64,000 nucleotides of DNA from an uncultured Rickettsiales bacterium (GTDB lineage: Bacteria > Pseudomonadota > Alphaproteobacteria > Rickettsiales > UBA8987): positions 3,141-67,140 of the forward strand of contig CAZPQM010000008.1 of NCBI GenBank assembly GCA_964588995.1, read 5' to 3'. Below the pieces are notes generated by a model. That model was not told the DNA's origin and did no database searches. It saw only the letters and a program-made list of their open reading frames with translations. The stretch's first letter is position 1, and every line of letters starts with the position of its first letter. Both the position numbers and the translations under genes were made by a program. This document shows, in pieces, positions 1 through 64,000 of this stretch.

Positions 1-242
1 CCACCCGCAAAGTCATCAACCCGGCTGCACCACGACCGATGGAAAAACCTGTACGCGAGAAAAGCGCGATCGAAAAGGCCGTCGAAGCCGGCTTGTTACC
101 GGAGTCTTACCTCAAAACCAAGCGCGACATTCAGCAGAAGTTCTCCACCGGTTGGGAACCACTGGACCGCCGCGGCACCATGCCGGCCGCCGACACCCGC
201 CCCATCCGCCGCGCACCCGGTAATTACATACTGCAGCCATGA
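1..242 (+). CDS. 3' end of an unidentified CDS running in from the window edge
   Basis: Frame 3 is open from nt 3 to the TGA at 240-242. The listed ORF 39..242 is only its last Met-initiated part. No family recognised. Confidence 0.3.
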   Translation, partial: TRKVINPAAPRPMEKPVREKSAIEKAVEAGLLPESYLKTKRDIQQKFSTGWEPLDRRGTMPAADTRPIRRAPGNYILQP

Positions 243-338
243 ATAATTTTGAAACAACGCCGCCCCTGTTCCTTCCTAAACGCTGGTAAAATCATGCCTT
301 TTCCGCTATACTGGAAACGGTTTCAGAGGAGATGACAT

Positions 339-2378
339 ATGCCCGTTTACAGTGCCCCTATACGCGATTTTCAATTTGGTTTGCGCGAATGGCTCGAGAT
401 CGACCAATATAAGGAGATTGAAGGGTTTGATGAGGGGGTGGATATTATCGACCCTGTACTTGATGAATCAGCGCGCTTTACCGAGGAAGTGCTATTTCCC
501 CTCAATCAATCAGGTGATGAACAAGGTCTGACCTTTAAAGATGGCGAAGTCACCCTGCCGGATGGCTTCGTCGATGCGTATAAGACCTACGTGGAAATGG
601 GCTGGGCAAGCCTTGCCTGCACGAAGGACTATGGCGGCCAGGGGCTGCCGAATGTGATCAACACGCCGCTGATCGAAATGATCTGCTCGACGAACTTATC
701 CTTTGGCCTGCTACCTGGCCTTACCCATGGTGCCTATACAGCGCTCCGCCTGTTCGGAACAGATAAACAGAAAGAAACCTATTTGCCAAAAATGATTTCC
801 GGCGAGTGGTCAGGCATTATGTGTTTAACCGAGCCGCAATCCGGCACGGATCTCGGCTTAAACCGTACCACAGCAACGCCGGTGGGTGATGATAATGCCC
901 CCCTCCCAACCTCCCCCCGTAAACGGGGGGAGGAGTTGAGTGACACCCCCCGTAATCGGGAGGAGGAGCTAGAGAATGTCTCCCCACCGCCAGCGAAAAG
1001 CTCTTCTATCTCCCCACCGCTTGCGGGGGGGATTAAGGGGGGGCAATCTGAAAGTGACGCGGACACGGTTGAAGATCAGGTAAAAGCAGTTCTCGGCGAA
1101 CCGTCGGATCAACCATCATCTGATCCTCTATCATATAATGATACGCAAGCGTACCACCTCAATGGTACTAAAATTTTCATCTCCTACGGTGAACACGACG
1201 CAACGGAAAATATTATTGCACTCGTGCTTGCCCGTTTACCCGATGCGCCAGAAGGCATCAAAGGTATCAGCCTGTTTGTCGTGCCGAAATATCTGGTCAA
1301 TGACGATGGCTCAGTCGGAGAACGGAACGGCATGAGTTGCGCCTCCATTGAGCATAAAATGGGGATTCATGGCTCACCCACCTGCGTTATGAATTTTGAC
1401 AACGCTAAGGGCTGGCTCGTCGGCGAACCGCATAAAGGCATGCGCGCGATGTTTACCATGATGAACGAAGCGCGGCTGCTGGTCGGCATTCAGGGGCAAG
1501 GCATTGTCGAAGTCGCCTATCAGAACGCGCTGGATTACGCGAAAGAGCGTCTACAGGGGCGCAAACTTAAAGGCGGGCCGAAATACCCGGAAAAGCCCGC
1601 TGACCCGATCACGGTGCACCCGGATGTAAGGCGGATGCTGCTCACCATGCGCGCCTATGCGGAAGGCGGGCGGATACTCTCGCTCTGGGCGAGTTTGCAG
1701 GTCGACCTGGCTCACCACCATCCGGATGAAACAAAACGGCAGGAGGCCGACGAGCTGCTGCAGTTGCTCACGCCGATTGTGAAGGCTTACCTCACCGATA
1801 ATGGCACCAACATGGCCAGTATGGGGATGATGGTCCTCGGCGGCTATGGCTATATCAAGGAATACGGCATGGAGCAATATATGCGCGATGCCAAGATCTG
1901 CGAGATTTACGAAGGCACAAACGGCATTCAGGCGCTTGATCTGGTGGGACGGAAGCTGGGCTTGCATACGGGCCGTCTGCTAAGGCGCTTTTTCCATCCC
2001 TGTGAGCAGTTCATTGAGGAACATCGCCATGACGACGCCATGGCGGAGTTTACCAAGCCGCTCTATCAGGGCTTTAAGTCCTTGCAAAATGCTTCGCTCT
2101 GGATTGCGCAGAAAGGACTTGGCAACCCGGAAGAAGCCGCGCAGGCCTCAGTCGATTACCTCCGCCTGTTCGGCCATGTCGCGCTCGCCTATATCTGGGC
2201 GAAATCGGCGAAGATTGCGCTGGATGCACTGGAAAACGGGACGTCGGAGACAGAATTTTATGAAGCCAAGCTCGCGACCGCACGCTTTTTCCTCTATAAA
2301 ATCCTGCCGGAGCATTACAGCCTGCTCGCCAAAATCACCGCAGGGGTGAAGTATCTCGATATGCCGGATGTGGAGTAA
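339..2378 (+). CDS. Long-type acyl-CoA dehydrogenase (about 595-aa class with C-terminal helical extension) carrying an in-frame insertion of about 85 aa
   Basis: GAGGAG Shine-Dalgarno before the ATG. ACAD motifs present: CLTEPQSGTDLG, GTKIFISYGEHD, IYEGTNGIQALDLVGRKL, plus a long C-terminal domain. Low-complexity insert between TATPVGDD and AYHLNGTKIF. Confidence 0.9.
   Translation: MPVYSAPIRDFQFGLREWLEIDQYKEIEGFDEGVDIIDPVLDESARFTEEVLFPLNQSGDEQGLTFKDGEVTLPDGFVDAYKTYVEMGWASLACTKDYGGQGLPNVINTPLIEMICSTNLSFGLLPGLTHGAYTALRLFGTDKQKETYLPKMISGEWSGIMCLTEPQSGTDLGLNRTTATPVGDDNAPLPTSPRKRGEELSDTPRNREEELENVSPPPAKSSSISPPLAGGIKGGQSESDADTVEDQVKAVLGEPSDQPSSDPLSYNDTQAYHLNGTKIFISYGEHDATENIIALVLARLPDAPEGIKGISLFVVPKYLVNDDGSVGERNGMSCASIEHKMGIHGSPTCVMNFDNAKGWLVGEPHKGMRAMFTMMNEARLLVGIQGQGIVEVAYQNALDYAKERLQGRKLKGGPKYPEKPADPITVHPDVRRMLLTMRAYAEGGRILSLWASLQVDLAHHHPDETKRQEADELLQLLTPIVKAYLTDNGTNMASMGMMVLGGYGYIKEYGMEQYMRDAKICEIYEGTNGIQALDLVGRKLGLHTGRLLRRFFHPCEQFIEEHRHDDAMAEFTKPLYQGFKSLQNASLWIAQKGLGNPEEAAQASVDYLRLFGHVALAYIWAKSAKIALDALENGTSETEFYEAKLATARFFLYKILPEHYSLLAKITAGVKYLDMPDVE
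893..1150. repeat. GC-rich palindromic repeat-containing insertion, in frame within the acyl-CoA dehydrogenase
   Basis: Perfect 9-bp hairpin cctcccccc/gtaaac/ggggggagg at 910-933. Degenerate second copy cacccccc/gtaatc/gggaggagg at about 945-969. Direct repeat tctccccaccgc at 979-990 and 1009-1020. G-runs at 1025-1043. The antisense ORF 779..1066 is also open. Confidence 0.6.
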
Positions 2379-2462
2379 ATTCCCCTTTAACACCGATTGA
2401 TTATTTAGCTGGCGGAATCCATAGGCTGTTGTTAAACTGATGTTGTAAGCAAGGAGCGAGCT

Positions 2463-2735
2463 ATGGAAAAACGGAATCAACATGTTATTCGCCACGTTGA
2501 GCTGGTGTCCCGCTATGAGACCGAGGATGATGACACCTATATTCTGGCGGAAAGCGACGATGTACCCGGGTTAGTCATCGAAGCCAAAAATGGCCAGCAT
2601 TTGATGGAGCTTGCCAAAGAGTTAGTGCCTCTTTTCCTGCATGAGGCCGGAATCCCTACCTCCAATCAGGGTATTGAAATTACGGTTAGAATGCCCGTAG
2701 TGACTATGGTCGTTGCACCGGTTAAGGTAGCCTGA
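2463..2735 (+). CDS. DUF1902 / HicB-like antitoxin candidate
   Basis: 90 aa, 3 nt upstream of a HicA-like gene. The motif ILAESDDVPGLVIEAKNGQHLMELAKELVPLFL matches my recollection of the DUF1902 pattern (W.A.S.DIPGLV.EA.T.EEL). Confidence 0.55.
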   Translation: MEKRNQHVIRHVELVSRYETEDDDTYILAESDDVPGLVIEAKNGQHLMELAKELVPLFLHEAGIPTSNQGIEITVRMPVVTMVVAPVKVA

Positions 2736-2738
2736 TTT

Positions 2739-2939
2739 GTGGGTAAATCCTACGATAAGCAATGGATAAAAATCCTAAAGAAGCATGGGTTCGAACCCAC
2801 CGGGAAGGGTGTGGGAAGCCACGAAGTCTGGCAGCATAAACATGAAAAACACCGTGTCGCAACCATGGTACGGGGCAGTAATAAACGCCACACAATCAAT
2901 GCAGCGCTCAAAAAGGCAGGCATCGATGAAAAACTCTAG
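2739..2939 (+). CDS. hicA: HicA-family mRNA interferase toxin (type II TA)
   Basis: 66 aa, GTG start. KILKKHGFEP...GSHEVWQH...HTINAALKKAGI fits the HicA pattern (GW/GF...GSH...LK.AG). Tightly coupled to the upstream small ORF. Confidence 0.65.
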   Translation: MGKSYDKQWIKILKKHGFEPTGKGVGSHEVWQHKHEKHRVATMVRGSNKRHTINAALKKAGIDEKL

Positions 2940-3370
2940 AGAGACATTAACCACAGCACCACCCCCACCTGCACGATCAGTAAAAACCAGAATTTAAGAC
3001 GGAAATTTTTTTTCCGTGTTTTATGCCGCAGCAGTTTTTGCCCGGCAATCGCGCCGAGCGTTCCTCCGACAAACATAAATGCGTGCATGGTGCGTTCCGG
3101 TATGCGCCAGGAGCGATTTCGCGCTGCTTTTTTATCGGAAGCATACGCCATAAAAGTCACAAAATTGATGAATATCAGGTGGAGTATAAGCGATATAATG
3201 ATTGCTGGCTGACTGAAAATTTCAATTCCCGGGATTAAAAACTCAATCGCTCCGGCGATTAAAAGCACAAACAGACCGTGCAGCCCGTAGAAATTATTCC
3301 GCAAACCCCGAAATAGTGCCGGAAAGGTCATAACAAATGCAAGTGCGGTGATGAACATACGAATAACCAA
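2936..3370 (-). CDS. DUF1294 family membrane protein
   Basis: Motif YASDKKAARNRSWRIPERTMHAFMFVGGTLGAIAGQKLLRHKTRKKNF is the DUF1294 signature. Its stop overlaps the hicA stop within a shared ctag. Confidence 0.7.
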   Translation of the reverse strand: MVIRMFITALAFVMTFPALFRGLRNNFYGLHGLFVLLIAGAIEFLIPGIEIFSQPAIIISLILHLIFINFVTFMAYASDKKAARNRSWRIPERTMHAFMFVGGTLGAIAGQKLLRHKTRKKNFRLKFWFLLIVQVGVVLWLMSL

Positions 3371-3493
3371 GTCTTACCCGGGCTTGACCAGATCATCTAC
3401 TATGTTGCGTTGAATACCCTTGTGTCAAGCACGAGAGAAACAAACCATAAATAACCATTGACTATCACCCATCAACCATCAACTATGCGACAT

Positions 3494-4612
3494 ATGACCC
3501 AGTATATCATCAAACGGCTGCTACTCATTATCCCGACGCTGTTCGGCATTATGGTGCTGAATTTCGCGATTATTCAGGCAGCACCCGGTGGTCCGGTGGA
3601 GCAGGCGATCGCCAAGCTGCAAGGGCTGGATACAAGCTTTACCGAGCGCTATACTGGTGGCACCTCCGAAACCGGCCAATCGGGCGGCATGGACGGCGCA
3701 CAGGCACGCGCTTCATCGGATTTGGTAAGCAAATATCGCGGCGCGCAGGGGCTCGACCCGGAGATTATCGCGCAGATCGAACAAACCTATGGCTTTGACA
3801 AACCAGCGACAGAACGCTTCTGGGAAATGATGGTGCGCTACGTGCAGTTTGATTTCGGCGAAAGCTTTTTCCGTGACCGCGAGGTGATGGATCTGATCAT
3901 CGATAAAATGCCGGTCTCCATCTCGCTTGGGCTATGGACAACCCTGCTGGTGTACCTCATTTCCATCCCGCTCGGCATCCGCAAAGCGGTGAAGGACGGC
4001 TCGGCCTTCGATATCTGGTCGAGCGCGGTGGTAATCGTCGGCTATGCCATTCCAAGTTTTATGTTTGGTATCTTGCTGATTATCCTGTTCGCGGGTGGCA
4101 GTTTCTGGGATATTTTCCCCATGCGCGGGCTCGTAAGCGACAATTGGGAAGAACTGTCGCTTTGGGCAAAAGTTAAAGACTATTTCTGGCACATCACCCT
4201 ACCCGTCGCGGCGATGGTGATTTCCGGCTTTGCTACGCTAACCATGTTGGTGAAAAACAGCTTTTTAGAGGAAATCCGCAAGCAATATGTCCTTACCGCT
4301 ATGGCGAAAGGGTGTACGGAGCGGCGCGTGCTCTACGGGCATATTTTCCGCAACGCCATGCTAGTGGTGATTGCCGGTTTCCCCAGCGCGTTTATCGGTA
4401 TTTTCTTCACTGGGGCGATGCTGATCGAAATTATTTTCTCGCTCGACGGGCTAGGTTTGCTTGGCTTTGAAGCTACCATCGGGCGCGACTATCCGGTCAT
4501 TTTCGGTACCCTCTTTATCTTCACCCTCATTGGCCTGATCGTCCGCCTGATCGGCGACCTGACCTATGTGCTGGTTGATCCCCGTATCGATTTTGAGAAA
4601 CGGGCATTGTAG
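3494..4612 (+). CDS. yejB: ABC transporter permease, YejB-like (oligopeptide/microcin C type)
   Basis: [39 protein letters not shown] is a near-canonical YejB N-terminus. The ORF is open from 3458 (TTG), and I prefer the ATG at 3494. No yejA/E/F partner is adjacent. Confidence 0.85.
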
Positions 4613-4615
4613 CCT

Positions 4616-6454
4616 TTAGGACACAATCACTGCATCTTCGATATGAAACTCGGCGCTGATGCGACCCTGCCATTCATTGCGCTTGGCGCGCCCCGCAAGA
4701 GCAAGCGTTTTACCTTTTGCACCTTTGAGCTCTTCACCAAAAGCTGTTCCATCGGCGCGGAACGCGACCGCCTTTAACCGCCCGCCGGAAAATGCCCCGG
4801 CATCCTGCATAAAAATCGCGCTGATATGGTTCTTCCCCACCACGCGCACATCCACCATCCGCGCATCTGATACAATCATCCGCGGTTCAGGATTACCCAT
4901 ACCATACGGTGCGAGCGCATCGAGCGTATCGAGCAGTTGGGGTGTTACCGCACTAAGCGGCAGACAGAGATCCGCCTTCCATACGCGATCATTGGCATAA
5001 GCCGTAACCGCCTCCGCACAATGCTCATGAAGAAACGTGGCAAACTCCGCGCACCGCTCCATGGCGATGGAAAAGCCAGCCGCAGCCGCATGTCCGCCGC
5101 CGCCAAGCAGCAGCCCCTCCTGCTTGGCCCGGCCAATGAGCGACCCGACATCCACGCCGGGAATAGACCGCACCGACGCCTTACCGACGAGCTTACCGTC
5201 CATTTCTTCGGTAGAAATCACGGCAACCGGCTTATCGAACGCTTCCTTCAACCGCCCGGCGACGATGCCGATAATACCGGGATGCCAACGCGCCTCCGCA
5301 TCCTGATCCACCACCAGAATAAACGGCGCATTCGCCTGCGTCCGCTCGACCAGCTCGATTGCCTGTTCGAGTGCGGTCGTTTCAATCAGCTGCCGCTCCT
5401 TATTCAGCGCATCAAGCTCCTCGGGAATGGCCCTTGCTTCAAACTCATCTTCGGTGGTGAGCAGCCGCGTTCCCAGATCGGACTTCCCTATTCGCCCCCC
5501 GGCATTAATGCGCGGCCCCAGCAAAAAGCCGAGGTGATAGACGTTCAAACGCGAGGTAATACCAGCGGTTTCTCCAAGCATTCTCAGCCCCACATTCTGC
5601 CGCTGCTGCATGACTTTCAAACCCTGCGCCACAAACGCCCGGTTCAGCCCGATCAGCTGCATCACATCGCACACCGTACCCAGCGCCACAATATCCAGAA
5701 AAGCCAAAAGATCGACTCCGTTCTCCAGCCCCGGCTTATCGGTAAAATAGCCTGCCTGCCGGAGCGTCCGGTTGACGGCAACCGCTAGCAGGAAGCTGAC
5801 GCCCACCGCAGCGAGGTAGCGATGTTGAGTCGTTTCATCGAGGCGGTTCGGATTGATATGCGCGATGCAGGGAGGCTGCCGTTCACCGCCGAGGTGGTGA
5901 TCCACGACAATCACCTCCAGCCCGATTTTTTCGGCCTCCTCCAGCGCTTCGAACGCAACCGACCCGCAATCCACCGTGATGACAAGATCCGTACCACGAT
6001 CTTTAATCGTCCGCATCGCCTGCGGATTGGGGCCGTAGCCTTCTTTCATTCGATCGGGTATGTAGTAGTCCGCCTCAAGGCCAAGCTTTCGGAAAAACCG
6101 AATCAGCAATGCCGCACTGGTTGCTCCATCAACATCGTAATCCCCGAAAATAGTGATGCGTTTCTTTGTCTGCACCGCTTGCGCCAGATACTCCGCTGCC
6201 TTGTCCATATCGAGAAACTCACTCGGATCCGGCAGTGCGGTTTTGAGCGACGGGTTCAGGTAGCTTTCGACCGCGTCAAGCGTCACCCCACGCAGGCACA
6301 GCATCCGCGCTACCACTTCCGGCAGGTCACATTTTTGCTGCAGGGTGAGCACATCACGCGGGGTGACTTCGCGCAATTGCCACTGCTTGCCTTTTAATGA
6401 GGTGGGGAAGCTGATATCTGCCGACGCTGTTTCAGAAATAAGAGTGGAAGCCAT
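4616..6454 (-). CDS. recJ: Single-stranded-DNA-specific exonuclease RecJ
   Basis: DHH motifs (IFGDYDVDGATS, VITVDCG, VVDHH), the DHHA1 motif GGGHAAAAG, and a typical length of 612 aa. Confidence 0.95.
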   Translation of the reverse strand: MASTLISETASADISFPTSLKGKQWQLREVTPRDVLTLQQKCDLPEVVARMLCLRGVTLDAVESYLNPSLKTALPDPSEFLDMDKAAEYLAQAVQTKKRITIFGDYDVDGATSAALLIRFFRKLGLEADYYIPDRMKEGYGPNPQAMRTIKDRGTDLVITVDCGSVAFEALEEAEKIGLEVIVVDHHLGGERQPPCIAHINPNRLDETTQHRYLAAVGVSFLLAVAVNRTLRQAGYFTDKPGLENGVDLLAFLDIVALGTVCDVMQLIGLNRAFVAQGLKVMQQRQNVGLRMLGETAGITSRLNVYHLGFLLGPRINAGGRIGKSDLGTRLLTTEDEFEARAIPEELDALNKERQLIETTALEQAIELVERTQANAPFILVVDQDAEARWHPGIIGIVAGRLKEAFDKPVAVISTEEMDGKLVGKASVRSIPGVDVGSLIGRAKQEGLLLGGGGHAAAAGFSIAMERCAEFATFLHEHCAEAVTAYANDRVWKADLCLPLSAVTPQLLDTLDALAPYGMGNPEPRMIVSDARMVDVRVVGKNHISAIFMQDAGAFSGGRLKAVAFRADGTAFGEELKGAKGKTLALAGRAKRNEWQGRISAEFHIEDAVIVS

Positions 6455-6518
6455 GGCAGTTATATACTAGCAATCTGCGCACTTGTCATCTGTGGTTTCT
6501 TCGCTGCTAGCTGGGTGA

Positions 6519-7802
6519 CTACTCCACTGCCATAAGGTGCGGTTGTTCCAGTACGTAATCCGTCTCGGCAAGTTCAGCTAATAGCTGATCAATGTCGCCC
6601 CGGCGGCACATATCCACTGTTAATGCAATATGGGCATGGCTTTCGTCAATGGGCGGTTTTTGCAGTACCTGATCCACGTTGATGCCTGCCTCGGAAAGCC
6701 GTTTCGTAATATCGGCGAGGACACCGGAACGGTCTTCCACTTTGAATCGGATATAAAACGCACCCACCTGATCAGCCGCGTTAACGAATGGCGCTTGCTT
6801 AAGACTACTGGCAGGTACACCCAGCGGTGGGGTGAAATTTTCCCGCGCAATATCGATAATATCGGCGACCACGCTGGATCCGGTCGGCCCGGCACCGGCG
6901 CCTGCCCCGGTCAATAAGGCCGGACCCACTGAATCACATTCGACCAATATGGCATTTTGCGGCCCATGTATTGACGCCATCGACGAGCCGAGCTTTACAA
7001 GACAGGGCTGTACGCGCTGCTCAATACCACGCTCGGTTTCCGCCGTAATACCCAACAGGCGAATCGTATAGCCAAGCTCTTTTGCATATTCCATATCGCG
7101 AGCATTGACCTCACGGATCCCCTGAATCGCAATCGCATCAAAGTCGAGTTTTACACCGTAAGCCAGCGACGTGATGATGCAGAGTTTATGCGCCGCATCA
7201 ATGCCATCGACATCCAGATCGGGCGGGGTTTCAGCATAGCCTTTCGCCTGCGCTTCGGCGAGCACATCATCAAAATCGCGCCCCTCACGTTCCATACTGG
7301 AGAGAATATAATTACAGGTGCCGTTCATAATGCCGGAAATCTGCGTGAACTTATTCGCGGCGAGTGATTCCCGCAGGCTTTTGAGAACCGGTATACCACC
7401 GGCCACGGCGGCTTCAAAACCGATATGCACGTTTTGATCGGCGGCAAGCTGTACCAGTTCCGCCCCGTGTTTCGCGATCAGTGCCTTATTCGCCGTCACC
7501 ACATGCTTACCGTTACGCAACGCTGCTTTGCAGAGGTTATACGCGATGCCCTCTTCACCGCCGATCAGCTCCAGCACTACATCCACGTCCGGGTGGGTCG
7601 CGAGGTCCATCGTATCGCTGACCCAACTGATGCCGCTCAAATCCACGCCACGGTCTTTATCCGGTGTACGGCTTGCAACGACCGTCACGGTGATATCGCA
7701 GCCGGTGCGCACTTTAAATAATTCCGCTTTTTCGGTGAGTATCTGATAGGTGCCAACGCCGACCGTACCCAGTCCGGCGATGCCAATGCGTAATTCCTTC
7801 AT
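6519..7802 (-). CDS. hom: Homoserine dehydrogenase
   Basis: N-terminal Rossmann motif IGIAGLGTVGVG, catalytic-domain motifs, and a C-terminal ACT domain (FYIRFKVEDRSGVLADIT). Confidence 0.95.
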   Translation of the reverse strand: MKELRIGIAGLGTVGVGTYQILTEKAELFKVRTGCDITVTVVASRTPDKDRGVDLSGISWVSDTMDLATHPDVDVVLELIGGEEGIAYNLCKAALRNGKHVVTANKALIAKHGAELVQLAADQNVHIGFEAAVAGGIPVLKSLRESLAANKFTQISGIMNGTCNYILSSMEREGRDFDDVLAEAQAKGYAETPPDLDVDGIDAAHKLCIITSLAYGVKLDFDAIAIQGIREVNARDMEYAKELGYTIRLLGITAETERGIEQRVQPCLVKLGSSMASIHGPQNAILVECDSVGPALLTGAGAGAGPTGSSVVADIIDIARENFTPPLGVPASSLKQAPFVNAADQVGAFYIRFKVEDRSGVLADITKRLSEAGINVDQVLQKPPIDESHAHIALTVDMCRRGDIDQLLAELAETDYVLEQPHLMAVE

Positions 7803-7878
7803 AACCGCTCTCTTTATGTTTAAGCGGCTGTAGCATAAGGAAAACTAATGGCTTTTCAAGGATGTTATTGACTCAGGC

Positions 7879-8163
7879 CTAACGAGAACGTTTGAGCTTA
7901 CGACCCCGTTCGCGTGCTTTTTCCCGCGCCGTATACAATCCGGATCGTAAATCCCGCAGCCCCTGCCCGACTTTGGATTCAAAATCTTCGTTCAACCCTT
8001 CCTTAGAAGGCTCGACATAACCGCCTTTCACCGTGGTGGCTTCCAGTTGCTTAGCGCCAGGCTCTAAATGGTATTTGATCGCTTCACGGAAACGCTGCCG
8101 TCGTTTATTCCGGTCAAGCGCTTTTTTGTACTTGGTTTCTTCGCCTTGATGCCCTTCACTCAC
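7879..8163 (-). CDS. Hypothetical small basic protein
   Basis: 94-aa ORF with a GTG start overlapping the stop of an upstream mini-ORF. Lys/Arg-rich. No family recognised. Confidence 0.3.
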   Translation of the reverse strand: MSEGHQGEETKYKKALDRNKRRQRFREAIKYHLEPGAKQLEATTVKGGYVEPSKEGLNEDFESKVGQGLRDLRSGLYTAREKARERGRKLKRSR

Positions 8164-8294
8164 GCAGTGCCACCCTTAGGTTCGGGTGCCTTGCGTCGAC
8201 GGAGATTTTCGCGCAGTTGTCTGGCCAACGCCTCTTCGCGCTGTTTCTGCCCCTGCCGATTTTTCTCGGATCTGCGTGGTTCTTGCTTTGTCAT
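8160..8294 (-). CDS. Hypothetical 44-aa basic protein (below the ORF-track cutoff)
   Basis: Hand translation gives MTKQEPRRSEKNRQGQKQREEALARQLRENLRRRKAPEPKGGTA. The LR.NLRRRK tail resembles small conserved alphaproteobacterial proteins as I recall them. Confidence 0.35.
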   Translation of the reverse strand: MTKQEPRRSEKNRQGQKQREEALARQLRENLRRRKAPEPKGGTA

Positions 8295-8361
8295 CGTCTG
8301 GAAATAAATTTTCATTATTATACAGATTTTTGTGCTATTTTACAAGGCATAGGGTGATTTC

Positions 8362-10128
8362 ATGCGGTATTTTTTGTACGTTTTCCTTAGCAGCACTGTC
8401 TTTTTCTGCGTTTCTGGAAACCAGCTAGCCTTGGCCTACGAACCGCTCAATCATAATCAGGTGATGGATTGCTACCACGCGATTGATATGGACGTGGAGG
8501 TGCAGCCGATGCGCCCGATTCATGTGCAGCAATTCTGCAGCCTGCTGTTCGAGTCGCGCATTCCGGAAGTTTGCCGCACCATGGCCTATCTTTACCTCGG
8601 TGAGCAAGGCACCGAACCAGATTTAAAAGAAGCCCGGCGCTGGTTTGAACGCTATCTGTGGCTGATTCCTAACCGCTATTTTCAGAGTGCGCTGGTCAAT
8701 ATCAGTCCGAGTAAACCGCTTGCTGCCTATAAGGTCGCCAAACATATCAAGGGAGAGCATCCGCTTTTTGCGCTGATGTGGTATAATGATGCGCTTGCGA
8801 GCGGGTTTCACCCTAATATCCGCATGTTTACTGAGTTAGATCTGTTGATTGAGTCGCTGGATGAACGACGTATCCCATTCTTCGGCCCCTTTATCCTGCA
8901 ATATCTTTCGCGCTTTTACCATTATCAGGTCGCGAATTTCCTCGTACATCTCTACAAAACGCCGAATGAGGTGTGGGATAAGTGGCTGGCTGAACAGGTA
9001 CAGAAGCAGGATTACATGGCGCTGTATCTACAAGCCATCCGGCAGCAATACGGGCTGCGGATGGAGGAGAATGTCAAGCAAGCGGAACTGGTCTATATTG
9101 AACTGGCTTCGCGCGGCATGCATTTGCCGTCAGAGGCGTTGGCTATAATGCATGATGGCATTGAGGATGACAGCCTCGACAGCCTGCATGAATTTACCCA
9201 GCTGCGCCCGCTCTTTCACCGTCATGATGGTTACTATCAATTTCTGAAAGAGGTGGTGAATCAGAAAACGCCGGAAAAAGTCATCGTTCCCGATAGATAC
9301 CATCATTACTTGCGGGATGCGGCGGAGCGTGGAAGCAACTGGGCGCGCATGCGGCTCTTTTACCAGTTTAATGACCGTGAAGCGCTCGACCGCGCCATTA
9401 AAGAACATTACGCTCCTGCCTTGCTGATTCACATCGGCGAGATGTCTATCAACGCGGTAGAACCGCTCTACCGCGCCTTTTTGCGTATCGAGCATTTTAA
9501 TGATGTGTTTTTCTCACCCGACTTCATGAAACTCAGGCTCTACGCGATTAACCATATTGAAGAGATGAAACGCATGGTGATTCGTGGCAGCCTGCCCTCG
9601 CATGTCGAGTTTGACAATACCTATCTGGGGATTGACCGCATCACCGAAGAAGAGCGGCACTTGAACCGCATCATTTTCCCGCAAAATAAGGAGAAAATCA
9701 TCGAGCTACTGGAAGGAGGAGCCAATCCGAACCTGTATGTTATGAATGAGCGCTACACGGCGACGCAGAAAATCCTGCTGCTGAATGATGATGACGTAAC
9801 GCGCGCCCTGTTCAAACGCGGCGCGGACTTACATAAGAAGGATAAGAACGGCTATCCCGGCCTGTATCTCGCAGCACAAGGCGGCAATCTGGAGGCGCTT
9901 CGGCTGTTTGTGCATAAGAAACCCAACCGCCATTTTAACCTCTATGCGTCCAATTTCGAGCTTCCCCTGCATGCTGCCATTGAGCATGGCTGCGAACTAT
10001 GCGCCGAATTCATGGTGCAGAACGGCGCGCGCGTGTTCATCCGTAACCGCGATGGCAAGCTACCGCTGGAGATGGCTAAGGAAGCCAATATGCTCTCGCT
10101 CGCCGACATGATCCGGGGCCGGATGTAG
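8362..10128 (+). CDS. Secreted Sel1/TPR-like plus ankyrin-repeat protein
   Basis: Hydrophobic N-terminal signal-like segment. Sel1-like stretches (KEARRWFERY). C-terminal ankyrin repeats (GANPN, DDVTRALFKRGADLHKKDKNGYPGLYLAAQGGNLEALRLFV, LPLHAAIEHGCELCAEFMVQNGARVFIRNRDGKLPLEMA). Confidence 0.75.
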   Translation: MRYFLYVFLSSTVFFCVSGNQLALAYEPLNHNQVMDCYHAIDMDVEVQPMRPIHVQQFCSLLFESRIPEVCRTMAYLYLGEQGTEPDLKEARRWFERYLWLIPNRYFQSALVNISPSKPLAAYKVAKHIKGEHPLFALMWYNDALASGFHPNIRMFTELDLLIESLDERRIPFFGPFILQYLSRFYHYQVANFLVHLYKTPNEVWDKWLAEQVQKQDYMALYLQAIRQQYGLRMEENVKQAELVYIELASRGMHLPSEALAIMHDGIEDDSLDSLHEFTQLRPLFHRHDGYYQFLKEVVNQKTPEKVIVPDRYHHYLRDAAERGSNWARMRLFYQFNDREALDRAIKEHYAPALLIHIGEMSINAVEPLYRAFLRIEHFNDVFFSPDFMKLRLYAINHIEEMKRMVIRGSLPSHVEFDNTYLGIDRITEEERHLNRIIFPQNKEKIIELLEGGANPNLYVMNERYTATQKILLLNDDDVTRALFKRGADLHKKDKNGYPGLYLAAQGGNLEALRLFVHKKPNRHFNLYASNFELPLHAAIEHGCELCAEFMVQNGARVFIRNRDGKLPLEMAKEANMLSLADMIRGRM

Positions 10129-10238
10129 CACCCTCTACCACTATTTCAGGCAACTGCATGCAAAATTCCCTTGATTTTTCTCTGAAAATCTCAATGATGG
10201 CGAGCCTTACGCCTCACAGCAAGCACTCTGCTAACCGT

Positions 10239-10313
10239 GCCGCGGTAGCTCAGGGGTAGAGCACGTCATTGGTAATGACGGGGTCGGAAGTTCAATTCTT
10301 CTCCGCGGCACCA
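10239..10313 (+). tRNA. tRNA-Thr (anticodon GGU), CCA encoded
   Basis: Hand-folded cloverleaf: acceptor gccgcgg/ccgcggc, D arm gctc-aggggta-gagc, anticodon arm cgtca-ttGGTaa-tgacg, T arm ggaag-ttcaatt-cttct, discriminator a, then cca. Confidence 0.9.
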
Positions 10314-10362
10314 TTTTTCTTATTTAGTATTTTGTTTTACATACTAATAATTGATATATTTA

Positions 10363-11301
10363 CTACTGTGATCTACTACTCGCTACGACGATATTGCCCG
10401 TCCGATTATAGACGAGTTCATCAAAACAAAGCGTTTTGGCAATCCAGATACCCCGCCCGTTCGGGTCATGTGACAGTGCTTCCGCATTACGTAGATAATA
10501 TTCGGTATCAAATCCTTTTCCGGGATCCCGTATAATAACCTGGTGCGATGCCGCCGATTTTTCATAGCGCAGCGTCACCCGGCGTCCGGATTCAGGCACG
10601 GCTCGCAGTCGCTCTTGTAGAAACGTTTTCCAGCAACGCTCGCGGATTTTATCACGCTTTTCTTCGTAGCTGATGCCTAGCGCGCCATGTTCAAGCGCGT
10701 TCATCAGTAATTCTATGATACCGTTTACTACTTTCTGCGGTTTGGGAAAACAACAAGCCGCCATATCAGCCAGATGCTGCACCTCTTGCAGCTCCGAAAT
10801 CGTCGCTTCAAACGTTTGAAACCGCCCCATCGTACGGGCAATATGCGCTAGTTGCTGCGCCAGATTATCCTGCCGTTCCTTATATTGAAGAGCACTCGCC
10901 ATAATTGTAACAAGAGTCTCTTTGTCGTAGGGCTTTTTTAAATAATAATAGATATTATAATCTTCGAGGGCATTAAACCGATCGCTATTCCGATTCGCAG
11001 TCTGAACGATAACCGGAACATGGCGATAGCGGGATATATGCCGTATCTTTTGGATGACTTCCAGACCCGATATCTCTGGCATCATCAGATCAATTAAAAA
11101 ACAGTCAAAGCTAAACAGCTCACATTCAGCCATTTTTAAGGCTTCCGCTCCAGAGTCTGCAAAATACAGGCTGTAATTTTGATGGCATAACATGTGATCC
11201 AGTATATCCAGATTGTCGGAATGATCATCTACGATAAGCACCTGCCTACCTTTATCCAGGCAGGTCAAAACAGGAGCAGGTTCTAATGATTGGTATAACA
11301 T
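10363..11301 (-). CDS. Response-regulator receiver domain fused to a GHKL/HATPase-like (RsbW/SpoIIAB-type) domain
   Basis: REC motifs (VLIVDDHSDN, FLIDLMMPEISGLEV, KKPYDKETL). C-terminal N-box-like ELLMNALEHG and G-box-like IIRDPGKGF...GRGIWI. No DHp/His-phosphotransfer region seen. Confidence 0.7.
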   Translation of the reverse strand: MLYQSLEPAPVLTCLDKGRQVLIVDDHSDNLDILDHMLCHQNYSLYFADSGAEALKMAECELFSFDCFLIDLMMPEISGLEVIQKIRHISRYRHVPVIVQTANRNSDRFNALEDYNIYYYLKKPYDKETLVTIMASALQYKERQDNLAQQLAHIARTMGRFQTFEATISELQEVQHLADMAACCFPKPQKVVNGIIELLMNALEHGALGISYEEKRDKIRERCWKTFLQERLRAVPESGRRVTLRYEKSAASHQVIIRDPGKGFDTEYYLRNAEALSHDPNGRGIWIAKTLCFDELVYNRTGNIVVASSRSQ

Positions 11302-11351
11302 ATAGCTTTATCTGTATACAATTATAGGTAGTATATACAAACTCCCCCTGT

Positions 11352-11397
11352 AAACAAGGCTTGTTTATGCTGCAGTGCAGCATAATATGCTTTTTTT
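11352..11397. promoter_or_regulatory. Adjacent perfect palindromes in the divergent promoter region (candidate operator or structured leader)
   Basis: aaacaag-g-cttgttt at 11352-11366. tatgctgca-g-tgcagcata at 11366-11384. gcata-a-tatgc followed by a T7 run at 11391-11397. Confidence 0.3.
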
Positions 11398-11459
11398 GCA
11401 TGACACGTTGTAAAAACTATGCTAGGGCTTCTCTGTAGGGATTCAACTGGAGAGAGACT

Positions 11460-12191
11460 ATGACTGGTCATGTAATAACCGTTGCACAACAAAAGGGGGG
11501 GTGCGGTAAAACCACCGTAACTGCACACCTCGCTGTAGCGATGGCGAAAAAAGGCTATAACGTCGCTGCAATCGATATTGATCCACAGGGCAGTCTTTCC
11601 GCATGGTACGATGCGCGTTACAAGGCCGGAGGTGACTATTATACGCAACTGCATTGTACATCTTTTGCCGACTGGTGGCGGCTTTCATGGGAGCTGGATG
11701 ACCTGAAACAGGACTATGATCTTATTTTTATCGACTGCCCGCCGCATACCAAAACCGATGCACGTACAGCCGTAAAAGAAGCCGATATGGTAATCGTGCC
11801 GATTCAACCCAGCCCTACGGATTTCTGGGCAACAATCAAAACCGTAGATCTGACCAACGCGGAGCACCGCAACACCTATCTGCTGCTGAACCGCATCGTC
11901 TATAACTCTAAATTATCCCGCCAATTCATGGAGGATTTACCCCGCAGACGTTTTACGGACTGCCTGGGCAACCGTGTCAATTTCGCCACATCCATGGCGG
12001 AAGGGCTGACCGTACAAGAGGCGGATCCCTATAGCCGTTCGGCCAAAGAAGTCGGTAGTATCGCCGATGAAGTTGAGACTATTCTGGATCGAATAGCCGC
12101 CGATCAGGCGAAAACGCCGACCTCTGCGCTGCTGGCCGCCCGTCAGTCTATGGTAAATCCTGTCACAGAAGAAGCGCCCGCTTCTGTCTAA
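11460..12191 (+). CDS. ParA/MinD-family ATPase (orphan)
   Basis: Deviant Walker A VAQQKGGCGKTT, DIDPQGS, FIDCPP. 243 aa. Confidence 0.85.
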   Translation: MTGHVITVAQQKGGCGKTTVTAHLAVAMAKKGYNVAAIDIDPQGSLSAWYDARYKAGGDYYTQLHCTSFADWWRLSWELDDLKQDYDLIFIDCPPHTKTDARTAVKEADMVIVPIQPSPTDFWATIKTVDLTNAEHRNTYLLLNRIVYNSKLSRQFMEDLPRRRFTDCLGNRVNFATSMAEGLTVQEADPYSRSAKEVGSIADEVETILDRIAADQAKTPTSALLAARQSMVNPVTEEAPASV

Positions 12192-12218
12192 TGCAATAAG
12201 CGTCTGCATCGCTTTGCG

Positions 12219-13481
12219 GTGGCAGGCCCGTTTTTTTCGCTTATACTTGACTGTATGAGTGCTACCGTAGACTCCCCTTTCAGCATCCGTATGCCGCTGT
12301 ACTGGCTTGGCGTTCTGCTGTTTTTTATCAATATCGAAACGGATGAGCGTTTCGGTATTCCCGCGTCTGAGTTTATATTGTTTGGATTTATTCTTCTGCA
12401 ATATATGTTGCATCGCTCTATATTAAACCTGACTTCGCTTCATATTACGGCGCTGCTCATTCTTTTCCTCGTCGCATGGGTGACCGTGGTGGACTATTAC
12501 CACACCCCTACTTCGGGCGAGGCGGTGCGCGTGATGCTGCGAAATGTATTATTTTACGGAATCATTATTGGCTACCTCTACCTGCCGGATAAGCGCCCTA
12601 TGTTCTTGTTGATGCTCGGGCTTGTTTCCGGTTACGTGCTGAATTTTTTCCATGAATCCTTTAATATGTTCATCACGCAGCCGGAAACAAGCTATTATCA
12701 GCTTAAATATATTATTCCTGCGCCCGGTATACTCGCCCTTATTCTGCTGGGCTATCGCCGCCAACTTCCCGGGCCTGTCTTGTATTTATTACTAGGATGT
12801 ATCCTGTATAGCATTCCTGCCATGCTGTTTATCGGTAGCCGTGGCGCCTTCATGTCGCTTTTCATCGGACTGCTGGCATACGGAATTGCTCGTTACGTAC
12901 GTCCACCGCGCTGGCTTATTATTCTAGCAGCACTCTCTATCCCACTGATTCCGGTGATTATCGTTAGCCTTGCAGCGGATCCATCCAACCCGATGAAACT
13001 GGCTGAAATGCTTTTTGCACTGGACTATGCGACCCACAGTAATGTGGAGCGCATTCTAATGCTCACCATGAGCCTCGAAATAATGAAGGACGATTTTCTG
13101 CTGGGTATTGGCCGGTATAATATGGTGCCGATGGTCGAGCCTTATTTTGTCCATCTTTCCGGCCTCAAAGGCATGGCGGCGGAAAGTCCGCATAACTATT
13201 ATCTGGAGTTCTCCGTTCCCTTCGGTGTACCTGCTATGCTGCTGATCATCGGTATTTTTTCTCAGTTATACCGCTTTATGTTTATTGCCGCAAAGCAGCT
13301 CAATCAACCTGCCGGCATTGCCTCCTGTGCTATGTTTCTGACAAGCTGGATAATGCTATACCAACCCGTGGCCGGCATTACCCGTGTCGATATTTTTATT
13401 ATCATGATTACCGCGCTGTACGGCATGCAGAATCCGCCTTTTGATAACACCCCAGAAGATAAGGCAGAAAAGAACGCTTAG
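12219..13481 (+). CDS. O-antigen ligase / polymerase family (Wzy_C-like) polytopic membrane protein
   Basis: About 10 hydrophobic segments. FIGSRGAFMSLFIGLL and the periplasmic-loop motif ESPHNYYLEFSVPFG are typical of the Wzy_C/O-antigen ligase family. GTG at 12219, alternative ATG at 12255. Confidence 0.65.
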   Translation: MAGPFFSLILDCMSATVDSPFSIRMPLYWLGVLLFFINIETDERFGIPASEFILFGFILLQYMLHRSILNLTSLHITALLILFLVAWVTVVDYYHTPTSGEAVRVMLRNVLFYGIIIGYLYLPDKRPMFLLMLGLVSGYVLNFFHESFNMFITQPETSYYQLKYIIPAPGILALILLGYRRQLPGPVLYLLLGCILYSIPAMLFIGSRGAFMSLFIGLLAYGIARYVRPPRWLIILAALSIPLIPVIIVSLAADPSNPMKLAEMLFALDYATHSNVERILMLTMSLEIMKDDFLLGIGRYNMVPMVEPYFVHLSGLKGMAAESPHNYYLEFSVPFGVPAMLLIIGIFSQLYRFMFIAAKQLNQPAGIASCAMFLTSWIMLYQPVAGITRVDIFIIMITALYGMQNPPFDNTPEDKAEKNA

Positions 13482-13491
13482 AAATCAGCGT

Positions 13492-14913
13492 TTATTTCAA
13501 AACAGTCAGCTCACTCTCGTTACTGATGGTCAACACATTGCCCGAAGCCACTACGGGCGGCAGATAGACCGGGCCTTCAATACCTATTTCCGCTTCGATA
13601 GTTCCGTTTTCGGGGTCCAGCTGGAGCAGCCTGCCATGCGAGCCGGTAACCAGCAAATGCCCGCCCGCCAGCACAGGGCCATGCCAGCTGACTTTTTCGC
13701 CGCTGGGCTCCGCCTCTTCCTTGCCCCAGCTGAAGCGGGCACCTTCACGCTGCGGCAGTTGCGTGATCCACTTGATACGCCCGTCCAGCGTATGAAGAGC
13801 AACCAGCTCATTGGTTGTTGTTAAAATAAAGAGGAAGTCGTCTGCTGCCCACGGCGTCTGCACGCTGGATAGCTCCTGCTGCCAGCGCTTGCGCCCCGTG
13901 TCGAGGTTATAGGCCGTCAGCACGCCATCATGACTTACTACATACACCGAACCATCATAGACGCGCGGCGTCGCATCAATGTCATTAATCGCAACCTGTG
14001 AAATATGATAGGCAGAGCGGTTCATCAGCATATCCTGCCAGCGCGGTTGGCCTGTATCCTTCTCAAGAGCATAAAACTCACCGGAGGAATATGGCACGAG
14101 CACGAGTTGATCGGTCACGACCGGGTGGGGCGCACCGAATATACTGGTGGTTACTTTAAAGCCCTCATGTAACCACCTTGTTTCGCCCGATGTACTATCC
14201 AACGCATAGAGCCGGTTTTCCGAGGTCACGAGGTAAACGGTTTCGTTATCGTACACCGGGGCGCTACGGATGGGTATGGAAAGTTCACGCCGCCAGATTT
14301 CTTCTCCGGTTTTCGCATCCAGAGCATGCACGCGGCCATGATAGGTAGTAATAAACAGCTTACCATCTGCATATAATGTGTTGCCTCCAAGAAAACGCTT
14401 CTCTACCTTGCTGTCAAATTCAAACCCTAGACCGAGAATATCGCGCTGCATTTTGCCGGTTTCAAGCTCGCGTTCCCAAAGGACGTCATCCGGATCCTCA
14501 AGCGAGCGGGCGCTTAGCAGCCCCTCCCCGTCCAGATAATATATGATCCTGTCATGCACAACCGGAACGGAGGTAATACGTATGCCCCGATCAGGCGCAT
14601 CACCCATATCTTTGGAATCCAGAACTTGCAAACTGTCACCTGCAGCCAGATGCTCCGCCGGGAAGGCGTGTTGCTGTGGCCAGGATATATTCAGCTTCGG
14701 GGCAGGTAAATCAAATTTCAGCCCTTGCTGATTGGGGTCTGCAATTAAACTACTCCGGTGCGTAAGCACGGAAATACGGGTGCCGGGTACTGGAGGCTCC
14801 TCACTTTCGCCTACCCAGTCCGGCAGGGAACAGGCGGAAAGCAGCATGGACGTAAGGACGAGAGGTAAAAGCGCTTTACTCCGCATCCGCACTGTCTTCC
14901 GCTTGGGTTGCAT
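13492..14913 (-). CDS. bamB: Outer membrane protein assembly factor BamB (PQQ-like beta-propeller lipoprotein)
   Basis: Lipobox LLSAC after MRSKALLPLVLTSM (the likely true start is 14886). Repeated propeller blades (YALD..TGE..W). Sits downstream of a YfgM-like gene, as is usual. Confidence 0.85.
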   Translation of the reverse strand: MQPKRKTVRMRSKALLPLVLTSMLLSACSLPDWVGESEEPPVPGTRISVLTHRSSLIADPNQQGLKFDLPAPKLNISWPQQHAFPAEHLAAGDSLQVLDSKDMGDAPDRGIRITSVPVVHDRIIYYLDGEGLLSARSLEDPDDVLWERELETGKMQRDILGLGFEFDSKVEKRFLGGNTLYADGKLFITTYHGRVHALDAKTGEEIWRRELSIPIRSAPVYDNETVYLVTSENRLYALDSTSGETRWLHEGFKVTTSIFGAPHPVVTDQLVLVPYSSGEFYALEKDTGQPRWQDMLMNRSAYHISQVAINDIDATPRVYDGSVYVVSHDGVLTAYNLDTGRKRWQQELSSVQTPWAADDFLFILTTTNELVALHTLDGRIKWITQLPQREGARFSWGKEEAEPSGEKVSWHGPVLAGGHLLVTGSHGRLLQLDPENGTIEAEIGIEGPVYLPPVVASGNVLTISNESELTVLK

Positions 14914-15670
14914 CCGTCGCCTGCGGTAGATCGCGCTTGAGCAGGCTCACTACTTTCGTCGTCCGCTCAAACATGGCTTCGGGGATGTTCGTATCGCGTA
15001 CGAGCTGATTGAATAGCTCCAGCGCTTTCTCATCGTTACCTTGAGACAACGCCCGGTAAGCACGCATTTCCATCGCGCTGTAGCGCCATGCATTATCTTC
15101 TGAAGACAGACTCGCAAGCCGCTGATCAATCTCCTGATCCAGCGAGCCATCCTCGTTCGGCATCTCAATCATCAGGCTGACGGCTTGCAACTGGGCATAA
15201 TCACGGATCGCCTTATCGGTGCTGCTATCGGCCACCACCGCATCGTAGGCTTTTACGGCTTCTTCCTGCTTGCCTGCCTGCGCCAGCAGGCCTGCATGGC
15301 GAATCCCGGCAAGCTCGGCATAGCCCTCCAGCCCGCTGCGGGAAATGGCTTCAAACTCATCAGCAGCACTTAAAAGCTTTTCTTCCTTATTCAGTTCAGT
15401 TGCAACGTTCGGATCACCTGCCGCGGTTTCAACCTGCCCCAGCGATTCAGGCGCGAGCTCCGCTTCCTTCTGCGTTTCGCTCGCGGCGAGAAACTCACGC
15501 GAAGCCTGATGCCGTTCCTGCTTGGCCGATTCCATATAGTAGGTATATAAGCCCGTGCCTAACAGCAAGGCGAGTGTTACGCCGATGACATACACTCCGT
15601 AGGTCGTAAACAGCTTTTGATAGCGCTCGCGGCGCATATCCTCTTTGACTTCATCCAGTAAATCGACCAT
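14876..15670 (-). CDS. YfgM-like membrane-anchored TPR protein
   Basis: N-terminal single TM segment (YGVYVIGVTLALLLGTGLYTYY) followed by a helical, Ala-rich TPR-like region. Position immediately upstream of bamB. Confidence 0.6.
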   Translation of the reverse strand: MVDLLDEVKEDMRRERYQKLFTTYGVYVIGVTLALLLGTGLYTYYMESAKQERHQASREFLAASETQKEAELAPESLGQVETAAGDPNVATELNKEEKLLSAADEFEAISRSGLEGYAELAGIRHAGLLAQAGKQEEAVKAYDAVVADSSTDKAIRDYAQLQAVSLMIEMPNEDGSLDQEIDQRLASLSSEDNAWRYSAMEMRAYRALSQGNDEKALELFNQLVRDTNIPEAMFERTTKVVSLLKRDLPQATDATQAEDSADAE

Positions 15671-15758
15671 GCATCTCTCCGTTTGCTATGCGGTGTGTCT
15701 TCTACTACTATGCTTGTAACGAGATTGCGAATAAAATCAAGCCCAAGGAGTCCAGCAT

Positions 15759-17390
15759 ATGACATTAGAACAGACCCTTTCCGCCCATAAAGCCGCCATT
15801 CATGCGCCCCTGAAAGCAGGGTATGAAACCATTCTCACGCCGGAAGCAATGGAATTTATTGTCGATCTGCAGGAACGTTTTGGGGATCAGGTCGACACGC
15901 TACTGGCCGCACGCGAAGAACGTATGCAGGATATTCGCGGCGGCATTACCCTTGATTTTTTGCCCGAAACTAAAGAAATTCGTGATGCCGACTGGACGGT
16001 CGCGCCCATCCCCAAGGATTTGCAGGACCGCCGCGTGGAAATCACCGGACCGGTCGACCGTAAAATGATTATTAATGCGCTCAACTCCGGTGCCAAAGTG
16101 TTTATGGCAGACTTTGAGGACTCGCTTTCCCCCACCTGGGAGCGGATTATTGAAGGCCAGATCAATCTTTATGACGCCGTGCGCGGTACCATCACTTTCA
16201 CCAGCCCGGAAGGTAAGGAATATGCCCTTAAAGGTGCGTATCCTTCAGCGGAGGTAGCCATCCTGAAAATCAGGCCACGCGGCTGGCATCTGCAGGAAAA
16301 ACATATCACCGTGAACGGAAAGCCGATGACCGGTGCGTTGCTCGATTTCGGGCTGTATTTCTTCCACAACGCCAGAAAGCTGATTGAACTTGGCACCGCC
16401 CCCTATTTCTACCTGCCGAAGCTGGAGCATTATAAAGAAGCAGAGCTATGGAACGATATTTTCGTTTATGCGCAGGAGCAATTCGGCATCCCGGTCGGCA
16501 CCATCAAAGCAACCGTACTGATTGAAACCATCACCGCCGCCTTTCAGATGGATGAAATTCTCTACGCGTTAAAAGATCATATCGTCGGCCAGAATGCAGG
16601 GCGCTGGGATTACATCTTTTCCTACATCAAATGCCACGCACATGATGAAGGTTTCATCTGCCCCGACCGCGGTCAGGTCACTATGACCCAGCCCTTCCTG
16701 CGCCATTATTCGCTGCTGCTGATCCAAACCTGCCATAAGCGCGGCGCGTTTGCCATGGGCGGGATGAGCGCGTTTATCCCGATCAAAGGCGATGAGGCTG
16801 CGAACGAAGCGGCGATCGAACAGGTGCGTAAAGATAAAACCCGCGAAGCAACCGACGGGCATGATGGTACGTGGGTCGCGCATCCGGGGTTGATTCCCAT
16901 TGCAAAGGGCTGTTTTGATGAACATATGCCGGAGCCGAACCAAACCGACAAGCAGCTGGATATTGAATTAAGTGCTGCAGAACTGTTGGAGCAACCGACC
17001 GGCACCATTACCGAAGGCGGTATTCGCAATAATGTCGCGGTTTGCTTGCGCTATATGGCAGAATGGCTCAAAGGCAATGGCTGCGTGCCGATTTTTAACC
17101 TGATGGAAGATGCCGCCACGGCGGAAATTGCCCGCACCCAACTCTGGCAATGGCTGCATCATGAATGCCATCTGGGGGACGTTCCGCAGGAAGGCGATGG
17201 CGAGACGATTACCAACGCCATAATCGAACAGCACATTGTTGAGGAGATGGAGGGTTTGAAGACCGATTTGGGAGAGCCCGCATTCAAGGCGGCGAAGTAC
17301 CCCGAAGCAGCAGACCTCCTCCGCGAATTAGTATATAGCGATACGCTGGATAAGTTTTTGACGCTAGGCGCTTACGATCAAATCGCTTAG
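15759..17390 (+). CDS. aceB: Malate synthase A
   Basis: Colinear with E. coli AceB as I recall it: RRVEITGPVDRKMIINALNSGAKVFMADFEDS, GRWDYIFSYIK, CHKRGAFAMGGMSAFIP, NGHDGTWVAHPGL, MEDAATAEI. Confidence 0.95.
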   Translation: MTLEQTLSAHKAAIHAPLKAGYETILTPEAMEFIVDLQERFGDQVDTLLAAREERMQDIRGGITLDFLPETKEIRDADWTVAPIPKDLQDRRVEITGPVDRKMIINALNSGAKVFMADFEDSLSPTWERIIEGQINLYDAVRGTITFTSPEGKEYALKGAYPSAEVAILKIRPRGWHLQEKHITVNGKPMTGALLDFGLYFFHNARKLIELGTAPYFYLPKLEHYKEAELWNDIFVYAQEQFGIPVGTIKATVLIETITAAFQMDEILYALKDHIVGQNAGRWDYIFSYIKCHAHDEGFICPDRGQVTMTQPFLRHYSLLLIQTCHKRGAFAMGGMSAFIPIKGDEAANEAAIEQVRKDKTREATDGHDGTWVAHPGLIPIAKGCFDEHMPEPNQTDKQLDIELSAAELLEQPTGTITEGGIRNNVAVCLRYMAEWLKGNGCVPIFNLMEDAATAEIARTQLWQWLHHECHLGDVPQEGDGETITNAIIEQHIVEEMEGLKTDLGEPAFKAAKYPEAADLLRELVYSDTLDKFLTLGAYDQIA

Positions 17391-17433
17391 CACTTATCCG
17401 TACTTATAACCGCAGCTTAAGGTAAGCGCCTTC

Positions 17434-19848
17434 TTAGTGCGCGACGATAGCGTCTTCCTCCCGCCGAGTTGTAGGCCCTTCGAAAATGGCGGCCAAGTCA
17501 GCAGCGGCTTCCTCCTGCGAAATAGGCACGAGCTTATCGGTCAGCGCATGTTCCAGCACTTCGGCGACGGTGCTAACCGGAACGATTTCCAGCCCTTCTT
17601 TTACATTATCCGGAATTTCCTTCAGGTCTTTGACGTTCTTCTCCGGAATCAGTACCTTTTTAATTTCACTGCGGAGTGCGGCGAGCAGCTTCTCTTTTAA
17701 GCCACCAATCGGCATCACCATACCGCGCAAGCTAATCTCGCCAGTCATCGCAACTTCCTTATCGACAGGAATGTCTGTCAGCGCAGAGACGATACTCGTG
17801 CAAATCGCCGCGCCGGCGGACGGCCCATCCTTCGGTGTTGCGCCTTCCGGCACGTGAATATGCATGTCATACTTCCAGAATTTATCTGCTTTAACCCCGA
17901 AATCATACGAGCGTGAGCGCACGTAGCTCCATGCCGCCTGCGCTGACTCCTGCATGACATCACCCAGCTTACCGGTCAGCGTTATGCGGCCCTTACCGCC
18001 GGGGATCAACACCGCCTCTATCGGCAGCAGGTCGCCCCCTACTTCTGTATAGGCAAGACCATTCGTCACACCGATATGATCGTCCTTGTCTTTCTTCGTA
18101 TGCTCAAAACGGATCACACCGGAATAATCCTTCACGTTTTTCACCGTGATTTCGACCGTTTCCTTCTCTCCTTTGAGGATTTCCTTCACCGCTTTCCTGC
18201 ACAGCTTGGCAAGCTCACGCTCCAGATTCCGTACACCGGACTCGCGCGTGTAATGGTTAATCAAATAACGGATCGCCCCATCGGTGATTGAAAACTCGCC
18301 TTCCTCTAATCCATGCTTATCAATCTGCTTTTGAATCAGATGATTTTTCGCAATTTCGACCTTCTCATCCTCGGTATAGCCTGAGAGGCGAATAATTTCC
18401 ATCCGGTCTTTAAGTGGCCCGGGCATGTTCATCGTATTCGCTGTCGTGATAAACATCACATCCGAGAGGTCATAATCGACTTCCAGATAATGATCGTTAA
18501 ATTCCTGATTCTGCTCGGGATCAAGCACTTCCAGCAAGGCAGATGCGGGGTCACCGCGGAAGTCGAGCCCCATCTTATCAATCTCATCCAGCAGGAAGAG
18601 CGGGTTTGAACTTTTCGCCTTTTTCATATGCTGAATAATCTTACCGGGCATCGAACCGATGTAGGTACGGCGGTGCCCTCGAATTTCCGATTCATCGCGC
18701 ACTCCGCCCAGCGCCATCCGCACATAATTACGCCCTGTCGCACGCGCAATCGATTTCGCGAGCGAGGTCTTCCCAACTCCCGGAGGTCCTACGAGGCATA
18801 ATATCTGCCCGGTCAATTCATTCTTACGTTGTTGCACTGCGAGATATTCTATAATTCGCTCTTTGACTTTCTCCAGCCCTGCATGGTCTTCGTCGAGCAC
18901 TTTTTCCGCTTCTTCAATATCCTGGGTAAGCTTAGTACGCTTTTTCCAAGGAATATCCAGCATCCAGTCGAGGTAATTACGGACTACCGTCGCCTCTGCG
19001 GACATCGGGCTCATATGGCGCAGCTTCTTCAGCTCCGCCTTACATTTATCACGTGCTTCTTTGGTCAGCTTGGTTTTCTCTATCCGGCTTTCATACTCAG
19101 ACAGTTCATCTTTCGCATCCTCATCACCGAGTTCTTTCTGAATCGCCTTCATTTGCTCGTTGAGGTAATATTCCTTCTGCGTTTTTTCCATCTGACCGCG
19201 CACACGGGAACGAATCTTTTTCTCAGTCGTTAAAACACTGACCTCACGCTCTATATAGGTAAACACTTTCTCCAGCCGTTCGGATACGCTTTCATATTCG
19301 AGCAATTCCTGCTTTTCCTGAATACGCAGCCCCAGATGCGAGGCAATCGTATCGGCGAGCTTGCCAGAATCCGTAATCTGCTTGACCGTATCGATCAGCT
19401 CCGACGGAATCTTTTTGTTGAGCTTCACATATTGCTCAAATGCGTTCGTTGCCGAACGGCTAAGAGCTTCAATATCCTGCGGATTGTCATAGACGCTTTC
19501 CACTTTGGTGGCATCGGCTTCGATAAACTCCTTATTGTCCACGAAATGGTTCACCTGCATCCGGTGCAGGCCTTCGACCAGCACTTTGACAGTTCCATCT
19601 GGCAGACGCAAAAGTTGCACAATCGAGGCATAGACTCCCATCTCGTAAATATCGTCCGTAGACGGGTTGTCATTGCTCGCATCTTTCTGGGTGACCAGCA
19701 GCAGCCGTGAATCTTTCTTGATAACATTTTCCAGCGCATTGATCGAACGCTCACGCCCAACAAAGAGGGGTACGATCATGCCGGGAAAGACGACAATATC
19801 ACGCAGTGGTAAAACAGGAATTAATTCATTTTTGGATGTACTGAACAT
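17434..19848 (-). CDS. lon: ATP-dependent Lon protease
   Basis: LON N-domain, Walker A GPPGVGKTS, and catalytic PKDGPSAG. 804 aa. Confidence 0.97.
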   Translation of the reverse strand: MFSTSKNELIPVLPLRDIVVFPGMIVPLFVGRERSINALENVIKKDSRLLLVTQKDASNDNPSTDDIYEMGVYASIVQLLRLPDGTVKVLVEGLHRMQVNHFVDNKEFIEADATKVESVYDNPQDIEALSRSATNAFEQYVKLNKKIPSELIDTVKQITDSGKLADTIASHLGLRIQEKQELLEYESVSERLEKVFTYIEREVSVLTTEKKIRSRVRGQMEKTQKEYYLNEQMKAIQKELGDEDAKDELSEYESRIEKTKLTKEARDKCKAELKKLRHMSPMSAEATVVRNYLDWMLDIPWKKRTKLTQDIEEAEKVLDEDHAGLEKVKERIIEYLAVQQRKNELTGQILCLVGPPGVGKTSLAKSIARATGRNYVRMALGGVRDESEIRGHRRTYIGSMPGKIIQHMKKAKSSNPLFLLDEIDKMGLDFRGDPASALLEVLDPEQNQEFNDHYLEVDYDLSDVMFITTANTMNMPGPLKDRMEIIRLSGYTEDEKVEIAKNHLIQKQIDKHGLEEGEFSITDGAIRYLINHYTRESGVRNLERELAKLCRKAVKEILKGEKETVEITVKNVKDYSGVIRFEHTKKDKDDHIGVTNGLAYTEVGGDLLPIEAVLIPGGKGRITLTGKLGDVMQESAQAAWSYVRSRSYDFGVKADKFWKYDMHIHVPEGATPKDGPSAGAAICTSIVSALTDIPVDKEVAMTGEISLRGMVMPIGGLKEKLLAALRSEIKKVLIPEKNVKDLKEIPDNVKEGLEIVPVSTVAEVLEHALTDKLVPISQEEAAADLAAIFEGPTTRREEDAIVAH

Positions 19849-19874
19849 AAAAAGCTACCTCACTATCCCTCCTA

Positions 19875-19903
19875 ATATAAGGCACTAGCGGATGGATATC
19901 AAG
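19875..19903 (-). promoter_or_regulatory. RpoH (sigma-32)-type promoter candidate for lon
   Basis: The minus strand reads CTTG-N18-CTTATAT, matching the alphaproteobacterial RpoH consensus CTTG-N17/18-CYTATNT. The -10 lies about 27 nt upstream of the lon ATG. Confidence 0.45.
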
Positions 19904-19933
19904 GCGGGGAGATACTACTGCGCTTGCTAACGC

Positions 19934-20737
19934 TTACAGCTCTTTGCGCACCTGACTGTAAGCGAGGAGGGTGAACAGCGCCGTACCACCCAGAACATTC
20001 CCGGCGAGGGTCGGTAATATGGTGTCAGCCACCGCATCGAGCAAGGATATATCGCCGAGGAGCATGACAATAAACACTTCTCCCGACCCGGCGATCACAT
20101 GCGTTGAGCCTGTCAAAGCGATAAAGTAGGTGATGCTAGTGATCAGGAAGAAGGCACTTTCCCGTGCGCTTGGTAGCATCCAGACCAACGCTGCAACCAG
20201 AAAACCAGCCGGCACACCTTGTGTAAAGAACTGGAGGCCGTTCCGGTCCACATAATCATACGAGACATCAATAATGCCTTCCATCACATTATCAGGGAAA
20301 ATTTGCAGGTGAATCGTCGCAAAAGCCGCAATAAAAACCCCTATCATATTTGCGACGAAGACAATCGACCAAAGACGCATCAGTGAATTAAACGTTTTAC
20401 TATTCTTCTGATGCAAAAGTGGAATCACCGCCGTAATCGTATTTTCCGTGAACAGCTGAAGCCGCCCGAGGACTACGACCAGAAAGCCAAGCGTATAGCC
20501 AATGCAGACAATAGCTTTCTGTTCGATGCCTACCTGCGCTGCAAGCGCCCCGCTCCCGATGACCGAGAGGAAAATCGCAATCCCTGCAGCCATACCCGAC
20601 CACCACAGCGATTGTGCCGGCCGCGACAGTTCGTCCTCACCTTCAAATTTAATTGCGGTATAAACGACCGGTACGCTATGGCGGGTAATTTCTTCCGCCG
20701 CTTCCGTAACCAGCTTATCGATTTTTTTCTGTTCCAT
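19934..20737 (-). CDS. Formate/nitrite transporter family protein (YfdC-like)
   Basis: Six TM segments. LWWSGMAAGIAI and GRLQLFTENT motifs are typical of the FNT/YfdC subfamily. Confidence 0.75.
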   Translation of the reverse strand: MEQKKIDKLVTEAAEEITRHSVPVVYTAIKFEGEDELSRPAQSLWWSGMAAGIAIFLSVIGSGALAAQVGIEQKAIVCIGYTLGFLVVVLGRLQLFTENTITAVIPLLHQKNSKTFNSLMRLWSIVFVANMIGVFIAAFATIHLQIFPDNVMEGIIDVSYDYVDRNGLQFFTQGVPAGFLVAALVWMLPSARESAFFLITSITYFIALTGSTHVIAGSGEVFIVMLLGDISLLDAVADTILPTLAGNVLGGTALFTLLAYSQVRKEL

Positions 20738-20801
20738 GCAGCGTTTATAGAGAAGAAACGCTCGTGCGGGTAGTGTTATCTAACACATTGACCAGGCTGG
20801 A

Positions 20802-22100
20802 TTACGATTTTTTGCTACCTGTCTTTTTGCCGTTGCTTTTTTTCTCTTTCGCATAGGACATCATCGGCTTATGGCCTTCCGTGACCATCTTATCGGTAAT
20901 AGTTACGCTCTCAAGCCCTTCTTCCTGCGGGATGTCGTACATAAGATCCATCAGGATAGACTCCAGAATCGCACGCAAGCCCCGCGCACCGGTTTTACGC
21001 TCAATGGCTTTTTGGGCAATGGCACGGAGCGCATTATCGCTGAATTTCAGCTCTACCCCTTCCATTTCGAACAGTTTTTGGTACTGCTTGACGAGCGCAT
21101 TCTTCGGTTCGGTCAGAATCTGCACCAGCGCGTCTTCATCCAGATCTTCGAGCGTTGCAACGACCGGTACCCGACCAACAAATTCAGGAATCAGACCGTA
21201 CTTCACCAGATCATCCGGTTCGAGTTTTTTCAGCGTCTGTCCGACTTTCAGATCGTCTTTGCTTTTCACGTCCGAGCCAAAACCCATGGCTGAGCCGCGC
21301 TCGCGCCGGGCAATGACCTGCTCCAGACCGGAAAACGCACCACCGCAGATAAAGAGGATACCTGCCGTATCGACCTGCAAAAATTCCTGCTGCGGATGTT
21401 TGCGCCCACCTTGCGGCGGAACGGAAGCGACCGTGCCTTCCATAATTTTTAGCAAGGCCTGCTGCACACCTTCACCAGACACATCGCGCGTAATTGAAGG
21501 GTTCTCCGCTTTGCGGGAAATCTTATCGACCTCGTCGATATAGACGATACCGCGCTGTGCGCGTTCCACGTTATAATCCGCAGCCTGTAATAAACGCAGG
21601 ATGATATTTTCCACGTCCTCACCCACATAGCCCGCCTCGGTCAGGGTAGTCGCATCGGCCATGGTAAACGGCACATCGATAATACGTGCGAGGGTTTGTG
21701 CCAACAGCGTCTTACCGCACCCTGTCGGGCCGATCAGCATGATGTTAGATTTCGCAATCTCCGGGTCGTTGCTTTTCTCCATATGCTCGACACGTTTATA
21801 ATGGTTATGTACCGCCACTGCGAGCACGCGTTTGGCACGCTCCTGCCCAATTACATAATCATTCAGCACATCATAAATTGTCTGCGGTTTAGGTACACCG
21901 GCTTCTCCATCAATGGAGAGTGCCGACTTGCTGTCTTCACGGATAATGTCAAGACACAGCTCCACACATTCATTGCAGATAAAGACCGTAGGTCCGGCGA
22001 TCAGCTTTCGCACTTCGTGCTGGCTCTTACCGCAGAAAGAGCAATAAAGCGTATTATCTGAAGAGTCGTCCGTGTTGCTGTTATCTTTATCGTCTGCCAT
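20802..22100 (-). CDS. clpX: ATP-dependent Clp protease ATP-binding subunit ClpX
   Basis: Zinc-binding CSFCGK...CNEC, Walker [18 protein letters not shown], and the IPEFVGR motif. Unusual Lys-rich C-terminal tail. Confidence 0.97.
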
Positions 22101-22216
22101 ATCGTACCTCTTTCTATCGTCATTGCCCGCATTATAAAATATTTACCGGGCCATCCATTCCATATACCTAGATTACCCCATAATGTGCTTTCAAACATTC
22201 GGGTAATGACGCATTT

Positions 22217-22864
22217 TTATTTATTATCCTCATCCTCATTTTCCGGGCGGCGCTCGACCACTTCATCCACGAGGCCGAATTTTTTTGCTTCTTCCGCGCT
22301 CATGAAATTGTCACGTTCCATACTGCGCTCGATAGTGGCCAGCTTCTGCCCCGTATGATCGACATAAATCTGGTTCAGGCGTTTTTTCAGTTTGATAATC
22401 TCATTCGTATGGATTTCAATGTCGGTTGCCTGCCCCTGATAGCCACCGGAAGGCTGGTGAATCATGATACGCGAATTCGGCAGGGCAAAGCGTTTACCCT
22501 TCGCACCGGCGGTCAATAAAAGTGATCCCATCGAACAAGCCTGCCCCATGCAGAGCGTATTCACATCCGGCTTGATGTACTGCATCGTATCATATATCGC
22601 GAGCCCGGACGTCACGACGCCACCCGGCGAATTGATATAAAAGAAAATATCCTTATCCGGGTTTTCCGATTCCAAAAAGAGGAGCTGTGCGCAAATCAGT
22701 GAAGCGGAATGATCCTCGACGCCGCCATTTAAGAAAATAATCCGCTCGCGCAAGAGCCGTGAGAAAATATCAAATGACCGCTCCCCTCGTGCTGATTGTT
22801 CAATCACCACCGGGACCAGATTACTCATATGTTCTTCAAATTTACCCATGACCGGATGCACCAT
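22217..22864 (-). CDS. clpP: ATP-dependent Clp protease proteolytic subunit ClpP
   Basis: [23 protein letters not shown], catalytic Ser context GQACSMGS, and His context IMIHQP. The ATG at 22864 has an AAGGGG SD; alternative start at 22828. Confidence 0.95.
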
Positions 22865-23037
22865 ATTGTTACCCCTTTACCATATTATTCGCACTCATGC
22901 GTCCAATGTTTCATCTATATACGATTAGTTCAAGCATAGTAGAGCGATTTTCGCAAGTCACTCTAAAAAACCATGATAGTCATCCCGCGGCCTGACGGCG
23001 GGAGCCATAGTTCCGTCTGATGCTTTTCGAGAAACAG

Positions 23038-23060
23038 ATCCCGCGGTCAAGCCGCGGGAT
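23038..23060 (-). terminator. GC-rich hairpin just downstream of tig (terminator candidate)
   Basis: atcccgcgg-tcaag-ccgcgggat forms a perfect 9-bp stem 16 nt after the tig stop. The downstream tract is only moderately U-rich. A related atcccgcgg motif recurs at 22982-22990. Confidence 0.4.
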
Positions 23061-23075
23061 AACATAGAAATCGGG

Positions 23076-24530
23076 CTACTTCTTTGTTGTGCTTTTTTTG
23101 CTACTGGAAGCATCCTTTTTTGTCGTCGAGGACTTGCCGGCAGGTTTCTTTGAATCAGCGGATTTTTTCTCACCTGCCTTCTTAGCGGACGGTTTCTTTT
23201 TAGGCGCTTCTTCCGCCTCATCCAGCTTTTGCAATTCCGCCACGGTCATCGGCTTTTCTTTCACTGTCACTTCCTCAAACAGCTTGTTTACGACTTTCTC
23301 TTCCAGAATCGGGCCTTTGAAGCTTTCCAGCTGTTGTGGGTTTTTCTGCAGGAATTCCATCACCTGCTGCTCCTGACCGGGATAGCGCTGGACCTCCTGA
23401 TTGACCGCGGCTTGCAGTTCCTGCGGCGTTACCTGCAGCTTATACTTGCCACCTAACTCCGCCAGCAAAATACCAAGGCGCACACGGCGCTTCGCCATTT
23501 CTTCATATTCCGCCTTCAATTCTTTTTCAGGCTTTTTAAATTCATCCGCATCCGGGTTCTGTGCTTTTGCCTGTTGTAGTTGCTGCCAGATAGCATCAAA
23601 CTCGTTTTTTTCCATTCCTTCCGGAATCGGGAAATCACAGAGCGCATCCAGCTCGTCAAACAGCTCTTTTTTTGCGTGCAGATGCGCCGCCTTATCAGCT
23701 TCCTGCTGCATTTGCTGCTTCATCACTTCTTTAAGACTGTCCAGCGACTCAAGCCCCATCCGTTTCGCAAGCTCGTCATCAATCCTGCCTTCCTGTTCTG
23801 CCAGAATCTCATGCACTTTCACTTCAAAGCGCGCCTCTTTACCGGCAAGATGGTCGGCATGGTAGTCTTCGGGGAAAGAAACCTTGACCTCTTTCTCTTC
23901 GCCTGCCTTAGCGCCGGTGAGTTGATCTTCAAAGCCGGGGATAAAGCTATTGCTGCCAAGTACGAGCTGATGCCCCTCCGCTTGACCGCCCTCAAATGCC
24001 TCATCACCGATAAAGCCTTTGAAGTCTATTTTGACCGCATCGCCCTTTTTCGCTGCGCGCTTGCCTTCAATCGGCTCATATTGCTTGGCTTGTTGCGCAA
24101 GATTTTCAAGCGACTCCTGAATATCCTCGTCTTTGACTTCTATTTTGGGACGCTCAACGGTAATCTTGCTGAAATCAATTTCAGGAATGTCCGGTAATAG
24201 CTCCACATCCATGCTGTAAACAAGGTCTTTGCCTTCATCAAACTCCTTGATTTCTACTTTCGGCTGCGTTGCCGGCTTGAGCTTTTCTTTCTCAATCGCT
24301 TCGCGCATCGTCTGATCCACGACTTTTTCCAGCACTTCGCCCATCACGTTCTTACCATGCTGCTTTTTTACGATCTCTACCGGCACTTTACCCGGTCGGA
24401 ACCCCGGCATTTTGATGGTTTTAGAAAGCTGATTCAGCCGCTGATTCAGCTGTTGCTCTATGTCATTAGCAGGAACTGTTACGTCGTAGGAACGGAAAAG
24501 CGTTTCGGATTTAGTTTGTTTGAGTTGCAT
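23076..24530 (-). CDS. tig: Trigger factor with a Lys/Ser-rich C-terminal extension
   Basis: N-terminal ribosome-binding motif GFRPGKVP, a central FKBP-like domain, and a C-terminal arm. About 45 extra residues follow: EAPKKKPSAKKAGEKKSADSKKPAGKSSTTKKDASSSKKSTTKK. Confidence 0.95.
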   Translation of the reverse strand: MQLKQTKSETLFRSYDVTVPANDIEQQLNQRLNQLSKTIKMPGFRPGKVPVEIVKKQHGKNVMGEVLEKVVDQTMREAIEKEKLKPATQPKVEIKEFDEGKDLVYSMDVELLPDIPEIDFSKITVERPKIEVKDEDIQESLENLAQQAKQYEPIEGKRAAKKGDAVKIDFKGFIGDEAFEGGQAEGHQLVLGSNSFIPGFEDQLTGAKAGEEKEVKVSFPEDYHADHLAGKEARFEVKVHEILAEQEGRIDDELAKRMGLESLDSLKEVMKQQMQQEADKAAHLHAKKELFDELDALCDFPIPEGMEKNEFDAIWQQLQQAKAQNPDADEFKKPEKELKAEYEEMAKRRVRLGILLAELGGKYKLQVTPQELQAAVNQEVQRYPGQEQQVMEFLQKNPQQLESFKGPILEEKVVNKLFEEVTVKEKPMTVAELQKLDEAEEAPKKKPSAKKAGEKKSADSKKPAGKSSTTKKDASSSKKSTTKK

Positions 24531-24621
24531 GAAGTTTGCCTCACAATGTCATTCAATATGGCTAAAGTTTGCGCCTTATAAAGGCATTTAGCATGAGATG
24601 CAAGGAAAGAGCGTCAAATTA

Positions 24622-24706
24622 TGGTGCGCATGGAGGGACTTGAACCCCCACGCCTCGCGGCACTAGAACCTAAATCTAGCGTGTCTACCAATTCCACCAC
24701 ATGCGC
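24622..24706 (-). tRNA. tRNA-Leu (anticodon UAG), long variable arm, CCA encoded
   Basis: The reverse complement folds as acceptor gcgcatg/catgcgc, anticodon arm ctaga-ttTAGgt-tctag, a 13-nt variable arm, and T arm ggggg-ttcaagt-ccctc. Confidence 0.9.
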
Positions 24707-24801
24707 AAATCTAACGGTAACAAGAGGTTGATATAACGATTTACGGCCAAAGCACAACCGTTTTTCGTGCATTTAGAACGAAAATACGATAGAATAACTC
24801 C

Positions 24802-25557
24802 ATGAGGGGTGGTCTAAACTACAACTATTCCGGGCTTTGTGCCCTTATTGCTGCATGTGCATTTGCGTATTCCATTGAACCTGCAACCGCACAGGTCTGG
24901 ACGGATGATCGTGAAGCGCTCGAAGATGTGGCCAATACCGTATGTGATGCCTACGCTATGGCCGCTGGCGAAAAAGCAGCAACCGCCATTGCAACCGTGG
25001 CAGTTTTTGGATTGGGCGTAGCTGCCATTGCCGGGTTAGTGACAAAAGCACAGGCTGTTATGGTCGCGGCCGCTATTGCCGGAGTTTTTGGAAGTTTTTC
25101 CATTGCACAGGTCATTACGGGGCGCGACCGTAGCTGTGATGAACTTCTGGCATCTTACACTCCACCAGCTTCCCCGCCCGTGACCAATTCACAGACGAAT
25201 CCGATGAATCAATATCCGGGTGGAGGCACTCCTCCACCGTCGCCCTGTAATGAGATTGACCTCGGCAGCTTAACACTAAGCGGTAGTGAAGCGACAATTA
25301 ATTTTACTGTACCAAACGAAGATAATTACAGGCTTGAAGTTACATATTCGATTTCTTCACTCAGTACAGGTGTAGATTTTACGCTGGATTATGCTGGCAA
25401 TACAACAAATAGCCTTTTTTCAGGTTCAGGTTCGCGTACTATAACTTTCCCGGACGATCTTTTATCGGCAGGCAGCTCTTCTTTAGTATTAGAAAAATTT
25501 ATTTTAGCTAATCCTGTACATTTTGATTCGATGGTATTAAGGGGTAGTTCGTGTTAA
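24802..25557 (+). CDS. VirB2/TrbC-like pilin domain fused to a Pro-rich linker and a C-terminal beta-rich domain (tentative)
   Basis: Signal peptide ending ATA-Q. Then EDVANTVCDAY..G.KAATAIATVAVFGLGVAAIAGLV..AVMVAAAIAGVFGSFSIAQVITG gives two TM helices in the T4SS pilin pattern. A PPASPP...GGGTPPPSP linker follows, then a Ser/Thr-rich domain of about 100 aa. Confidence 0.4.
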   Translation: MRGGLNYNYSGLCALIAACAFAYSIEPATAQVWTDDREALEDVANTVCDAYAMAAGEKAATAIATVAVFGLGVAAIAGLVTKAQAVMVAAAIAGVFGSFSIAQVITGRDRSCDELLASYTPPASPPVTNSQTNPMNQYPGGGTPPPSPCNEIDLGSLTLSGSEATINFTVPNEDNYRLEVTYSISSLSTGVDFTLDYAGNTTNSLFSGSGSRTITFPDDLLSAGSSSLVLEKFILANPVHFDSMVLRGSSC

Positions 25558-25635
25558 AGGAAGGCTTGCATTTTCATTTCTGGAACTATAAAAAACACAT
25601 CTATTAATATTTTGTGATAAGTCACTGGTAAATCG

Positions 25636-25935
25636 ATGAAAACGAAAAAAGCCCTAAACGCACTTTCTGCCCTCGCACAAGAATCGAGGCTAGCCGTTTT
25701 TTTACTGTTACTTGATACTGAAGATGGCTTACCGGCAGGTGATATTGCTCGTGATTTGGATATACCGCTCACGACCATGTCCTTTCACTTATCACAGTTA
25801 AAGAATGCCGGCCTTATTAAAGCAAAAAAAGAAGGACGCTTTATTATTTACTCCGCCAATAAGAAACGTGCTAAAAAACTCGCGGCATACATTACCGGTA
25901 AGGATAAGCAGGTAGATCAGAAATACCAACTGTAA
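25636..25935 (+). CDS. ArsR/SmtB-family transcriptional regulator
   Basis: ALAQESRLAVFLLL...LPAGDIARDLDIPLTTMSFHLSQLKNAGLI...EGRFIIYS is the canonical ArsR winged-helix pattern. Confidence 0.85.
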   Translation: MKTKKALNALSALAQESRLAVFLLLLDTEDGLPAGDIARDLDIPLTTMSFHLSQLKNAGLIKAKKEGRFIIYSANKKRAKKLAAYITGKDKQVDQKYQL

Positions 25936-25947
25936 ACCAATAGCATG

Positions 25948-26400
25948 TTAAACCCGGCCATACAGCTCATCGGCACGTTGTTCAAACGCCATCACCATCT
26001 TGTCTACTGCTCTGCCATACATTGAGCCGATCAGTTTTTCCAGCATGGCGGAATGAAATTTAAAATCGAGCTGGAACAAAATCCGCGTTCCCTGCTTTTC
26101 CGGTATAAAACGCCAGTAATTTGTCAGATAATCGAAGGGCCCTTCCACCAGCTCTACTTCAATACGCGCCTCCTCTCCCGCAGCTTTTTGCGGGTAAAGC
26201 ATGACCTTCGATGTATATTTAGATCGAAAGGCCTTAAAGCGTATGACCAACTCGGCCGTAAAATAATCCTCCTCACGCGCAAGGATCCTAGAGGCGACAC
26301 ACCACGGCAAAAATTCTTTATAGCGGGGCACATCTGCCACGAGCGAATACAACTCATCGATAGAGTGATGTGATAATAATGTTTGTTCGTGATGCGGCAT
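25948..26400 (-). CDS. ratA: SRPBCC-fold RatA / COQ10-like protein
   Basis: LYSLVADVPRYKEFLPWCVASRIL...FKAFRSKYTSKV...GPFDYLTNYWRF. The ORF extends to 26514, but the ATG at 26400 avoids overlap with the ppk start. Confidence 0.8.
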   Translation of the reverse strand: MPHHEQTLLSHHSIDELYSLVADVPRYKEFLPWCVASRILAREEDYFTAELVIRFKAFRSKYTSKVMLYPQKAAGEEARIEVELVEGPFDYLTNYWRFIPEKQGTRILFQLDFKFHSAMLEKLIGSMYGRAVDKMVMAFEQRADELYGRV

Positions 26401-26493
26401 ATACACTGCATATATAGTTACTCTACACAGTTTTTCCAGAAAGGATTCGCATTTCGCCTTTCTCATGCTACCATATCTCTCTGGTAGTAACGC

Positions 26494-29400
26494 ATGCTTA
26501 GTGACATTAACCAACCTTTACCTAAAGACCGTTATATCAATCGAGAGCTTTCCTGGCTTGCCTTCAATGAGCGCGTGCTTGAAGAAGCAGCCGATACGTC
26601 GATTCCTATTCTGGAGCGCGTGAAGTTCCTGAGCATTTCCGGTTCCAATTTAGATGAATTTTACGCTGTGCGCGTAGCGGGATTGGAGCATCAACGTATT
26701 CACCGGCCGGAAAAGCGAAGTCTGGACGGGCTCGATGCCGACCAACAGCTCGCTGCAATTCAGCAAACAGTAGCCCGGCTGACAGAAGAACAGGCCAGCT
26801 ATTGGGACAAGCTGGAGACTCTGCTTAGTGAAGAAAATATCATTTTTGTTACAGCAAAAGGGCTTCGCAAACAGGATAAAGTTTGGCTACAGGATTGGTT
26901 TTCCAGCGAAGTTTTGCCCATATTTTCTCCTCATATATTTTCTAAAGAAACAGAGCAACCCTTACCGACCAGCAGGATTTGCATCCTGTTTCATGTCAGT
27001 AGCAAGGATGGTAATGAAACAACCTATTATTCAGCTGCTTTACCTGACGGACTACCCCGCTTCATAGAATTACCCTTGCGCAGCAAAGATAGCGACCAGA
27101 CAAAGCGGTTTATAACGCTGGAACAGGTGATCGCACTGTTCGCCGATGAATGCTTTCCCGAGCAGGTGATCAATGCCCTCCATCCCTTTCGGATTATTCG
27201 CGATAGCTCGCTTTCAGTGGCCGATGATGCGGATGATTTGCTCGCAACTTTTCACTCTGCTCTTCAAAGACGCGCCAGTCACTTTCCGGTAAGGCTTGAG
27301 GTGCCAAAAAGTACGCCAAAAGCAACGCAGGACTACCTGATTAACACGCTAAACATACATAAGCGGCAGGTAATGGAGCTGAAAGGCCTGCTACAATACA
27401 GCGACTGTATGGAGCTTTACGCATTAGACCGCCCGCAGCTTAAATTTACACCGCTTCAGGTGCGCTTCCCTGAGCGGATTAACGATTTCGATGGTGATTG
27501 CTTCAAGGCCATAGCTGCTAAAGACATCATCGTGCATCATCCCTATGAGAGCTTTGACGTTGTCGTGCAGTTTGTGCGTCAAGCTGCTCGCGACCCGAAT
27601 GTGCGTTCAATCCGCCAAACGCTATACCGAACCAGTAAAGACTCACCCATTGTGCACGCGCTTATTCAGGCGGCGAAGGCCGGTAAGGACGTCACCGTAG
27701 TGGTCGAACTGAAAGCGCGCTTTGATGAAGCAGCTAACCTGCAATGGGGGCAAGCGCTGGAAGAAGCCGGTGCCCGTGTCGTATACGGCATGAAGGGCAT
27801 GAAAGTCCATTCCAAACTTTCGCTGGTGGAACGTGAAGAAAACAGCGAGTTAAAACGTTATGCACATTATGGCACCGGAAACTATCATCCGCAAACCGCG
27901 AAAGTATATGCCGATCTGTCCTTTTTTACGCGTGAACCCGCTTTCTGCGACGATGCCGCCACAGTGTTTGAGTTTCTGGAAGGTAATATCACAGGTGAGG
28001 ATCTACCTAATAAGCTGCACTATATCGCGCTCGCACCTTTGACGATGCGTAATACGTTGCTCAGCCTTATTGAGCAGGAAATCAGCTTCGCCGAGCAGGG
28101 AAAACCAGCTAATATCTGGGTAAAAGTCAACTCCTTGAACGATCCGCAGCTTATTGACGCGCTATACCGTGCTTCACAGGCTGGTGTATCGATCGACTTG
28201 ATCGTACGAGGCATTTGCTGTCTGAAGGCTGGCGTACTCGGCTTAAGTGAGAATATCCGGGTTAAGTCCATTGTCGGGCGCTTTTTGGAACATACGCGCA
28301 TTTTCTGTTTCGGTAACGGCCACCGCCTGCCCCACCGTCATGCAAAGGTGTACATTTCCTCTGCCGACTGGATGCCACGTAATATGGATCGTCGTATCGA
28401 ATGTATGGTGCCTATCCTGAACCCAACCGTTCACGAACAAGTGCTGGATCAGATCATGCTTGCTAACTTGCGGGACGTGAAACAATCCTGGATCATGGCG
28501 CAGGATACGCATTATGAACGCTTGAGCTATCGAGATGATTCGTTTGTAGCGCATGACTTCTTTATGGCGAATCCGAGCCTTTCCGGTCGAGGTTCGGCGC
28601 TTCGCAGCGCAAATCTGGAGAACGAATTCACCGTTAATGCTGGGGAAGGGGCAAATATCGCCGTCATTGATATTGGCTCAAACTCTGTCAGGCTGGTCAT
28701 TTTTGATGGACTGAAACGGAGACCCTACCCTCTGCATAATGAAAAAGTGTTTTGTGGACTGGCGCGGGGCATGGATGAATCCGGCGTGCTGCACCCGGAA
28801 GGGACGCAACGAGCGCAGGCAGCTTTGGTCCGCTTCGTACAATTGATTCATGCGCATCAGGTGGATACGGTCTATTGTTTTGCGACCTCAGCCGTGCGCG
28901 ATGCAGAAGATGGAACGCTCTTTATCAGCAAAATTGAGCAGCGCACGAATTTAGATATTCAGGTCCTTTCCGGAGAAGAAGAAGCACGTCTCTCTGCCAT
29001 GGGCATTGCAAGCGCTTTTTATGAAGCCGACGGCGTAGTCGGCGATTTAGGCGGCGGCAGTCTGGAACTTTGCAGCCTGAATGCGATGGCCGATGTGAAA
29101 GTAACGGAACATACACGCGACAACCATGTAGCTATCCGACATACTTCGAGCTATCCAATCGGTCCACTTCGTATTAACCATCTGATCTCAAGGGATATAG
29201 AAGCAGCGCGTGAACTGGTACTGCGTTATTTGCACGATTTCCCGTTCCGCGAATATATGTATGGTAAAGCGTTTTACACCGTCGGCGGCAGTTTCCGTGC
29301 GATCGCTAAATTGCATATGGCCGCCATAGACAACCCGCTTCGAATTATTGAGCATTACAATCTGCCCGCGGATGATTTGATGGATCACCTCGAAGTAATG

Positions 29401-30171
29401 ATCAAAACGCCAGTTGAGAAGCTGTCGCTCATCACCGATAAGGCCAATATTTCGGAACGCAGGCAGGAAGTTTTAAAAGGCTGCGCATTAATCATGTATG
29501 AGATAATCAAACTCGGTAAGCCTTCAACGGTTCATTTTTCTACTTATGGCGTACGTGAAGGCTTACTCTATGACCAGCTTGACCTTAACGCGCAGTCGGA
29601 AGACCCCTTACGTGCCGGGGTATGCGATATGCTCTACCTGCTATCACCAAACATGGGTAAGGCCTGGATTCATTATGCACACGAACTGTTTGAGTGGACT
29701 AACCCACTCTTTACCGACGAAACGCACCACATGTCGCGGCTGCGGTTTGCAGCCAGCGTCCTCTGTAATATTGCGTGGTTCGAACATACCAGCTACCGGG
29801 CCGAGTCCTCCTACCACTGGGTACTGGACGCCGGTTTGCCTGGTATTGACCATTGGGAACGCATGTTTATTGCTACGTGTATTTACCACCGCTACCGCCA
29901 TGAAATGGACGCGCCGTTAAAAAGCAAAACAAAGCAATTGTTAGAAGATAAGTGGTTTAACCGCGCTCAGACCATTGGCATCACAATGCGCTTTGCTTAC
30001 CAACTCTCAAGCGGAGCATGCGGCATTTTGCCTCGCACCAATCTCCATGTTGAAAACCGGTATTTAGTGCTTACCTGTCATAAAGACGATCGTAATTTAA
30101 TCAATGATTCCGTTCTAAAACGCTTTGAACGGCTCGCAAACGTGATGCAACTTGTTCCAAAAGTCAGTTAA
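26494..30171 (+). CDS. ppk: Polyphosphate kinase 1 fused in frame to a Ppx/GppA exopolyphosphatase (1225 aa)
   Basis: Residues 1 to about 700 are colinear with PPK1 (INRELSWLAFNERVLEEA, VVELKARFDEAANLQW, HSKLSLV, YISSADWMPRNMDRRIE). Ppx/GppA motifs begin at about residue 715 (IAVIDIGSNSVRLVI, VLSGEEEARLS, GDLGGGSLEL). No stop lies between them. Confidence 0.9.
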   Translation: MLSDINQPLPKDRYINRELSWLAFNERVLEEAADTSIPILERVKFLSISGSNLDEFYAVRVAGLEHQRIHRPEKRSLDGLDADQQLAAIQQTVARLTEEQASYWDKLETLLSEENIIFVTAKGLRKQDKVWLQDWFSSEVLPIFSPHIFSKETEQPLPTSRICILFHVSSKDGNETTYYSAALPDGLPRFIELPLRSKDSDQTKRFITLEQVIALFADECFPEQVINALHPFRIIRDSSLSVADDADDLLATFHSALQRRASHFPVRLEVPKSTPKATQDYLINTLNIHKRQVMELKGLLQYSDCMELYALDRPQLKFTPLQVRFPERINDFDGDCFKAIAAKDIIVHHPYESFDVVVQFVRQAARDPNVRSIRQTLYRTSKDSPIVHALIQAAKAGKDVTVVVELKARFDEAANLQWGQALEEAGARVVYGMKGMKVHSKLSLVEREENSELKRYAHYGTGNYHPQTAKVYADLSFFTREPAFCDDAATVFEFLEGNITGEDLPNKLHYIALAPLTMRNTLLSLIEQEISFAEQGKPANIWVKVNSLNDPQLIDALYRASQAGVSIDLIVRGICCLKAGVLGLSENIRVKSIVGRFLEHTRIFCFGNGHRLPHRHAKVYISSADWMPRNMDRRIECMVPILNPTVHEQVLDQIMLANLRDVKQSWIMAQDTHYERLSYRDDSFVAHDFFMANPSLSGRGSALRSANLENEFTVNAGEGANIAVIDIGSNSVRLVIFDGLKRRPYPLHNEKVFCGLARGMDESGVLHPEGTQRAQAALVRFVQLIHAHQVDTVYCFATSAVRDAEDGTLFISKIEQRTNLDIQVLSGEEEARLSAMGIASAFYEADGVVGDLGGGSLELCSLNAMADVKVTEHTRDNHVAIRHTSSYPIGPLRINHLISRDIEAARELVLRYLHDFPFREYMYGKAFYTVGGSFRAIAKLHMAAIDNPLRIIEHYNLPADDLMDHLEVMIKTPVEKLSLITDKANISERRQEVLKGCALIMYEIIKLGKPSTVHFSTYGVREGLLYDQLDLNAQSEDPLRAGVCDMLYLLSPNMGKAWIHYAHELFEWTNPLFTDETHHMSRLRFAASVLCNIAWFEHTSYRAESSYHWVLDAGLPGIDHWERMFIATCIYHRYRHEMDAPLKSKTKQLLEDKWFNRAQTIGITMRFAYQLSSGACGILPRTNLHVENRYLVLTCHKDDRNLINDSVLKRFERLANVMQLVPKVS

Positions 30172-30213
30172 GAGTACAATAGTAGAACGGGTAATTGGGT
30201 AAGGGTAGAACAT

Positions 30214-32877
30214 ATGCGGGAATTTACACCCGAAATTATTGAAGAAATCAAAGAAGAGATCAATTTCATTTTCACCTTGCATGAAGCAGTGCGGCTTGAA
30301 GGTGAAATGCGGCTGTTTGCGCCTCCGAGCAAACAGGTATGGCAGTCAGCCGAGGCTGGGTTTGAAGCATGGATTACGCGGGATACGATTGATTCTGCTT
30401 TAGGCAAACTGGTCCTGTTTTACCGCAATGGCAGCACGCCGAATACCACCCTCTTTTTAGACCCGATCCTCTATAAACGAAGCGAGACCGATGGCAGCAT
30501 TACACCCATAGGCTCCGGTTTCACGTTTGCTACTGGATATTGCAAACAGGGTGCGTCCATCGATCCGAATACATTCAAGCGACTAAAAGAAATCGGAGCG
30601 TGGTATGATTTTCTACAGGCGGCTTACCCTGATGGCAGCGAGTCTGAGCAAGCTGGCCTAAAAGTCATCCTTCCGGTCAAAGAGCCAATCCAACCGGCCA
30701 CTCCTCAACATACACCACATGGCAACCCGGCACGCGGTACTCAGGCACTGGCCGATTTTATGGATATCAACAGTGAGGATATCGGAGGGCTTTATTACCC
30801 GCTCGGCGGCCTGATGTACACCCGCGAAGAAGGGCGCTATCAACAACCCAGCTTCAAAAACATTATTCCAACGAAGCAAATTCTTCCACTAAAAGATGTA
30901 GCAACCTATCAGCACTTCGTTAATAAAGTCGAAAATGCCGCCACCTGTTGGAATGCTTATGATCGCAGTCAGGTAATTTATGACCGTTATGGCATCGATG
31001 TGTCCAACCTGGAAGATAATCTTCGCGCCAAAGAAGAATCAGATGCGAAACTTAAAGCGGCCATTAATGAGCTCAAAACCTTGTGGCATTCACATAAACG
31101 GTTTGATCTCAACGGCTACATGCGGCTCTACACCATCCCCGATCAGGCTATCTTCCGAACGAAACAGGAAGGGCTGGAACTCTGGTATGAAGATACGGAG
31201 GAAAGCTACAATAAACTGTTTGAAGAGTTACAATATTATTATAACGCGGGAGTCCTGCCCAACAGCCCGCCTTTAGTCGATCCGATTGTCTACCGAAAGG
31301 AGGGGGATAACTTCATTCCGATTGGCACCAGCGTCACCTGGGCCACGGCCTTTTACACCGGGCAGGCAGTCTATAACGAGCACGATCTCGCCCGTATTAA
31401 GCAAGTCGGATGCATGACGGGGGGCTTTATCCGAGCCGGGGTAACCAGGTCCGGCTTTAAAATTCTGGCCTTCCTTGATACACCCTATCGGTTTTCAGAA
31501 GAAGCACAAACGAAACTCCGAGGGCAACGTGACCAATCGGTACCGCACGGTTTAACCATTCCGGGCTGTGAGGAACTGTTTAATATCTCGAACGTCAACG
31601 GGACGGCCTATGCCCCTTATTATTTACTCACCGGTATTGAATATCTTTGTCAGAACGGCTCATACGCCAGCGAAACCATGGAAGAATCGTTTGATGGAGA
31701 GCAGATCAATCGCGATGAACTGATTCAACGCTACACCGTCTCTCAGGAGTATATCCAGGAAGCAAACCGCTGCTGGAACAAATACGACAAGCTGCACCCG
31801 CTATGGGAGCGTTTTGGGATTGACGGGAAAAACCTCGAGAAAAACCTGAAATATTACATGCTATGCGGACGCGACTTTAATTTACTGAATATGACAGGCG
31901 AATCACGCTCGGATAAGGAGTCGGAATTCGAATTCCTCGTACCCGGCTGGATACCCAAGGCAGCTATCACCATCATCGGCGCTACCGGGGGGACCGGAAA
32001 ATCCTCCCTTGCGCACAGGCTCGCGGTGCTGACGTCAAGCGACTGGACGGAGGATGACCCGAATCCGAAATGGCTTGGCTCGGAAATCGCTAAGGAAGAT
32101 TGTCAGGGTATTTCGGTTTATTTCTCGGGTGAAGATGCCGCTTCCATCGTAAATGCCCGTGCGAAAATTTTTGATCCGGAAGGTAAGTCCTCACGGCTTA
32201 TGCTAAAAACAGGGGCCGAATTTGGCACCCATTCGGATGGCTCACCTAAAGCGATCGGTGATTTTCTGGAGGAGTTGCACGTCCTGCCTAAAGTAGATGT
32301 CGTTGTGATTGACCCGGCACGGAAATACCTGCTCGGAGATGAAGATGACTCGGAGGTGGTGAGCGACTTTTTCGAAGCGATTGAAAAGTTCGCGGTGGAA
32401 AAGAATTGTGGCATGATTGTCGTGCATCACCTGCAAAAGCAGGCGCATCCGCGCGACACGCGTGATATTGCCGATATGCTTCGCGGTTCGCAAGTATTTA
32501 TCGACCGGGCGCGGGTCGTTATCGGGATGATGCGCGATGGTGCCTATACGCTTGCAGGTTTGGCGAAAAACAATATCCCACCTGGGCTGGGTATGGTCGA
32601 GGGAGAGCGTGTGCTGGCGCGGGATCCGGAACGGCTGGACCTCATCTGGTTGCCCGGACCGGAAGGGGTGCGCCATTTTGATGTAACCGAAGAAGAGTTA
32701 AAAGAAATTAAAAACAAGCTGGAAGCGGAACAGGAACAGCATGACAAAAACGCTAAGGCTGATGATGCTTCAGCTACAAGCGAGACAACCTCATCCGCAG
32801 ATAGCACGGATACAGATGTAGAGGCCTCTTCAGATAATGATCAGGATGCGCCAACAAATCTAAGTCAGGCTAACTGA
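30214..32877 (+). CDS. 887-aa protein with two tandem unknown modules of about 275 aa, a RepA/AAA_25-type RecA-like ATPase domain and an acidic Ser/Thr tail
   Basis: Walker A GATGGTGKS (about nt 31981-32007), Walker B-like VDVVVIDP, and VVHHLQK. An internal protein-level repeat pairs DPILYKRSETDGSITPIG with DPIVYRKEGDNFIPIG, and CWNAYDRSQVIYDRYGIDVSNLEDNL with CWNKYDKLHPLWERFGIDGKNLEKNL. Confidence 0.7.
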   Translation: MREFTPEIIEEIKEEINFIFTLHEAVRLEGEMRLFAPPSKQVWQSAEAGFEAWITRDTIDSALGKLVLFYRNGSTPNTTLFLDPILYKRSETDGSITPIGSGFTFATGYCKQGASIDPNTFKRLKEIGAWYDFLQAAYPDGSESEQAGLKVILPVKEPIQPATPQHTPHGNPARGTQALADFMDINSEDIGGLYYPLGGLMYTREEGRYQQPSFKNIIPTKQILPLKDVATYQHFVNKVENAATCWNAYDRSQVIYDRYGIDVSNLEDNLRAKEESDAKLKAAINELKTLWHSHKRFDLNGYMRLYTIPDQAIFRTKQEGLELWYEDTEESYNKLFEELQYYYNAGVLPNSPPLVDPIVYRKEGDNFIPIGTSVTWATAFYTGQAVYNEHDLARIKQVGCMTGGFIRAGVTRSGFKILAFLDTPYRFSEEAQTKLRGQRDQSVPHGLTIPGCEELFNISNVNGTAYAPYYLLTGIEYLCQNGSYASETMEESFDGEQINRDELIQRYTVSQEYIQEANRCWNKYDKLHPLWERFGIDGKNLEKNLKYYMLCGRDFNLLNMTGESRSDKESEFEFLVPGWIPKAAITIIGATGGTGKSSLAHRLAVLTSSDWTEDDPNPKWLGSEIAKEDCQGISVYFSGEDAASIVNARAKIFDPEGKSSRLMLKTGAEFGTHSDGSPKAIGDFLEELHVLPKVDVVVIDPARKYLLGDEDDSEVVSDFFEAIEKFAVEKNCGMIVVHHLQKQAHPRDTRDIADMLRGSQVFIDRARVVIGMMRDGAYTLAGLAKNNIPPGLGMVEGERVLARDPERLDLIWLPGPEGVRHFDVTEEELKEIKNKLEAEQEQHDKNAKADDASATSETTSSADSTDTDVEASSDNDQDAPTNLSQAN

Positions 32878-32881
32878 CACG

Positions 32882-33745
32882 ATGTTCCGTTTTTTCTTCA
32901 GACGCCGTGATCCGGAGGATCGACCCCAAAAAATCTCTTATATTCCCTGGCAGCTGCAACTCGCAGTCATCCTATTTGTCATATACGTCATTTTTCAGGA
33001 TCACAGTCTGCGTGAGCGCGTAACGCCTGATCCGAAGGGGAAAATGGAGCGTCTGATAGAAACCGAACAGCGCGAAGTAAAAGAAGTGATGAATCAGGCC
33101 GCCGAATTAACCGAAGACATGACAGAGCCTGAGATCATACTTAATCAAACTACGATTAAACGCGGTGAAGGAGCTCCGCTCCTTTGCGGAGACAAGCTAA
33201 CGGTTCATCTGACCGCAACCGATGATGCCGGTACCATCGTCATGGACACCACCGCTGCTGATACGCCCAAAACCATTTCGCTTGGAGAGACACTGTTGCA
33301 TGAGCGGCTCACCCCGGTTCTCAGCACGATGCGAATGGGAGAAATACGGCAGGTCTATCTGCAGGAAGAGGGAGAATCGCCACTCACTATCGACCTTGCA
33401 CTCATGATAGTCGAACACCGTTTGCAAGACAAACTACCGTTTGGTGTACATACATATACCTTAACAACCGGAGATGCGGACACGCTACGCTGTGGTGAGT
33501 ACGTTACACTAACAATGCGTTATTTTGCGCCAGATAACCCGAAAGAAGTGCTGCATCAGGACACATTACAGCTCCCACTTCACGCCGAAGCCATGCCGAT
33601 TGCGCTGCTACGATCTTTGCTGGAACACCGCCGCGGTGATACGCTAATCGCCATCCTGCCCGATGTTTTGTTTGAAAATTCACCACTTAACATGGCCGAA
33701 TTCCCCACCTCACCTGCCCACTTCGTTGCGTTGAACGTCGATTAA
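32882..33745 (+). CDS. Membrane-anchored protein with two degenerate FKBP-like domains (tentative)
   Basis: Starts 4 nt after the previous stop. N-terminal basic segment plus a TM helix (LQLAVILFVIYVIF). KRGEGAPLLCGDKLTVHL..DDAGT...LGE....M.MGEIRQVYL echoes the FKBP pattern, and a weaker second copy follows. Confidence 0.45.
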   Translation: MFRFFFRRRDPEDRPQKISYIPWQLQLAVILFVIYVIFQDHSLRERVTPDPKGKMERLIETEQREVKEVMNQAAELTEDMTEPEIILNQTTIKRGEGAPLLCGDKLTVHLTATDDAGTIVMDTTAADTPKTISLGETLLHERLTPVLSTMRMGEIRQVYLQEEGESPLTIDLALMIVEHRLQDKLPFGVHTYTLTTGDADTLRCGEYVTLTMRYFAPDNPKEVLHQDTLQLPLHAEAMPIALLRSLLEHRRGDTLIAILPDVLFENSPLNMAEFPTSPAHFVALNVD

Positions 33746-33853
33746 CAATCGTAAGTCGCCTTTTATGCGGTTACCCCCCATTTTTTTATGCTATCTAAGC
33801 AATTCTGCAAATCATTCTTATTTACAGGGGTGGATTCCCGTGCTAGTATGAGC

Positions 33854-33866
33854 AATAATCATTATT
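33854..33866 (+). promoter_or_regulatory. Fur-box-like palindrome upstream of bfd
   Basis: aataat-c-attatt is a perfect 6-1-6 palindrome. It shares ATAATCATTAT with the GATAATGATAATCATTATC Fur consensus and ends 14 nt before the bfd ATG. It is flanked by the direct repeat gctagtatg (33842-33850 and 33874-33882). Confidence 0.45.
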
Positions 33867-33879
33867 AATTACGGCTAGT

Positions 33880-34095
33880 ATGTTCATTTGTATTTGCAAC
33901 GCATTACGCGATAAAGATTTTAAGCGTGCTGCTGATAGCTGCATCGGGGCCGATTGTGCTGAACGTTTATTTGATGAGCTCGGTTGCAAACCGCAATGCG
34001 GTAATTGCCTTTGTGCTGTCGACGAAATGATTGCTCCATCCAGCAAAACGGCGTTACTATCTACTGAATCTAAGGCTGCGCCTGTAACCGCCTAA
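33880..34095 (+). CDS. bfd: Bacterioferritin-associated ferredoxin (Bfd-like 2Fe-2S domain)
   Basis: MFICICNALRDKDF...CKPQCGNCLCAV shows the C.C...C..C pattern of Bfd. Confidence 0.8.
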   Translation: MFICICNALRDKDFKRAADSCIGADCAERLFDELGCKPQCGNCLCAVDEMIAPSSKTALLSTESKAAPVTA

Positions 34096-34101
34096 TAACG
34101 A

Positions 34102-36690
34102 CTAAGACGCTTTCTTTTTCTTCCTTACTTTGGCCTCTTCAAGCAGCTTAACCGCGCCCTCGAGCGTAAGCGACTCCGGCTCAGTTCCTTTTGGCAGGCT
34201 GGCATTGGTTTTCACATGCTTGACATAAGGCCCGTAGCGCCCGTCATAAACGGCAACCGGCTTACCGTCCTTAGGATGGTTGCCCAGCTCTTTGATCGGC
34301 TCCGCCCCTTTGCGCCCGCCCTTTTGCGCGCCTTCGGCTATCACCGTCACGGCGCGGTTAATCCCGATCGTATAGGGGTCATCATCCCCTTTCAAACTGG
34401 TGAATTTGCCGTCATGCTGTACATAGGGGCCATAGCGGCCAATATTCGCGACGATCTCCTTACCTGACTCCGGGTGCATACCGACCACGCGCGGCAGGCT
34501 GAGCAGCTTGATCGCCTGTTCGAGCGTCGCCGTTTCCGGGGATTGCCCCTTCGGCAGGCTGGCGCGCTTCGGCTTGGCCTTGCCTTCCGGTTCACCGAGT
34601 TGCACATAAAAACCGTAGGGCCCTTTGCGTAACGTGATGTCTTTGCCGGTTTCAGGATCCTGTCCAAGCAATTTCGGTTCGTTAGCCAGATCGCTGCCGC
34701 TTGCCGCTTCATCGACCGCGCCCTCCACCCCGGAGCCGGGCAGTTGCACCGTGTGCCCGCATTCCGGGTAGTTGGAACAACCGAGAAAGGCACCGAACTT
34801 TCCGGTTTTCAGGCCCAGTTGCCCTGTACCGCAAGCAGGGCATTTCCGGCGTTCTTCCAACGGCCCGTCACCTGGGAATAACACCGGCGCGAGTGATTCG
34901 TTCAGATCATCGAGCACCTGAGAAAATTCAAGCTGCATCGCCTGCTCGACATTGCCGGAAAAGTCGCCCCAGAATTGCCGCAGCGCCTGCTTCCAGTCCA
35001 GCTCACCGGAAGCAATATCATCCAGATCCTCTTCCAGCTTTGCAGTAAAATCATACTCCACATAGCGCGGGAAATAACGCTCAAGGAATTTTGTTACCAG
35101 CCGACCGCGCATCTCCGGGAAAAACCGCTTCTGCTCCAGCTTGACGTAGTCGCGGTCCTGCAGCACGGAAATAATCGAGGCATAGGTAGAGGGACGGCCA
35201 ATACCCAGCTCTTCCAGCTTTTTCACCAGACTTGCCTCGGTATAACGTGGCGGAGGCTGGGTGAAATGCTGCACCGCAAGTGGATTCAGCCCCTCCGGGT
35301 TTTTCTCGTCCTTCTCCAACGTGGCAAGCGCAAGCGCATCGCCTTCGGATACCGGTGGCAGCTTTTTCTCATCATCCTCGCCGCCGTCATCATCGCGCCC
35401 TTCGCGGTAGACTTTGTAAAAACCGTCAAAACGAACGGTTGAACCGGTGGCACGGAAACGCGCCTGCTCTTTATCGGCGGCAATCTCCAGCGCGACCTGA
35501 TCCAGAATCACATTGGTCATCTGACTTGCAATCAATCGCTTCCAGATAAGATCGTACAGCTTATGCTGGTCATCATTGAGAAACCCTTTCACCTGATCCG
35601 GTGTCCGCTTCGGATCGGTCGGGCGAATGGCTTCGTGCGCTTCCTGCGCGTTCTTTTGCTTCTTGCTGTAGTAGCGCGGCTTTTCGGGCAGATATTTCTG
35701 ACCATACCTGCTTTCCACCAGCTCGCGTGCGGCATACATCGCCTCCGGAGCAACGTCCACACCGTCGGTACGCATATAGGTAATCAGACCGGTTGTCTCG
35801 CCATCCAGCTGAATCCCCTCATAGAGTTTCTGCGCGGTCTGCATGGTGCGTTTCGCCGAAAAACCGAGCTTGCGGCTTGCTTCCTGTTGCAGGGTGGAGG
35901 TGGTAAAGGGGGCATAGGGTTTACGCTGCGATTCCTTGGTTTCAATCGAAGCGATATGATAGCTGGCGCTGCTTAAGGCCGACTCGATCTTTTTCGCTTC
36001 CGCTTCGGTGGTAATGGCAAATTTATCCAGCTTCTCACCCTGATAGTGCGTCAGTTGCGATTGGATCTTTGCTTTCTCACCCGTTTCAAATACAGCGTCC
36101 AGCGTCCAGTATTCGCGGGAATCAAACTGCTCAATTTCTTCTTCGCGCTCGCAGATGATCCGTAGCGCGACCGACTGCACGCGCCCTGCTGACCGACTGC
36201 CCGGTAGCTTTCGCCATAAGACGGGAGACAGGTTAAACCCAACGAGGTAATCGAGCGCACGGCGTGCCTGTTGGGCGTTAATAAGATCCATGTCAAGCGT
36301 ACGCGGCTGTTCAAGCGCTTCGGACACTGCTTTTTTCGTAATTGAGCTGAACGCTACCCGCTCGACCGGGGTATCTTTTTTCACGACTTTTTTCGCTTTC
36401 AGCACTTCAAGCACGTGCCAGGAAATCGCCTCCCCCTCCCGATCCGGGTCGGTGGCAAGAATCAGCTTATCCGACCGCTTCATCGCATCCGTAATCGCCT
36501 TTACATGCTTAGTGGAATCGGAACTGATCTGGTAATGCATTGCGAAGTCGTCATTGGGTTCAACCGAACCGTCCTTACTCGGCAGATCACGGATATGCCC
36601 GAAAGAGGCAAGCACCGTGTAATCCTTCCCAAGATATTTATTGATCGTCTTGCACTTGGCAGGACTCTCGACAATGACAACGCTGGGCAT
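34102..36690 (-). CDS. topA: DNA topoisomerase I
   Basis: Toprim N-terminus VIVESPAKCKTI, active-site region YMRTDG, a Zn-ribbon (CPACG...CSNYPEC), and repeated C-terminal GRYGPYV motifs. Confidence 0.97.
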   Translation of the reverse strand: MPSVVIVESPAKCKTINKYLGKDYTVLASFGHIRDLPSKDGSVEPNDDFAMHYQISSDSTKHVKAITDAMKRSDKLILATDPDREGEAISWHVLEVLKAKKVVKKDTPVERVAFSSITKKAVSEALEQPRTLDMDLINAQQARRALDYLVGFNLSPVLWRKLPGSRSAGRVQSVALRIICEREEEIEQFDSREYWTLDAVFETGEKAKIQSQLTHYQGEKLDKFAITTEAEAKKIESALSSASYHIASIETKESQRKPYAPFTTSTLQQEASRKLGFSAKRTMQTAQKLYEGIQLDGETTGLITYMRTDGVDVAPEAMYAARELVESRYGQKYLPEKPRYYSKKQKNAQEAHEAIRPTDPKRTPDQVKGFLNDDQHKLYDLIWKRLIASQMTNVILDQVALEIAADKEQARFRATGSTVRFDGFYKVYREGRDDDGGEDDEKKLPPVSEGDALALATLEKDEKNPEGLNPLAVQHFTQPPPRYTEASLVKKLEELGIGRPSTYASIISVLQDRDYVKLEQKRFFPEMRGRLVTKFLERYFPRYVEYDFTAKLEEDLDDIASGELDWKQALRQFWGDFSGNVEQAMQLEFSQVLDDLNESLAPVLFPGDGPLEERRKCPACGTGQLGLKTGKFGAFLGCSNYPECGHTVQLPGSGVEGAVDEAASGSDLANEPKLLGQDPETGKDITLRKGPYGFYVQLGEPEGKAKPKRASLPKGQSPETATLEQAIKLLSLPRVVGMHPESGKEIVANIGRYGPYVQHDGKFTSLKGDDDPYTIGINRAVTVIAEGAQKGGRKGAEPIKELGNHPKDGKPVAVYDGRYGPYVKHVKTNASLPKGTEPESLTLEGAVKLLEEAKVRKKKKAS

Positions 36691-36845
36691 GCACGCTCCT
36701 GATACGAATAATAATTGCGCCGTTTTAGTAACGGAGTTTGCCTTACACTGTAAAGCGGATTCTCGAAAATTCTACAGTTCAGTTACGGATTTAGCGAACG
36801 AAAGTTACATCGCATCGCCGTGCAGAACCATAATGATCTGACGGC

Positions 36846-37631
36846 TTACCCTTTTCTGCGGGCTCTTTTTGCCCGTTTAAGATAAACAGCATAGACAATA
36901 GGCATCAGCGCATAATAGCCTAGCCCTGTGAGCATAAAAATCAACCACGGCTTGGCAAACAGCGCGATTAAATAAACCGCAATGGCGAGTTGCAGCAGCA
37001 ATACCAGATGATGCGGTATATGAAGCCGTTTAAGCGAAAGGGTCGGGATACGGCTCGCCATCAACAACGCCACCCCGATCACATAGAGACAGACTACCGG
37101 CGGCGTCGTAAACCAGACTACATAGGTAAAGAGACCCGGAAAATCCTCCTCCAGCGCGAATAAGACAAAAAGCGGACCGAGCGCGAGAAGCGCTCCCGCC
37201 GGAGACGGGATACCTTCAAAAAACCGGGCCTTCCAGGCAGGCCGGTCATCATGTTCCAGCGCAGTATTGAAGCGGGCAAGCCTGAGCATACAACACACGG
37301 AGAAAAACAGCGCAATACCCCAGCCGAGTTTTGGTACGTGGTGCATCTGCCAGTTATAGAGAATAAAAGGCGGCGCAATGCCAAACGCCACAAAATCCGT
37401 CAACGAATCGAGCTGGGCGCCAAATGGTGTACTCGCATCAAACATACGGGCTAGCTTGCCGTCGATTCCGTCGATAAAAGCCGCTACGAGAATCAGCGCA
37501 ACGGAGAGTTCCCAGCGTTCATCCATCGCGTAGCGCATGCTGGTCAGCCCGGCGCAGAGGCCGAAAATCGTCGCCATATTCGGGGCAAGCCGGGTAATAG
37601 GCAGACGTGAACCGGGTGAGCTTGTCGCCAT
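36846..37631 (-). CDS. pssA: CDP-diacylglycerol--serine O-phosphatidyltransferase
   Basis: CDP-alcohol phosphatidyltransferase motif DGIDGKLARMFDASTPFGAQLDSLTD. Multi-TM protein. Abuts psd. Confidence 0.9.
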   Translation of the reverse strand: MATSSPGSRLPITRLAPNMATIFGLCAGLTSMRYAMDERWELSVALILVAAFIDGIDGKLARMFDASTPFGAQLDSLTDFVAFGIAPPFILYNWQMHHVPKLGWGIALFFSVCCMLRLARFNTALEHDDRPAWKARFFEGIPSPAGALLALGPLFVLFALEEDFPGLFTYVVWFTTPPVVCLYVIGVALLMASRIPTLSLKRLHIPHHLVLLLQLAIAVYLIALFAKPWLIFMLTGLGYYALMPIVYAVYLKRAKRARRKG

Positions 37632-38329
37632 TAAAGTTCCTTGTAGCTCAGAGCGGCTTTATCGGTTTTTAAGCTCGCCAATACGGTTTCGCCACCGATC
37701 ATGGTTTGGCCGATCGTCACTTTAGGCTTTATCCCTTTCGGCAGATACACATCGCAGCGGCTGCCGAAGCGGATCAGCCCGAACCGTTCCCCAGTTTCGA
37801 CCGCCTGCTCCTCTTTCAGTTCGCATAAGATTCGGCGCGCGACCAGACCGGCAATCTGCACGAAAATTATCTCATCGCCCTCCTCGGTCGTGACGGTGCA
37901 GAACTGCGCTTCGTTATCGCTGCTTGCTTTATCCAGTGAGGCATTGAAGAATTTCCCGGCGCGGTAACAGAGATGCGTAATCTTCCCTCCGATGGGGACG
38001 CGGTTCACGTGCACGTTAAAGACATTTAGAAAAATACTGACCCGCGTGCGCTTTTCCTTGCCATCTCCACCGGCTTCCTCCGGTACCAGCGCTTCGGCGA
38101 TATCGCATACCACCCCATCCCCGGGTGAAACGAGCAGCCCCTTTTTCTGCGGCACCATACGGTTCGGATCACGAAAAAAGTAATAGCACCAGACTGTTGC
38201 TATAATGCCTACCATGCCTAATAGCGAGGAAAGTAGCATGAGCACTAGCGTCACAATAAGAAAAATAAAAACAAATATATACCCTTCACGATGGATGGGT
38301 GGAATCACAGATCGTATTGTTTCAAGCAT
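37631..38329 (-). CDS. psd: Phosphatidylserine decarboxylase proenzyme (short type)
   Basis: FRDPNR, FLNVFNVHVNR, and the self-cleavage motif FGSRCDVYLP. Its stop overlaps the pssA start. Confidence 0.9.
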   Translation of the reverse strand: MLETIRSVIPPIHREGYIFVFIFLIVTLVLMLLSSLLGMVGIIATVWCYYFFRDPNRMVPQKKGLLVSPGDGVVCDIAEALVPEEAGGDGKEKRTRVSIFLNVFNVHVNRVPIGGKITHLCYRAGKFFNASLDKASSDNEAQFCTVTTEEGDEIIFVQIAGLVARRILCELKEEQAVETGERFGLIRFGSRCDVYLPKGIKPKVTIGQTMIGGETVLASLKTDKAALSYKEL

Positions 38330-38660
38330 AAGTACCTTTGAATATATTATGTTGTGCCTGATAATTCATGACGTTAAAATCATCATAAGGCAATCATTAC
38401 TTCATCTTTAGAAGCTGAATTTCATCCTTAATGAATCTGAGATATGTGCAGATTATGCATATGACAAAATGTGAAGTGTTTTTACAAGCATTTTTATATG
38501 TATTGTATCTTTTTAACCCACTGTAAATTAAGTTTATTATCAATTAATACAAAAAGAGAACTTCTCATTTCGTCATTTTTGACGTTGTGGCGAGTTAATA
38601 CATGTCTTTTTTGCGAAGCTTATAGTACATTATGTTTGGTGTATGCAGTAGGAGGAAAAA

Positions 38661-39413
38661 ATGCAAAAAACACGAAGACAACAACGAAAAGATAAACAGA
38701 AAGGTTTTACACTCGTAGAACTCTCGATTGTGCTCGTTATTATCGGCTTAATTGTCGGTGGCGTACTGGTAGGGCAGGATTTGATCGCCGCGGCTCAGAT
38801 TCGCGCGCAGATTTCGCAGCTGAATGAATTTAATGCTGCTGTTAATACGTTCCGCGCACAGTACGACGGTATCCCGGGTGATACGCGCAACCTTTTTGCA
38901 TTAGGCTTAGTTGCTGATACGAATGGAAATGGCAATGGTGATGGGATCATTGATGGCGATCCATCTGCAACAAACACAGAAGCCGCACATTTTTTTGATT
39001 CATTATCTGCTGCAGAGCTTATTGCTGGTCAGTTTGGTGAAACCGAAGGTCCCGAAACAAGTATTGATACCGGGCTTCTGGTTGCTGTTTCTGCCGGTAG
39101 TTTAAATTATTGGATTGTCGGCGGTGGAGTAGGTTCAGGTCCGAATGATATGACCAATGCGGCCGTTGCTGCGGGAAGCGGCATTACCGGTTTTCAGGCA
39201 TGGTCGCTTGACAGCAAAATGGATGATGCCGATCCCGAAACCGGATCAATGCGGCTGGTGGATCCTGGAGCCACTCTTTCCGGTCAAACTGGTCCTGATG
39301 ACTGGCTGGCTTCGCCTGACACGAACTGTGTTGCCGGTGGTGAGTACGTTATTGATACTACAGGAGATGGTACGGTGGGTGATTGCCCGGTCTCTGTCCG
39401 TATACAGGGTTAA
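38661..39413 (+). CDS. Prepilin-type N-terminal cleavage/methylation domain protein (type IV pilin or pseudopilin-like)
   Basis: Leader MQKTRRQQRKDKQKG followed by FTLVELSIVLVIIGLIVGGVL, the class III signal (G/FTLxE). AGGAGG SD. No other pilus or T2SS genes in the window. Confidence 0.8.
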   Translation: MQKTRRQQRKDKQKGFTLVELSIVLVIIGLIVGGVLVGQDLIAAAQIRAQISQLNEFNAAVNTFRAQYDGIPGDTRNLFALGLVADTNGNGNGDGIIDGDPSATNTEAAHFFDSLSAAELIAGQFGETEGPETSIDTGLLVAVSAGSLNYWIVGGGVGSGPNDMTNAAVAAGSGITGFQAWSLDSKMDDADPETGSMRLVDPGATLSGQTGPDDWLASPDTNCVAGGEYVIDTTGDGTVGDCPVSVRIQG

Positions 39414-39435
39414 CATCTAAAAATTTAATCTCAGG

Positions 39436-39469
39436 AAAAAGGTTGCTCTTCACGGGGCAGCCTTTTTTT
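39436..39469 (+). terminator. Rho-independent terminator after the pilin gene
   Basis: aaggttgc ... gcagcctt forms an 8-bp stem (one G-U pair) with a 10-nt loop, followed by T7. Confidence 0.6.
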
Positions 39470-39477
39470 ATGCCCGT

Positions 39478-40080
39478 ATGAAGGCCTACCGTTTTACCCG
39501 CGATGCACTCTTATACCGTCTGAAGCACGGGCGGTGGTCACAATCCCATCTCGCAAAAGCGTTCAAGGCGCCCGAAGCACTGCACATACTCGATACAACG
39601 GCAGGCTATGGCGAGGATGCTTTTATACTTGCATCACTAGGACATAGGCTCACCCTGCTCGAGCGCAATGAGACGGTCTATCAGGCACTACAAACCGCCA
39701 TACAGGAGGCCGGGCAGCACCCTGTAACCGCGCCGATTGTCGCGCGAATGACCCTTCACCGTGCCGATGCGATGGAATATATAAAAACATGCAAGGAGTT
39801 TGACGCGATGTACCTCGACCCAATGTTCCCACACTCGACGAAGTCAGCGTTGGTGAAGCAAAAAATGCGGGACTTACGCGAAACCGTGGGTGCAGATCAG
39901 GATGCAGACGCCTTATTGCCGCTTGCAGTCAGCAAAGCCCGCTATCGCGTAGTCGTTAAGCGCCCGGCAAAGGCACCGCACCTCAATCAGCAAACGCCGG
40001 ATCACATGATTAAGGGGAAAAGCAACCGCTACGATATCTATATCAACCGGTCTTTCCGGCATCAATCAGCGGACAAATAG
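39478..40080 (+). CDS. rsmJ: 16S rRNA (guanine1516-N2)-methyltransferase RsmJ-like
   Basis: ILDTTAGYGEDAFILASLG, YLDPMFPHSTKSALVKQKMR, and YRVVVKRP are colinear with E. coli RsmJ as I recall it. Confidence 0.8.
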   Translation: MKAYRFTRDALLYRLKHGRWSQSHLAKAFKAPEALHILDTTAGYGEDAFILASLGHRLTLLERNETVYQALQTAIQEAGQHPVTAPIVARMTLHRADAMEYIKTCKEFDAMYLDPMFPHSTKSALVKQKMRDLRETVGADQDADALLPLAVSKARYRVVVKRPAKAPHLNQQTPDHMIKGKSNRYDIYINRSFRHQSADK

Positions 40081-40703
40081 AGCACGTTCTGCTCATGCAG
40101 CCAGGCGAGCAACGGCATCATCGGCATGCCGTAAACCGTATCTGCATCCCCTTCCACCTTGGAAAAAAGATGGACACCGTACGACTCGAACTTATAGGCA
40201 CCGCAGCTGTGAATCGGCTCATCCGCCTCCACATAGAGCGTGATTTCCTCATCGGTCAGTGGTCGCATGGTTAACCGGGCCACATCAACCGCATCCCATA
40301 ATTTTTCACCTGCCTTATAGACTGCGACCGCGCTCGTCTGCTGATGCGTTTTGCCACGCAGTTTATGCAATTGCCGAATCGCATTTTCTGTTGTGCCGGG
40401 CTTGCTGAGAATCTCGCCCTCGATCGAACAAATCTGATCACTACCAATCACCAATGATTCCGGCAGAATCTGTGAAACCGATCCGGCCTTAGCCGCCGCC
40501 AGTAATAAGGCTTGCGCATCCAAAGGCTGGTCTCCCGCTTCGCCGCGGATCGCCACTTCGTCAATATTGGCGGGCATTATTTCATTTGGGATGCTTAAGT
40601 AAGAGAGCATCGCCGCCCGAATTTCGGACTTTGATGCCAGTACGATAGATTCACGGGAGCGGATGTTAAGCATGCCACATCCTCTACCATAGGATGCCAA
40701 CAC
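40062..40703 (-). CDS. maf: Maf-like nucleoside triphosphate pyrophosphatase
   Basis: IVLASKSEIR...IPNEIMPANIDE...VIGSDQ...GAYKFES. The likely true start is the ATG at 40673. Its 3' end overlaps rsmJ by 19 nt (convergent). Confidence 0.85.
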   Translation of the reverse strand: MLASYGRGCGMLNIRSRESIVLASKSEIRAAMLSYLSIPNEIMPANIDEVAIRGEAGDQPLDAQALLLAAAKAGSVSQILPESLVIGSDQICSIEGEILSKPGTTENAIRQLHKLRGKTHQQTSAVAVYKAGEKLWDAVDVARLTMRPLTDEEITLYVEADEPIHSCGAYKFESYGVHLFSKVEGDADTVYGMPMMPLLAWLHEQNVLYLSAD

Positions 40704-40712
40704 TGCAAAGAA

Positions 40713-41354
40713 TTAAGCGCCAAAAGGCAATTTTTGGGCGATCAACTGATAGATCCGCTCTTCCATATGCGGATCGGTTTTAAACACACCCGTCATGGTT
40801 TTGGTCACCGTGCTCGTCGTCGGGTTATGAATGCCGCGAGTGGTCATGCATTGGTGGAAAGCGTCAATAATGACTGCAACACCCTTGGGTTTCAGCACTT
40901 CTTCCATCGTGTTAGCTATCTGTGCGGTCATGGTTTCCTGCGTTTGCAACCGCTTGGCATAAATCTCCAGCACGCGGCCGATTTTGCTGATACCAACAAC
41001 ACGCTCATTGGGCAGATAAGCAATATGCGCCTGCCCGATGATGGGAACCATGTGATGCTCGCAGTGGCTTTCAAAGCGCATATTTTTGAGCAGCACGATA
41101 TCATCATACCCTTCCACATCTTCGAAGGTGCGTGAAAGCACGGCTTTCGGATCTACCTCATAACCTTTGAAAAATTCTTTATATGCCTGTGCAACGCGCT
41201 TAGGCGTATCAATCAGCCCTTCTCTTTCAGGGTTGTCGCCGGCATACGCTATCAGCGTACGTACGGCTTCCATGGCCTCTTCTTTGGTGGGTGCTTCAGT
41301 CATGCGTTTTCGCGTGTCCGTGGTGAGTTCCGATTGGGGGGTTTTCTTTAACAT
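40713..41354 (-). CDS. folE: GTP cyclohydrolase I
   Basis: REGLIDTPKRVAQAY, FESHCEHHMVPIIGQAHIAY, AKRLQTQE, HQCMTTRG. Confidence 0.95.
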   Translation of the reverse strand: MLKKTPQSELTTDTRKRMTEAPTKEEAMEAVRTLIAYAGDNPEREGLIDTPKRVAQAYKEFFKGYEVDPKAVLSRTFEDVEGYDDIVLLKNMRFESHCEHHMVPIIGQAHIAYLPNERVVGISKIGRVLEIYAKRLQTQETMTAQIANTMEEVLKPKGVAVIIDAFHQCMTTRGIHNPTTSTVTKTMTGVFKTDPHMEERIYQLIAQKLPFGA

Positions 41355-41568
41355 TGGCTACCTTTCAGCTATCAGTAGTCCTATAAATGCGAAGCGCATA
41401 TACAGGATAACAGGTCTGTTTTCAAGTTATATCTCCTTTCGCGATATTGATGTTAAAGTTACATTTATGCGGAAAAAGCGGATCGGGCCTTTACTTTCGT
41501 ATAATGGCATTGCAAATCAAGCGTATCCGGCTTATCAACGTTCCAAGGCGGATAAGTACGGAGGTTTT

Positions 41569-42045
41569 ATGAGTGCGTGGTCACATTTTCGTTACTGGTT
41601 TTTACTGATCTTGCTGGGAGTAGGCGTGCTGCTCGCTGCGACCAAGCTTCAGGCGCACCCGGGGCATGACCATGGCAGCATAGCTGCGCCGGCTGATGTT
41701 GCTGCGCCACCTGCCGATGCAACGGTAACCGAGAGCGGTTTAGCCTCCAAAGTATTGGAGCAGGGCACCGGCAGCGAACGTCCGGATGCGAACAGCACGG
41801 TTCGCGTTCATTATACCGGCTGGACGACCGACGGTAAGATGTTTGATAGCTCGGTTGCCCGCGGCCAGCCAATTGCCTTTAACCTGCAGCAGGTGATTGC
41901 CGGCTGGACCGAAGGCGTCCAGCTCATGGTTGAAGGGGAAAAACGCCGCTTATGGATTCCCGAAAACCTCGCCTATAAAGGCCGCCCCGGCGCGCCGGCC
42001 GGTATGCTGGTGTTTGATGTCGAGCTGCTGGACATTCTGGATTAA
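41569..42045 (+). CDS. FKBP-type peptidyl-prolyl cis-trans isomerase, secreted or membrane-anchored
   Basis: GGAGG SD before the ATG at 41569. Signal/TM segment, then VRVHYTGWTTDGKMFDSS...QVIAGWTEGVQLMVEGEKRRLWIP...LVFDVELL. The 5' part of ORF 41167..42045 overlaps folE and is rejected. Confidence 0.9.
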   Translation: MSAWSHFRYWFLLILLGVGVLLAATKLQAHPGHDHGSIAAPADVAAPPADATVTESGLASKVLEQGTGSERPDANSTVRVHYTGWTTDGKMFDSSVARGQPIAFNLQQVIAGWTEGVQLMVEGEKRRLWIPENLAYKGRPGAPAGMLVFDVELLDILD

Positions 42046-42057
42046 AGCGCCGATCGC

Positions 42058-42756
42058 TTACTTTTCCAACTCATAGAGAAGAAAATAACTGCGATCACTG
42101 CCGCTCTTATTTTTCTGCTGATATCGCGTCGTGATATGCCCCTCCGGCGGGTTCAGCCAGTCGGCAGGACGCCTTGCCGTAAATCGAAACGGTTTTCGCT
42201 GCAGCATTTGCACACAGATCCATTCGAGATAGCCTTCATGATCGGTGGCAAGCTGCAAAAATCCGCCCGGCCTGAGCGTTGCCTCCAGCAATGTCAGCAA
42301 TGGCGGGTTGACGATGCGGCGCTTATGGTGTCTGGTTTTCGGCCAGGGATCAGGGAAGAGTATATATACACCGTCAAGATAATCATCCGGCAAACGCTCG
42401 AGCACCAGACGGGCATCCTCCTGCGTCAGTAGCACATTACTCAGCGCAAGATCATCGACCTTCTTCACCGCTCTCGCCATTCCCTCATCATACACCTCCG
42501 CACCGATGAAGAGACTGCCCGGCAGTTCGGCAGCACGGTTGACAAGATGTTCCCCCGCACCGAAACCAATTTCGAAATAGATCGCCTCATAGCTGGTAGT
42601 AAGCGCCTCCCAGTCCGTATGCTCCGTAACGGCGTGGCGGGGCAACACGTCCTCCAGATAGTGCTTATGCGATGCTTTGAGGCCCCGCACCCGTGTACGG
42701 GCAAAAGAGGGCAAAAATCGGCGGCGGTTGTCATTCATGGCTTTTCTTTTGACCAC
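42058..42756 (-). CDS. trmB: tRNA (guanine46-N7)-methyltransferase
   Basis: IYFEIGFGAGEHL, ILFPDPWPKTRHHKRR, GGFLQLATD. Confidence 0.9.
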   Translation of the reverse strand: MVKRKAMNDNRRRFLPSFARTRVRGLKASHKHYLEDVLPRHAVTEHTDWEALTTSYEAIYFEIGFGAGEHLVNRAAELPGSLFIGAEVYDEGMARAVKKVDDLALSNVLLTQEDARLVLERLPDDYLDGVYILFPDPWPKTRHHKRRIVNPPLLTLLEATLRPGGFLQLATDHEGYLEWICVQMLQRKPFRFTARRPADWLNPPEGHITTRYQQKNKSGSDRSYFLLYELEK

Positions 42757-42776
42757 CGCACCCGTAATGTCAAGCG

Positions 42777-43367
42777 ATGAATGCCGCGTTGAAAGAACAA
42801 TTACGCACCGAAATGCGTGCCCGCCGCAAGGCAGTCCGGGAAGCAGACCGCCGTGAGGCCTCGCGCGCGGTTATTTCGCATTTTTTAGGCAATGTACCAT
42901 TGGAAAAAACCGATATTATCGGCGGCTATTGGGCAGCCGGAAGCGAGCTGAATATGCGCTATCTGCTGGAATGTCTGGAAGAGGAAGGCTACCAGCTCGC
43001 TTTACCACGCATCGTGGCCCATGAAAAACCGCTCGAATTTAAGCGCTACAAACGCGGTAACACGTTGCATCAGTCGCTGACCTTTCGTATTGAGGAGCCC
43101 TCCAAACTGGCCGAAACCGTAATACCTAACGTGCTGATTACGCCGCTGCTCGCCTTTGACAAGCGCGGCTATCGCCTCGGGCAGGGCGGCGGCTATTATG
43201 ACCGTACGATTCTGCAGCTCCATACGCTGGAGGAAGTCACCAAGCGCGTTTTTACCGTGGGGGTTGGCTATAGCTTTCAGGAGGTGGAGCGCATACCGAC
43301 CGATATTTACGATCAGCGGCTTGATTGCATTATCACCGAGGATGGTGTAGTGGTACCCCCGTCATGA
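42777..43367 (+). CDS. 5-formyltetrahydrofolate cyclo-ligase
   Basis: LRTEMRARRKA..., LALPRI, and GYRLGQGGGYYDR are typical MTHFS motifs. Confidence 0.85.
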   Translation: MNAALKEQLRTEMRARRKAVREADRREASRAVISHFLGNVPLEKTDIIGGYWAAGSELNMRYLLECLEEEGYQLALPRIVAHEKPLEFKRYKRGNTLHQSLTFRIEEPSKLAETVIPNVLITPLLAFDKRGYRLGQGGGYYDRTILQLHTLEEVTKRVFTVGVGYSFQEVERIPTDIYDQRLDCIITEDGVVVPPS

Positions 43368-44170
43368 AAATTCTCTTCTGCGGTGATGTTGTAGGTCGAT
43401 CGGGCCGGGCCGTCATCAAAAAACACCTGAATGCGTTGCGAACCAAGCACGCGCTGGACGCTGTCATCGTCAATGGTGAGAATGCCGCCAGCGGCTTTGG
43501 GCTTACCAAGAAAATCTGCGAAGGATTCCGCGAAGCGGGGGCGGATGTCATCACCGGGGGCGATCATTGCTTCGACCAAAAAGAGGTTATGCATTTCATC
43601 AATCACTATCCTGAACTGCTGCGCCCCGGTAACCTACCGGATAGCCTGCCCGGTGCGGGTGTGGGAGAATATACTATTCGAGGTAAAAAACTTGTCGTCG
43701 CCCATGTGCTCTGCCAGCTTTTTATGCGATACACGGTGGATCACCCGTTTCTCTGCCTTGATAAGCTTTTAAAACCTTACGAGCTGGGTAAAAACGCGGA
43801 TGCGATTATCGTTGATGTCCACGGAGAGGCCACGTCGGAGAAAATGGCCATCGGCCACTATCTCGACGGGCGCGTTTCCATGGTGACCGGCTCGCATACG
43901 CATGTGCCAACGGCAGATGAGCAGATTCTCCCGGGTGGCACGGCCTATCAGACCGATGCTGGCATGTGTGGGGATTATAATTCGGTCATTGGTTTTAAGA
44001 AAGAGGTCAGCCTGCCCGGCTTTCTGCATAAGGTGCGCACGCAGAAGAACGAAGTCGCAACCGGAGACGCGACCTTATGCGGCATCATTGTCGAAACGAA
44101 CGAGGCGAGCGGGTTGGCGGAAAATGTCTATCCGGTGCGCGTCGGCGGCAGGTTAAGTAAAACGCCTTAA
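43364..44170 (+). CDS. YmdB-like metallophosphoesterase (TIGR00282 family)
   Basis: MKILFCGDVVGRSGR, VNGENAASGFGLT, GDHCFD, VDVHGEATSEK, TGSHTHVPTAD. The ATG overlaps the previous stop (ATGA). Confidence 0.85.
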   Translation: MKILFCGDVVGRSGRAVIKKHLNALRTKHALDAVIVNGENAASGFGLTKKICEGFREAGADVITGGDHCFDQKEVMHFINHYPELLRPGNLPDSLPGAGVGEYTIRGKKLVVAHVLCQLFMRYTVDHPFLCLDKLLKPYELGKNADAIIVDVHGEATSEKMAIGHYLDGRVSMVTGSHTHVPTADEQILPGGTAYQTDAGMCGDYNSVIGFKKEVSLPGFLHKVRTQKNEVATGDATLCGIIVETNEASGLAENVYPVRVGGRLSKTP

Positions 44171-44202
44171 AATCTTCTGCAGAAGTGCACTATGTAGTAG
44201 CC

Positions 44203-44355
44203 TCAAAAATCGTAGCACCTGCCGTCCTTTTCCCAGTCACCATACCGGGTCGGCTCTTTGCCTTTTGGGCCGCCGGTTTCTTCGGTTTCGTCCAGCACCT
44301 TTTTGGTAGCTTCGTCGAGCTTGTCGTAATCTTTCGGCTTATCTTTGGGGCTCAT
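44203..44355 (-). CDS. DUF1674 / SDHAF4-like small protein (50 aa, below the ORF-track cutoff)
   Basis: Hand translation gives MSPKDKPKDYDKLDEATKKVLDETEETGGPKGKEPTRYGDWEKDGRCYDF. The C-terminal GGPKG.EPTRYGDWE..GRC.DF is the DUF1674 signature. Confidence 0.7.
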   Translation of the reverse strand: MSPKDKPKDYDKLDEATKKVLDETEETGGPKGKEPTRYGDWEKDGRCYDF

Positions 44356-45601
44356 GGATTGTCTCGCGTTTTTCGTTAAAGATGATCATGGCGGCTCCGA
44401 ACATGGCGGCTATATTGGCGATCAGCCATGCCTGCGCCGCACCTTCTGCACCTTGATTCGGCACAAGCACCAAAGAAGTCACAATCAGCGTGACCGCGGA
44501 AATGACGGGAGGCAGCAAAATCACCCACCCCTGATACATCGCGGTGATCATCGAGTGAAACAGCTGAAAACTACCGAAAAACACCAACCCGATCAGTAAG
44601 GTACGAAACACGGAAATCGAAGGGGTAAACGCCTCACCGAATACCAGCGTGACCAGCCAGGGCGCAATCAGATAGAAAACCCCTGCCGCACCTAATAGCA
44701 GCGTGCAGAGCATGATCGTCGCAATCGCCTTAAACTGGCGCCGTTCCTGGGGCGTCTTCAGCCTGACCAGATTCGGCACCGCATACATGCTGAACATGCG
44801 CGATAAGGTAGCCATCGCTTCGATAAATGCATAGGCGACGGCAAAATAACCGACCTGTTCCGCCGTGGTCTCCACCCCCATAATCAACACAACTGCATGC
44901 GACGCAAGCAATTGCGCGAGATTGGAAATATGATTGATCAGCATATAGGTTTTATGCCGCTTCGCCTGCGCTATCGCACCTTTGAGCGTGCCTTTATTAC
45001 GATGCCGCAGGAAGTAAAATGCAATCGCAAATTTCACTACCACGGCTAGCATCAAGGCAAGTACGGCAGTAAACGGGGTGAGTCCTCCGATAAGAAACAG
45101 ACCGCCGATCAGAAGCAGATTGCACAGCTTCTGCGACAGTATGACAATATTATACCCGCGCGCATGATGCAGCCCAACCAGTAGCGCGGCAAGCGCGTCC
45201 GCCGCCGCAAGCAACGGCACCCCCAGCAGGGCGATGAACAACGCAAGCGGCATGGTCTCCGCGATTGGATTAGTATGGGCAAAGCCGTAAAAGAGTGGCA
45301 GGACAAGCAGGCTCGAACCCCCGACCGCGAGCAGAGTCAGCAGGCGGTAATGATTCGCCGCATAAGGTTTTTCTGCCGCATAACGGCGGTTAAGATTCGT
45401 CGTTCCGAATTGGGTAAAAGCGGTTGCAATGATGTGCAGCGAGATCAGCCAGGACACCATACCGCGCCCGTCCGGCCCAAGCTCCCGCGCCAGAATTATC
45501 GAAACGACGAAACCAAGAAGAATGCCCGCACCGTTACTCGCCACCGAAGACGCCACCTGCTTAAAAAAACCGGTATGCTGAGTAAGGGTATCGCGTATCA
45601 T
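44339..45601 (-). CDS. Polysaccharide biosynthesis flippase (Wzx/MOP superfamily)
   Basis: 420 aa with about 12 TM segments. The N-terminal GAGILLGFVVSIILARELGPDGRG pattern is typical of Wzx-like proteins. Confidence 0.7.
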   Translation of the reverse strand: MIRDTLTQHTGFFKQVASSVASNGAGILLGFVVSIILARELGPDGRGMVSWLISLHIIATAFTQFGTTNLNRRYAAEKPYAANHYRLLTLLAVGGSSLLVLPLFYGFAHTNPIAETMPLALFIALLGVPLLAAADALAALLVGLHHARGYNIVILSQKLCNLLLIGGLFLIGGLTPFTAVLALMLAVVVKFAIAFYFLRHRNKGTLKGAIAQAKRHKTYMLINHISNLAQLLASHAVVLIMGVETTAEQVGYFAVAYAFIEAMATLSRMFSMYAVPNLVRLKTPQERRQFKAIATIMLCTLLLGAAGVFYLIAPWLVTLVFGEAFTPSISVFRTLLIGLVFFGSFQLFHSMITAMYQGWVILLPPVISAVTLIVTSLVLVPNQGAEGAAQAWLIANIAAMFGAAMIIFNEKRETIHEPQR

Positions 45602-45614
45602 AAATTAGCTGCAG

Positions 45615-47747
45615 CTAGTCATTATAATAGGCTTTATAATCGCTGTAATAGGTGCCGATTTCGCCGTATTGCATACCCTGATATTTTTTCAGATCGACCC
45701 GGCTGATAATGGCCCCGGAGATATGCGCATCGTTCTTTCGTAAAATACTGATGGCTTTTTTTACCACATTACGCCGCGTTTTTCCCCAGCGCGCCAGGAA
45801 CAGCACCGTATCGGCAATGCGAGTGAGTATGACAGTATCGGATAGTGCCATGACGGGCGGCGCATCGATAATAATCAGGTCATAATGATGTTTCAGCGCC
45901 TCTAAAAACGCTTCCATACGCCCGGAGCGCAAGAGCTCGCGGGAATAGGGCGTATTACCCGGCGCGGTAACATAATGCAGGCCTGACGCCTCGTCCATCT
46001 GCACCGTCTCCTCATAGCTCGCTTTTTCTTCAAGAATATCTTTCAACGTCAAAGAAGCGTCACTCTGAAAAATCTCGGCTACCGTAGGCAACCGGAAATC
46101 GCAATCGAGCAGGACGATTTTCATCTTCGAACGTGCCGCGAGGCGGGCAAGCGATACGGCAAATACTGACTTCCCTTCCTGGGTTCCGCTGGAGGTCACC
46201 ATCACGGTTTTCGCCTCTTTTTCTTTTCCTTCTGCCGTTACGATCGGCTTATCGAGCTCGGTCAATACAGCACGCAAACTCTCCGCGAAAGACGATGTCA
46301 GGTGCTGAATCGCATAATCCGTCACCTGTCTGCGGGTTTTGATTTTGCGCTTCTTGAGCTCCGGAAATAAGGTCAGGGTTGGCAGCCCGGTGATGGTCTC
46401 CAGCTGTTCTTCATTGCGCACGACAGCGTCGAGTATGTCATGCAAAAAGGCGAGCACCAGCCCGGCCAGCGTGCCGAGCACCAGCCCGAGCAGCAGGATA
46501 ATTTTCTTACTGGGCCAGGAGGGCTTAAACGGTATTTCCGCGTAGGAGGAAATACGTGCATCGTAATTGACCGCATCCGGCTGCTGCGAGGTTTCCTTGT
46601 AGCGGGTCAGAAAAGCTTCATAGACCGCCGTATTCGCATCAAGTTCACGCTGCAATTCCGCGAGCTTTACCTCCGCCCGTCCGGACAGGCCCAGCTTTTG
46701 CTCAAGCTCCGTTAGTTTCTCCCGTAAGGTCGCTTCATTAATACGCGCGCGCTTTACTTCATTCTCCAGACTGCGCGTAATATTATCGATCTCCGTCGCT
46801 ATTTTTCCCCGGATGGAGGCGAGTTCCGCCTCCACCTGCTGTATTTCCGGATGCCGTGCACCATAACGGCTGCTCAAATCGGAACGCATGCGCCGCACTT
46901 CGGCTTCCTGCACCTTGAGTTGCTGAATAATACCGGAATTAACTACCTCGGGGATGGATTCGACATTCATCCCTTCCGTGGCCTGTTGGTATTTGGCTTC
47001 TGCGGTCACGCGCTCTTTCTGTGCGATGGTCAGCTGGGTATTTAATTCCTGCAACTGCGTATCGCTGACCGTTTGCCCGTCCAGTTCGAGGAGGTCGTTA
47101 GCCTCGCGATATTCCTGCACCGCTTTGGCCGAGGCTTCGACCCGTTCGCGTAGTTCGTTAATACGCTGATTCAGCCAGATATTCGCCTGATCGGTGACAT
47201 TGAGCTTACTCTCCTGTTGCATGTCAATGAATTCTTTCGCTACCGCGTTTGCTATGCCCGCCGCATGATCCGGGTTGGGCGAAGTATAGCGGATCAGCAC
47301 CGTGTAGGATTTCGGCTTACGCGACACGGTCAGGTTGTTGCGAACGGCGCGCACAACCAGTTGCCGTTTATAACGTTCAAGCTGTTCCTCATTCCGCCCT
47401 TCCGGATCGGGGTCGAACTGGAATTCCGAAAATTCCATCAGCCCGTAGCGCTTGACGATACGGCGGACCAATTCGCGCGAGCTGATCAAATCCACCTCGC
47501 TTTGTATAACTGATTCATCCGGGGCACCCCCGGTCAGAAGCGATTGCACATCCACCACCGGCTGATTGCGCACATTGAACTGCATCAGCACTTCCGAGGT
47601 ATAGACTTTGGGCGTGACCGACAGGTAAATATAGCCAAGCAACAACCCTGCAAACAGGCAGAGGAGTATGAGGTAGCGGTGCCGCTTGATACTGGTAAAT
47701 ATCGTCGAAAGGGCCACTTCCTCGAAGAACGTATTCTGTTGGCTCAT
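45615..47747 (-). CDS. Polysaccharide co-polymerase / tyrosine autokinase (Wzc/ExoP/GumC-like)
   Basis: N-terminal Wzz domain with a TM segment, a long coiled-coil periplasmic region, a second TM segment, and a C-terminal ParA-like kinase (VTSSGTQEGKS, LIIIDAPP). A Tyr-containing tail (YYSDYKAYYND). Confidence 0.9.
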   Translation of the reverse strand: MSQQNTFFEEVALSTIFTSIKRHRYLILLCLFAGLLLGYIYLSVTPKVYTSEVLMQFNVRNQPVVDVQSLLTGGAPDESVIQSEVDLISSRELVRRIVKRYGLMEFSEFQFDPDPEGRNEEQLERYKRQLVVRAVRNNLTVSRKPKSYTVLIRYTSPNPDHAAGIANAVAKEFIDMQQESKLNVTDQANIWLNQRINELRERVEASAKAVQEYREANDLLELDGQTVSDTQLQELNTQLTIAQKERVTAEAKYQQATEGMNVESIPEVVNSGIIQQLKVQEAEVRRMRSDLSSRYGARHPEIQQVEAELASIRGKIATEIDNITRSLENEVKRARINEATLREKLTELEQKLGLSGRAEVKLAELQRELDANTAVYEAFLTRYKETSQQPDAVNYDARISSYAEIPFKPSWPSKKIILLLGLVLGTLAGLVLAFLHDILDAVVRNEEQLETITGLPTLTLFPELKKRKIKTRRQVTDYAIQHLTSSFAESLRAVLTELDKPIVTAEGKEKEAKTVMVTSSGTQEGKSVFAVSLARLAARSKMKIVLLDCDFRLPTVAEIFQSDASLTLKDILEEKASYEETVQMDEASGLHYVTAPGNTPYSRELLRSGRMEAFLEALKHHYDLIIIDAPPVMALSDTVILTRIADTVLFLARWGKTRRNVVKKAISILRKNDAHISGAIISRVDLKKYQGMQYGEIGTYYSDYKAYYND

Positions 47748-47759
47748 AGAATTGGCCTT

Positions 47760-48320
47760 TTAAAAAAAGCGCTCTTTAATAATGATAGTATCGCCGGGAA
47801 GCACCAGGGCGGCCTCATCCCCCTGATAAGTGTTACCCCGTCGCTTGATCAGCGGTTTATTCTCTTTTGCGCGGTAGGTATAGCCACCGGCAAGCGCAAC
47901 CGCATTAATGACATTCATGCCCGTCGTATACGGGTAGCCACCGGGTTCATTCACCTCGCCCATAATATAAAACTGCCGGAAGTCTGATACTTCGATGTTG
48001 ACGCGCGGCTCCCTCAAATAACCTGATGCCAGCGTGTTACGTATGGCCATCTCGGCCTCGGAAATAGTCTTCCCGTCGAGGTTAATCTGCCCCATCAGCG
48101 GGATGGATACGAAGCCCCTCCCATCGACCACATATTCCCCGGAAATATTCTCCTCACCGAAGACGGTCAGCTTGACTTTATCGCCGGGGCTGAGCCGGTA
48201 CTGCGCCTGCAGCTCAAAAGCCTCCTGTATGTTGCTTTCGCTGAGATACATTACCTCTTCACCGCACGCGCTGATGAACAATAAGCAGGCAAAACAGATG
48301 ATTAAATGACGTAATTTCAT
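47760..48320 (-). CDS. Polysaccharide export periplasmic protein (Wza/Poly_export plus SLBB)
   Basis: Lipoprotein-like signal (FISAC). YRLSPGDKVKLTVFGEENISGEYVVDGRGFVSIPLMGQINLDGKT. Confidence 0.85.
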   Translation of the reverse strand: MKLRHLIICFACLLFISACGEEVMYLSESNIQEAFELQAQYRLSPGDKVKLTVFGEENISGEYVVDGRGFVSIPLMGQINLDGKTISEAEMAIRNTLASGYLREPRVNIEVSDFRQFYIMGEVNEPGGYPYTTGMNVINAVALAGGYTYRAKENKPLIKRRGNTYQGDEAALVLPGDTIIIKERFF

Positions 48321-48327
48321 TTCATAC

Positions 48328-49572
48328 CTACAAAGCTAATGACGTGCTCAACATGATCCGGTTAATCGAGAAATCCTGAAATGCCGCGTTCGAGTCCCGG
48401 CTTGCGTAATCATAGGCGAGATTCAGCCCGATACCTTCCCGGATGAAGTATTGCGCAAGCGCGCCGAATTCAACATTATCATCTTCGCGCTCAAGCACAT
48501 TGCCGTTCGGCTCATATTCGTCCAGCTGATAGGCAATGTCCAGCCCTAGCAGCACATTGCGACGCAGCTCATGCTCGATAGCCGCGGTATAACGGGTCGC
48601 CAGAAAGCCGGAATAATCCAACGAAATTGTTTCTTCGACCGTGCGGATCACCCCGGCTTTCAAAGAAGTCAGCCCGGTAACATTCCACAAAAGATCACCG
48701 CCGAAGGTCGCGTTCTCGATATCGCTGAAATTTTCGCTGTCATATTCCTGTTCCAAAAATCCCCCAAACAGGCTGAGCCGTAACTTGCCCGTCAGATCGC
48801 GGCTCAAGCCGAGACTCACATCATAACCGCTTGAATCCCGGTTGAGCGGCAAAGTTGCGTCATAGTCGCGCTCGTTCCATCCGGCAAGCAGAAAAACGTT
48901 ATAGGTCGGCTGAAATTCATAGCCGAGCTTGGTAAATACCCGGTATTCCTCCCGGTCGCGGTCTTCATTGGTAATCAGGGTGCCAAGCGAAGTGCGTACG
49001 CTGGAAAAATCCAGCTGTTCATATCCGGCACCGAAATCAACCAGAAAACGCCCCGCCTCATGCGTCAGCAGCGCATCCGCCTGATACGCGTTAATATCGG
49101 TCGGTTCAATGCCATTTACATCGTTAGGTGAGGTCCGTTCTTCATGGCTGTTGACATAGGCAATCCCGCCTTTTAACTGCGTCGAGCGCCGAATATCCAG
49201 CTCCCCGTAGAGGCCGAGATTGTAATCTTCAAAATCCTCATTATCGTTGTCTTCATGCAGGCCGGCTATCGCCCCCGCATTAAGTACCACGCGGTGCACA
49301 TTCCAGTTGGATTCTAGCCGTGCGCCGCCGGAAAAGACAAAAATCTGATCCGATTGCTCATTCCCATCGGTCGCAAACACGTTATCATCATAGAGGTATT
49401 GTGCATTGACCGCTGGCCGCATAATCCAGCCACCAAGCGGTACGCCTTCAGCAGCATAATCCCCGCGATCGCGCTCAAACACGCTCTCCACCGGACCGTC
49501 AGCCAGGTCCTGCGCAGATGCTGAAACTGCTATAAAAGCAACACAGACGGCAAGAAGCAGGGGCAGTTTCAT
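48328..49572 (-). CDS. Outer-membrane beta-barrel protein associated with EPS export
   Basis: Signal peptide (AVSASA-QD). Alternating beta-strand pattern with aromatic residues near the C-terminus. Position within the export operon. Confidence 0.6.
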   Translation of the reverse strand: MKLPLLLAVCVAFIAVSASAQDLADGPVESVFERDRGDYAAEGVPLGGWIMRPAVNAQYLYDDNVFATDGNEQSDQIFVFSGGARLESNWNVHRVVLNAGAIAGLHEDNDNEDFEDYNLGLYGELDIRRSTQLKGGIAYVNSHEERTSPNDVNGIEPTDINAYQADALLTHEAGRFLVDFGAGYEQLDFSSVRTSLGTLITNEDRDREEYRVFTKLGYEFQPTYNVFLLAGWNERDYDATLPLNRDSSGYDVSLGLSRDLTGKLRLSLFGGFLEQEYDSENFSDIENATFGGDLLWNVTGLTSLKAGVIRTVEETISLDYSGFLATRYTAAIEHELRRNVLLGLDIAYQLDEYEPNGNVLEREDDNVEFGALAQYFIREGIGLNLAYDYASRDSNAAFQDFSINRIMLSTSLAL

Positions 49573-49663
49573 GGTTTTGTCCTTCCAAAGTGACTATATT
49601 ATTAACAAATAATCTATCATTTCAAGGAGATAAGTTAAAAGCTAAATGAGGATCGGCCTTTGA

Positions 49664-50488
49664 TTGAGCAAGAATAAACCCATCAAGTTATATTATTACC
49701 GCAATGTACACGACCCGCCGGGGTATGGCAATTTCGGTGATGAACTTTCTCCTTTACTGGTAGAACGGCTGAGCGGGCGTTCAGTCGAATGGGCTCCTAT
49801 TGGCCGCTGCGATATGATCGGCATCGGCAGCAATCTCGATTTGTTCTGTTTCCGCAAACCGCGCGACATTATGCGGCTAGTACGTGCGATGCGGGGCGTC
49901 GATATCTGGGGCGCTGGCTTTATGCATAAACGCTCTTACATCCGCTATTCACGCCTTCATTTCCATCTGATTCGCGGCTACCTCTCGGCTAACCGGCTGC
50001 ATACCACGACCCGGGCGCTCGGCGATCCCGGATTACTTGCCAATATATTATTGGAAAAAATGCCGGAAAAGCGCTTTAAGGTTGGGCTGGTGCCGCATCG
50101 TAACGACCTCTCCGATCCGCAGTGGGATTATCTGTTACAGGTATTTCCGAATTCTACCCTGATCTCAACTATGGGAGTAGCGCTGGATATCTTACAGGAA
50201 ATCGCCGAATGCGAGATGATCTTTTCTACCGCGTTACATCCGCTGATCGTGGCCGATGCCCTCGGGATTCCCAATTTTTGGTGCACCATAGGCGACCGGG
50301 TAGAAGGGAAAGAATTTAAGTTTCTGGATTATTATTCCAGTCATGGCATCAAAGATATAAAACCCCTTTTGCTAAATGAGGTTATACCCGGAGACGAAAT
50401 TTTTCTGGACCCTTTGGTAGAAAACTATGAACGTAAATTCGTTAGCTCTGTTCAGAAAAACATCTTTGATAATTTTCCATATAAATAG
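49664..50488 (+). CDS. Polysaccharide pyruvyl transferase family protein
   Basis: N-terminal GNFGDELSPLLVERL motif, characteristic of PS_pyruv_trans. TTG start. Confidence 0.7.
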   Translation: MSKNKPIKLYYYRNVHDPPGYGNFGDELSPLLVERLSGRSVEWAPIGRCDMIGIGSNLDLFCFRKPRDIMRLVRAMRGVDIWGAGFMHKRSYIRYSRLHFHLIRGYLSANRLHTTTRALGDPGLLANILLEKMPEKRFKVGLVPHRNDLSDPQWDYLLQVFPNSTLISTMGVALDILQEIAECEMIFSTALHPLIVADALGIPNFWCTIGDRVEGKEFKFLDYYSSHGIKDIKPLLLNEVIPGDEIFLDPLVENYERKFVSSVQKNIFDNFPYK

Positions 50489-50540
50489 GATGTTTCTAAT
50501 CCTTTAAGCAAATTGAAAATTTAAAGATAATTTCGCGGTA

Positions 50541-50570
50541 AAAAAGCCGGGGCGTATACCCCGGCTTTGA
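50541..50570 (-). terminator. Bidirectional rho-independent terminator between convergent genes
   Basis: aaagccgggg-cgtata-ccccggcttt forms a 10-bp stem. It is flanked by A5 on the left (U5 for the minus-strand transcript) and TTT on the right. Confidence 0.6.
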
Positions 50571-50602
50571 TCTTGTCTTACTTTGTCAGAGCAAAGCGCT
50601 TA

Positions 50603-51325
50603 TTAGCGCCGTTCGCCGAACAGATGCAGTAGCATAATCATCAGGTTAATGAAGGTAACATAGAGCGTGTAAGCCCCGAGAACAGCCGCTTTACCATGCT
50701 CGCTCTGCGGCACCATGTAGTACATCTGCTTGATCTGCTGGTTGCTATATGCTGCAAGACCGGTGAAAACGATCACACCAATCCCGGAAATCGCATACAT
50801 TACTGCTTCAGACTGTAAAAACAGGTTCACGATCGCAGCGATGAAAATGCCCCAGAAACCCATCATCAGGAAGCTGCCGACACCGGTCAGATCCCGTTTG
50901 GTGGTGTATCCGCACAGGCTCATCGAGCCGAACAGAATCGCTGTGATAAAGAAGACGCGCGCGATGCTCGTCGGTTGGTAGACGATAAACGTCATCGCCA
51001 TGATGGACATGCCCATCACCACGCAGAACGCCCAGAAGAGCATTTGCGCCGTGCTCGTTTTCATTTTATGCAGCCCGAATGCCATCGCAAACGAAAATAC
51101 CGTTGGTGCGAGCAATACGACGAAAGCCTGCGGACCGGCAAACAGCGCTTGTAACAACGCCGGAGACTGCACGACGAAAAACGCAATCACCCCGGTGAGC
51201 GCAAGCCCGGCCGCCATGTAGTTATAGACTTTGATCATATGGGCGCGTAAACCGGCATCCACCTCGGTTGCCTGAGCGTGTACGCCCGTTCTTCCGCGCA
51301 TTTCAGGCTTGGTATAATCTTTCAT
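50603..51325 (-). CDS. Bax inhibitor-1 / YccA family membrane protein
   Basis: Seven TM segments. LRAHMIKVYNYMAAGLALTG and the C-terminal FINLMIMLLHLFG pattern. Confidence 0.9.
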   Translation of the reverse strand: MKDYTKPEMRGRTGVHAQATEVDAGLRAHMIKVYNYMAAGLALTGVIAFFVVQSPALLQALFAGPQAFVVLLAPTVFSFAMAFGLHKMKTSTAQMLFWAFCVVMGMSIMAMTFIVYQPTSIARVFFITAILFGSMSLCGYTTKRDLTGVGSFLMMGFWGIFIAAIVNLFLQSEAVMYAISGIGVIVFTGLAAYSNQQIKQMYYMVPQSEHGKAAVLGAYTLYVTFINLMIMLLHLFGERR

Positions 51326-51466
51326 TGATAACTCCTCATACTAGAATGTTCTGCATAATTATATAGTATTTCAGGGGGTGTTTTCAAGAATAACCGACCA
51401 GAATCGTATAGTATCTGCGTAAGGTTTTACTGGCTTTTTATGTGCTATGAGGCTACAAACCCGGCC

Positions 51467-52531
51467 ATGACTCGCTCCAATACCCTGTTACCGCCCGGTT
51501 TTTACGACGCGCTGCACAAGGATGCGGTGAATGAGCGTGTGATCACAAATGCGATTATCGACCGCCTGCAGTGCTTCAGTTATGATTATATCCGTCCGCC
51601 ATTGCTCGAATTTGAGGATACGCTGCTGGAGCAGGCGAGCGATGCGCTCAAACAACAGACCTTTCGCCTGCGCGACCCGGAAAGCAACCGTATGCTTGGC
51701 TTACGCGCCGATATTACGCCGCAAATCAAGCGGATGGCAACACAGCGCCTGCGGGATGCGCCCCGTCCTTTGCGGCTTTGCTATACCGGGCAGGTCGTGC
51801 TGGCTGGAGGGGATACGCTGCATAAAGACCGGCAATTGTCACAGGCCGGGCTGGAGTTGATCGGGAGTAACGCGTCTGAAGCCGATATTGAAATTATTAC
51901 GGCCACGTTAGAGGCGCTACTCAGCCTGCCGCGTGGCGCCATCAAAGAAAGAATGATCACGCTTGATTTTCACCTGCCCTGCCTGCTGTCCGAGCTTTTA
52001 GCCGGACTTGAACCCGCATTGCGCCAGCGTCTGAACGAAGCGGTGAAGCTCAAACAGCCGGCCCTGCTTGAGCAGATCGACCACCCGGCCAGCGCCGCTG
52101 TACGTACATTTCTTTCACTTCGCGGTACGCCGGAAGAGATTGTGTCAGGACTACGCCGTAGCGCCTTGCCGGATCCGTGCTTGGTCGCGCTTGACCGGCT
52201 TGAGACGCTACTGTCTGCCATATCCGACCTCTTTCCGGCGCTTCGTATCACGCTCGACCCGCTGGAAGCGGTCGGGTTCGATTATTATTCTGATATTGCC
52301 TTTTCGCTTTTTGTGGATGGAGCGCAGCAGGAATGTGGACGTGGCGGACGGTATAGATTGCAGGTAACGAATGAGGAGGCGGTCGGTTTCACGTTTGATG
52401 TCAGTGTACTCGCCCGTTTTCTGGCCATTGCGCCGGAGCTGAAGGCCGAAACCGTTTCAAACCGCACAGCTTACCAAAAGGCAAAGGCGTTGCGCGATCA
52501 GGGGAAAATGACGCTGGATCCGCTCAGCTAG
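51467..52531 (+). CDS. hisZ: ATP phosphoribosyltransferase regulatory subunit HisZ
   Basis: LLPPGFYD, a HisRS-like core (FRLRDPESNRMLGLRADITPQ, RLCYTGQV), and GRGGRY near the C-terminus. No anticodon-binding domain. Confidence 0.85.
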   Translation: MTRSNTLLPPGFYDALHKDAVNERVITNAIIDRLQCFSYDYIRPPLLEFEDTLLEQASDALKQQTFRLRDPESNRMLGLRADITPQIKRMATQRLRDAPRPLRLCYTGQVVLAGGDTLHKDRQLSQAGLELIGSNASEADIEIITATLEALLSLPRGAIKERMITLDFHLPCLLSELLAGLEPALRQRLNEAVKLKQPALLEQIDHPASAAVRTFLSLRGTPEEIVSGLRRSALPDPCLVALDRLETLLSAISDLFPALRITLDPLEAVGFDYYSDIAFSLFVDGAQQECGRGGRYRLQVTNEEAVGFTFDVSVLARFLAIAPELKAETVSNRTAYQKAKALRDQGKMTLDPLS

Positions 52532-52560
52532 TTGACATAAGCGAATACCCGACCTATATA
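52532..52560 (+). promoter_or_regulatory. Sigma-70-type promoter candidate for the NifU-like gene
   Basis: TTGACA-N17-TATATA exactly, right after the hisZ stop. It would give a leader of about 115 nt. Confidence 0.4.
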
Positions 52561-52679
52561 GTAGGATAAAGCGTTTTGATGCACGTAAGCCGAACAAGCC
52601 AGCAGCCGAGTATCATTAGTCAGCGAAGCCATTAGGCGCATCCGCAAGTATCGTAATACGAGCAAGGAGTCATCACATC

Positions 52680-53249
52680 ATGTTTATACAGACGGAAGAT
52701 ACCCCGAACCCACGCAGCATGAAATTTATCCCCGGCGAAACGGTGATGGAAGCCGGTACGATTGCTTTTACCGACTCCGAGATGGCGAAAAAATCACCAC
52801 TTGCTGAAGCGCTTTTTACGATTGAACATGTCGATAGTGTTTTCTTCGGGCAGGATTTTGTTTCTGTCACCCATGACGGCAACGGCGAATGGACCACGCT
52901 AAAACCCTATATCCTCACGACGATTATGGAGCATTACGTCGCAAATCGTCCGATTCTGCGGGAAGAACAGGAAGAAAGTGTGGTACAAGGCTCCACCCGC
53001 AGCGAAGAAGATTCAGAATTAGTTGTGCAAATCAAAGAACTCATTGACACACGCGTACGCCCGGCGGTTGCGCAGGACGGCGGGGATATTATTTACCGGG
53101 ATTTTGACGATGGCGTCGTTTTTCTGGAACTCCGCGGCGCGTGCTCAGGCTGCCCGAGTTCGACGGCAACTTTGAAAGACGGCATCGAAAATATGCTTAA
53201 ACATTACGTTCCGGAAATCGCCCGCGTCGAGGCCATTCCGGCATATTAA
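52680..53249 (+). CDS. NifU-family Fe-S assembly protein (Nfu_N plus NifU C-terminal domain)
   Basis: MFIQTEDTPNPRSMKFIPG (Nfu_N) and RPAVAQDGGDIIYRDF..GVVFLELRGACSGCPSS (the CxxC NifU domain). Confidence 0.9.
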   Translation: MFIQTEDTPNPRSMKFIPGETVMEAGTIAFTDSEMAKKSPLAEALFTIEHVDSVFFGQDFVSVTHDGNGEWTTLKPYILTTIMEHYVANRPILREEQEESVVQGSTRSEEDSELVVQIKELIDTRVRPAVAQDGGDIIYRDFDDGVVFLELRGACSGCPSSTATLKDGIENMLKHYVPEIARVEAIPAY

Positions 53250-53346
53250 AGAATTTTCCTCTATTTATCAGGCATCTAGCTCGAGAGAACCCCCACTTTC
53301 TCATTTTGAAGCAGTGATCAATATATTACATAATTCCGGTGTCGTG

Positions 53347-53361
53347 TTAACAAATAATTAA
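53347..53361 (+). promoter_or_regulatory. CtrA-box-like motif TTAA-N7-TTAA
   Basis: ttaa-caaataa-ttaa lies 50 nt upstream of the sugar transferase ATG. The context is AT-rich, so a chance match is plausible. Confidence 0.2.
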
Positions 53362-53410
53362 CTCTTTTGTGGTATTCTCTATTGGCAGGTAGGGAAGATG
53401 AGAAGGAGTT

Positions 53411-54124
53411 ATGGTTAAACAGACACATACCGAGCCATCGGTTTCGGCTAGTTACGTTGCACAGTCGGATACTTTCGTTGTAAACAACGCGCAGTCGCTT
53501 AACCCGGATTATGCAGCACGCGATTACGGCGCTCAGCTCAGCTTGAAACGCTTATTCGATGTCGCATCAGCCAGCGTTGCTTTACTATTATTAAGCCCGC
53601 TACTATTCGTGACCGCTATTCTGATTAAATTAGAAAGCAAAGGCCCGGTCATCTACAAGCAACAGCGAGGCGGATTGAACGGTACTCCCTTTACCATCTA
53701 TAAATTTCGTACAATGACGCAGGAGGCCTGTCTATTCGGAGGTGCGAAACATGCCACCCCGGCGGACCCGCGCGTTACCGCTTTGGGCAAGTGGCTGCGT
53801 AAAACCAGTATCGATGAATTGCCGCAGCTATGGAATGTGATCAAAGGCGATATGTCCGTTGTTGGGCCGCGTCCTCACATGCTGGATCATGATGCTCTCT
53901 ATACTCGTAGCGTATATCACTACCAGCAGCGCTTTCGTATGAAGCCTGGCCTTACGGGCCTTGCGCAATGCAGCGGCCTGCGCGGTTGTATCCATACGCC
54001 GGATCAGATGCAGGCACGCGTCGATGCGGATAATGTCTATATCAATCGCTGGTCGCTTTGGTTAGATATCAAAATTATATTTCGCACCGTGCTCATGGTG
54101 CTGAAAGGTAAAAACGCGCACTAA
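53411..54124 (+). CDS. Undecaprenyl-phosphate sugar phosphotransferase (bacterial sugar transferase family, ExoY/WbaP C-terminal-like)
   Basis: [75 protein letters not shown]. Confidence 0.9.
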
Positions 54125-54182
54125 AGCTTTAATTTTAGGAAAAAATCCTTATATAAAAGTCATAACGTAACACTGACCCATT

Positions 54183-55184
54183 ATGACGACCCCTGAACTG
54201 CTGATTCCAAGCGAACAGGCGATTGACCCGACGCTTGATCTGGAAGAGGAAATAAACCGCTTACGCCGCGAGATGAACGCGGTGATTCTCGCGCATTATT
54301 ATCAGGAGCCTGAATTGCAGGATATCGCGGATTTCATCGGCGATTCACTGGACTTATCGCGCAAGGCAGCCGAGACCGATGCGGATGTGATCGTCTTTTG
54401 CGGCGTGCGTTTCATGGGGGAAGTGGCCAAAATTCTGAGCCCGGAGAAAACGGTGCTGATTCCGGATATGAATGCCGGTTGCTCGCTGGAAACCTCCTGC
54501 CCGCCGGATCAGTTCAAGGCCTTCCGCGAAGCCCACCCGGAGCATATTGCCCTGACCTACATTAATTGCTCCGCCGAGGTGAAGGCGCTTTCGGATATTA
54601 TTGTCACCAGCTCGAATGCGGAATTTATCGTGAATCAGATCCCCCATGATCAGCCGATTATTTTCGCGCCGGATCAGCATCTTGGACGCTGGCTGATCGA
54701 CCGCACGGGGCGCGATATGCTGCTTTGGGAAGGTTCCTGCATGGTGCACGAAATATTCTCGGAAAAAGAGCTGGTAAGGCTGAAAACCCGTCATCCTAAG
54801 GCGCATGTGATTGCCCATCCCGAATGCCCGCAGAACCTCCTGCTGCACTCGGATTTTGTGGGTTCGACCTCCAAATTGCTTGCCTTTGCAGGCGAGCATG
54901 ACGGTGAAGAGCTGATTGTAATGACCGAACCGGGTATTCTCCATCAGATGAAGAAAAGCGCGCCCAATGCGACGTTTTATGACGTGCCGGGATTATCGAC
55001 CAGCGAAGGCGCCTGCGCATCGTGCAATGAATGCCCCTTCATGAAGCTGAACACGATGGAAAAGCTCTATATGGCGATGGTCAATCGTTCGCCTGAACTA
55101 ACACTGGAAGAGGAACTGCGCGTTAAAGCAAAAGCCTCGCTTGATAAAATGCTGGAAATGAGCCCACCGAAGCGGGTAAATTAA
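54183..55184 (+). CDS. nadA: Quinolinate synthase NadA
   Basis: ILAHYYQEPELQDIADFIGDSL, PDMNAGCS, YINCSAEVKA, HPECP, TEPGILH. Confidence 0.95.
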   Translation: MTTPELLIPSEQAIDPTLDLEEEINRLRREMNAVILAHYYQEPELQDIADFIGDSLDLSRKAAETDADVIVFCGVRFMGEVAKILSPEKTVLIPDMNAGCSLETSCPPDQFKAFREAHPEHIALTYINCSAEVKALSDIIVTSSNAEFIVNQIPHDQPIIFAPDQHLGRWLIDRTGRDMLLWEGSCMVHEIFSEKELVRLKTRHPKAHVIAHPECPQNLLLHSDFVGSTSKLLAFAGEHDGEELIVMTEPGILHQMKKSAPNATFYDVPGLSTSEGACASCNECPFMKLNTMEKLYMAMVNRSPELTLEEELRVKAKASLDKMLEMSPPKRVN

Positions 55185-56342
55185 ATGAAACGCCGTGCTA
55201 TCAAATTGATCATTGCCACGGTAATAGCGCTGCTGCTTTTTGCCGTATTTTATCTTTATGCTGTTATGCCGAGCAGTAATGCAAGCACGGATAAGGTGCG
55301 CCCGGTTACACTCAAGCTAAAAACAGAGATTATCACGAGCGGTTTAAATCATCCGTGGGCACTGGCATTTCTTCCCGATGGCCGTTTGCTGGTGACAGAA
55401 CGCCCCGGAACGCTGCGAGTCATTTCACAGAATGGCACTGTTTCCGAACCGATTGAAAATGTTCCGGAAGTCTACGAGGCCGGGCAGGGCGGATTGCTGG
55501 ATGTCATGCCTGACCCCGGTTTTGATGAGAATCAGACACTTTATCTCTCCTATGCCGAGAAAGAAGGCGACAAGGCCGGTACGGCAGTTGCGCGCGCAAT
55601 ACTGAACGGTAACCGGTTGGAAAAAGTCGAAGTGATCTTCCGCCAGCAGCCTAAGACCGGCGGGGTGAATCACTACGGCTCCCGCTTCGCCTTTTCGCCA
55701 GAGGGAATGCTCTTCTTTACGCTCGGCGAGCGCTTTGATGAAATGAAGGAAGCGCAAAAACTCGACAATCATCTTGGCAAGGTCATCCGCCTTCAACCCG
55801 ATGGTTCTATCCCGGCGGATAACCCGTTTGTGAATCAGTCCGGCGCTTTGCCTGCTATCTGGTCTTACGGCCACCGTAATCCGCAAGGTGCGGCTATCCA
55901 TCCTGAGTCCGGCAAACTCTGGATTCATGAACATGGGCCGAAAGGCGGGGATGAGCTGAATATTCCGCTCGCGGGTAAAAATTATGGCTGGCCGAAAGCG
56001 AGCTATGGTATCCATTACTGGATGGTGCCGATACGCGATGAGCATGCCGGGCGTGGCTTTACCGAGCCGATCTACCACTGGACACCGTCCATCGCGCCTT
56101 CCGGCATGGCTTTTATCACGAAATCCACCTACCCCGATTGGGAAAACAGCCTGTTTATCGGCGCACTGGCCGGGCGTAAACTGGTACGGCTCGTGGTGGA
56201 CGGGGAAACGGTTACCGCGGAGGAGCACTATCTGACTGATAAGGATTGGCGTATCCGCGATGTCGCCGAGGGGCCGGACGGTGCGCTTTACCTGCTCACC
56301 GATTCTGACGAAGGGAAGCTAGTGCTTGTTGTGCCTGAATAG
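55185..56342 (+). CDS. PQQ-dependent sugar dehydrogenase (soluble aldose dehydrogenase, YliI-like)
   Basis: Signal/TM segment, LNHPWALAFLPDGRLLVTERPG, EAGQGGLLDV, HYGSRFAFSPEG, GHRNPQG, GGDELN. Confidence 0.9.
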   Translation: MKRRAIKLIIATVIALLLFAVFYLYAVMPSSNASTDKVRPVTLKLKTEIITSGLNHPWALAFLPDGRLLVTERPGTLRVISQNGTVSEPIENVPEVYEAGQGGLLDVMPDPGFDENQTLYLSYAEKEGDKAGTAVARAILNGNRLEKVEVIFRQQPKTGGVNHYGSRFAFSPEGMLFFTLGERFDEMKEAQKLDNHLGKVIRLQPDGSIPADNPFVNQSGALPAIWSYGHRNPQGAAIHPESGKLWIHEHGPKGGDELNIPLAGKNYGWPKASYGIHYWMVPIRDEHAGRGFTEPIYHWTPSIAPSGMAFITKSTYPDWENSLFIGALAGRKLVRLVVDGETVTAEEHYLTDKDWRIRDVAEGPDGALYLLTDSDEGKLVLVVPE

Positions 56343-56357
56343 ACTAGCTATAGCAAC

Positions 56358-57656
56358 TCAAGCGGTTAAATAATCGGCAAGCAACTCCGGGCTATCCTTT
56401 TTTTGCAGCAGATATTCGCGGTGATAGTTCACGGCTACATCAACCAGCACACCTTCCGGATATTCCGCCGCTAACTGCACTTCGGCAAATTGCGGGGTGC
56501 GGCCAATGCCTCCTTTTTCAACAATGACCTGTTCGGTTTTGCCAGCACGGCTCGAAAGCAGTTGCTGCACCTGCTCCTCACCCAGCTTCCGAAGGCGTTT
56601 TGCCCTTGCTTTTCGAAGTGCTTTCGGCACCTGCTTCTCCGCCGGGATTTTCGCCGCAGGGGTGCCTTCGCGCTCGGAATAGGGGAAGACATGCAGCCAA
56701 GTCAGCCCGGCTTCCTTAACTAATTGATAGGTGTTTTCAAACATCGCATCCGTCTCGGTCGGAAACCCGGTGATAATATCCGCGCCGAAGACCACGTCAG
56801 GCCGTTTTGCCCGCACCGCCTGTACAAAATCCAGCACCTGCTCGCGCGTATGGCGACGCTTCATGCGCTTGAGAATCATATTATCCCCCGCCTGCAGGCT
56901 TAGATGAATATGCGGCATCAGGCGCGGGTGCTCCGTAATCATCTCGAATAAATCCTCATCAATTTCCGCCACATCAATCGACGACAAGCGCAGCCGCGGC
57001 AGCTCCGGCACGAGCGCGAGGAAGCGTTTCACCATCTGCCCGAGTTTTGGCTTGCCGGGTAAATCCTCCCCATAGGAGGTCATATCCACTCCGGTCAGTA
57101 CAATCTCCTTATACCCCTGCTCCACTAAGAGCCGACCCTGCTCCACCAGCTCACCGATCGGCACCGAGCGGGAATTCCCACGTCCGTAGGGGATAATACA
57201 AAAGGTGCAGCGATGGTTACAGCCATTTTGCACCTGCATGAATGCGCGCGCGCGGCCTTCAAACCCACTGACCAGATGCGAGGCCGTTTCTTTGACCGCC
57301 ATGATGTCATTGACCTTGACCCGTTCATGCCCCGTTGCAAACTCACGATAGGATGCTGGTTGTAGCTTTTCTTCGTTGCCGAGCACCTGCTCGACCTCCT
57401 CCATCGCCGCAAACCGGTCCGGATCCACCTGCGCCGCACAGCCCGTAACGATGATCCGGCTTTCGGGATGCTCGCGCTTGTAGCGGCGGATAGACTGACG
57501 CGCCTGCCGCTCCGCCTCTTTCGTCACGGTGCAGGTATTGAACACCGCGACGTTCTCAAGACCCGAAGCGGCCAGATTGGCACGGATCACCTCCGCCTCA
57601 TAGGCGTTAAGGCGGCAACCGAAATTAATCACATCCTGATTCAGCGCTTTTGACAT
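56358..57656 (-). CDS. mtaB: tRNA threonylcarbamoyladenosine methylthiotransferase MtaB
   Basis: FGCRLNAYE (UPF0004 domain), radical-SAM CNHRCTFCIIP, and a C-terminal TRAM-like region. The ORF is open to 57761, but homologues start at MSKALNQDVINFGC. Confidence 0.9.
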   Translation of the reverse strand: MSKALNQDVINFGCRLNAYEAEVIRANLAASGLENVAVFNTCTVTKEAERQARQSIRRYKREHPESRIIVTGCAAQVDPDRFAAMEEVEQVLGNEEKLQPASYREFATGHERVKVNDIMAVKETASHLVSGFEGRARAFMQVQNGCNHRCTFCIIPYGRGNSRSVPIGELVEQGRLLVEQGYKEIVLTGVDMTSYGEDLPGKPKLGQMVKRFLALVPELPRLRLSSIDVAEIDEDLFEMITEHPRLMPHIHLSLQAGDNMILKRMKRRHTREQVLDFVQAVRAKRPDVVFGADIITGFPTETDAMFENTYQLVKEAGLTWLHVFPYSEREGTPAAKIPAEKQVPKALRKARAKRLRKLGEEQVQQLLSSRAGKTEQVIVEKGGIGRTPQFAEVQLAAEYPEGVLVDVAVNYHREYLLQKKDSPELLADYLTA

Positions 57657-57707
57657 AGGGCAGGGTATATAGCATAAACAAAGACATATCGCTAGGAGAT
57701 TTGCACT

Positions 57708-58126
57708 ATGCTGGAATGGCTGATTCTGATTCTTGTCAGTGTACTGGTGATCTGGCTCCATAACCGCGTGCTGATCGGCATTTCACGCAAGCAACACCCG
57801 ATCCGCATGATCTGGATCATGATACTGCTGAGCTTGTCGCACTTTCTGCATGTTACACTGTTTGCCGTCGCGCTTTATGCTTCAGTGCATTGGCTGGAGC
57901 TGGGAACAATCATCAACTGCCCTTGTGACCGGTTTTATGATTTTCTGTATTTCTCCGCCTCGAACTATACCTCGCTCGGCTACGGCGAATATGCGGCAGC
58001 GGGTGGTATCCGTATGCTCGCCTCACTGGAAGGCTGATCGGGCTGATGATGATCGGCTGGTCCACAGCCTATGCCTTCTGGTGGATGCAGCGCCACTGGC
58101 TGCAGATGGAACAACAGGCCACATAA
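57708..58126 (+). pseudogene. Two-TM mini potassium channel split by a 1-nt frameshift
   Basis: Frame A (57708-58037) encodes the outer helix, the pore helix FYDFLYFSASNY and the filter TSLGYGE (57969-57989), then hits TGA at 58035. The frame starting at 58034 continues with LIGLMMIGWSTAYAFWWMQRHWLQMEQQAT (inner helix) to the TAA at 58124-58126. Confidence 0.5.
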
Positions 58127-58150
58127 GACCGGCGAAAATACTTCAATCAT

Positions 58151-58210
58151 CTTTAACTCGTCGCTTTCGCTCAGGATGATAGGAGCGAAGTTCTGATTAT
58201 CCGCGCGCTG
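58151..58210. repeat. Copy A of a dispersed short repeat (core tcgctttcgctcaggatga ... attatYcgcgcgctg)
   Basis: By eye, about 80% identical over about 60 nt to 60734-60795 inside thiC and to 60484-60540. Confidence 0.5.
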
Positions 58211-58254
58211 GTTTATAAGCCCCCCGCCAATAGGGTGATGTGCCACTATGCGAT

Positions 58255-59169
58255 TCAGCGCTTCTCATAGATAGTAATACCCTCTTTGGCAGCTTGTAGT
58301 AAGGCGTTGGTAACAGCGTTTGCACTCACACTAAACAGGGGAACGCCATGCCAACGCCATATGCTGAGCTCCCCTTGGTCCAGATATGCTTCAATTCGAT
58401 CGACACGGCGACGGTCATTATTATTTGCACGGATAAGCGTGTAGTCAAATTCGTTTCCCTTCTCATCCCTGATTTTCATGGGCACACGATCATAATCCAG
58501 CGGATAGGGAAACGCGTCCTTTAAGAGGTCTTCAACCGTATGCACCTGCGTTAACACTCTGAAATAAGCGCAACCTAGCCCTAGTATAACGGTCTGATAC
58601 TGTGTCATGTTCATAAAAGGCGAGCCTTCACCGAAAATCGTTCCGCATGTATGGTGATCTCTCGTTAAGACGTCCGCCAGAGGGCCAATAGCACAGATCG
58701 AGTGTGTGGGATGCAGGCTGCGATACACACCGTCCTGCTTTCGAAAATACTCGGTCATATAGCCCGTTTCGGAGGGAGTCTGCTTTGCGTCAAACAATGG
58801 TTGCTGCTTGTATAGCTGTGTTGCGTCGTAGGCCTTACCTCCAAAAATGAAGGCTGGCATACATAAAGTTAGATTATTCGTTTTACAATAGGTGATTAAT
58901 GCATCGGCTAGTTGTTCGGGGCTCTCATTGTACATAGGATACAGGTCATGCATCGAACTATGTAACATGATGACTTCCGTGCCAGATGGTAAACGGCTAT
59001 CGAGATGTTCAATAAGCTGATCGGCCGTAAATTGACCATGGTATATTCGTCGCAGCGGAGCCAACCGTTTAACTGTTTTTCGGCTAAGGTGCTTTAGTTT
59101 GTTACGCGTATCTTGCGGTAATATGCGGCGAAGCGTTGCATATAATAGAGACTTTAGCTTCATGTCCAT
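58255..59169 (-). CDS. AAC(3)-family N-acetyltransferase (Antibiotic_NAT fold)
   Basis: VIMLHSSMHDL, LTLCMPAF, TGYMTEYFRKQDGVYRSLHPTHSICAIGPLA, and GEGSPF follow the AAC(3) motif order. Confidence 0.75.
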   Translation of the reverse strand: MDMKLKSLLYATLRRILPQDTRNKLKHLSRKTVKRLAPLRRIYHGQFTADQLIEHLDSRLPSGTEVIMLHSSMHDLYPMYNESPEQLADALITYCKTNNLTLCMPAFIFGGKAYDATQLYKQQPLFDAKQTPSETGYMTEYFRKQDGVYRSLHPTHSICAIGPLADVLTRDHHTCGTIFGEGSPFMNMTQYQTVILGLGCAYFRVLTQVHTVEDLLKDAFPYPLDYDRVPMKIRDEKGNEFDYTLIRANNNDRRRVDRIEAYLDQGELSIWRWHGVPLFSVSANAVTNALLQAAKEGITIYEKR

Positions 59170-60194
59170 GCGGTATCCTCAGCGACCAATAAATGTCCTT
59201 CTTTCTTAGTGACAGCACGGCTTGAGAGAACAATCGTATTGCCGGGTAATGTGCCCTGTGGCAAGTAAAATAGGCCGAATTGAGGAACCCAATCACTCTG
59301 TGCATGATATACTTCTTCCCAGCTTCCATCTGGACGAAGTGCAACGAGATATGCCTTATTGTCTTTGACGGCAGGGCCGGGTTCCGGGGTGGTGCTTATG
59401 TATATGCCCCCCGCCTCATTATGCGAAATGTAATAGGCCGGACCATTTAATTCATAAAGCATTTCAGGCTCTTTAGGGCTCGTTTTATTCACCCTAACAA
59501 TATATGGTCTTTGCAAAGGTGAATCCATTGCCCACACGATTTCATCCTTACGTATAATGAGATCAACAGCTCTGGTTCGCTGACCATAATTGCAAAAACG
59601 TTCTACGGTTGCAAAATCATCTTCTGTAAAATAGATAGTGGATTCAGCATTTTCATCACCACATGTTATCCAAATCCGCCCATGAATAAAAGGATCTGGC
59701 AATAGCCCGTGTATGTGACGAATTTCGCCGGGTTGGAACGTGTAAATGACACGAAAATCGGTGTAAGGTGGGTCACTTGCCAGTATTGCGACCGCGCGCC
59801 GCTCGGCATTATCGAAATATTCGCCATAAAATACGGTTCCCGCCGCGTTCACACAACTTCCTCGCATTAAAGGACAGGTTTTGGATGGTGTATTAATAGC
59901 AGTGGCCTGATCATTAGAAATCAGCCACCATTCGCCCTTACCTGTAACCACCATATAATATACATCACTGATCGTCTGCACATGGGCAATGCTGTGTTTG
60001 AGGATGCGGTCTAGCAAACGTATGTTACAAGGCCAGGCCATAGGTGGCCATGGTATGTGACCGACATTTTGATCCTGCTTACTACTTAAAGACAGTTCAA
60101 ATAACCGGTTTTTACGAGAGCATAGAAGTGTCTCATCACGCACCGCATGGGCAATAGTATATCGGCTTAAAAGGTTGAACTCTAATTCTGCCAT
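59160..60194 (-). CDS. Hypothetical protein, probably all-beta, co-transcribed with the AAC(3)-like gene
   Basis: 344-aa ORF overlapping the downstream gene by 10 nt. No family recognised. Confidence 0.5.
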   Translation of the reverse strand: MAELEFNLLSRYTIAHAVRDETLLCSRKNRLFELSLSSKQDQNVGHIPWPPMAWPCNIRLLDRILKHSIAHVQTISDVYYMVVTGKGEWWLISNDQATAINTPSKTCPLMRGSCVNAAGTVFYGEYFDNAERRAVAILASDPPYTDFRVIYTFQPGEIRHIHGLLPDPFIHGRIWITCGDENAESTIYFTEDDFATVERFCNYGQRTRAVDLIIRKDEIVWAMDSPLQRPYIVRVNKTSPKEPEMLYELNGPAYYISHNEAGGIYISTTPEPGPAVKDNKAYLVALRPDGSWEEVYHAQSDWVPQFGLFYLPQGTLPGNTIVLSSRAVTKKEGHLLVAEDTAWT

Positions 60195-60402
60195 GCGGTA
60201 CCTTCAGATTAGGTATTGAGGATATAATGGACGACAGTTTCAGTCTAGAAGTCAGAAGCCACTGCGTATTAGAGCAACGAATTTGTCTTTTGAGGTTGTT
60301 ATTTATGTCAACTCTGATCGCGATTTCGTAAGTTTATTACGGATTAAGCTGCCAGCAGTTTAGTGGTCGAAGAGTGCATACCTGCCTCGGCGTTCCTCGT
60401 AC

Positions 60403-60565
60403 TGTCATTCTGAGGCCTTCCTTCTTTGTCATGCTGAGCGAGCGTAGCGAGTCGAAGTATCTTTATATGACGGTTATCTCCACGAGATCCTTCGCTATCG
60501 CTCAGGATGACATGAGTGGCATTTTGGTTATTCGTCCCCTGTCCTTCGGCATCTTGGCGTAGATC
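60403..60565. repeat. Intergenic cluster of palindromic repeat units (copy B), MITE/REP-like
   Basis: gtcattctgagg at 60403. Left arm gtcatgctgagcgagcgtagcgagtcgaagtatct (60427-60461) faces right arm agatccttcgctatcgctcaggatgac (60484-60510). 60484-60565 is about 87% identical by eye to 60739-60820. Confidence 0.6.
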
Positions 60566-60619
60566 TCGGTGATCGAAAATAGTGAAGGCCCCAGCCCGTA
60601 TTAATACGAAACGAAAGAA

Positions 60620-62644
<2,025 letters not shown>

Positions 62645-62788
62645 TTATGTCGTCGGTTTGGCGAGGCCATACCATACCCATTTTAGTACGGATTATCAAC
62701 TTCTTTCGACTGAAAGCGAGGCTTGCAACTTGAGCCCAACGGGGATAAATTGGCTGTTATGGTATTGTTCAAAAAACAAGAAACGCCC

Positions 62789-63511
62789 ATGGCCGGTAAC
62801 GAGCCAGAAGGGGTTGATTACGCCGGATTCTGGAACAAATACGCGGAAGACTGGCAACCCGCTGCCGAGGACGAACACTTTATCGGCGATGAGTGGAAAG
62901 GCATCCATGCAGGTGCAGCCCTGTCGCTCGGGGAATATAACCAGCTGATTGAAAAGAGTTTTATTGCACCCTACATCACGAAGGATGATAGCGTGATCGA
63001 GCTGGGTGTAGGCGGTGGTAAAACCGCCGGTATGCTGCTCAATCACTGCAACAAGCTCACCTGTATTGATGTAGCCACCTCCATGCTGGAGGCTACGGCC
63101 AGGCGGCATAAAGGCGAGCCGATTCGCTGTGTACAGATTGATGGCCTATCACTTGCCCCGCTGCCCGATGCCTCGGCAGACGTGTTTTTCAGCTATGATG
63201 CGCTCGTTCATATCGAGCCGCGCGATATTTTTAACTATCTGACGCAGATTCCTCGATTATTGAGGGGAAAACGGCGCTGTATCTTTCATACCAGCAATAT
63301 GCTTTCCGAGCGCGGGTTTCAAAAATTCCTGCTGGAATATAAGGATAATTTGCTGGGAAAACGCAGCGGCGGTGCGTTTTCGGTTATGACCGACAGCCTG
63401 ATGGAGAAATTCCTGACCCATCTGGGCTATCAGATTGATAAAAAAGATACCACCACCGTGCCGCGCGATGCGGTCTGGATTTGTACGGCACCCGAGCAGG
63501 TCGTGCTATGA
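62789..63511 (+). CDS. Class I SAM-dependent methyltransferase
   Basis: Motif I VIELGVGGGK, CIDVATSML, and post-I/II FFSYDALVHI. The ORF is open from 62723, but I prefer the ATG at 62789. Confidence 0.8.
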   Translation: MAGNEPEGVDYAGFWNKYAEDWQPAAEDEHFIGDEWKGIHAGAALSLGEYNQLIEKSFIAPYITKDDSVIELGVGGGKTAGMLLNHCNKLTCIDVATSMLEATARRHKGEPIRCVQIDGLSLAPLPDASADVFFSYDALVHIEPRDIFNYLTQIPRLLRGKRRCIFHTSNMLSERGFQKFLLEYKDNLLGKRSGGAFSVMTDSLMEKFLTHLGYQIDKKDTTTVPRDAVWICTAPEQVVL

Positions 63512-63720
63512 ATGAACGGCTGTTAGACAGAGCCAAGCTGGACCGCTGGGTGGAGGAGGAAAAGCTCTCACCCAATCAGGCCGACGCACTCTGGCGTGAT
63601 TTAAAGGGCCACGAACCCTTTGCCAAGGGCAAGCCAAGCGTCGAATTTCTTCTCACTGTGTTATGTTTAGCGTCGATGGGACTATCACTCTACGTTATGG
63701 CGGCTTTATTTCTCGGCTGA
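63508..63720 (+). CDS. Small hypothetical protein with a C-terminal TM helix
   Basis: The ATG overlaps the methyltransferase stop (ATGA). 70 aa ending in LLTVLCLASMGLSLYVMAALFLG. Confidence 0.45.
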   Translation: MNERLLDRAKLDRWVEEEKLSPNQADALWRDLKGHEPFAKGKPSVEFLLTVLCLASMGLSLYVMAALFLG

Positions 63721-63757
63721 TATTGCACCGCAGAGGTGAGTGGCGCATACTATCAGC

Positions 63758-64000
63758 ATGCAACGCTCGTTTACATCGCACATGAAGATGATTGGCCGCA
63801 GCCTGTGGCGCGCCGGGCGCTATAGTTTTATCGACCATGACGGTATTGAACATGCCGGTTACCTTGCTTTTCTGGGGCTGCTCTCGCTGTTTCCGTTTCT
63901 CGTGATTTTTGTCACGATTGCAGGCTGGTTGGGGCAAATGGACGTACCGGTGGAATTTATGAGCCAATTCTCCACGTTATTGCCGGGACGCGTGCTGGAA
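63758..64000 (+). CDS. YihY/BrkB-family membrane protein, 5' part (runs off the window)
   Basis: Hand translation gives MQRSFTSHMKMIGRSLWRAGRYSFIDHDGIEHAGYLAFLGLLSLFPFLVIFVTIAG..., the typical YihY N-terminus (D....A..LAF..LLSLFP). Confidence 0.7.
   Translation, partial: MQRSFTSHMKMIGRSLWRAGRYSFIDHDGIEHAGYLAFLGLLSLFPFLVIFVTIAGWLGQMDVPVEFMSQFSTLLPGRVLE

Follow-up and report, generated by a model that had tools for sequence, protein, structure and literature searches.

RSF1010 (IncQ) pairs a hexameric helicase, RepA (1g8y/1nlf), with an AEP-like primase, RepB'. Direct fusion of an AEP to a RepA- or DnaB-type helicase is a documented mobile-element architecture, and bacterial AEP-helicase fusions were found in one survey to be almost always mobile-element replicases (PMC5862659). 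Among these, the PrimPol-PV1 supergroup (e.g., the PrimQH family), like the phage "DNA primase/helicase" group PHROG 239, carries an N-terminal AEP fold followed by a C-terminal RepA/DnaB-type RecA-fold ATPase (PMC5862659). A further AEP of relevance is the polymerase domain of LigD from bacterial NHEJ. Tandem FKBP folds, for their part, occur in the FK1-FK2 region of FKBP51/52 and in periplasmic PPIases of the FkpA/Mip type.

Within the 64,000-nucleotide stretch of DNA analyzed here (the window), one gene encodes an 887-aa protein with the same PrimPol-PV1 order of parts, belonging to a previously undescribed, lineage-restricted family. Its ATPase core is like that of RSF1010 RepA from the Walker A motif via "HHxxK" to "RGS"; however, a single protein unites the primase-like and the helicase part, the former is duplicated and seemingly without catalytic residues, and the gene is chromosomal, is apparently passed on vertically, and has neither a RepC-type initiator nor an oriV in its vicinity. 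Relative to PrimPol-PV1 proteins, Pfam detects no winged-helix domain in the 887-aa protein and neither a PriCT nor a Zn-binding domain between the AEP-like part and the helicase, and the DxD, His, and D motifs appear to be missing; moreover, the gene lies outside mobile elements and its N-terminal module is a sequence orphan confined to the lineage.

Table 1. Coordinates of the genes, domains, and motifs considered in this work (window positions)
Feature	Position	Strand	Basis or remark
Fused ppk-ppx, 1225 aa	26494..30171	+	Pfam PP_kinase domains, Ppx-GppA, and Ppx_C; directly upstream
Gene for the 887-aa protein	30214..32877	+	ORF; at least 80 orthologues; two AEP-like modules, RepA-type ATPase/helicase, acidic tail
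N-module 1, aa 1-277	30214..31044	+	Extra copy, two-module clade only; 26% identical to module 2
N-module 2, aa 283-566	31060..31911	+	Common to all family members; AEP/Prim-Pol-like by AF2 and Foldseek
RepA-type RecA-fold ATPase (helicase) domain, aa 567-830	31912..32703	+	Pfam, PDB profile, PHROG
Walker A GATGGTGKS, aa 589-597	31978..32004	+	Conservation in alignments
Walker B-like VDVVVIDP, aa 694-701	32293..32316	+	Conservation; aligned with RepA "LMVLDT"
VVHHLQK, aa 736-742	32419..32439	+	Aligned with "FLHHASK" of RSF1010 RepA
Acidic Ser/Thr/Asp-rich C-terminal tail, aa 831-887	32704..32874	+	Mostly specific to this genome
Membrane-anchored tandem FKBP-like protein, 287 aa	32882..33745	+	4-nt gap; homologous to the L010 tandem FKBP protein
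Sole TM anchor of the FKBP-like protein, aa 20-38	32939..32995	+	Kyte-Doolittle mean 1.96; basic tail before it

An earlier sequence-only reading of this DNA had described two ORFs 4 nt apart, and both are present as claimed (Table 1), together with every motif and the acidic tail that it quoted for the larger product; in other members of alignment A1, the protein ends 20-50 residues sooner. That reading also placed the C-terminal domain in a RepA/AAA_25-like class, and profile searches agree: Pfam AAA_25 (PF13481) matches aa 572-744 above its gathering threshold (E=3.9e-18; 66.2 bits against a cutoff of 27), while a 71-sequence ATPase profile searched against the PDB recovers RSF1010 RepA (1g8y, E=4.6e-10) from Walker A to the RGS arginine region. 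In this alignment, profile positions 20-203 correspond to RepA residues 27-207, with "VVVHHLQKGA" opposite "VFLHHASKGA" and "RGSQVFIDR" opposite "RGSSVLVDN". RepA is the sole clear solved relative of the domain; KaiC, RadA, and Rad51 match the profile in the P-loop only (E>0.01). In an 8-member alignment, G592-S598 of Walker A and V698-I699-D700-P701 of the Walker B-like motif are invariant, and in the 71-member alignment the Walker A core residues, D700, and P701 remain so; H738, H739, and K742 are invariant or nearly so in both. As judged from these alignments, the C-terminal domain retains every ATPase motif of RSF1010 RepA, and its mean pairwise identity within the family is ~65%, i.e., strong conservation. 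PHROG 239, "DNA primase/helicase", also matches the ATPase (E=3e-13), and in the best PHROG matches it corresponds to positions 351-556 of a "DNA primase/helicase" profile 801 positions long; the domain order is thus the same there.

Upstream of the ATPase, aa 1-285 and aa 278-566 constitute an internal duplication, 26% identical over the full length, in which module 1 retains nearly all family-invariant residues. The first ~565 residues match nothing in Pfam, NCBIfam, or PDB sequence families, so that their description as belonging to no recognized family holds at the sequence level; indeed, the ~280-aa module finds sequence relatives only inside its own family, with 35 matches among 1.84 billion representative proteins. 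At the level of predicted structure, an AF2 model of module 2 (pLDDT 82.3, pTM 0.82) was compared by Foldseek with the PDB, and the 12 best matches are all AEPs, namely LigD PolDom and CAPP Prim-Pol, with the ASFV and MPXV primases and Prim-PolC ranking lower. The best solved-structure match is LigD PolDom (PDB 2r9l, 2iry), aligned over ~280 columns at 11-14% identity with a probability of 0.96, E=1.4e-3, and a TM-score of only 0.33. Against BFVD, the best matches reach a probability of 1.00 and a TMq of up to 0.46; they include phage proteins of 640-800 aa, the named ones being annotated as primase/helicase or AAA-domain proteins, and a "RepB DNA-primase from phage plasmid" is also among the fold matches. 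Overall, these comparisons give probabilities of 0.96-1.00 yet TM-scores of 0.33-0.46, with E-values of ~1e-3 in the PDB; the modeled module may thus be called AEP-like by fold, on a similarity of modest strength. Sequence-profile methods do not back this assignment, as 73 N-modules searched against AEP Pfam families (Prim-Pol, RepB_primase, LigD_N, and others) gave no match even at E up to 10 and an N-module profile search of the PDB returned no AEP.

Conservation across the same 73 members suggests that the module has not kept the canonical catalytic residues of AEPs. For motif I (DxD/E) and the motif III Asp, no β strand carries an invariant Asp or Glu: position 356 is Asn in 58 of the 73 and Asp in 14, and position 422 is Asp in 37. 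A conserved GSGxxW stretch contains W376 (71/73) at what would presumably be the place of the His of AEP motif II, sGxGxH. The residues conserved instead are E286, H294, R394, R407, K416, and N544, and C520 is the sole invariant Cys. As the catalytic residues appear not to be conserved, primase activity is doubtful. With respect to LigD, the module would likewise be without catalytic aspartates, ligase and nuclease domains are absent, and no Ku gene lies nearby; a tie to double-strand-break processing is nonetheless shared, for LigD by function and for the present family by synteny with addAB.

Matches to the family number 81 across 80 species-level genomes; in the genome with two of them, one gene is broken between two contigs. 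The family thus spans at least 80 species-level MAGs, all labeled Rickettsiales or Alphaproteobacteria. Its commonest form has one module (~550 aa; roughly 70 loci) and mostly lies divergent beside addB-addA. In about 40 loci, addB (confirmed as TIGR02786) is found divergently upstream at 26-124 nt, and these addB-adjacent loci span subclades with different downstream genes. Two-module forms are monophyletic. A single duplication of the module took place, in the clade containing the window, and selection still acts on both copies. The ancestral site was head-to-head with addB-addA; members of the two-module clade carry the gene behind ppk/ppx. Synteny is kept within subclades across the 80 species, and the gene appears fixed in the chromosome of an uncultured Rickettsiales-like alphaproteobacterial lineage, in single copy and with vertical inheritance.

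In the window, the upstream flank is the fused ppk-ppx and the downstream flank a bfd-like ORF and topA, as previously described, with lon, clpXP, and tig also among the neighbors. The order ppk-ppx then helicase gene recurs in genomes L011-L013 and L072. A scan of the 42-nt gap between ppk-ppx and the 887-aa gene revealed no terminator-like site, and the two probably lie in one transcription unit. A tRNA-Leu gene and an orphan VirB2-like gene are located ~5 kb upstream; elsewhere, in one subclade, the family gene abuts virB6 genes of a type IV secretion system. The locus GC content shows no deviation. With no integrase or mobile gene within ~13 kb on either side, the setting is a housekeeping rather than a mobile one, as had been proposed; the accompanying statement that no primase was nearby does not stand, since the AEP-like fold predicted for the N-modules would make these a primase-like element in their own right. 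It had also been foreseen that these modules might prove to be of a known primase family within a decayed prophage: fold comparisons do put them in the primase (AEP) class, while no decayed prophage surrounds them.

The second gene encodes the protein described as having a basic N-terminus, one TM helix, and a double FKBP-like region, all of which is borne out by hydrophobicity (aa 20-38 being the only hydrophobic segment) and by Foldseek. The window protein scores below the gathering threshold of Pfam FKBP_C (17.0 versus 21.1 bits), whereas its orthologues in L010-L013 pass (E=3e-28 to 5e-7); that of L010 matches FKBP_C (E=3e-28) in two stretches and also the FkpA model PRK10902. The structural model of the window protein, of pLDDT only 54, aligns with FKBP52/51 FK1-FK2 over ~195 columns (E=2e-7) and with single FKBP12 domains at a TMt of 0.75. 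The partner would thus share the tandem FKBP fold of FKBP51/52 and of FkpA/Mip-type PPIases, but differs from these in its anchor, an N-terminal TM helix that is not cleaved off, and in lacking the Mip-type dimerization helix. Its active site had been called degenerate; comparison by eye with the FKBP12 consensus (pocket residues Y26, F36, D37, W59, Y82, and F99) suggests that several aromatic positions are replaced in the first domain, VHY presumably corresponding to VHL, FDSS to MDTT, and W59 to Leu.

The notion of an undescribed two-gene system is not supported, as conservation across at least 80 genomes applies to the ATPase gene alone, an FKBP gene following it in only part of the two-module clade. 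A true two-component module, in which the FKBP protein holds the ATPase at the inner membrane or regulates it there via a conserved basic tail and TM helix for envelope-stress sensing, defense, or membrane-linked DNA handling, would explain why the FKBP gene follows the helicase gene so tightly, in the same order and on the same strand, in six genomes (at 4 nt in the window and 6-24 nt in L088 and L010-L013), and why the partner's tail and TM region are 67% identical to P0045 when the rest of the protein, with its FKBP domains, reaches 30-37%. However, co-conservation of the pair is not observed: the FKBP gene is missing behind the helicase gene in four of nine two-module genomes (L072, L008, L009, and L069) and at all ~70 one-module loci. 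The partner also evolves far faster than the ATPase (39% identity to the nearest relative, against 88% for the ATPase C-terminus), its FKBP domains are predicted to be periplasmic and hence across the membrane from a cytoplasmic ATPase, and its orthologues resemble ordinary periplasmic FkpA-type PPIases. PADLOC assigns neither protein to a defense system (best match mad8, E=0.013, for the ATPase; nothing for the partner) and there is no defense-island context among these housekeeping neighbors. Because the FKBP gene is patchy within the two-module clade and evolves much faster than the helicase, the two-gene reading is weak, and we regard such a module, its supposed roles included, as decidedly improbable. 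The best reading is of an operon neighbor in some genomes rather than an obligatory partner; the tight spacing of 4-24 nt and the conserved tail and TM anchor leave room for some real coupling.

On balance, and with confidence only slightly beyond even, we favor a domesticated, mobile-element-type primase-helicase, held as a single-copy chromosomal gene with degenerate AEP modules and an incidental FKBP neighbor; a domesticated replication protein was already among the roles listed in the sequence-only reading, and it is the role to which the evidence points. It is very unlikely that the gene instead serves the replication of a mobile element, integrated or decayed (a plasmid, an ICE, or a phage remnant): the AEP-like plus RepA-like layout is typical of mobile-element replicases (PMC5862659), and the tRNA-Leu and orphan VirB2-like genes upstream and the virB6 genes of one subclade would fit, but single-copy presence in 80 species, subclade synteny, monophyly of the two-module forms, housekeeping genes without an integrase for ~13 kb, undeviating GC, and the strongly conserved ATPase speak for a host gene, as does the lack of any relative above 22-26% identity in phage, plasmid, and IMG/VR collections or any tblastn match to plasmids. 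A rather unlikely, if somewhat stronger, contender holds that the N-modules are not primase-derived, being a new ligand- or protein-binding domain on a generic RRM-like β-α-β core, with the ATPase as a KaiC/RadA-like switch or remodeler rather than a helicase. This would accommodate TM-scores below 0.5, the missing sequence-level tie to AEPs, and conserved module residues unlike a polymerase site; against it, two independent fold libraries rank AEP primases top, many of them helicase-fused in the same order, and among solved structures it is specifically the RepA helicase to which the ATPase core aligns. Takeover of the core replisome, with the protein as replicative helicase and/or primase or as a self-loading restart primosome in place of DnaB/DnaG or PriA, would agree with the intact helicase motifs, the primase-helicase architecture, and single-copy occurrence in each of the 80 genomes where it was detected; it is hard to square with the doubtful primase activity of AEP modules whose catalytic residues appear not to be conserved, and we hold it to be distinctly improbable. 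A motif search of ~1.5 Mb of loci, a small and hence uninformative part of each genome, found neither dnaB nor dnaG.

Under the favored domestication, the architecture would be that of a mobile-element primase-helicase, in which a RepA-type RecA-fold hexameric helicase is preceded by an AEP-like domain. The protein would form a ring helicase moving along ssDNA on ATP, with the degenerate AEP modules possibly serving in DNA or fork binding or loading without polymerization, and would work together with AddAB, either in repair that depends on recombination or in restarting replication. On this view, the gene behind it encodes a membrane-anchored, probably periplasmic, tandem FKBP chaperone that entered the operon within the two-module clade and is decaying in the present genome; a mechanistic partnership with the helicase is improbable. 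A role on DNA in recombinational repair is possible. Synteny alone suggests the AddAB connection; it is lost in the two-module clade, including the window, and divergent neighbors such as addB can persist by inheritance alone.

A bolder extension, which we consider quite unlikely, is that the whole uncultured Rickettsiales-like lineage took a mobile-element primase-helicase into service for a core DNA transaction, as a restart or a replicative helicase. One possibility is self-loading at AddAB/RecA-made recombination intermediates in place of the PriA/DnaB-loading route; in either variant, the degenerate AEP modules would be structure-specific DNA-recognition or loading domains. If true, bacteria would here offer a counterpart to the mitochondrial replication machinery, which is of phage origin. 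The locus nonetheless offers a candidate case in which an alphaproteobacterial lineage whose relatives include intracellular bacteria has exapted a selfish replicase: an apparently fixed host gene in which polymerase residues seem to have been lost, helicase motifs kept, and the primase-like domain doubled in one clade. Its ancestral head-to-head addBA position suggests a role in double-strand-break repair or replication restart. The idea of an ATPase-FKBP pair as a new two-gene system is thereby corrected, and AEP-like fold space gains a sequence-orphan domain family, detected in this lineage only.

The larger of two adjacent ORFs in the window encodes a protein (hereafter the target, its orthologues forming the family) for which a domesticated primase–helicase is the best-supported reading. 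Both ORFs had been placed exactly by the sequence-only reading, 4 nt apart, and the features it quoted all recur in the target translation, i.e., the Walker A motif GATGGTGKS (aa 589–597), VDVVVIDP (aa 694–701), VVHHLQK (aa 736–742) and an acidic Ser/Thr/Asp tail. Upstream lie lon, a formate/nitrite transporter gene, clpX, clpP, tig, tRNA-Leu, a weak VirB2/TrbC-like ORF, an ArsR-type HTH gene, a RatA/Coq10-like gene and ppk-ppx, with no terminator-like site found on scanning the gap between ppk-ppx and the target; downstream are a small Cys-rich bfd-like ORF, topA, pssA, psd, a pilin-like gene, a SAM-dependent methyltransferase (SAM_MT) gene, maf, folE and others. These neighbours are all housekeeping genes.

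Features of the target locus and its surroundings (window coordinates)
Feature	Position	Strand	Description
VirB2-like ORF	24802-25557	+	251 aa
Fused ppk-ppx	26494-30171	+	1225 aa; 3' end 42 nt before target
Target ORF	30214..32877	+	887 aa
Partner ORF	32882..33745	+	287 aa
Conserved stretch of partner	32882-33016		partner aa 1-45; L088 counterpart, 705-840
Small Cys-rich ORF	33880-34095	+	
Prepilin-type protein gene	38661-39413	+	250 aa

The C-terminal ATPase is assigned to AAA_25 by Pfam over aa 572–744, scoring 66 bits where the cutoff is 27 (E=3.9e-18). When a profile of 71 sequences covering aa 560–835 was searched against the PDB, it matched the RSF1010 RepA hexameric helicase (1g8y) over the entire core (E=4.6e-10), with "HHLQK" and "RGSQVFIDR" aligned to "HHASK" and "RGSSVLVDN" of RepA, whereas KaiC, RadA and Rad51 were similar only around the P-loop (E>0.01). 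The ATPase motifs are all invariant within the family. Its best PHROG matches were "DNA primase/helicase" (E=3e-13), "DNA primase" and "DNA polymerase/primase," and in the first and last of these the matched ATPase segment starts 350–500 profile positions from the N-terminus. Fusion of archaeo-eukaryotic primase (AEP) domains to RepA- or DnaB-type helicases is a documented replicase architecture of mobile elements (PMC5862659).

Consistent with the earlier failure to recognize a family in the N-terminal part of the target, nothing significant was returned for the first ~565 residues by Pfam, and NCBIfam gave no match. Target aa 1–285 and 278–566 are nonetheless homologous over their full length (26% identity), and the unassigned region is thus a tandem duplication of one ~280-aa module (module 1, aa 1–277; module 2, aa 283–566, common to all family members). 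Nearly all residues invariant in module 2 are also kept in module 1, indicating that both copies are under selection. No Pfam family was matched by the N-module across 73 members at E up to 10, nor was any match found in PDB profile searches. When 1.84 billion representative proteins were searched exhaustively with HMMER, only 35 were recovered, all of them family members or fragments except an outlier, P0042, whose own Pfam matches were all weak and subthreshold and provided no lead. Comparison with phage proteins by hhalign gave no link for the module: the phage match MW202475 proved to be a Toprim plus AAA_25 protein and not an AEP, and three IMG/VR proteins of 734–755 aa, which share 22–26% identity with the target in the ATPase domain only, have unassigned N-termini without profile similarity to the module. 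By sequence, the N-module is a lineage-restricted orphan.

Structure prediction and Foldseek comparison, an approach the sequence-only reading had proposed for the N-terminal region, did suggest an identity. The AlphaFold2 model of module 2 is confident (pLDDT 82.3, pTM 0.82), and its twelve best PDB matches are all AEPs, made up of the polymerase domain of Mycobacterium tuberculosis LigD (E=1.4e-3, probability 0.96) and of CAPP Prim-Pol, with ASFV PrimPol, MPXV E5, Pseudomonas aeruginosa LigD and Prim-PolC a little lower. Against BFVD, the top six matches reached probability 1.00 (E 2–6e-4, TMq up to 0.46); the top eight include proteins of 640–800 aa, and those that carry a name are a phage "DNA primase/helicase," an "AAA domain containing protein" and a "Primase," with "RepB DNA-primase," VirE and PriCT-containing proteins at lower ranks. 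Though the scores are modest, two libraries gave the same answer, pointing to an AEP-like fold; moreover, the named multidomain matches carry primase–helicase annotations, which is consistent with a domain order like that of the target.

Conservation among 73 members makes primase activity doubtful. The invariant or near-invariant polar residues are E286, H294, N344, N350, R394, R407, K416, N544, R553 and D554, and no conserved acidic residue was found on any N-module β-strand: at position 356, 58 members have N and 14 have D, and at position 422 a D occurs in only 37 of the 73. The glycine-rich stretch "GSGxxW" carries a Trp where the His of AEP motif II would be expected. The canonical AEP catalytic signature therefore appears to be lacking, a pattern suggestive of a catalytically degenerate AEP-like domain.

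Word-indexed homologue searches gave just 8 and 7 proteins, an impression of rarity overturned by a scan of GTDB contigs (one genome per species), which found at least 80 species. Its 81 matches fall in 80 genomes, every one a MAG that bears a Rickettsiales, Alphaproteobacteria or similar label, and each genome has one copy; the sole double match is a single gene split over two contigs. Most members are ~550 aa long and consist of a single module and the ATPase. Two modules are present in nine (808–904 aa), that of the window among them; these two-module forms are monophyletic in a neighbour-joining tree built on the region common to all, implying a single duplication. Mean pairwise identity is about 64–65% for the ATPase and 43–46% for the module. 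No account of the family turned up in literature searches.

Clustering across loci identified the commonest neighbour as a divergent ~970-aa gene just upstream (~40 loci; gaps of 26–124 nt) encoding alphaproteobacterial AddB (NCBIfam TIGR02786, 852 bits), with AddA beyond it (TIGR02784, 1121 bits). As this head-to-head pairing is kept across subclades with differing downstream genes (in 14 loci three copies of virB6 from an rvh-type T4SS, other genes elsewhere), it looks ancestral. In the two-module clade, the helicase gene instead follows ppk and ppx. Many one-module loci (e.g., L029 9920–10000, L031, L033, L085) share a conserved ~30-nt near-palindrome, "GATATTTTAACCT-N5-AAGGTATAAAT," that immediately precedes the start codon of addB. 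A regulatory motif shared by addB and the target was looked for between the two genes and set aside, as the "GATATTTTAACC..GGTATAAAT" block conserved there lies right against the start codon of addB; the block is probably the 5' leader and ribosome-binding region of addB itself, an operator common to the divergent genes being possible. In one subclade (L005/L029 11871–19191 and 13 other loci), three virB6/TrbL paralogues in tandem, then virB4 and virB3, face the helicase gene convergently; the rvh type IV secretion system of Rickettsiales typically has this layout, which supports the taxonomic placement of these MAGs.

Several alternatives were weighed against a domesticated primase–helicase. 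A decayed mobile element would share the replicase-like architecture; around the target, however, there is no integrase, transposase, phage gene or GC anomaly, the family has no plasmid match and a single, weak phage match (a Toprim–AAA_25 protein), and the pattern of relatives fits an old, vertically inherited host gene rather than an active mobile element. Takeover of a core replisome role was also considered; regex searches found no DnaB/DnaG signatures in ~1.5 Mb of loci, a sample of ~20 kb per genome that is uninformative for whole genomes. A non-AEP ligand-binding domain joined to a signalling ATPase would accommodate the orphan sequence of the N-module, while the fold matches and RepA-like core point to the primase–helicase.

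The remaining alternative, a true ATPase–FKBP module, concerns the partner, the membrane-anchored protein encoded directly 3' of the target. Its predicted basic N-terminus and single TM helix were borne out (one hydrophobic segment, aa 20–38, Kyte–Doolittle mean 1.96, preceded by a basic tail), as was its double FKBP-like nature: Pfam FKBP_C is subthreshold (17 bits versus 21.1), but the partner is homologous to the bona fide FKBP_C proteins (E=3e-28 to 5e-7; two FKBP stretches in L010) encoded downstream in the related loci L010–L013, and its low-confidence AlphaFold2 model (pLDDT 54, from a 2-sequence alignment and used for fold class only) matches the FKBP52/51 FK1–FK2 tandem (E=2e-7). The ORFs and motifs described earlier are confirmed; the undescribed two-gene system proposed from them is upheld only in part. 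Only the window, L088 and L010–L013 have a same-strand gene 4–24 nt downstream of the helicase; other two-module members have purU (L072), a porin gene (L008), fpg (L009) or an unannotated 159-aa ORF 161 nt away (L069), and the tree together with these absences implies that the pairing was lost several times. A suggested defence role found no backing, PADLOC matching neither protein. The window and L088 share 88% identity in the ATPase C-terminus and 39% in the partner, the basic tail and TM helix being its sole well-conserved part (67%, versus 30–37% for the FKBP domains), an unusual pattern for a simple membrane anchor. By the positive-inside rule, the FKBP domains are predicted to be periplasmic, across the membrane from the ATPase. 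On the simplest view, the FKBP gene would be a passenger in the operon, its product a membrane-anchored chaperone of the periplasm now degenerating in the window genome; there is a small chance that its conserved cytoplasmic tail reflects real coupling to the helicase.

The domesticated primase–helicase would couple a ring helicase of the RepA type, its motor motifs intact, to one or two AEP-like modules lacking the polymerase signature. Its gene is chromosomal, present as a single copy and apparently fixed in an uncultured Rickettsiales-like lineage. Its hexamer would move along ssDNA, driven by ATP, with the AEP-like modules possibly serving as DNA- or fork-binding or loading domains. The LigD polymerase domain binds double-strand breaks; resemblance to it, together with the ancestral addBA neighbourhood, suggests on grounds of synteny a role in recombinational repair or replication restart. 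What is new is an AEP-like/RepA-like fusion that is chromosomal, duplicated and, as it appears, catalytically degenerate in its primase part.

Among the surrounding genes, the ppk-ppx ORF joins PPK1 (all four domains) to an exopolyphosphatase (Ppx-GppA plus Ppx_C), i.e., synthesising and degrading enzymes in one polypeptide; the fusion recurs in L072 (1235 aa), and L011–L013 have two separate genes, abutting or overlapping. The VirB2-like ORF, adjoining tRNA-Leu and apart from any other T4SS gene in the window, weakly matches TrbC/VirB2 pilin over its N-terminal ~100 residues (E=1.3e-4, subthreshold); a linker rich in Pro and Ser comes next, and then a C-terminal extension of ~100 aa. No homologue was found in 87 related loci. 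The small Cys-rich ORF (MFICICNALRDKDF...CGNCLC...) has no Pfam match at E up to 1e-5 (partial translation), and its CxC...CxxC spacing is presumably that of a Bfd-like [2Fe-2S] domain, in keeping with the bfd named by the sequence-only reading. Finally, the prepilin-type protein carries an N-terminal methylation motif (N_methyl, E=2.4e-8) and has homologues in 6 related loci.
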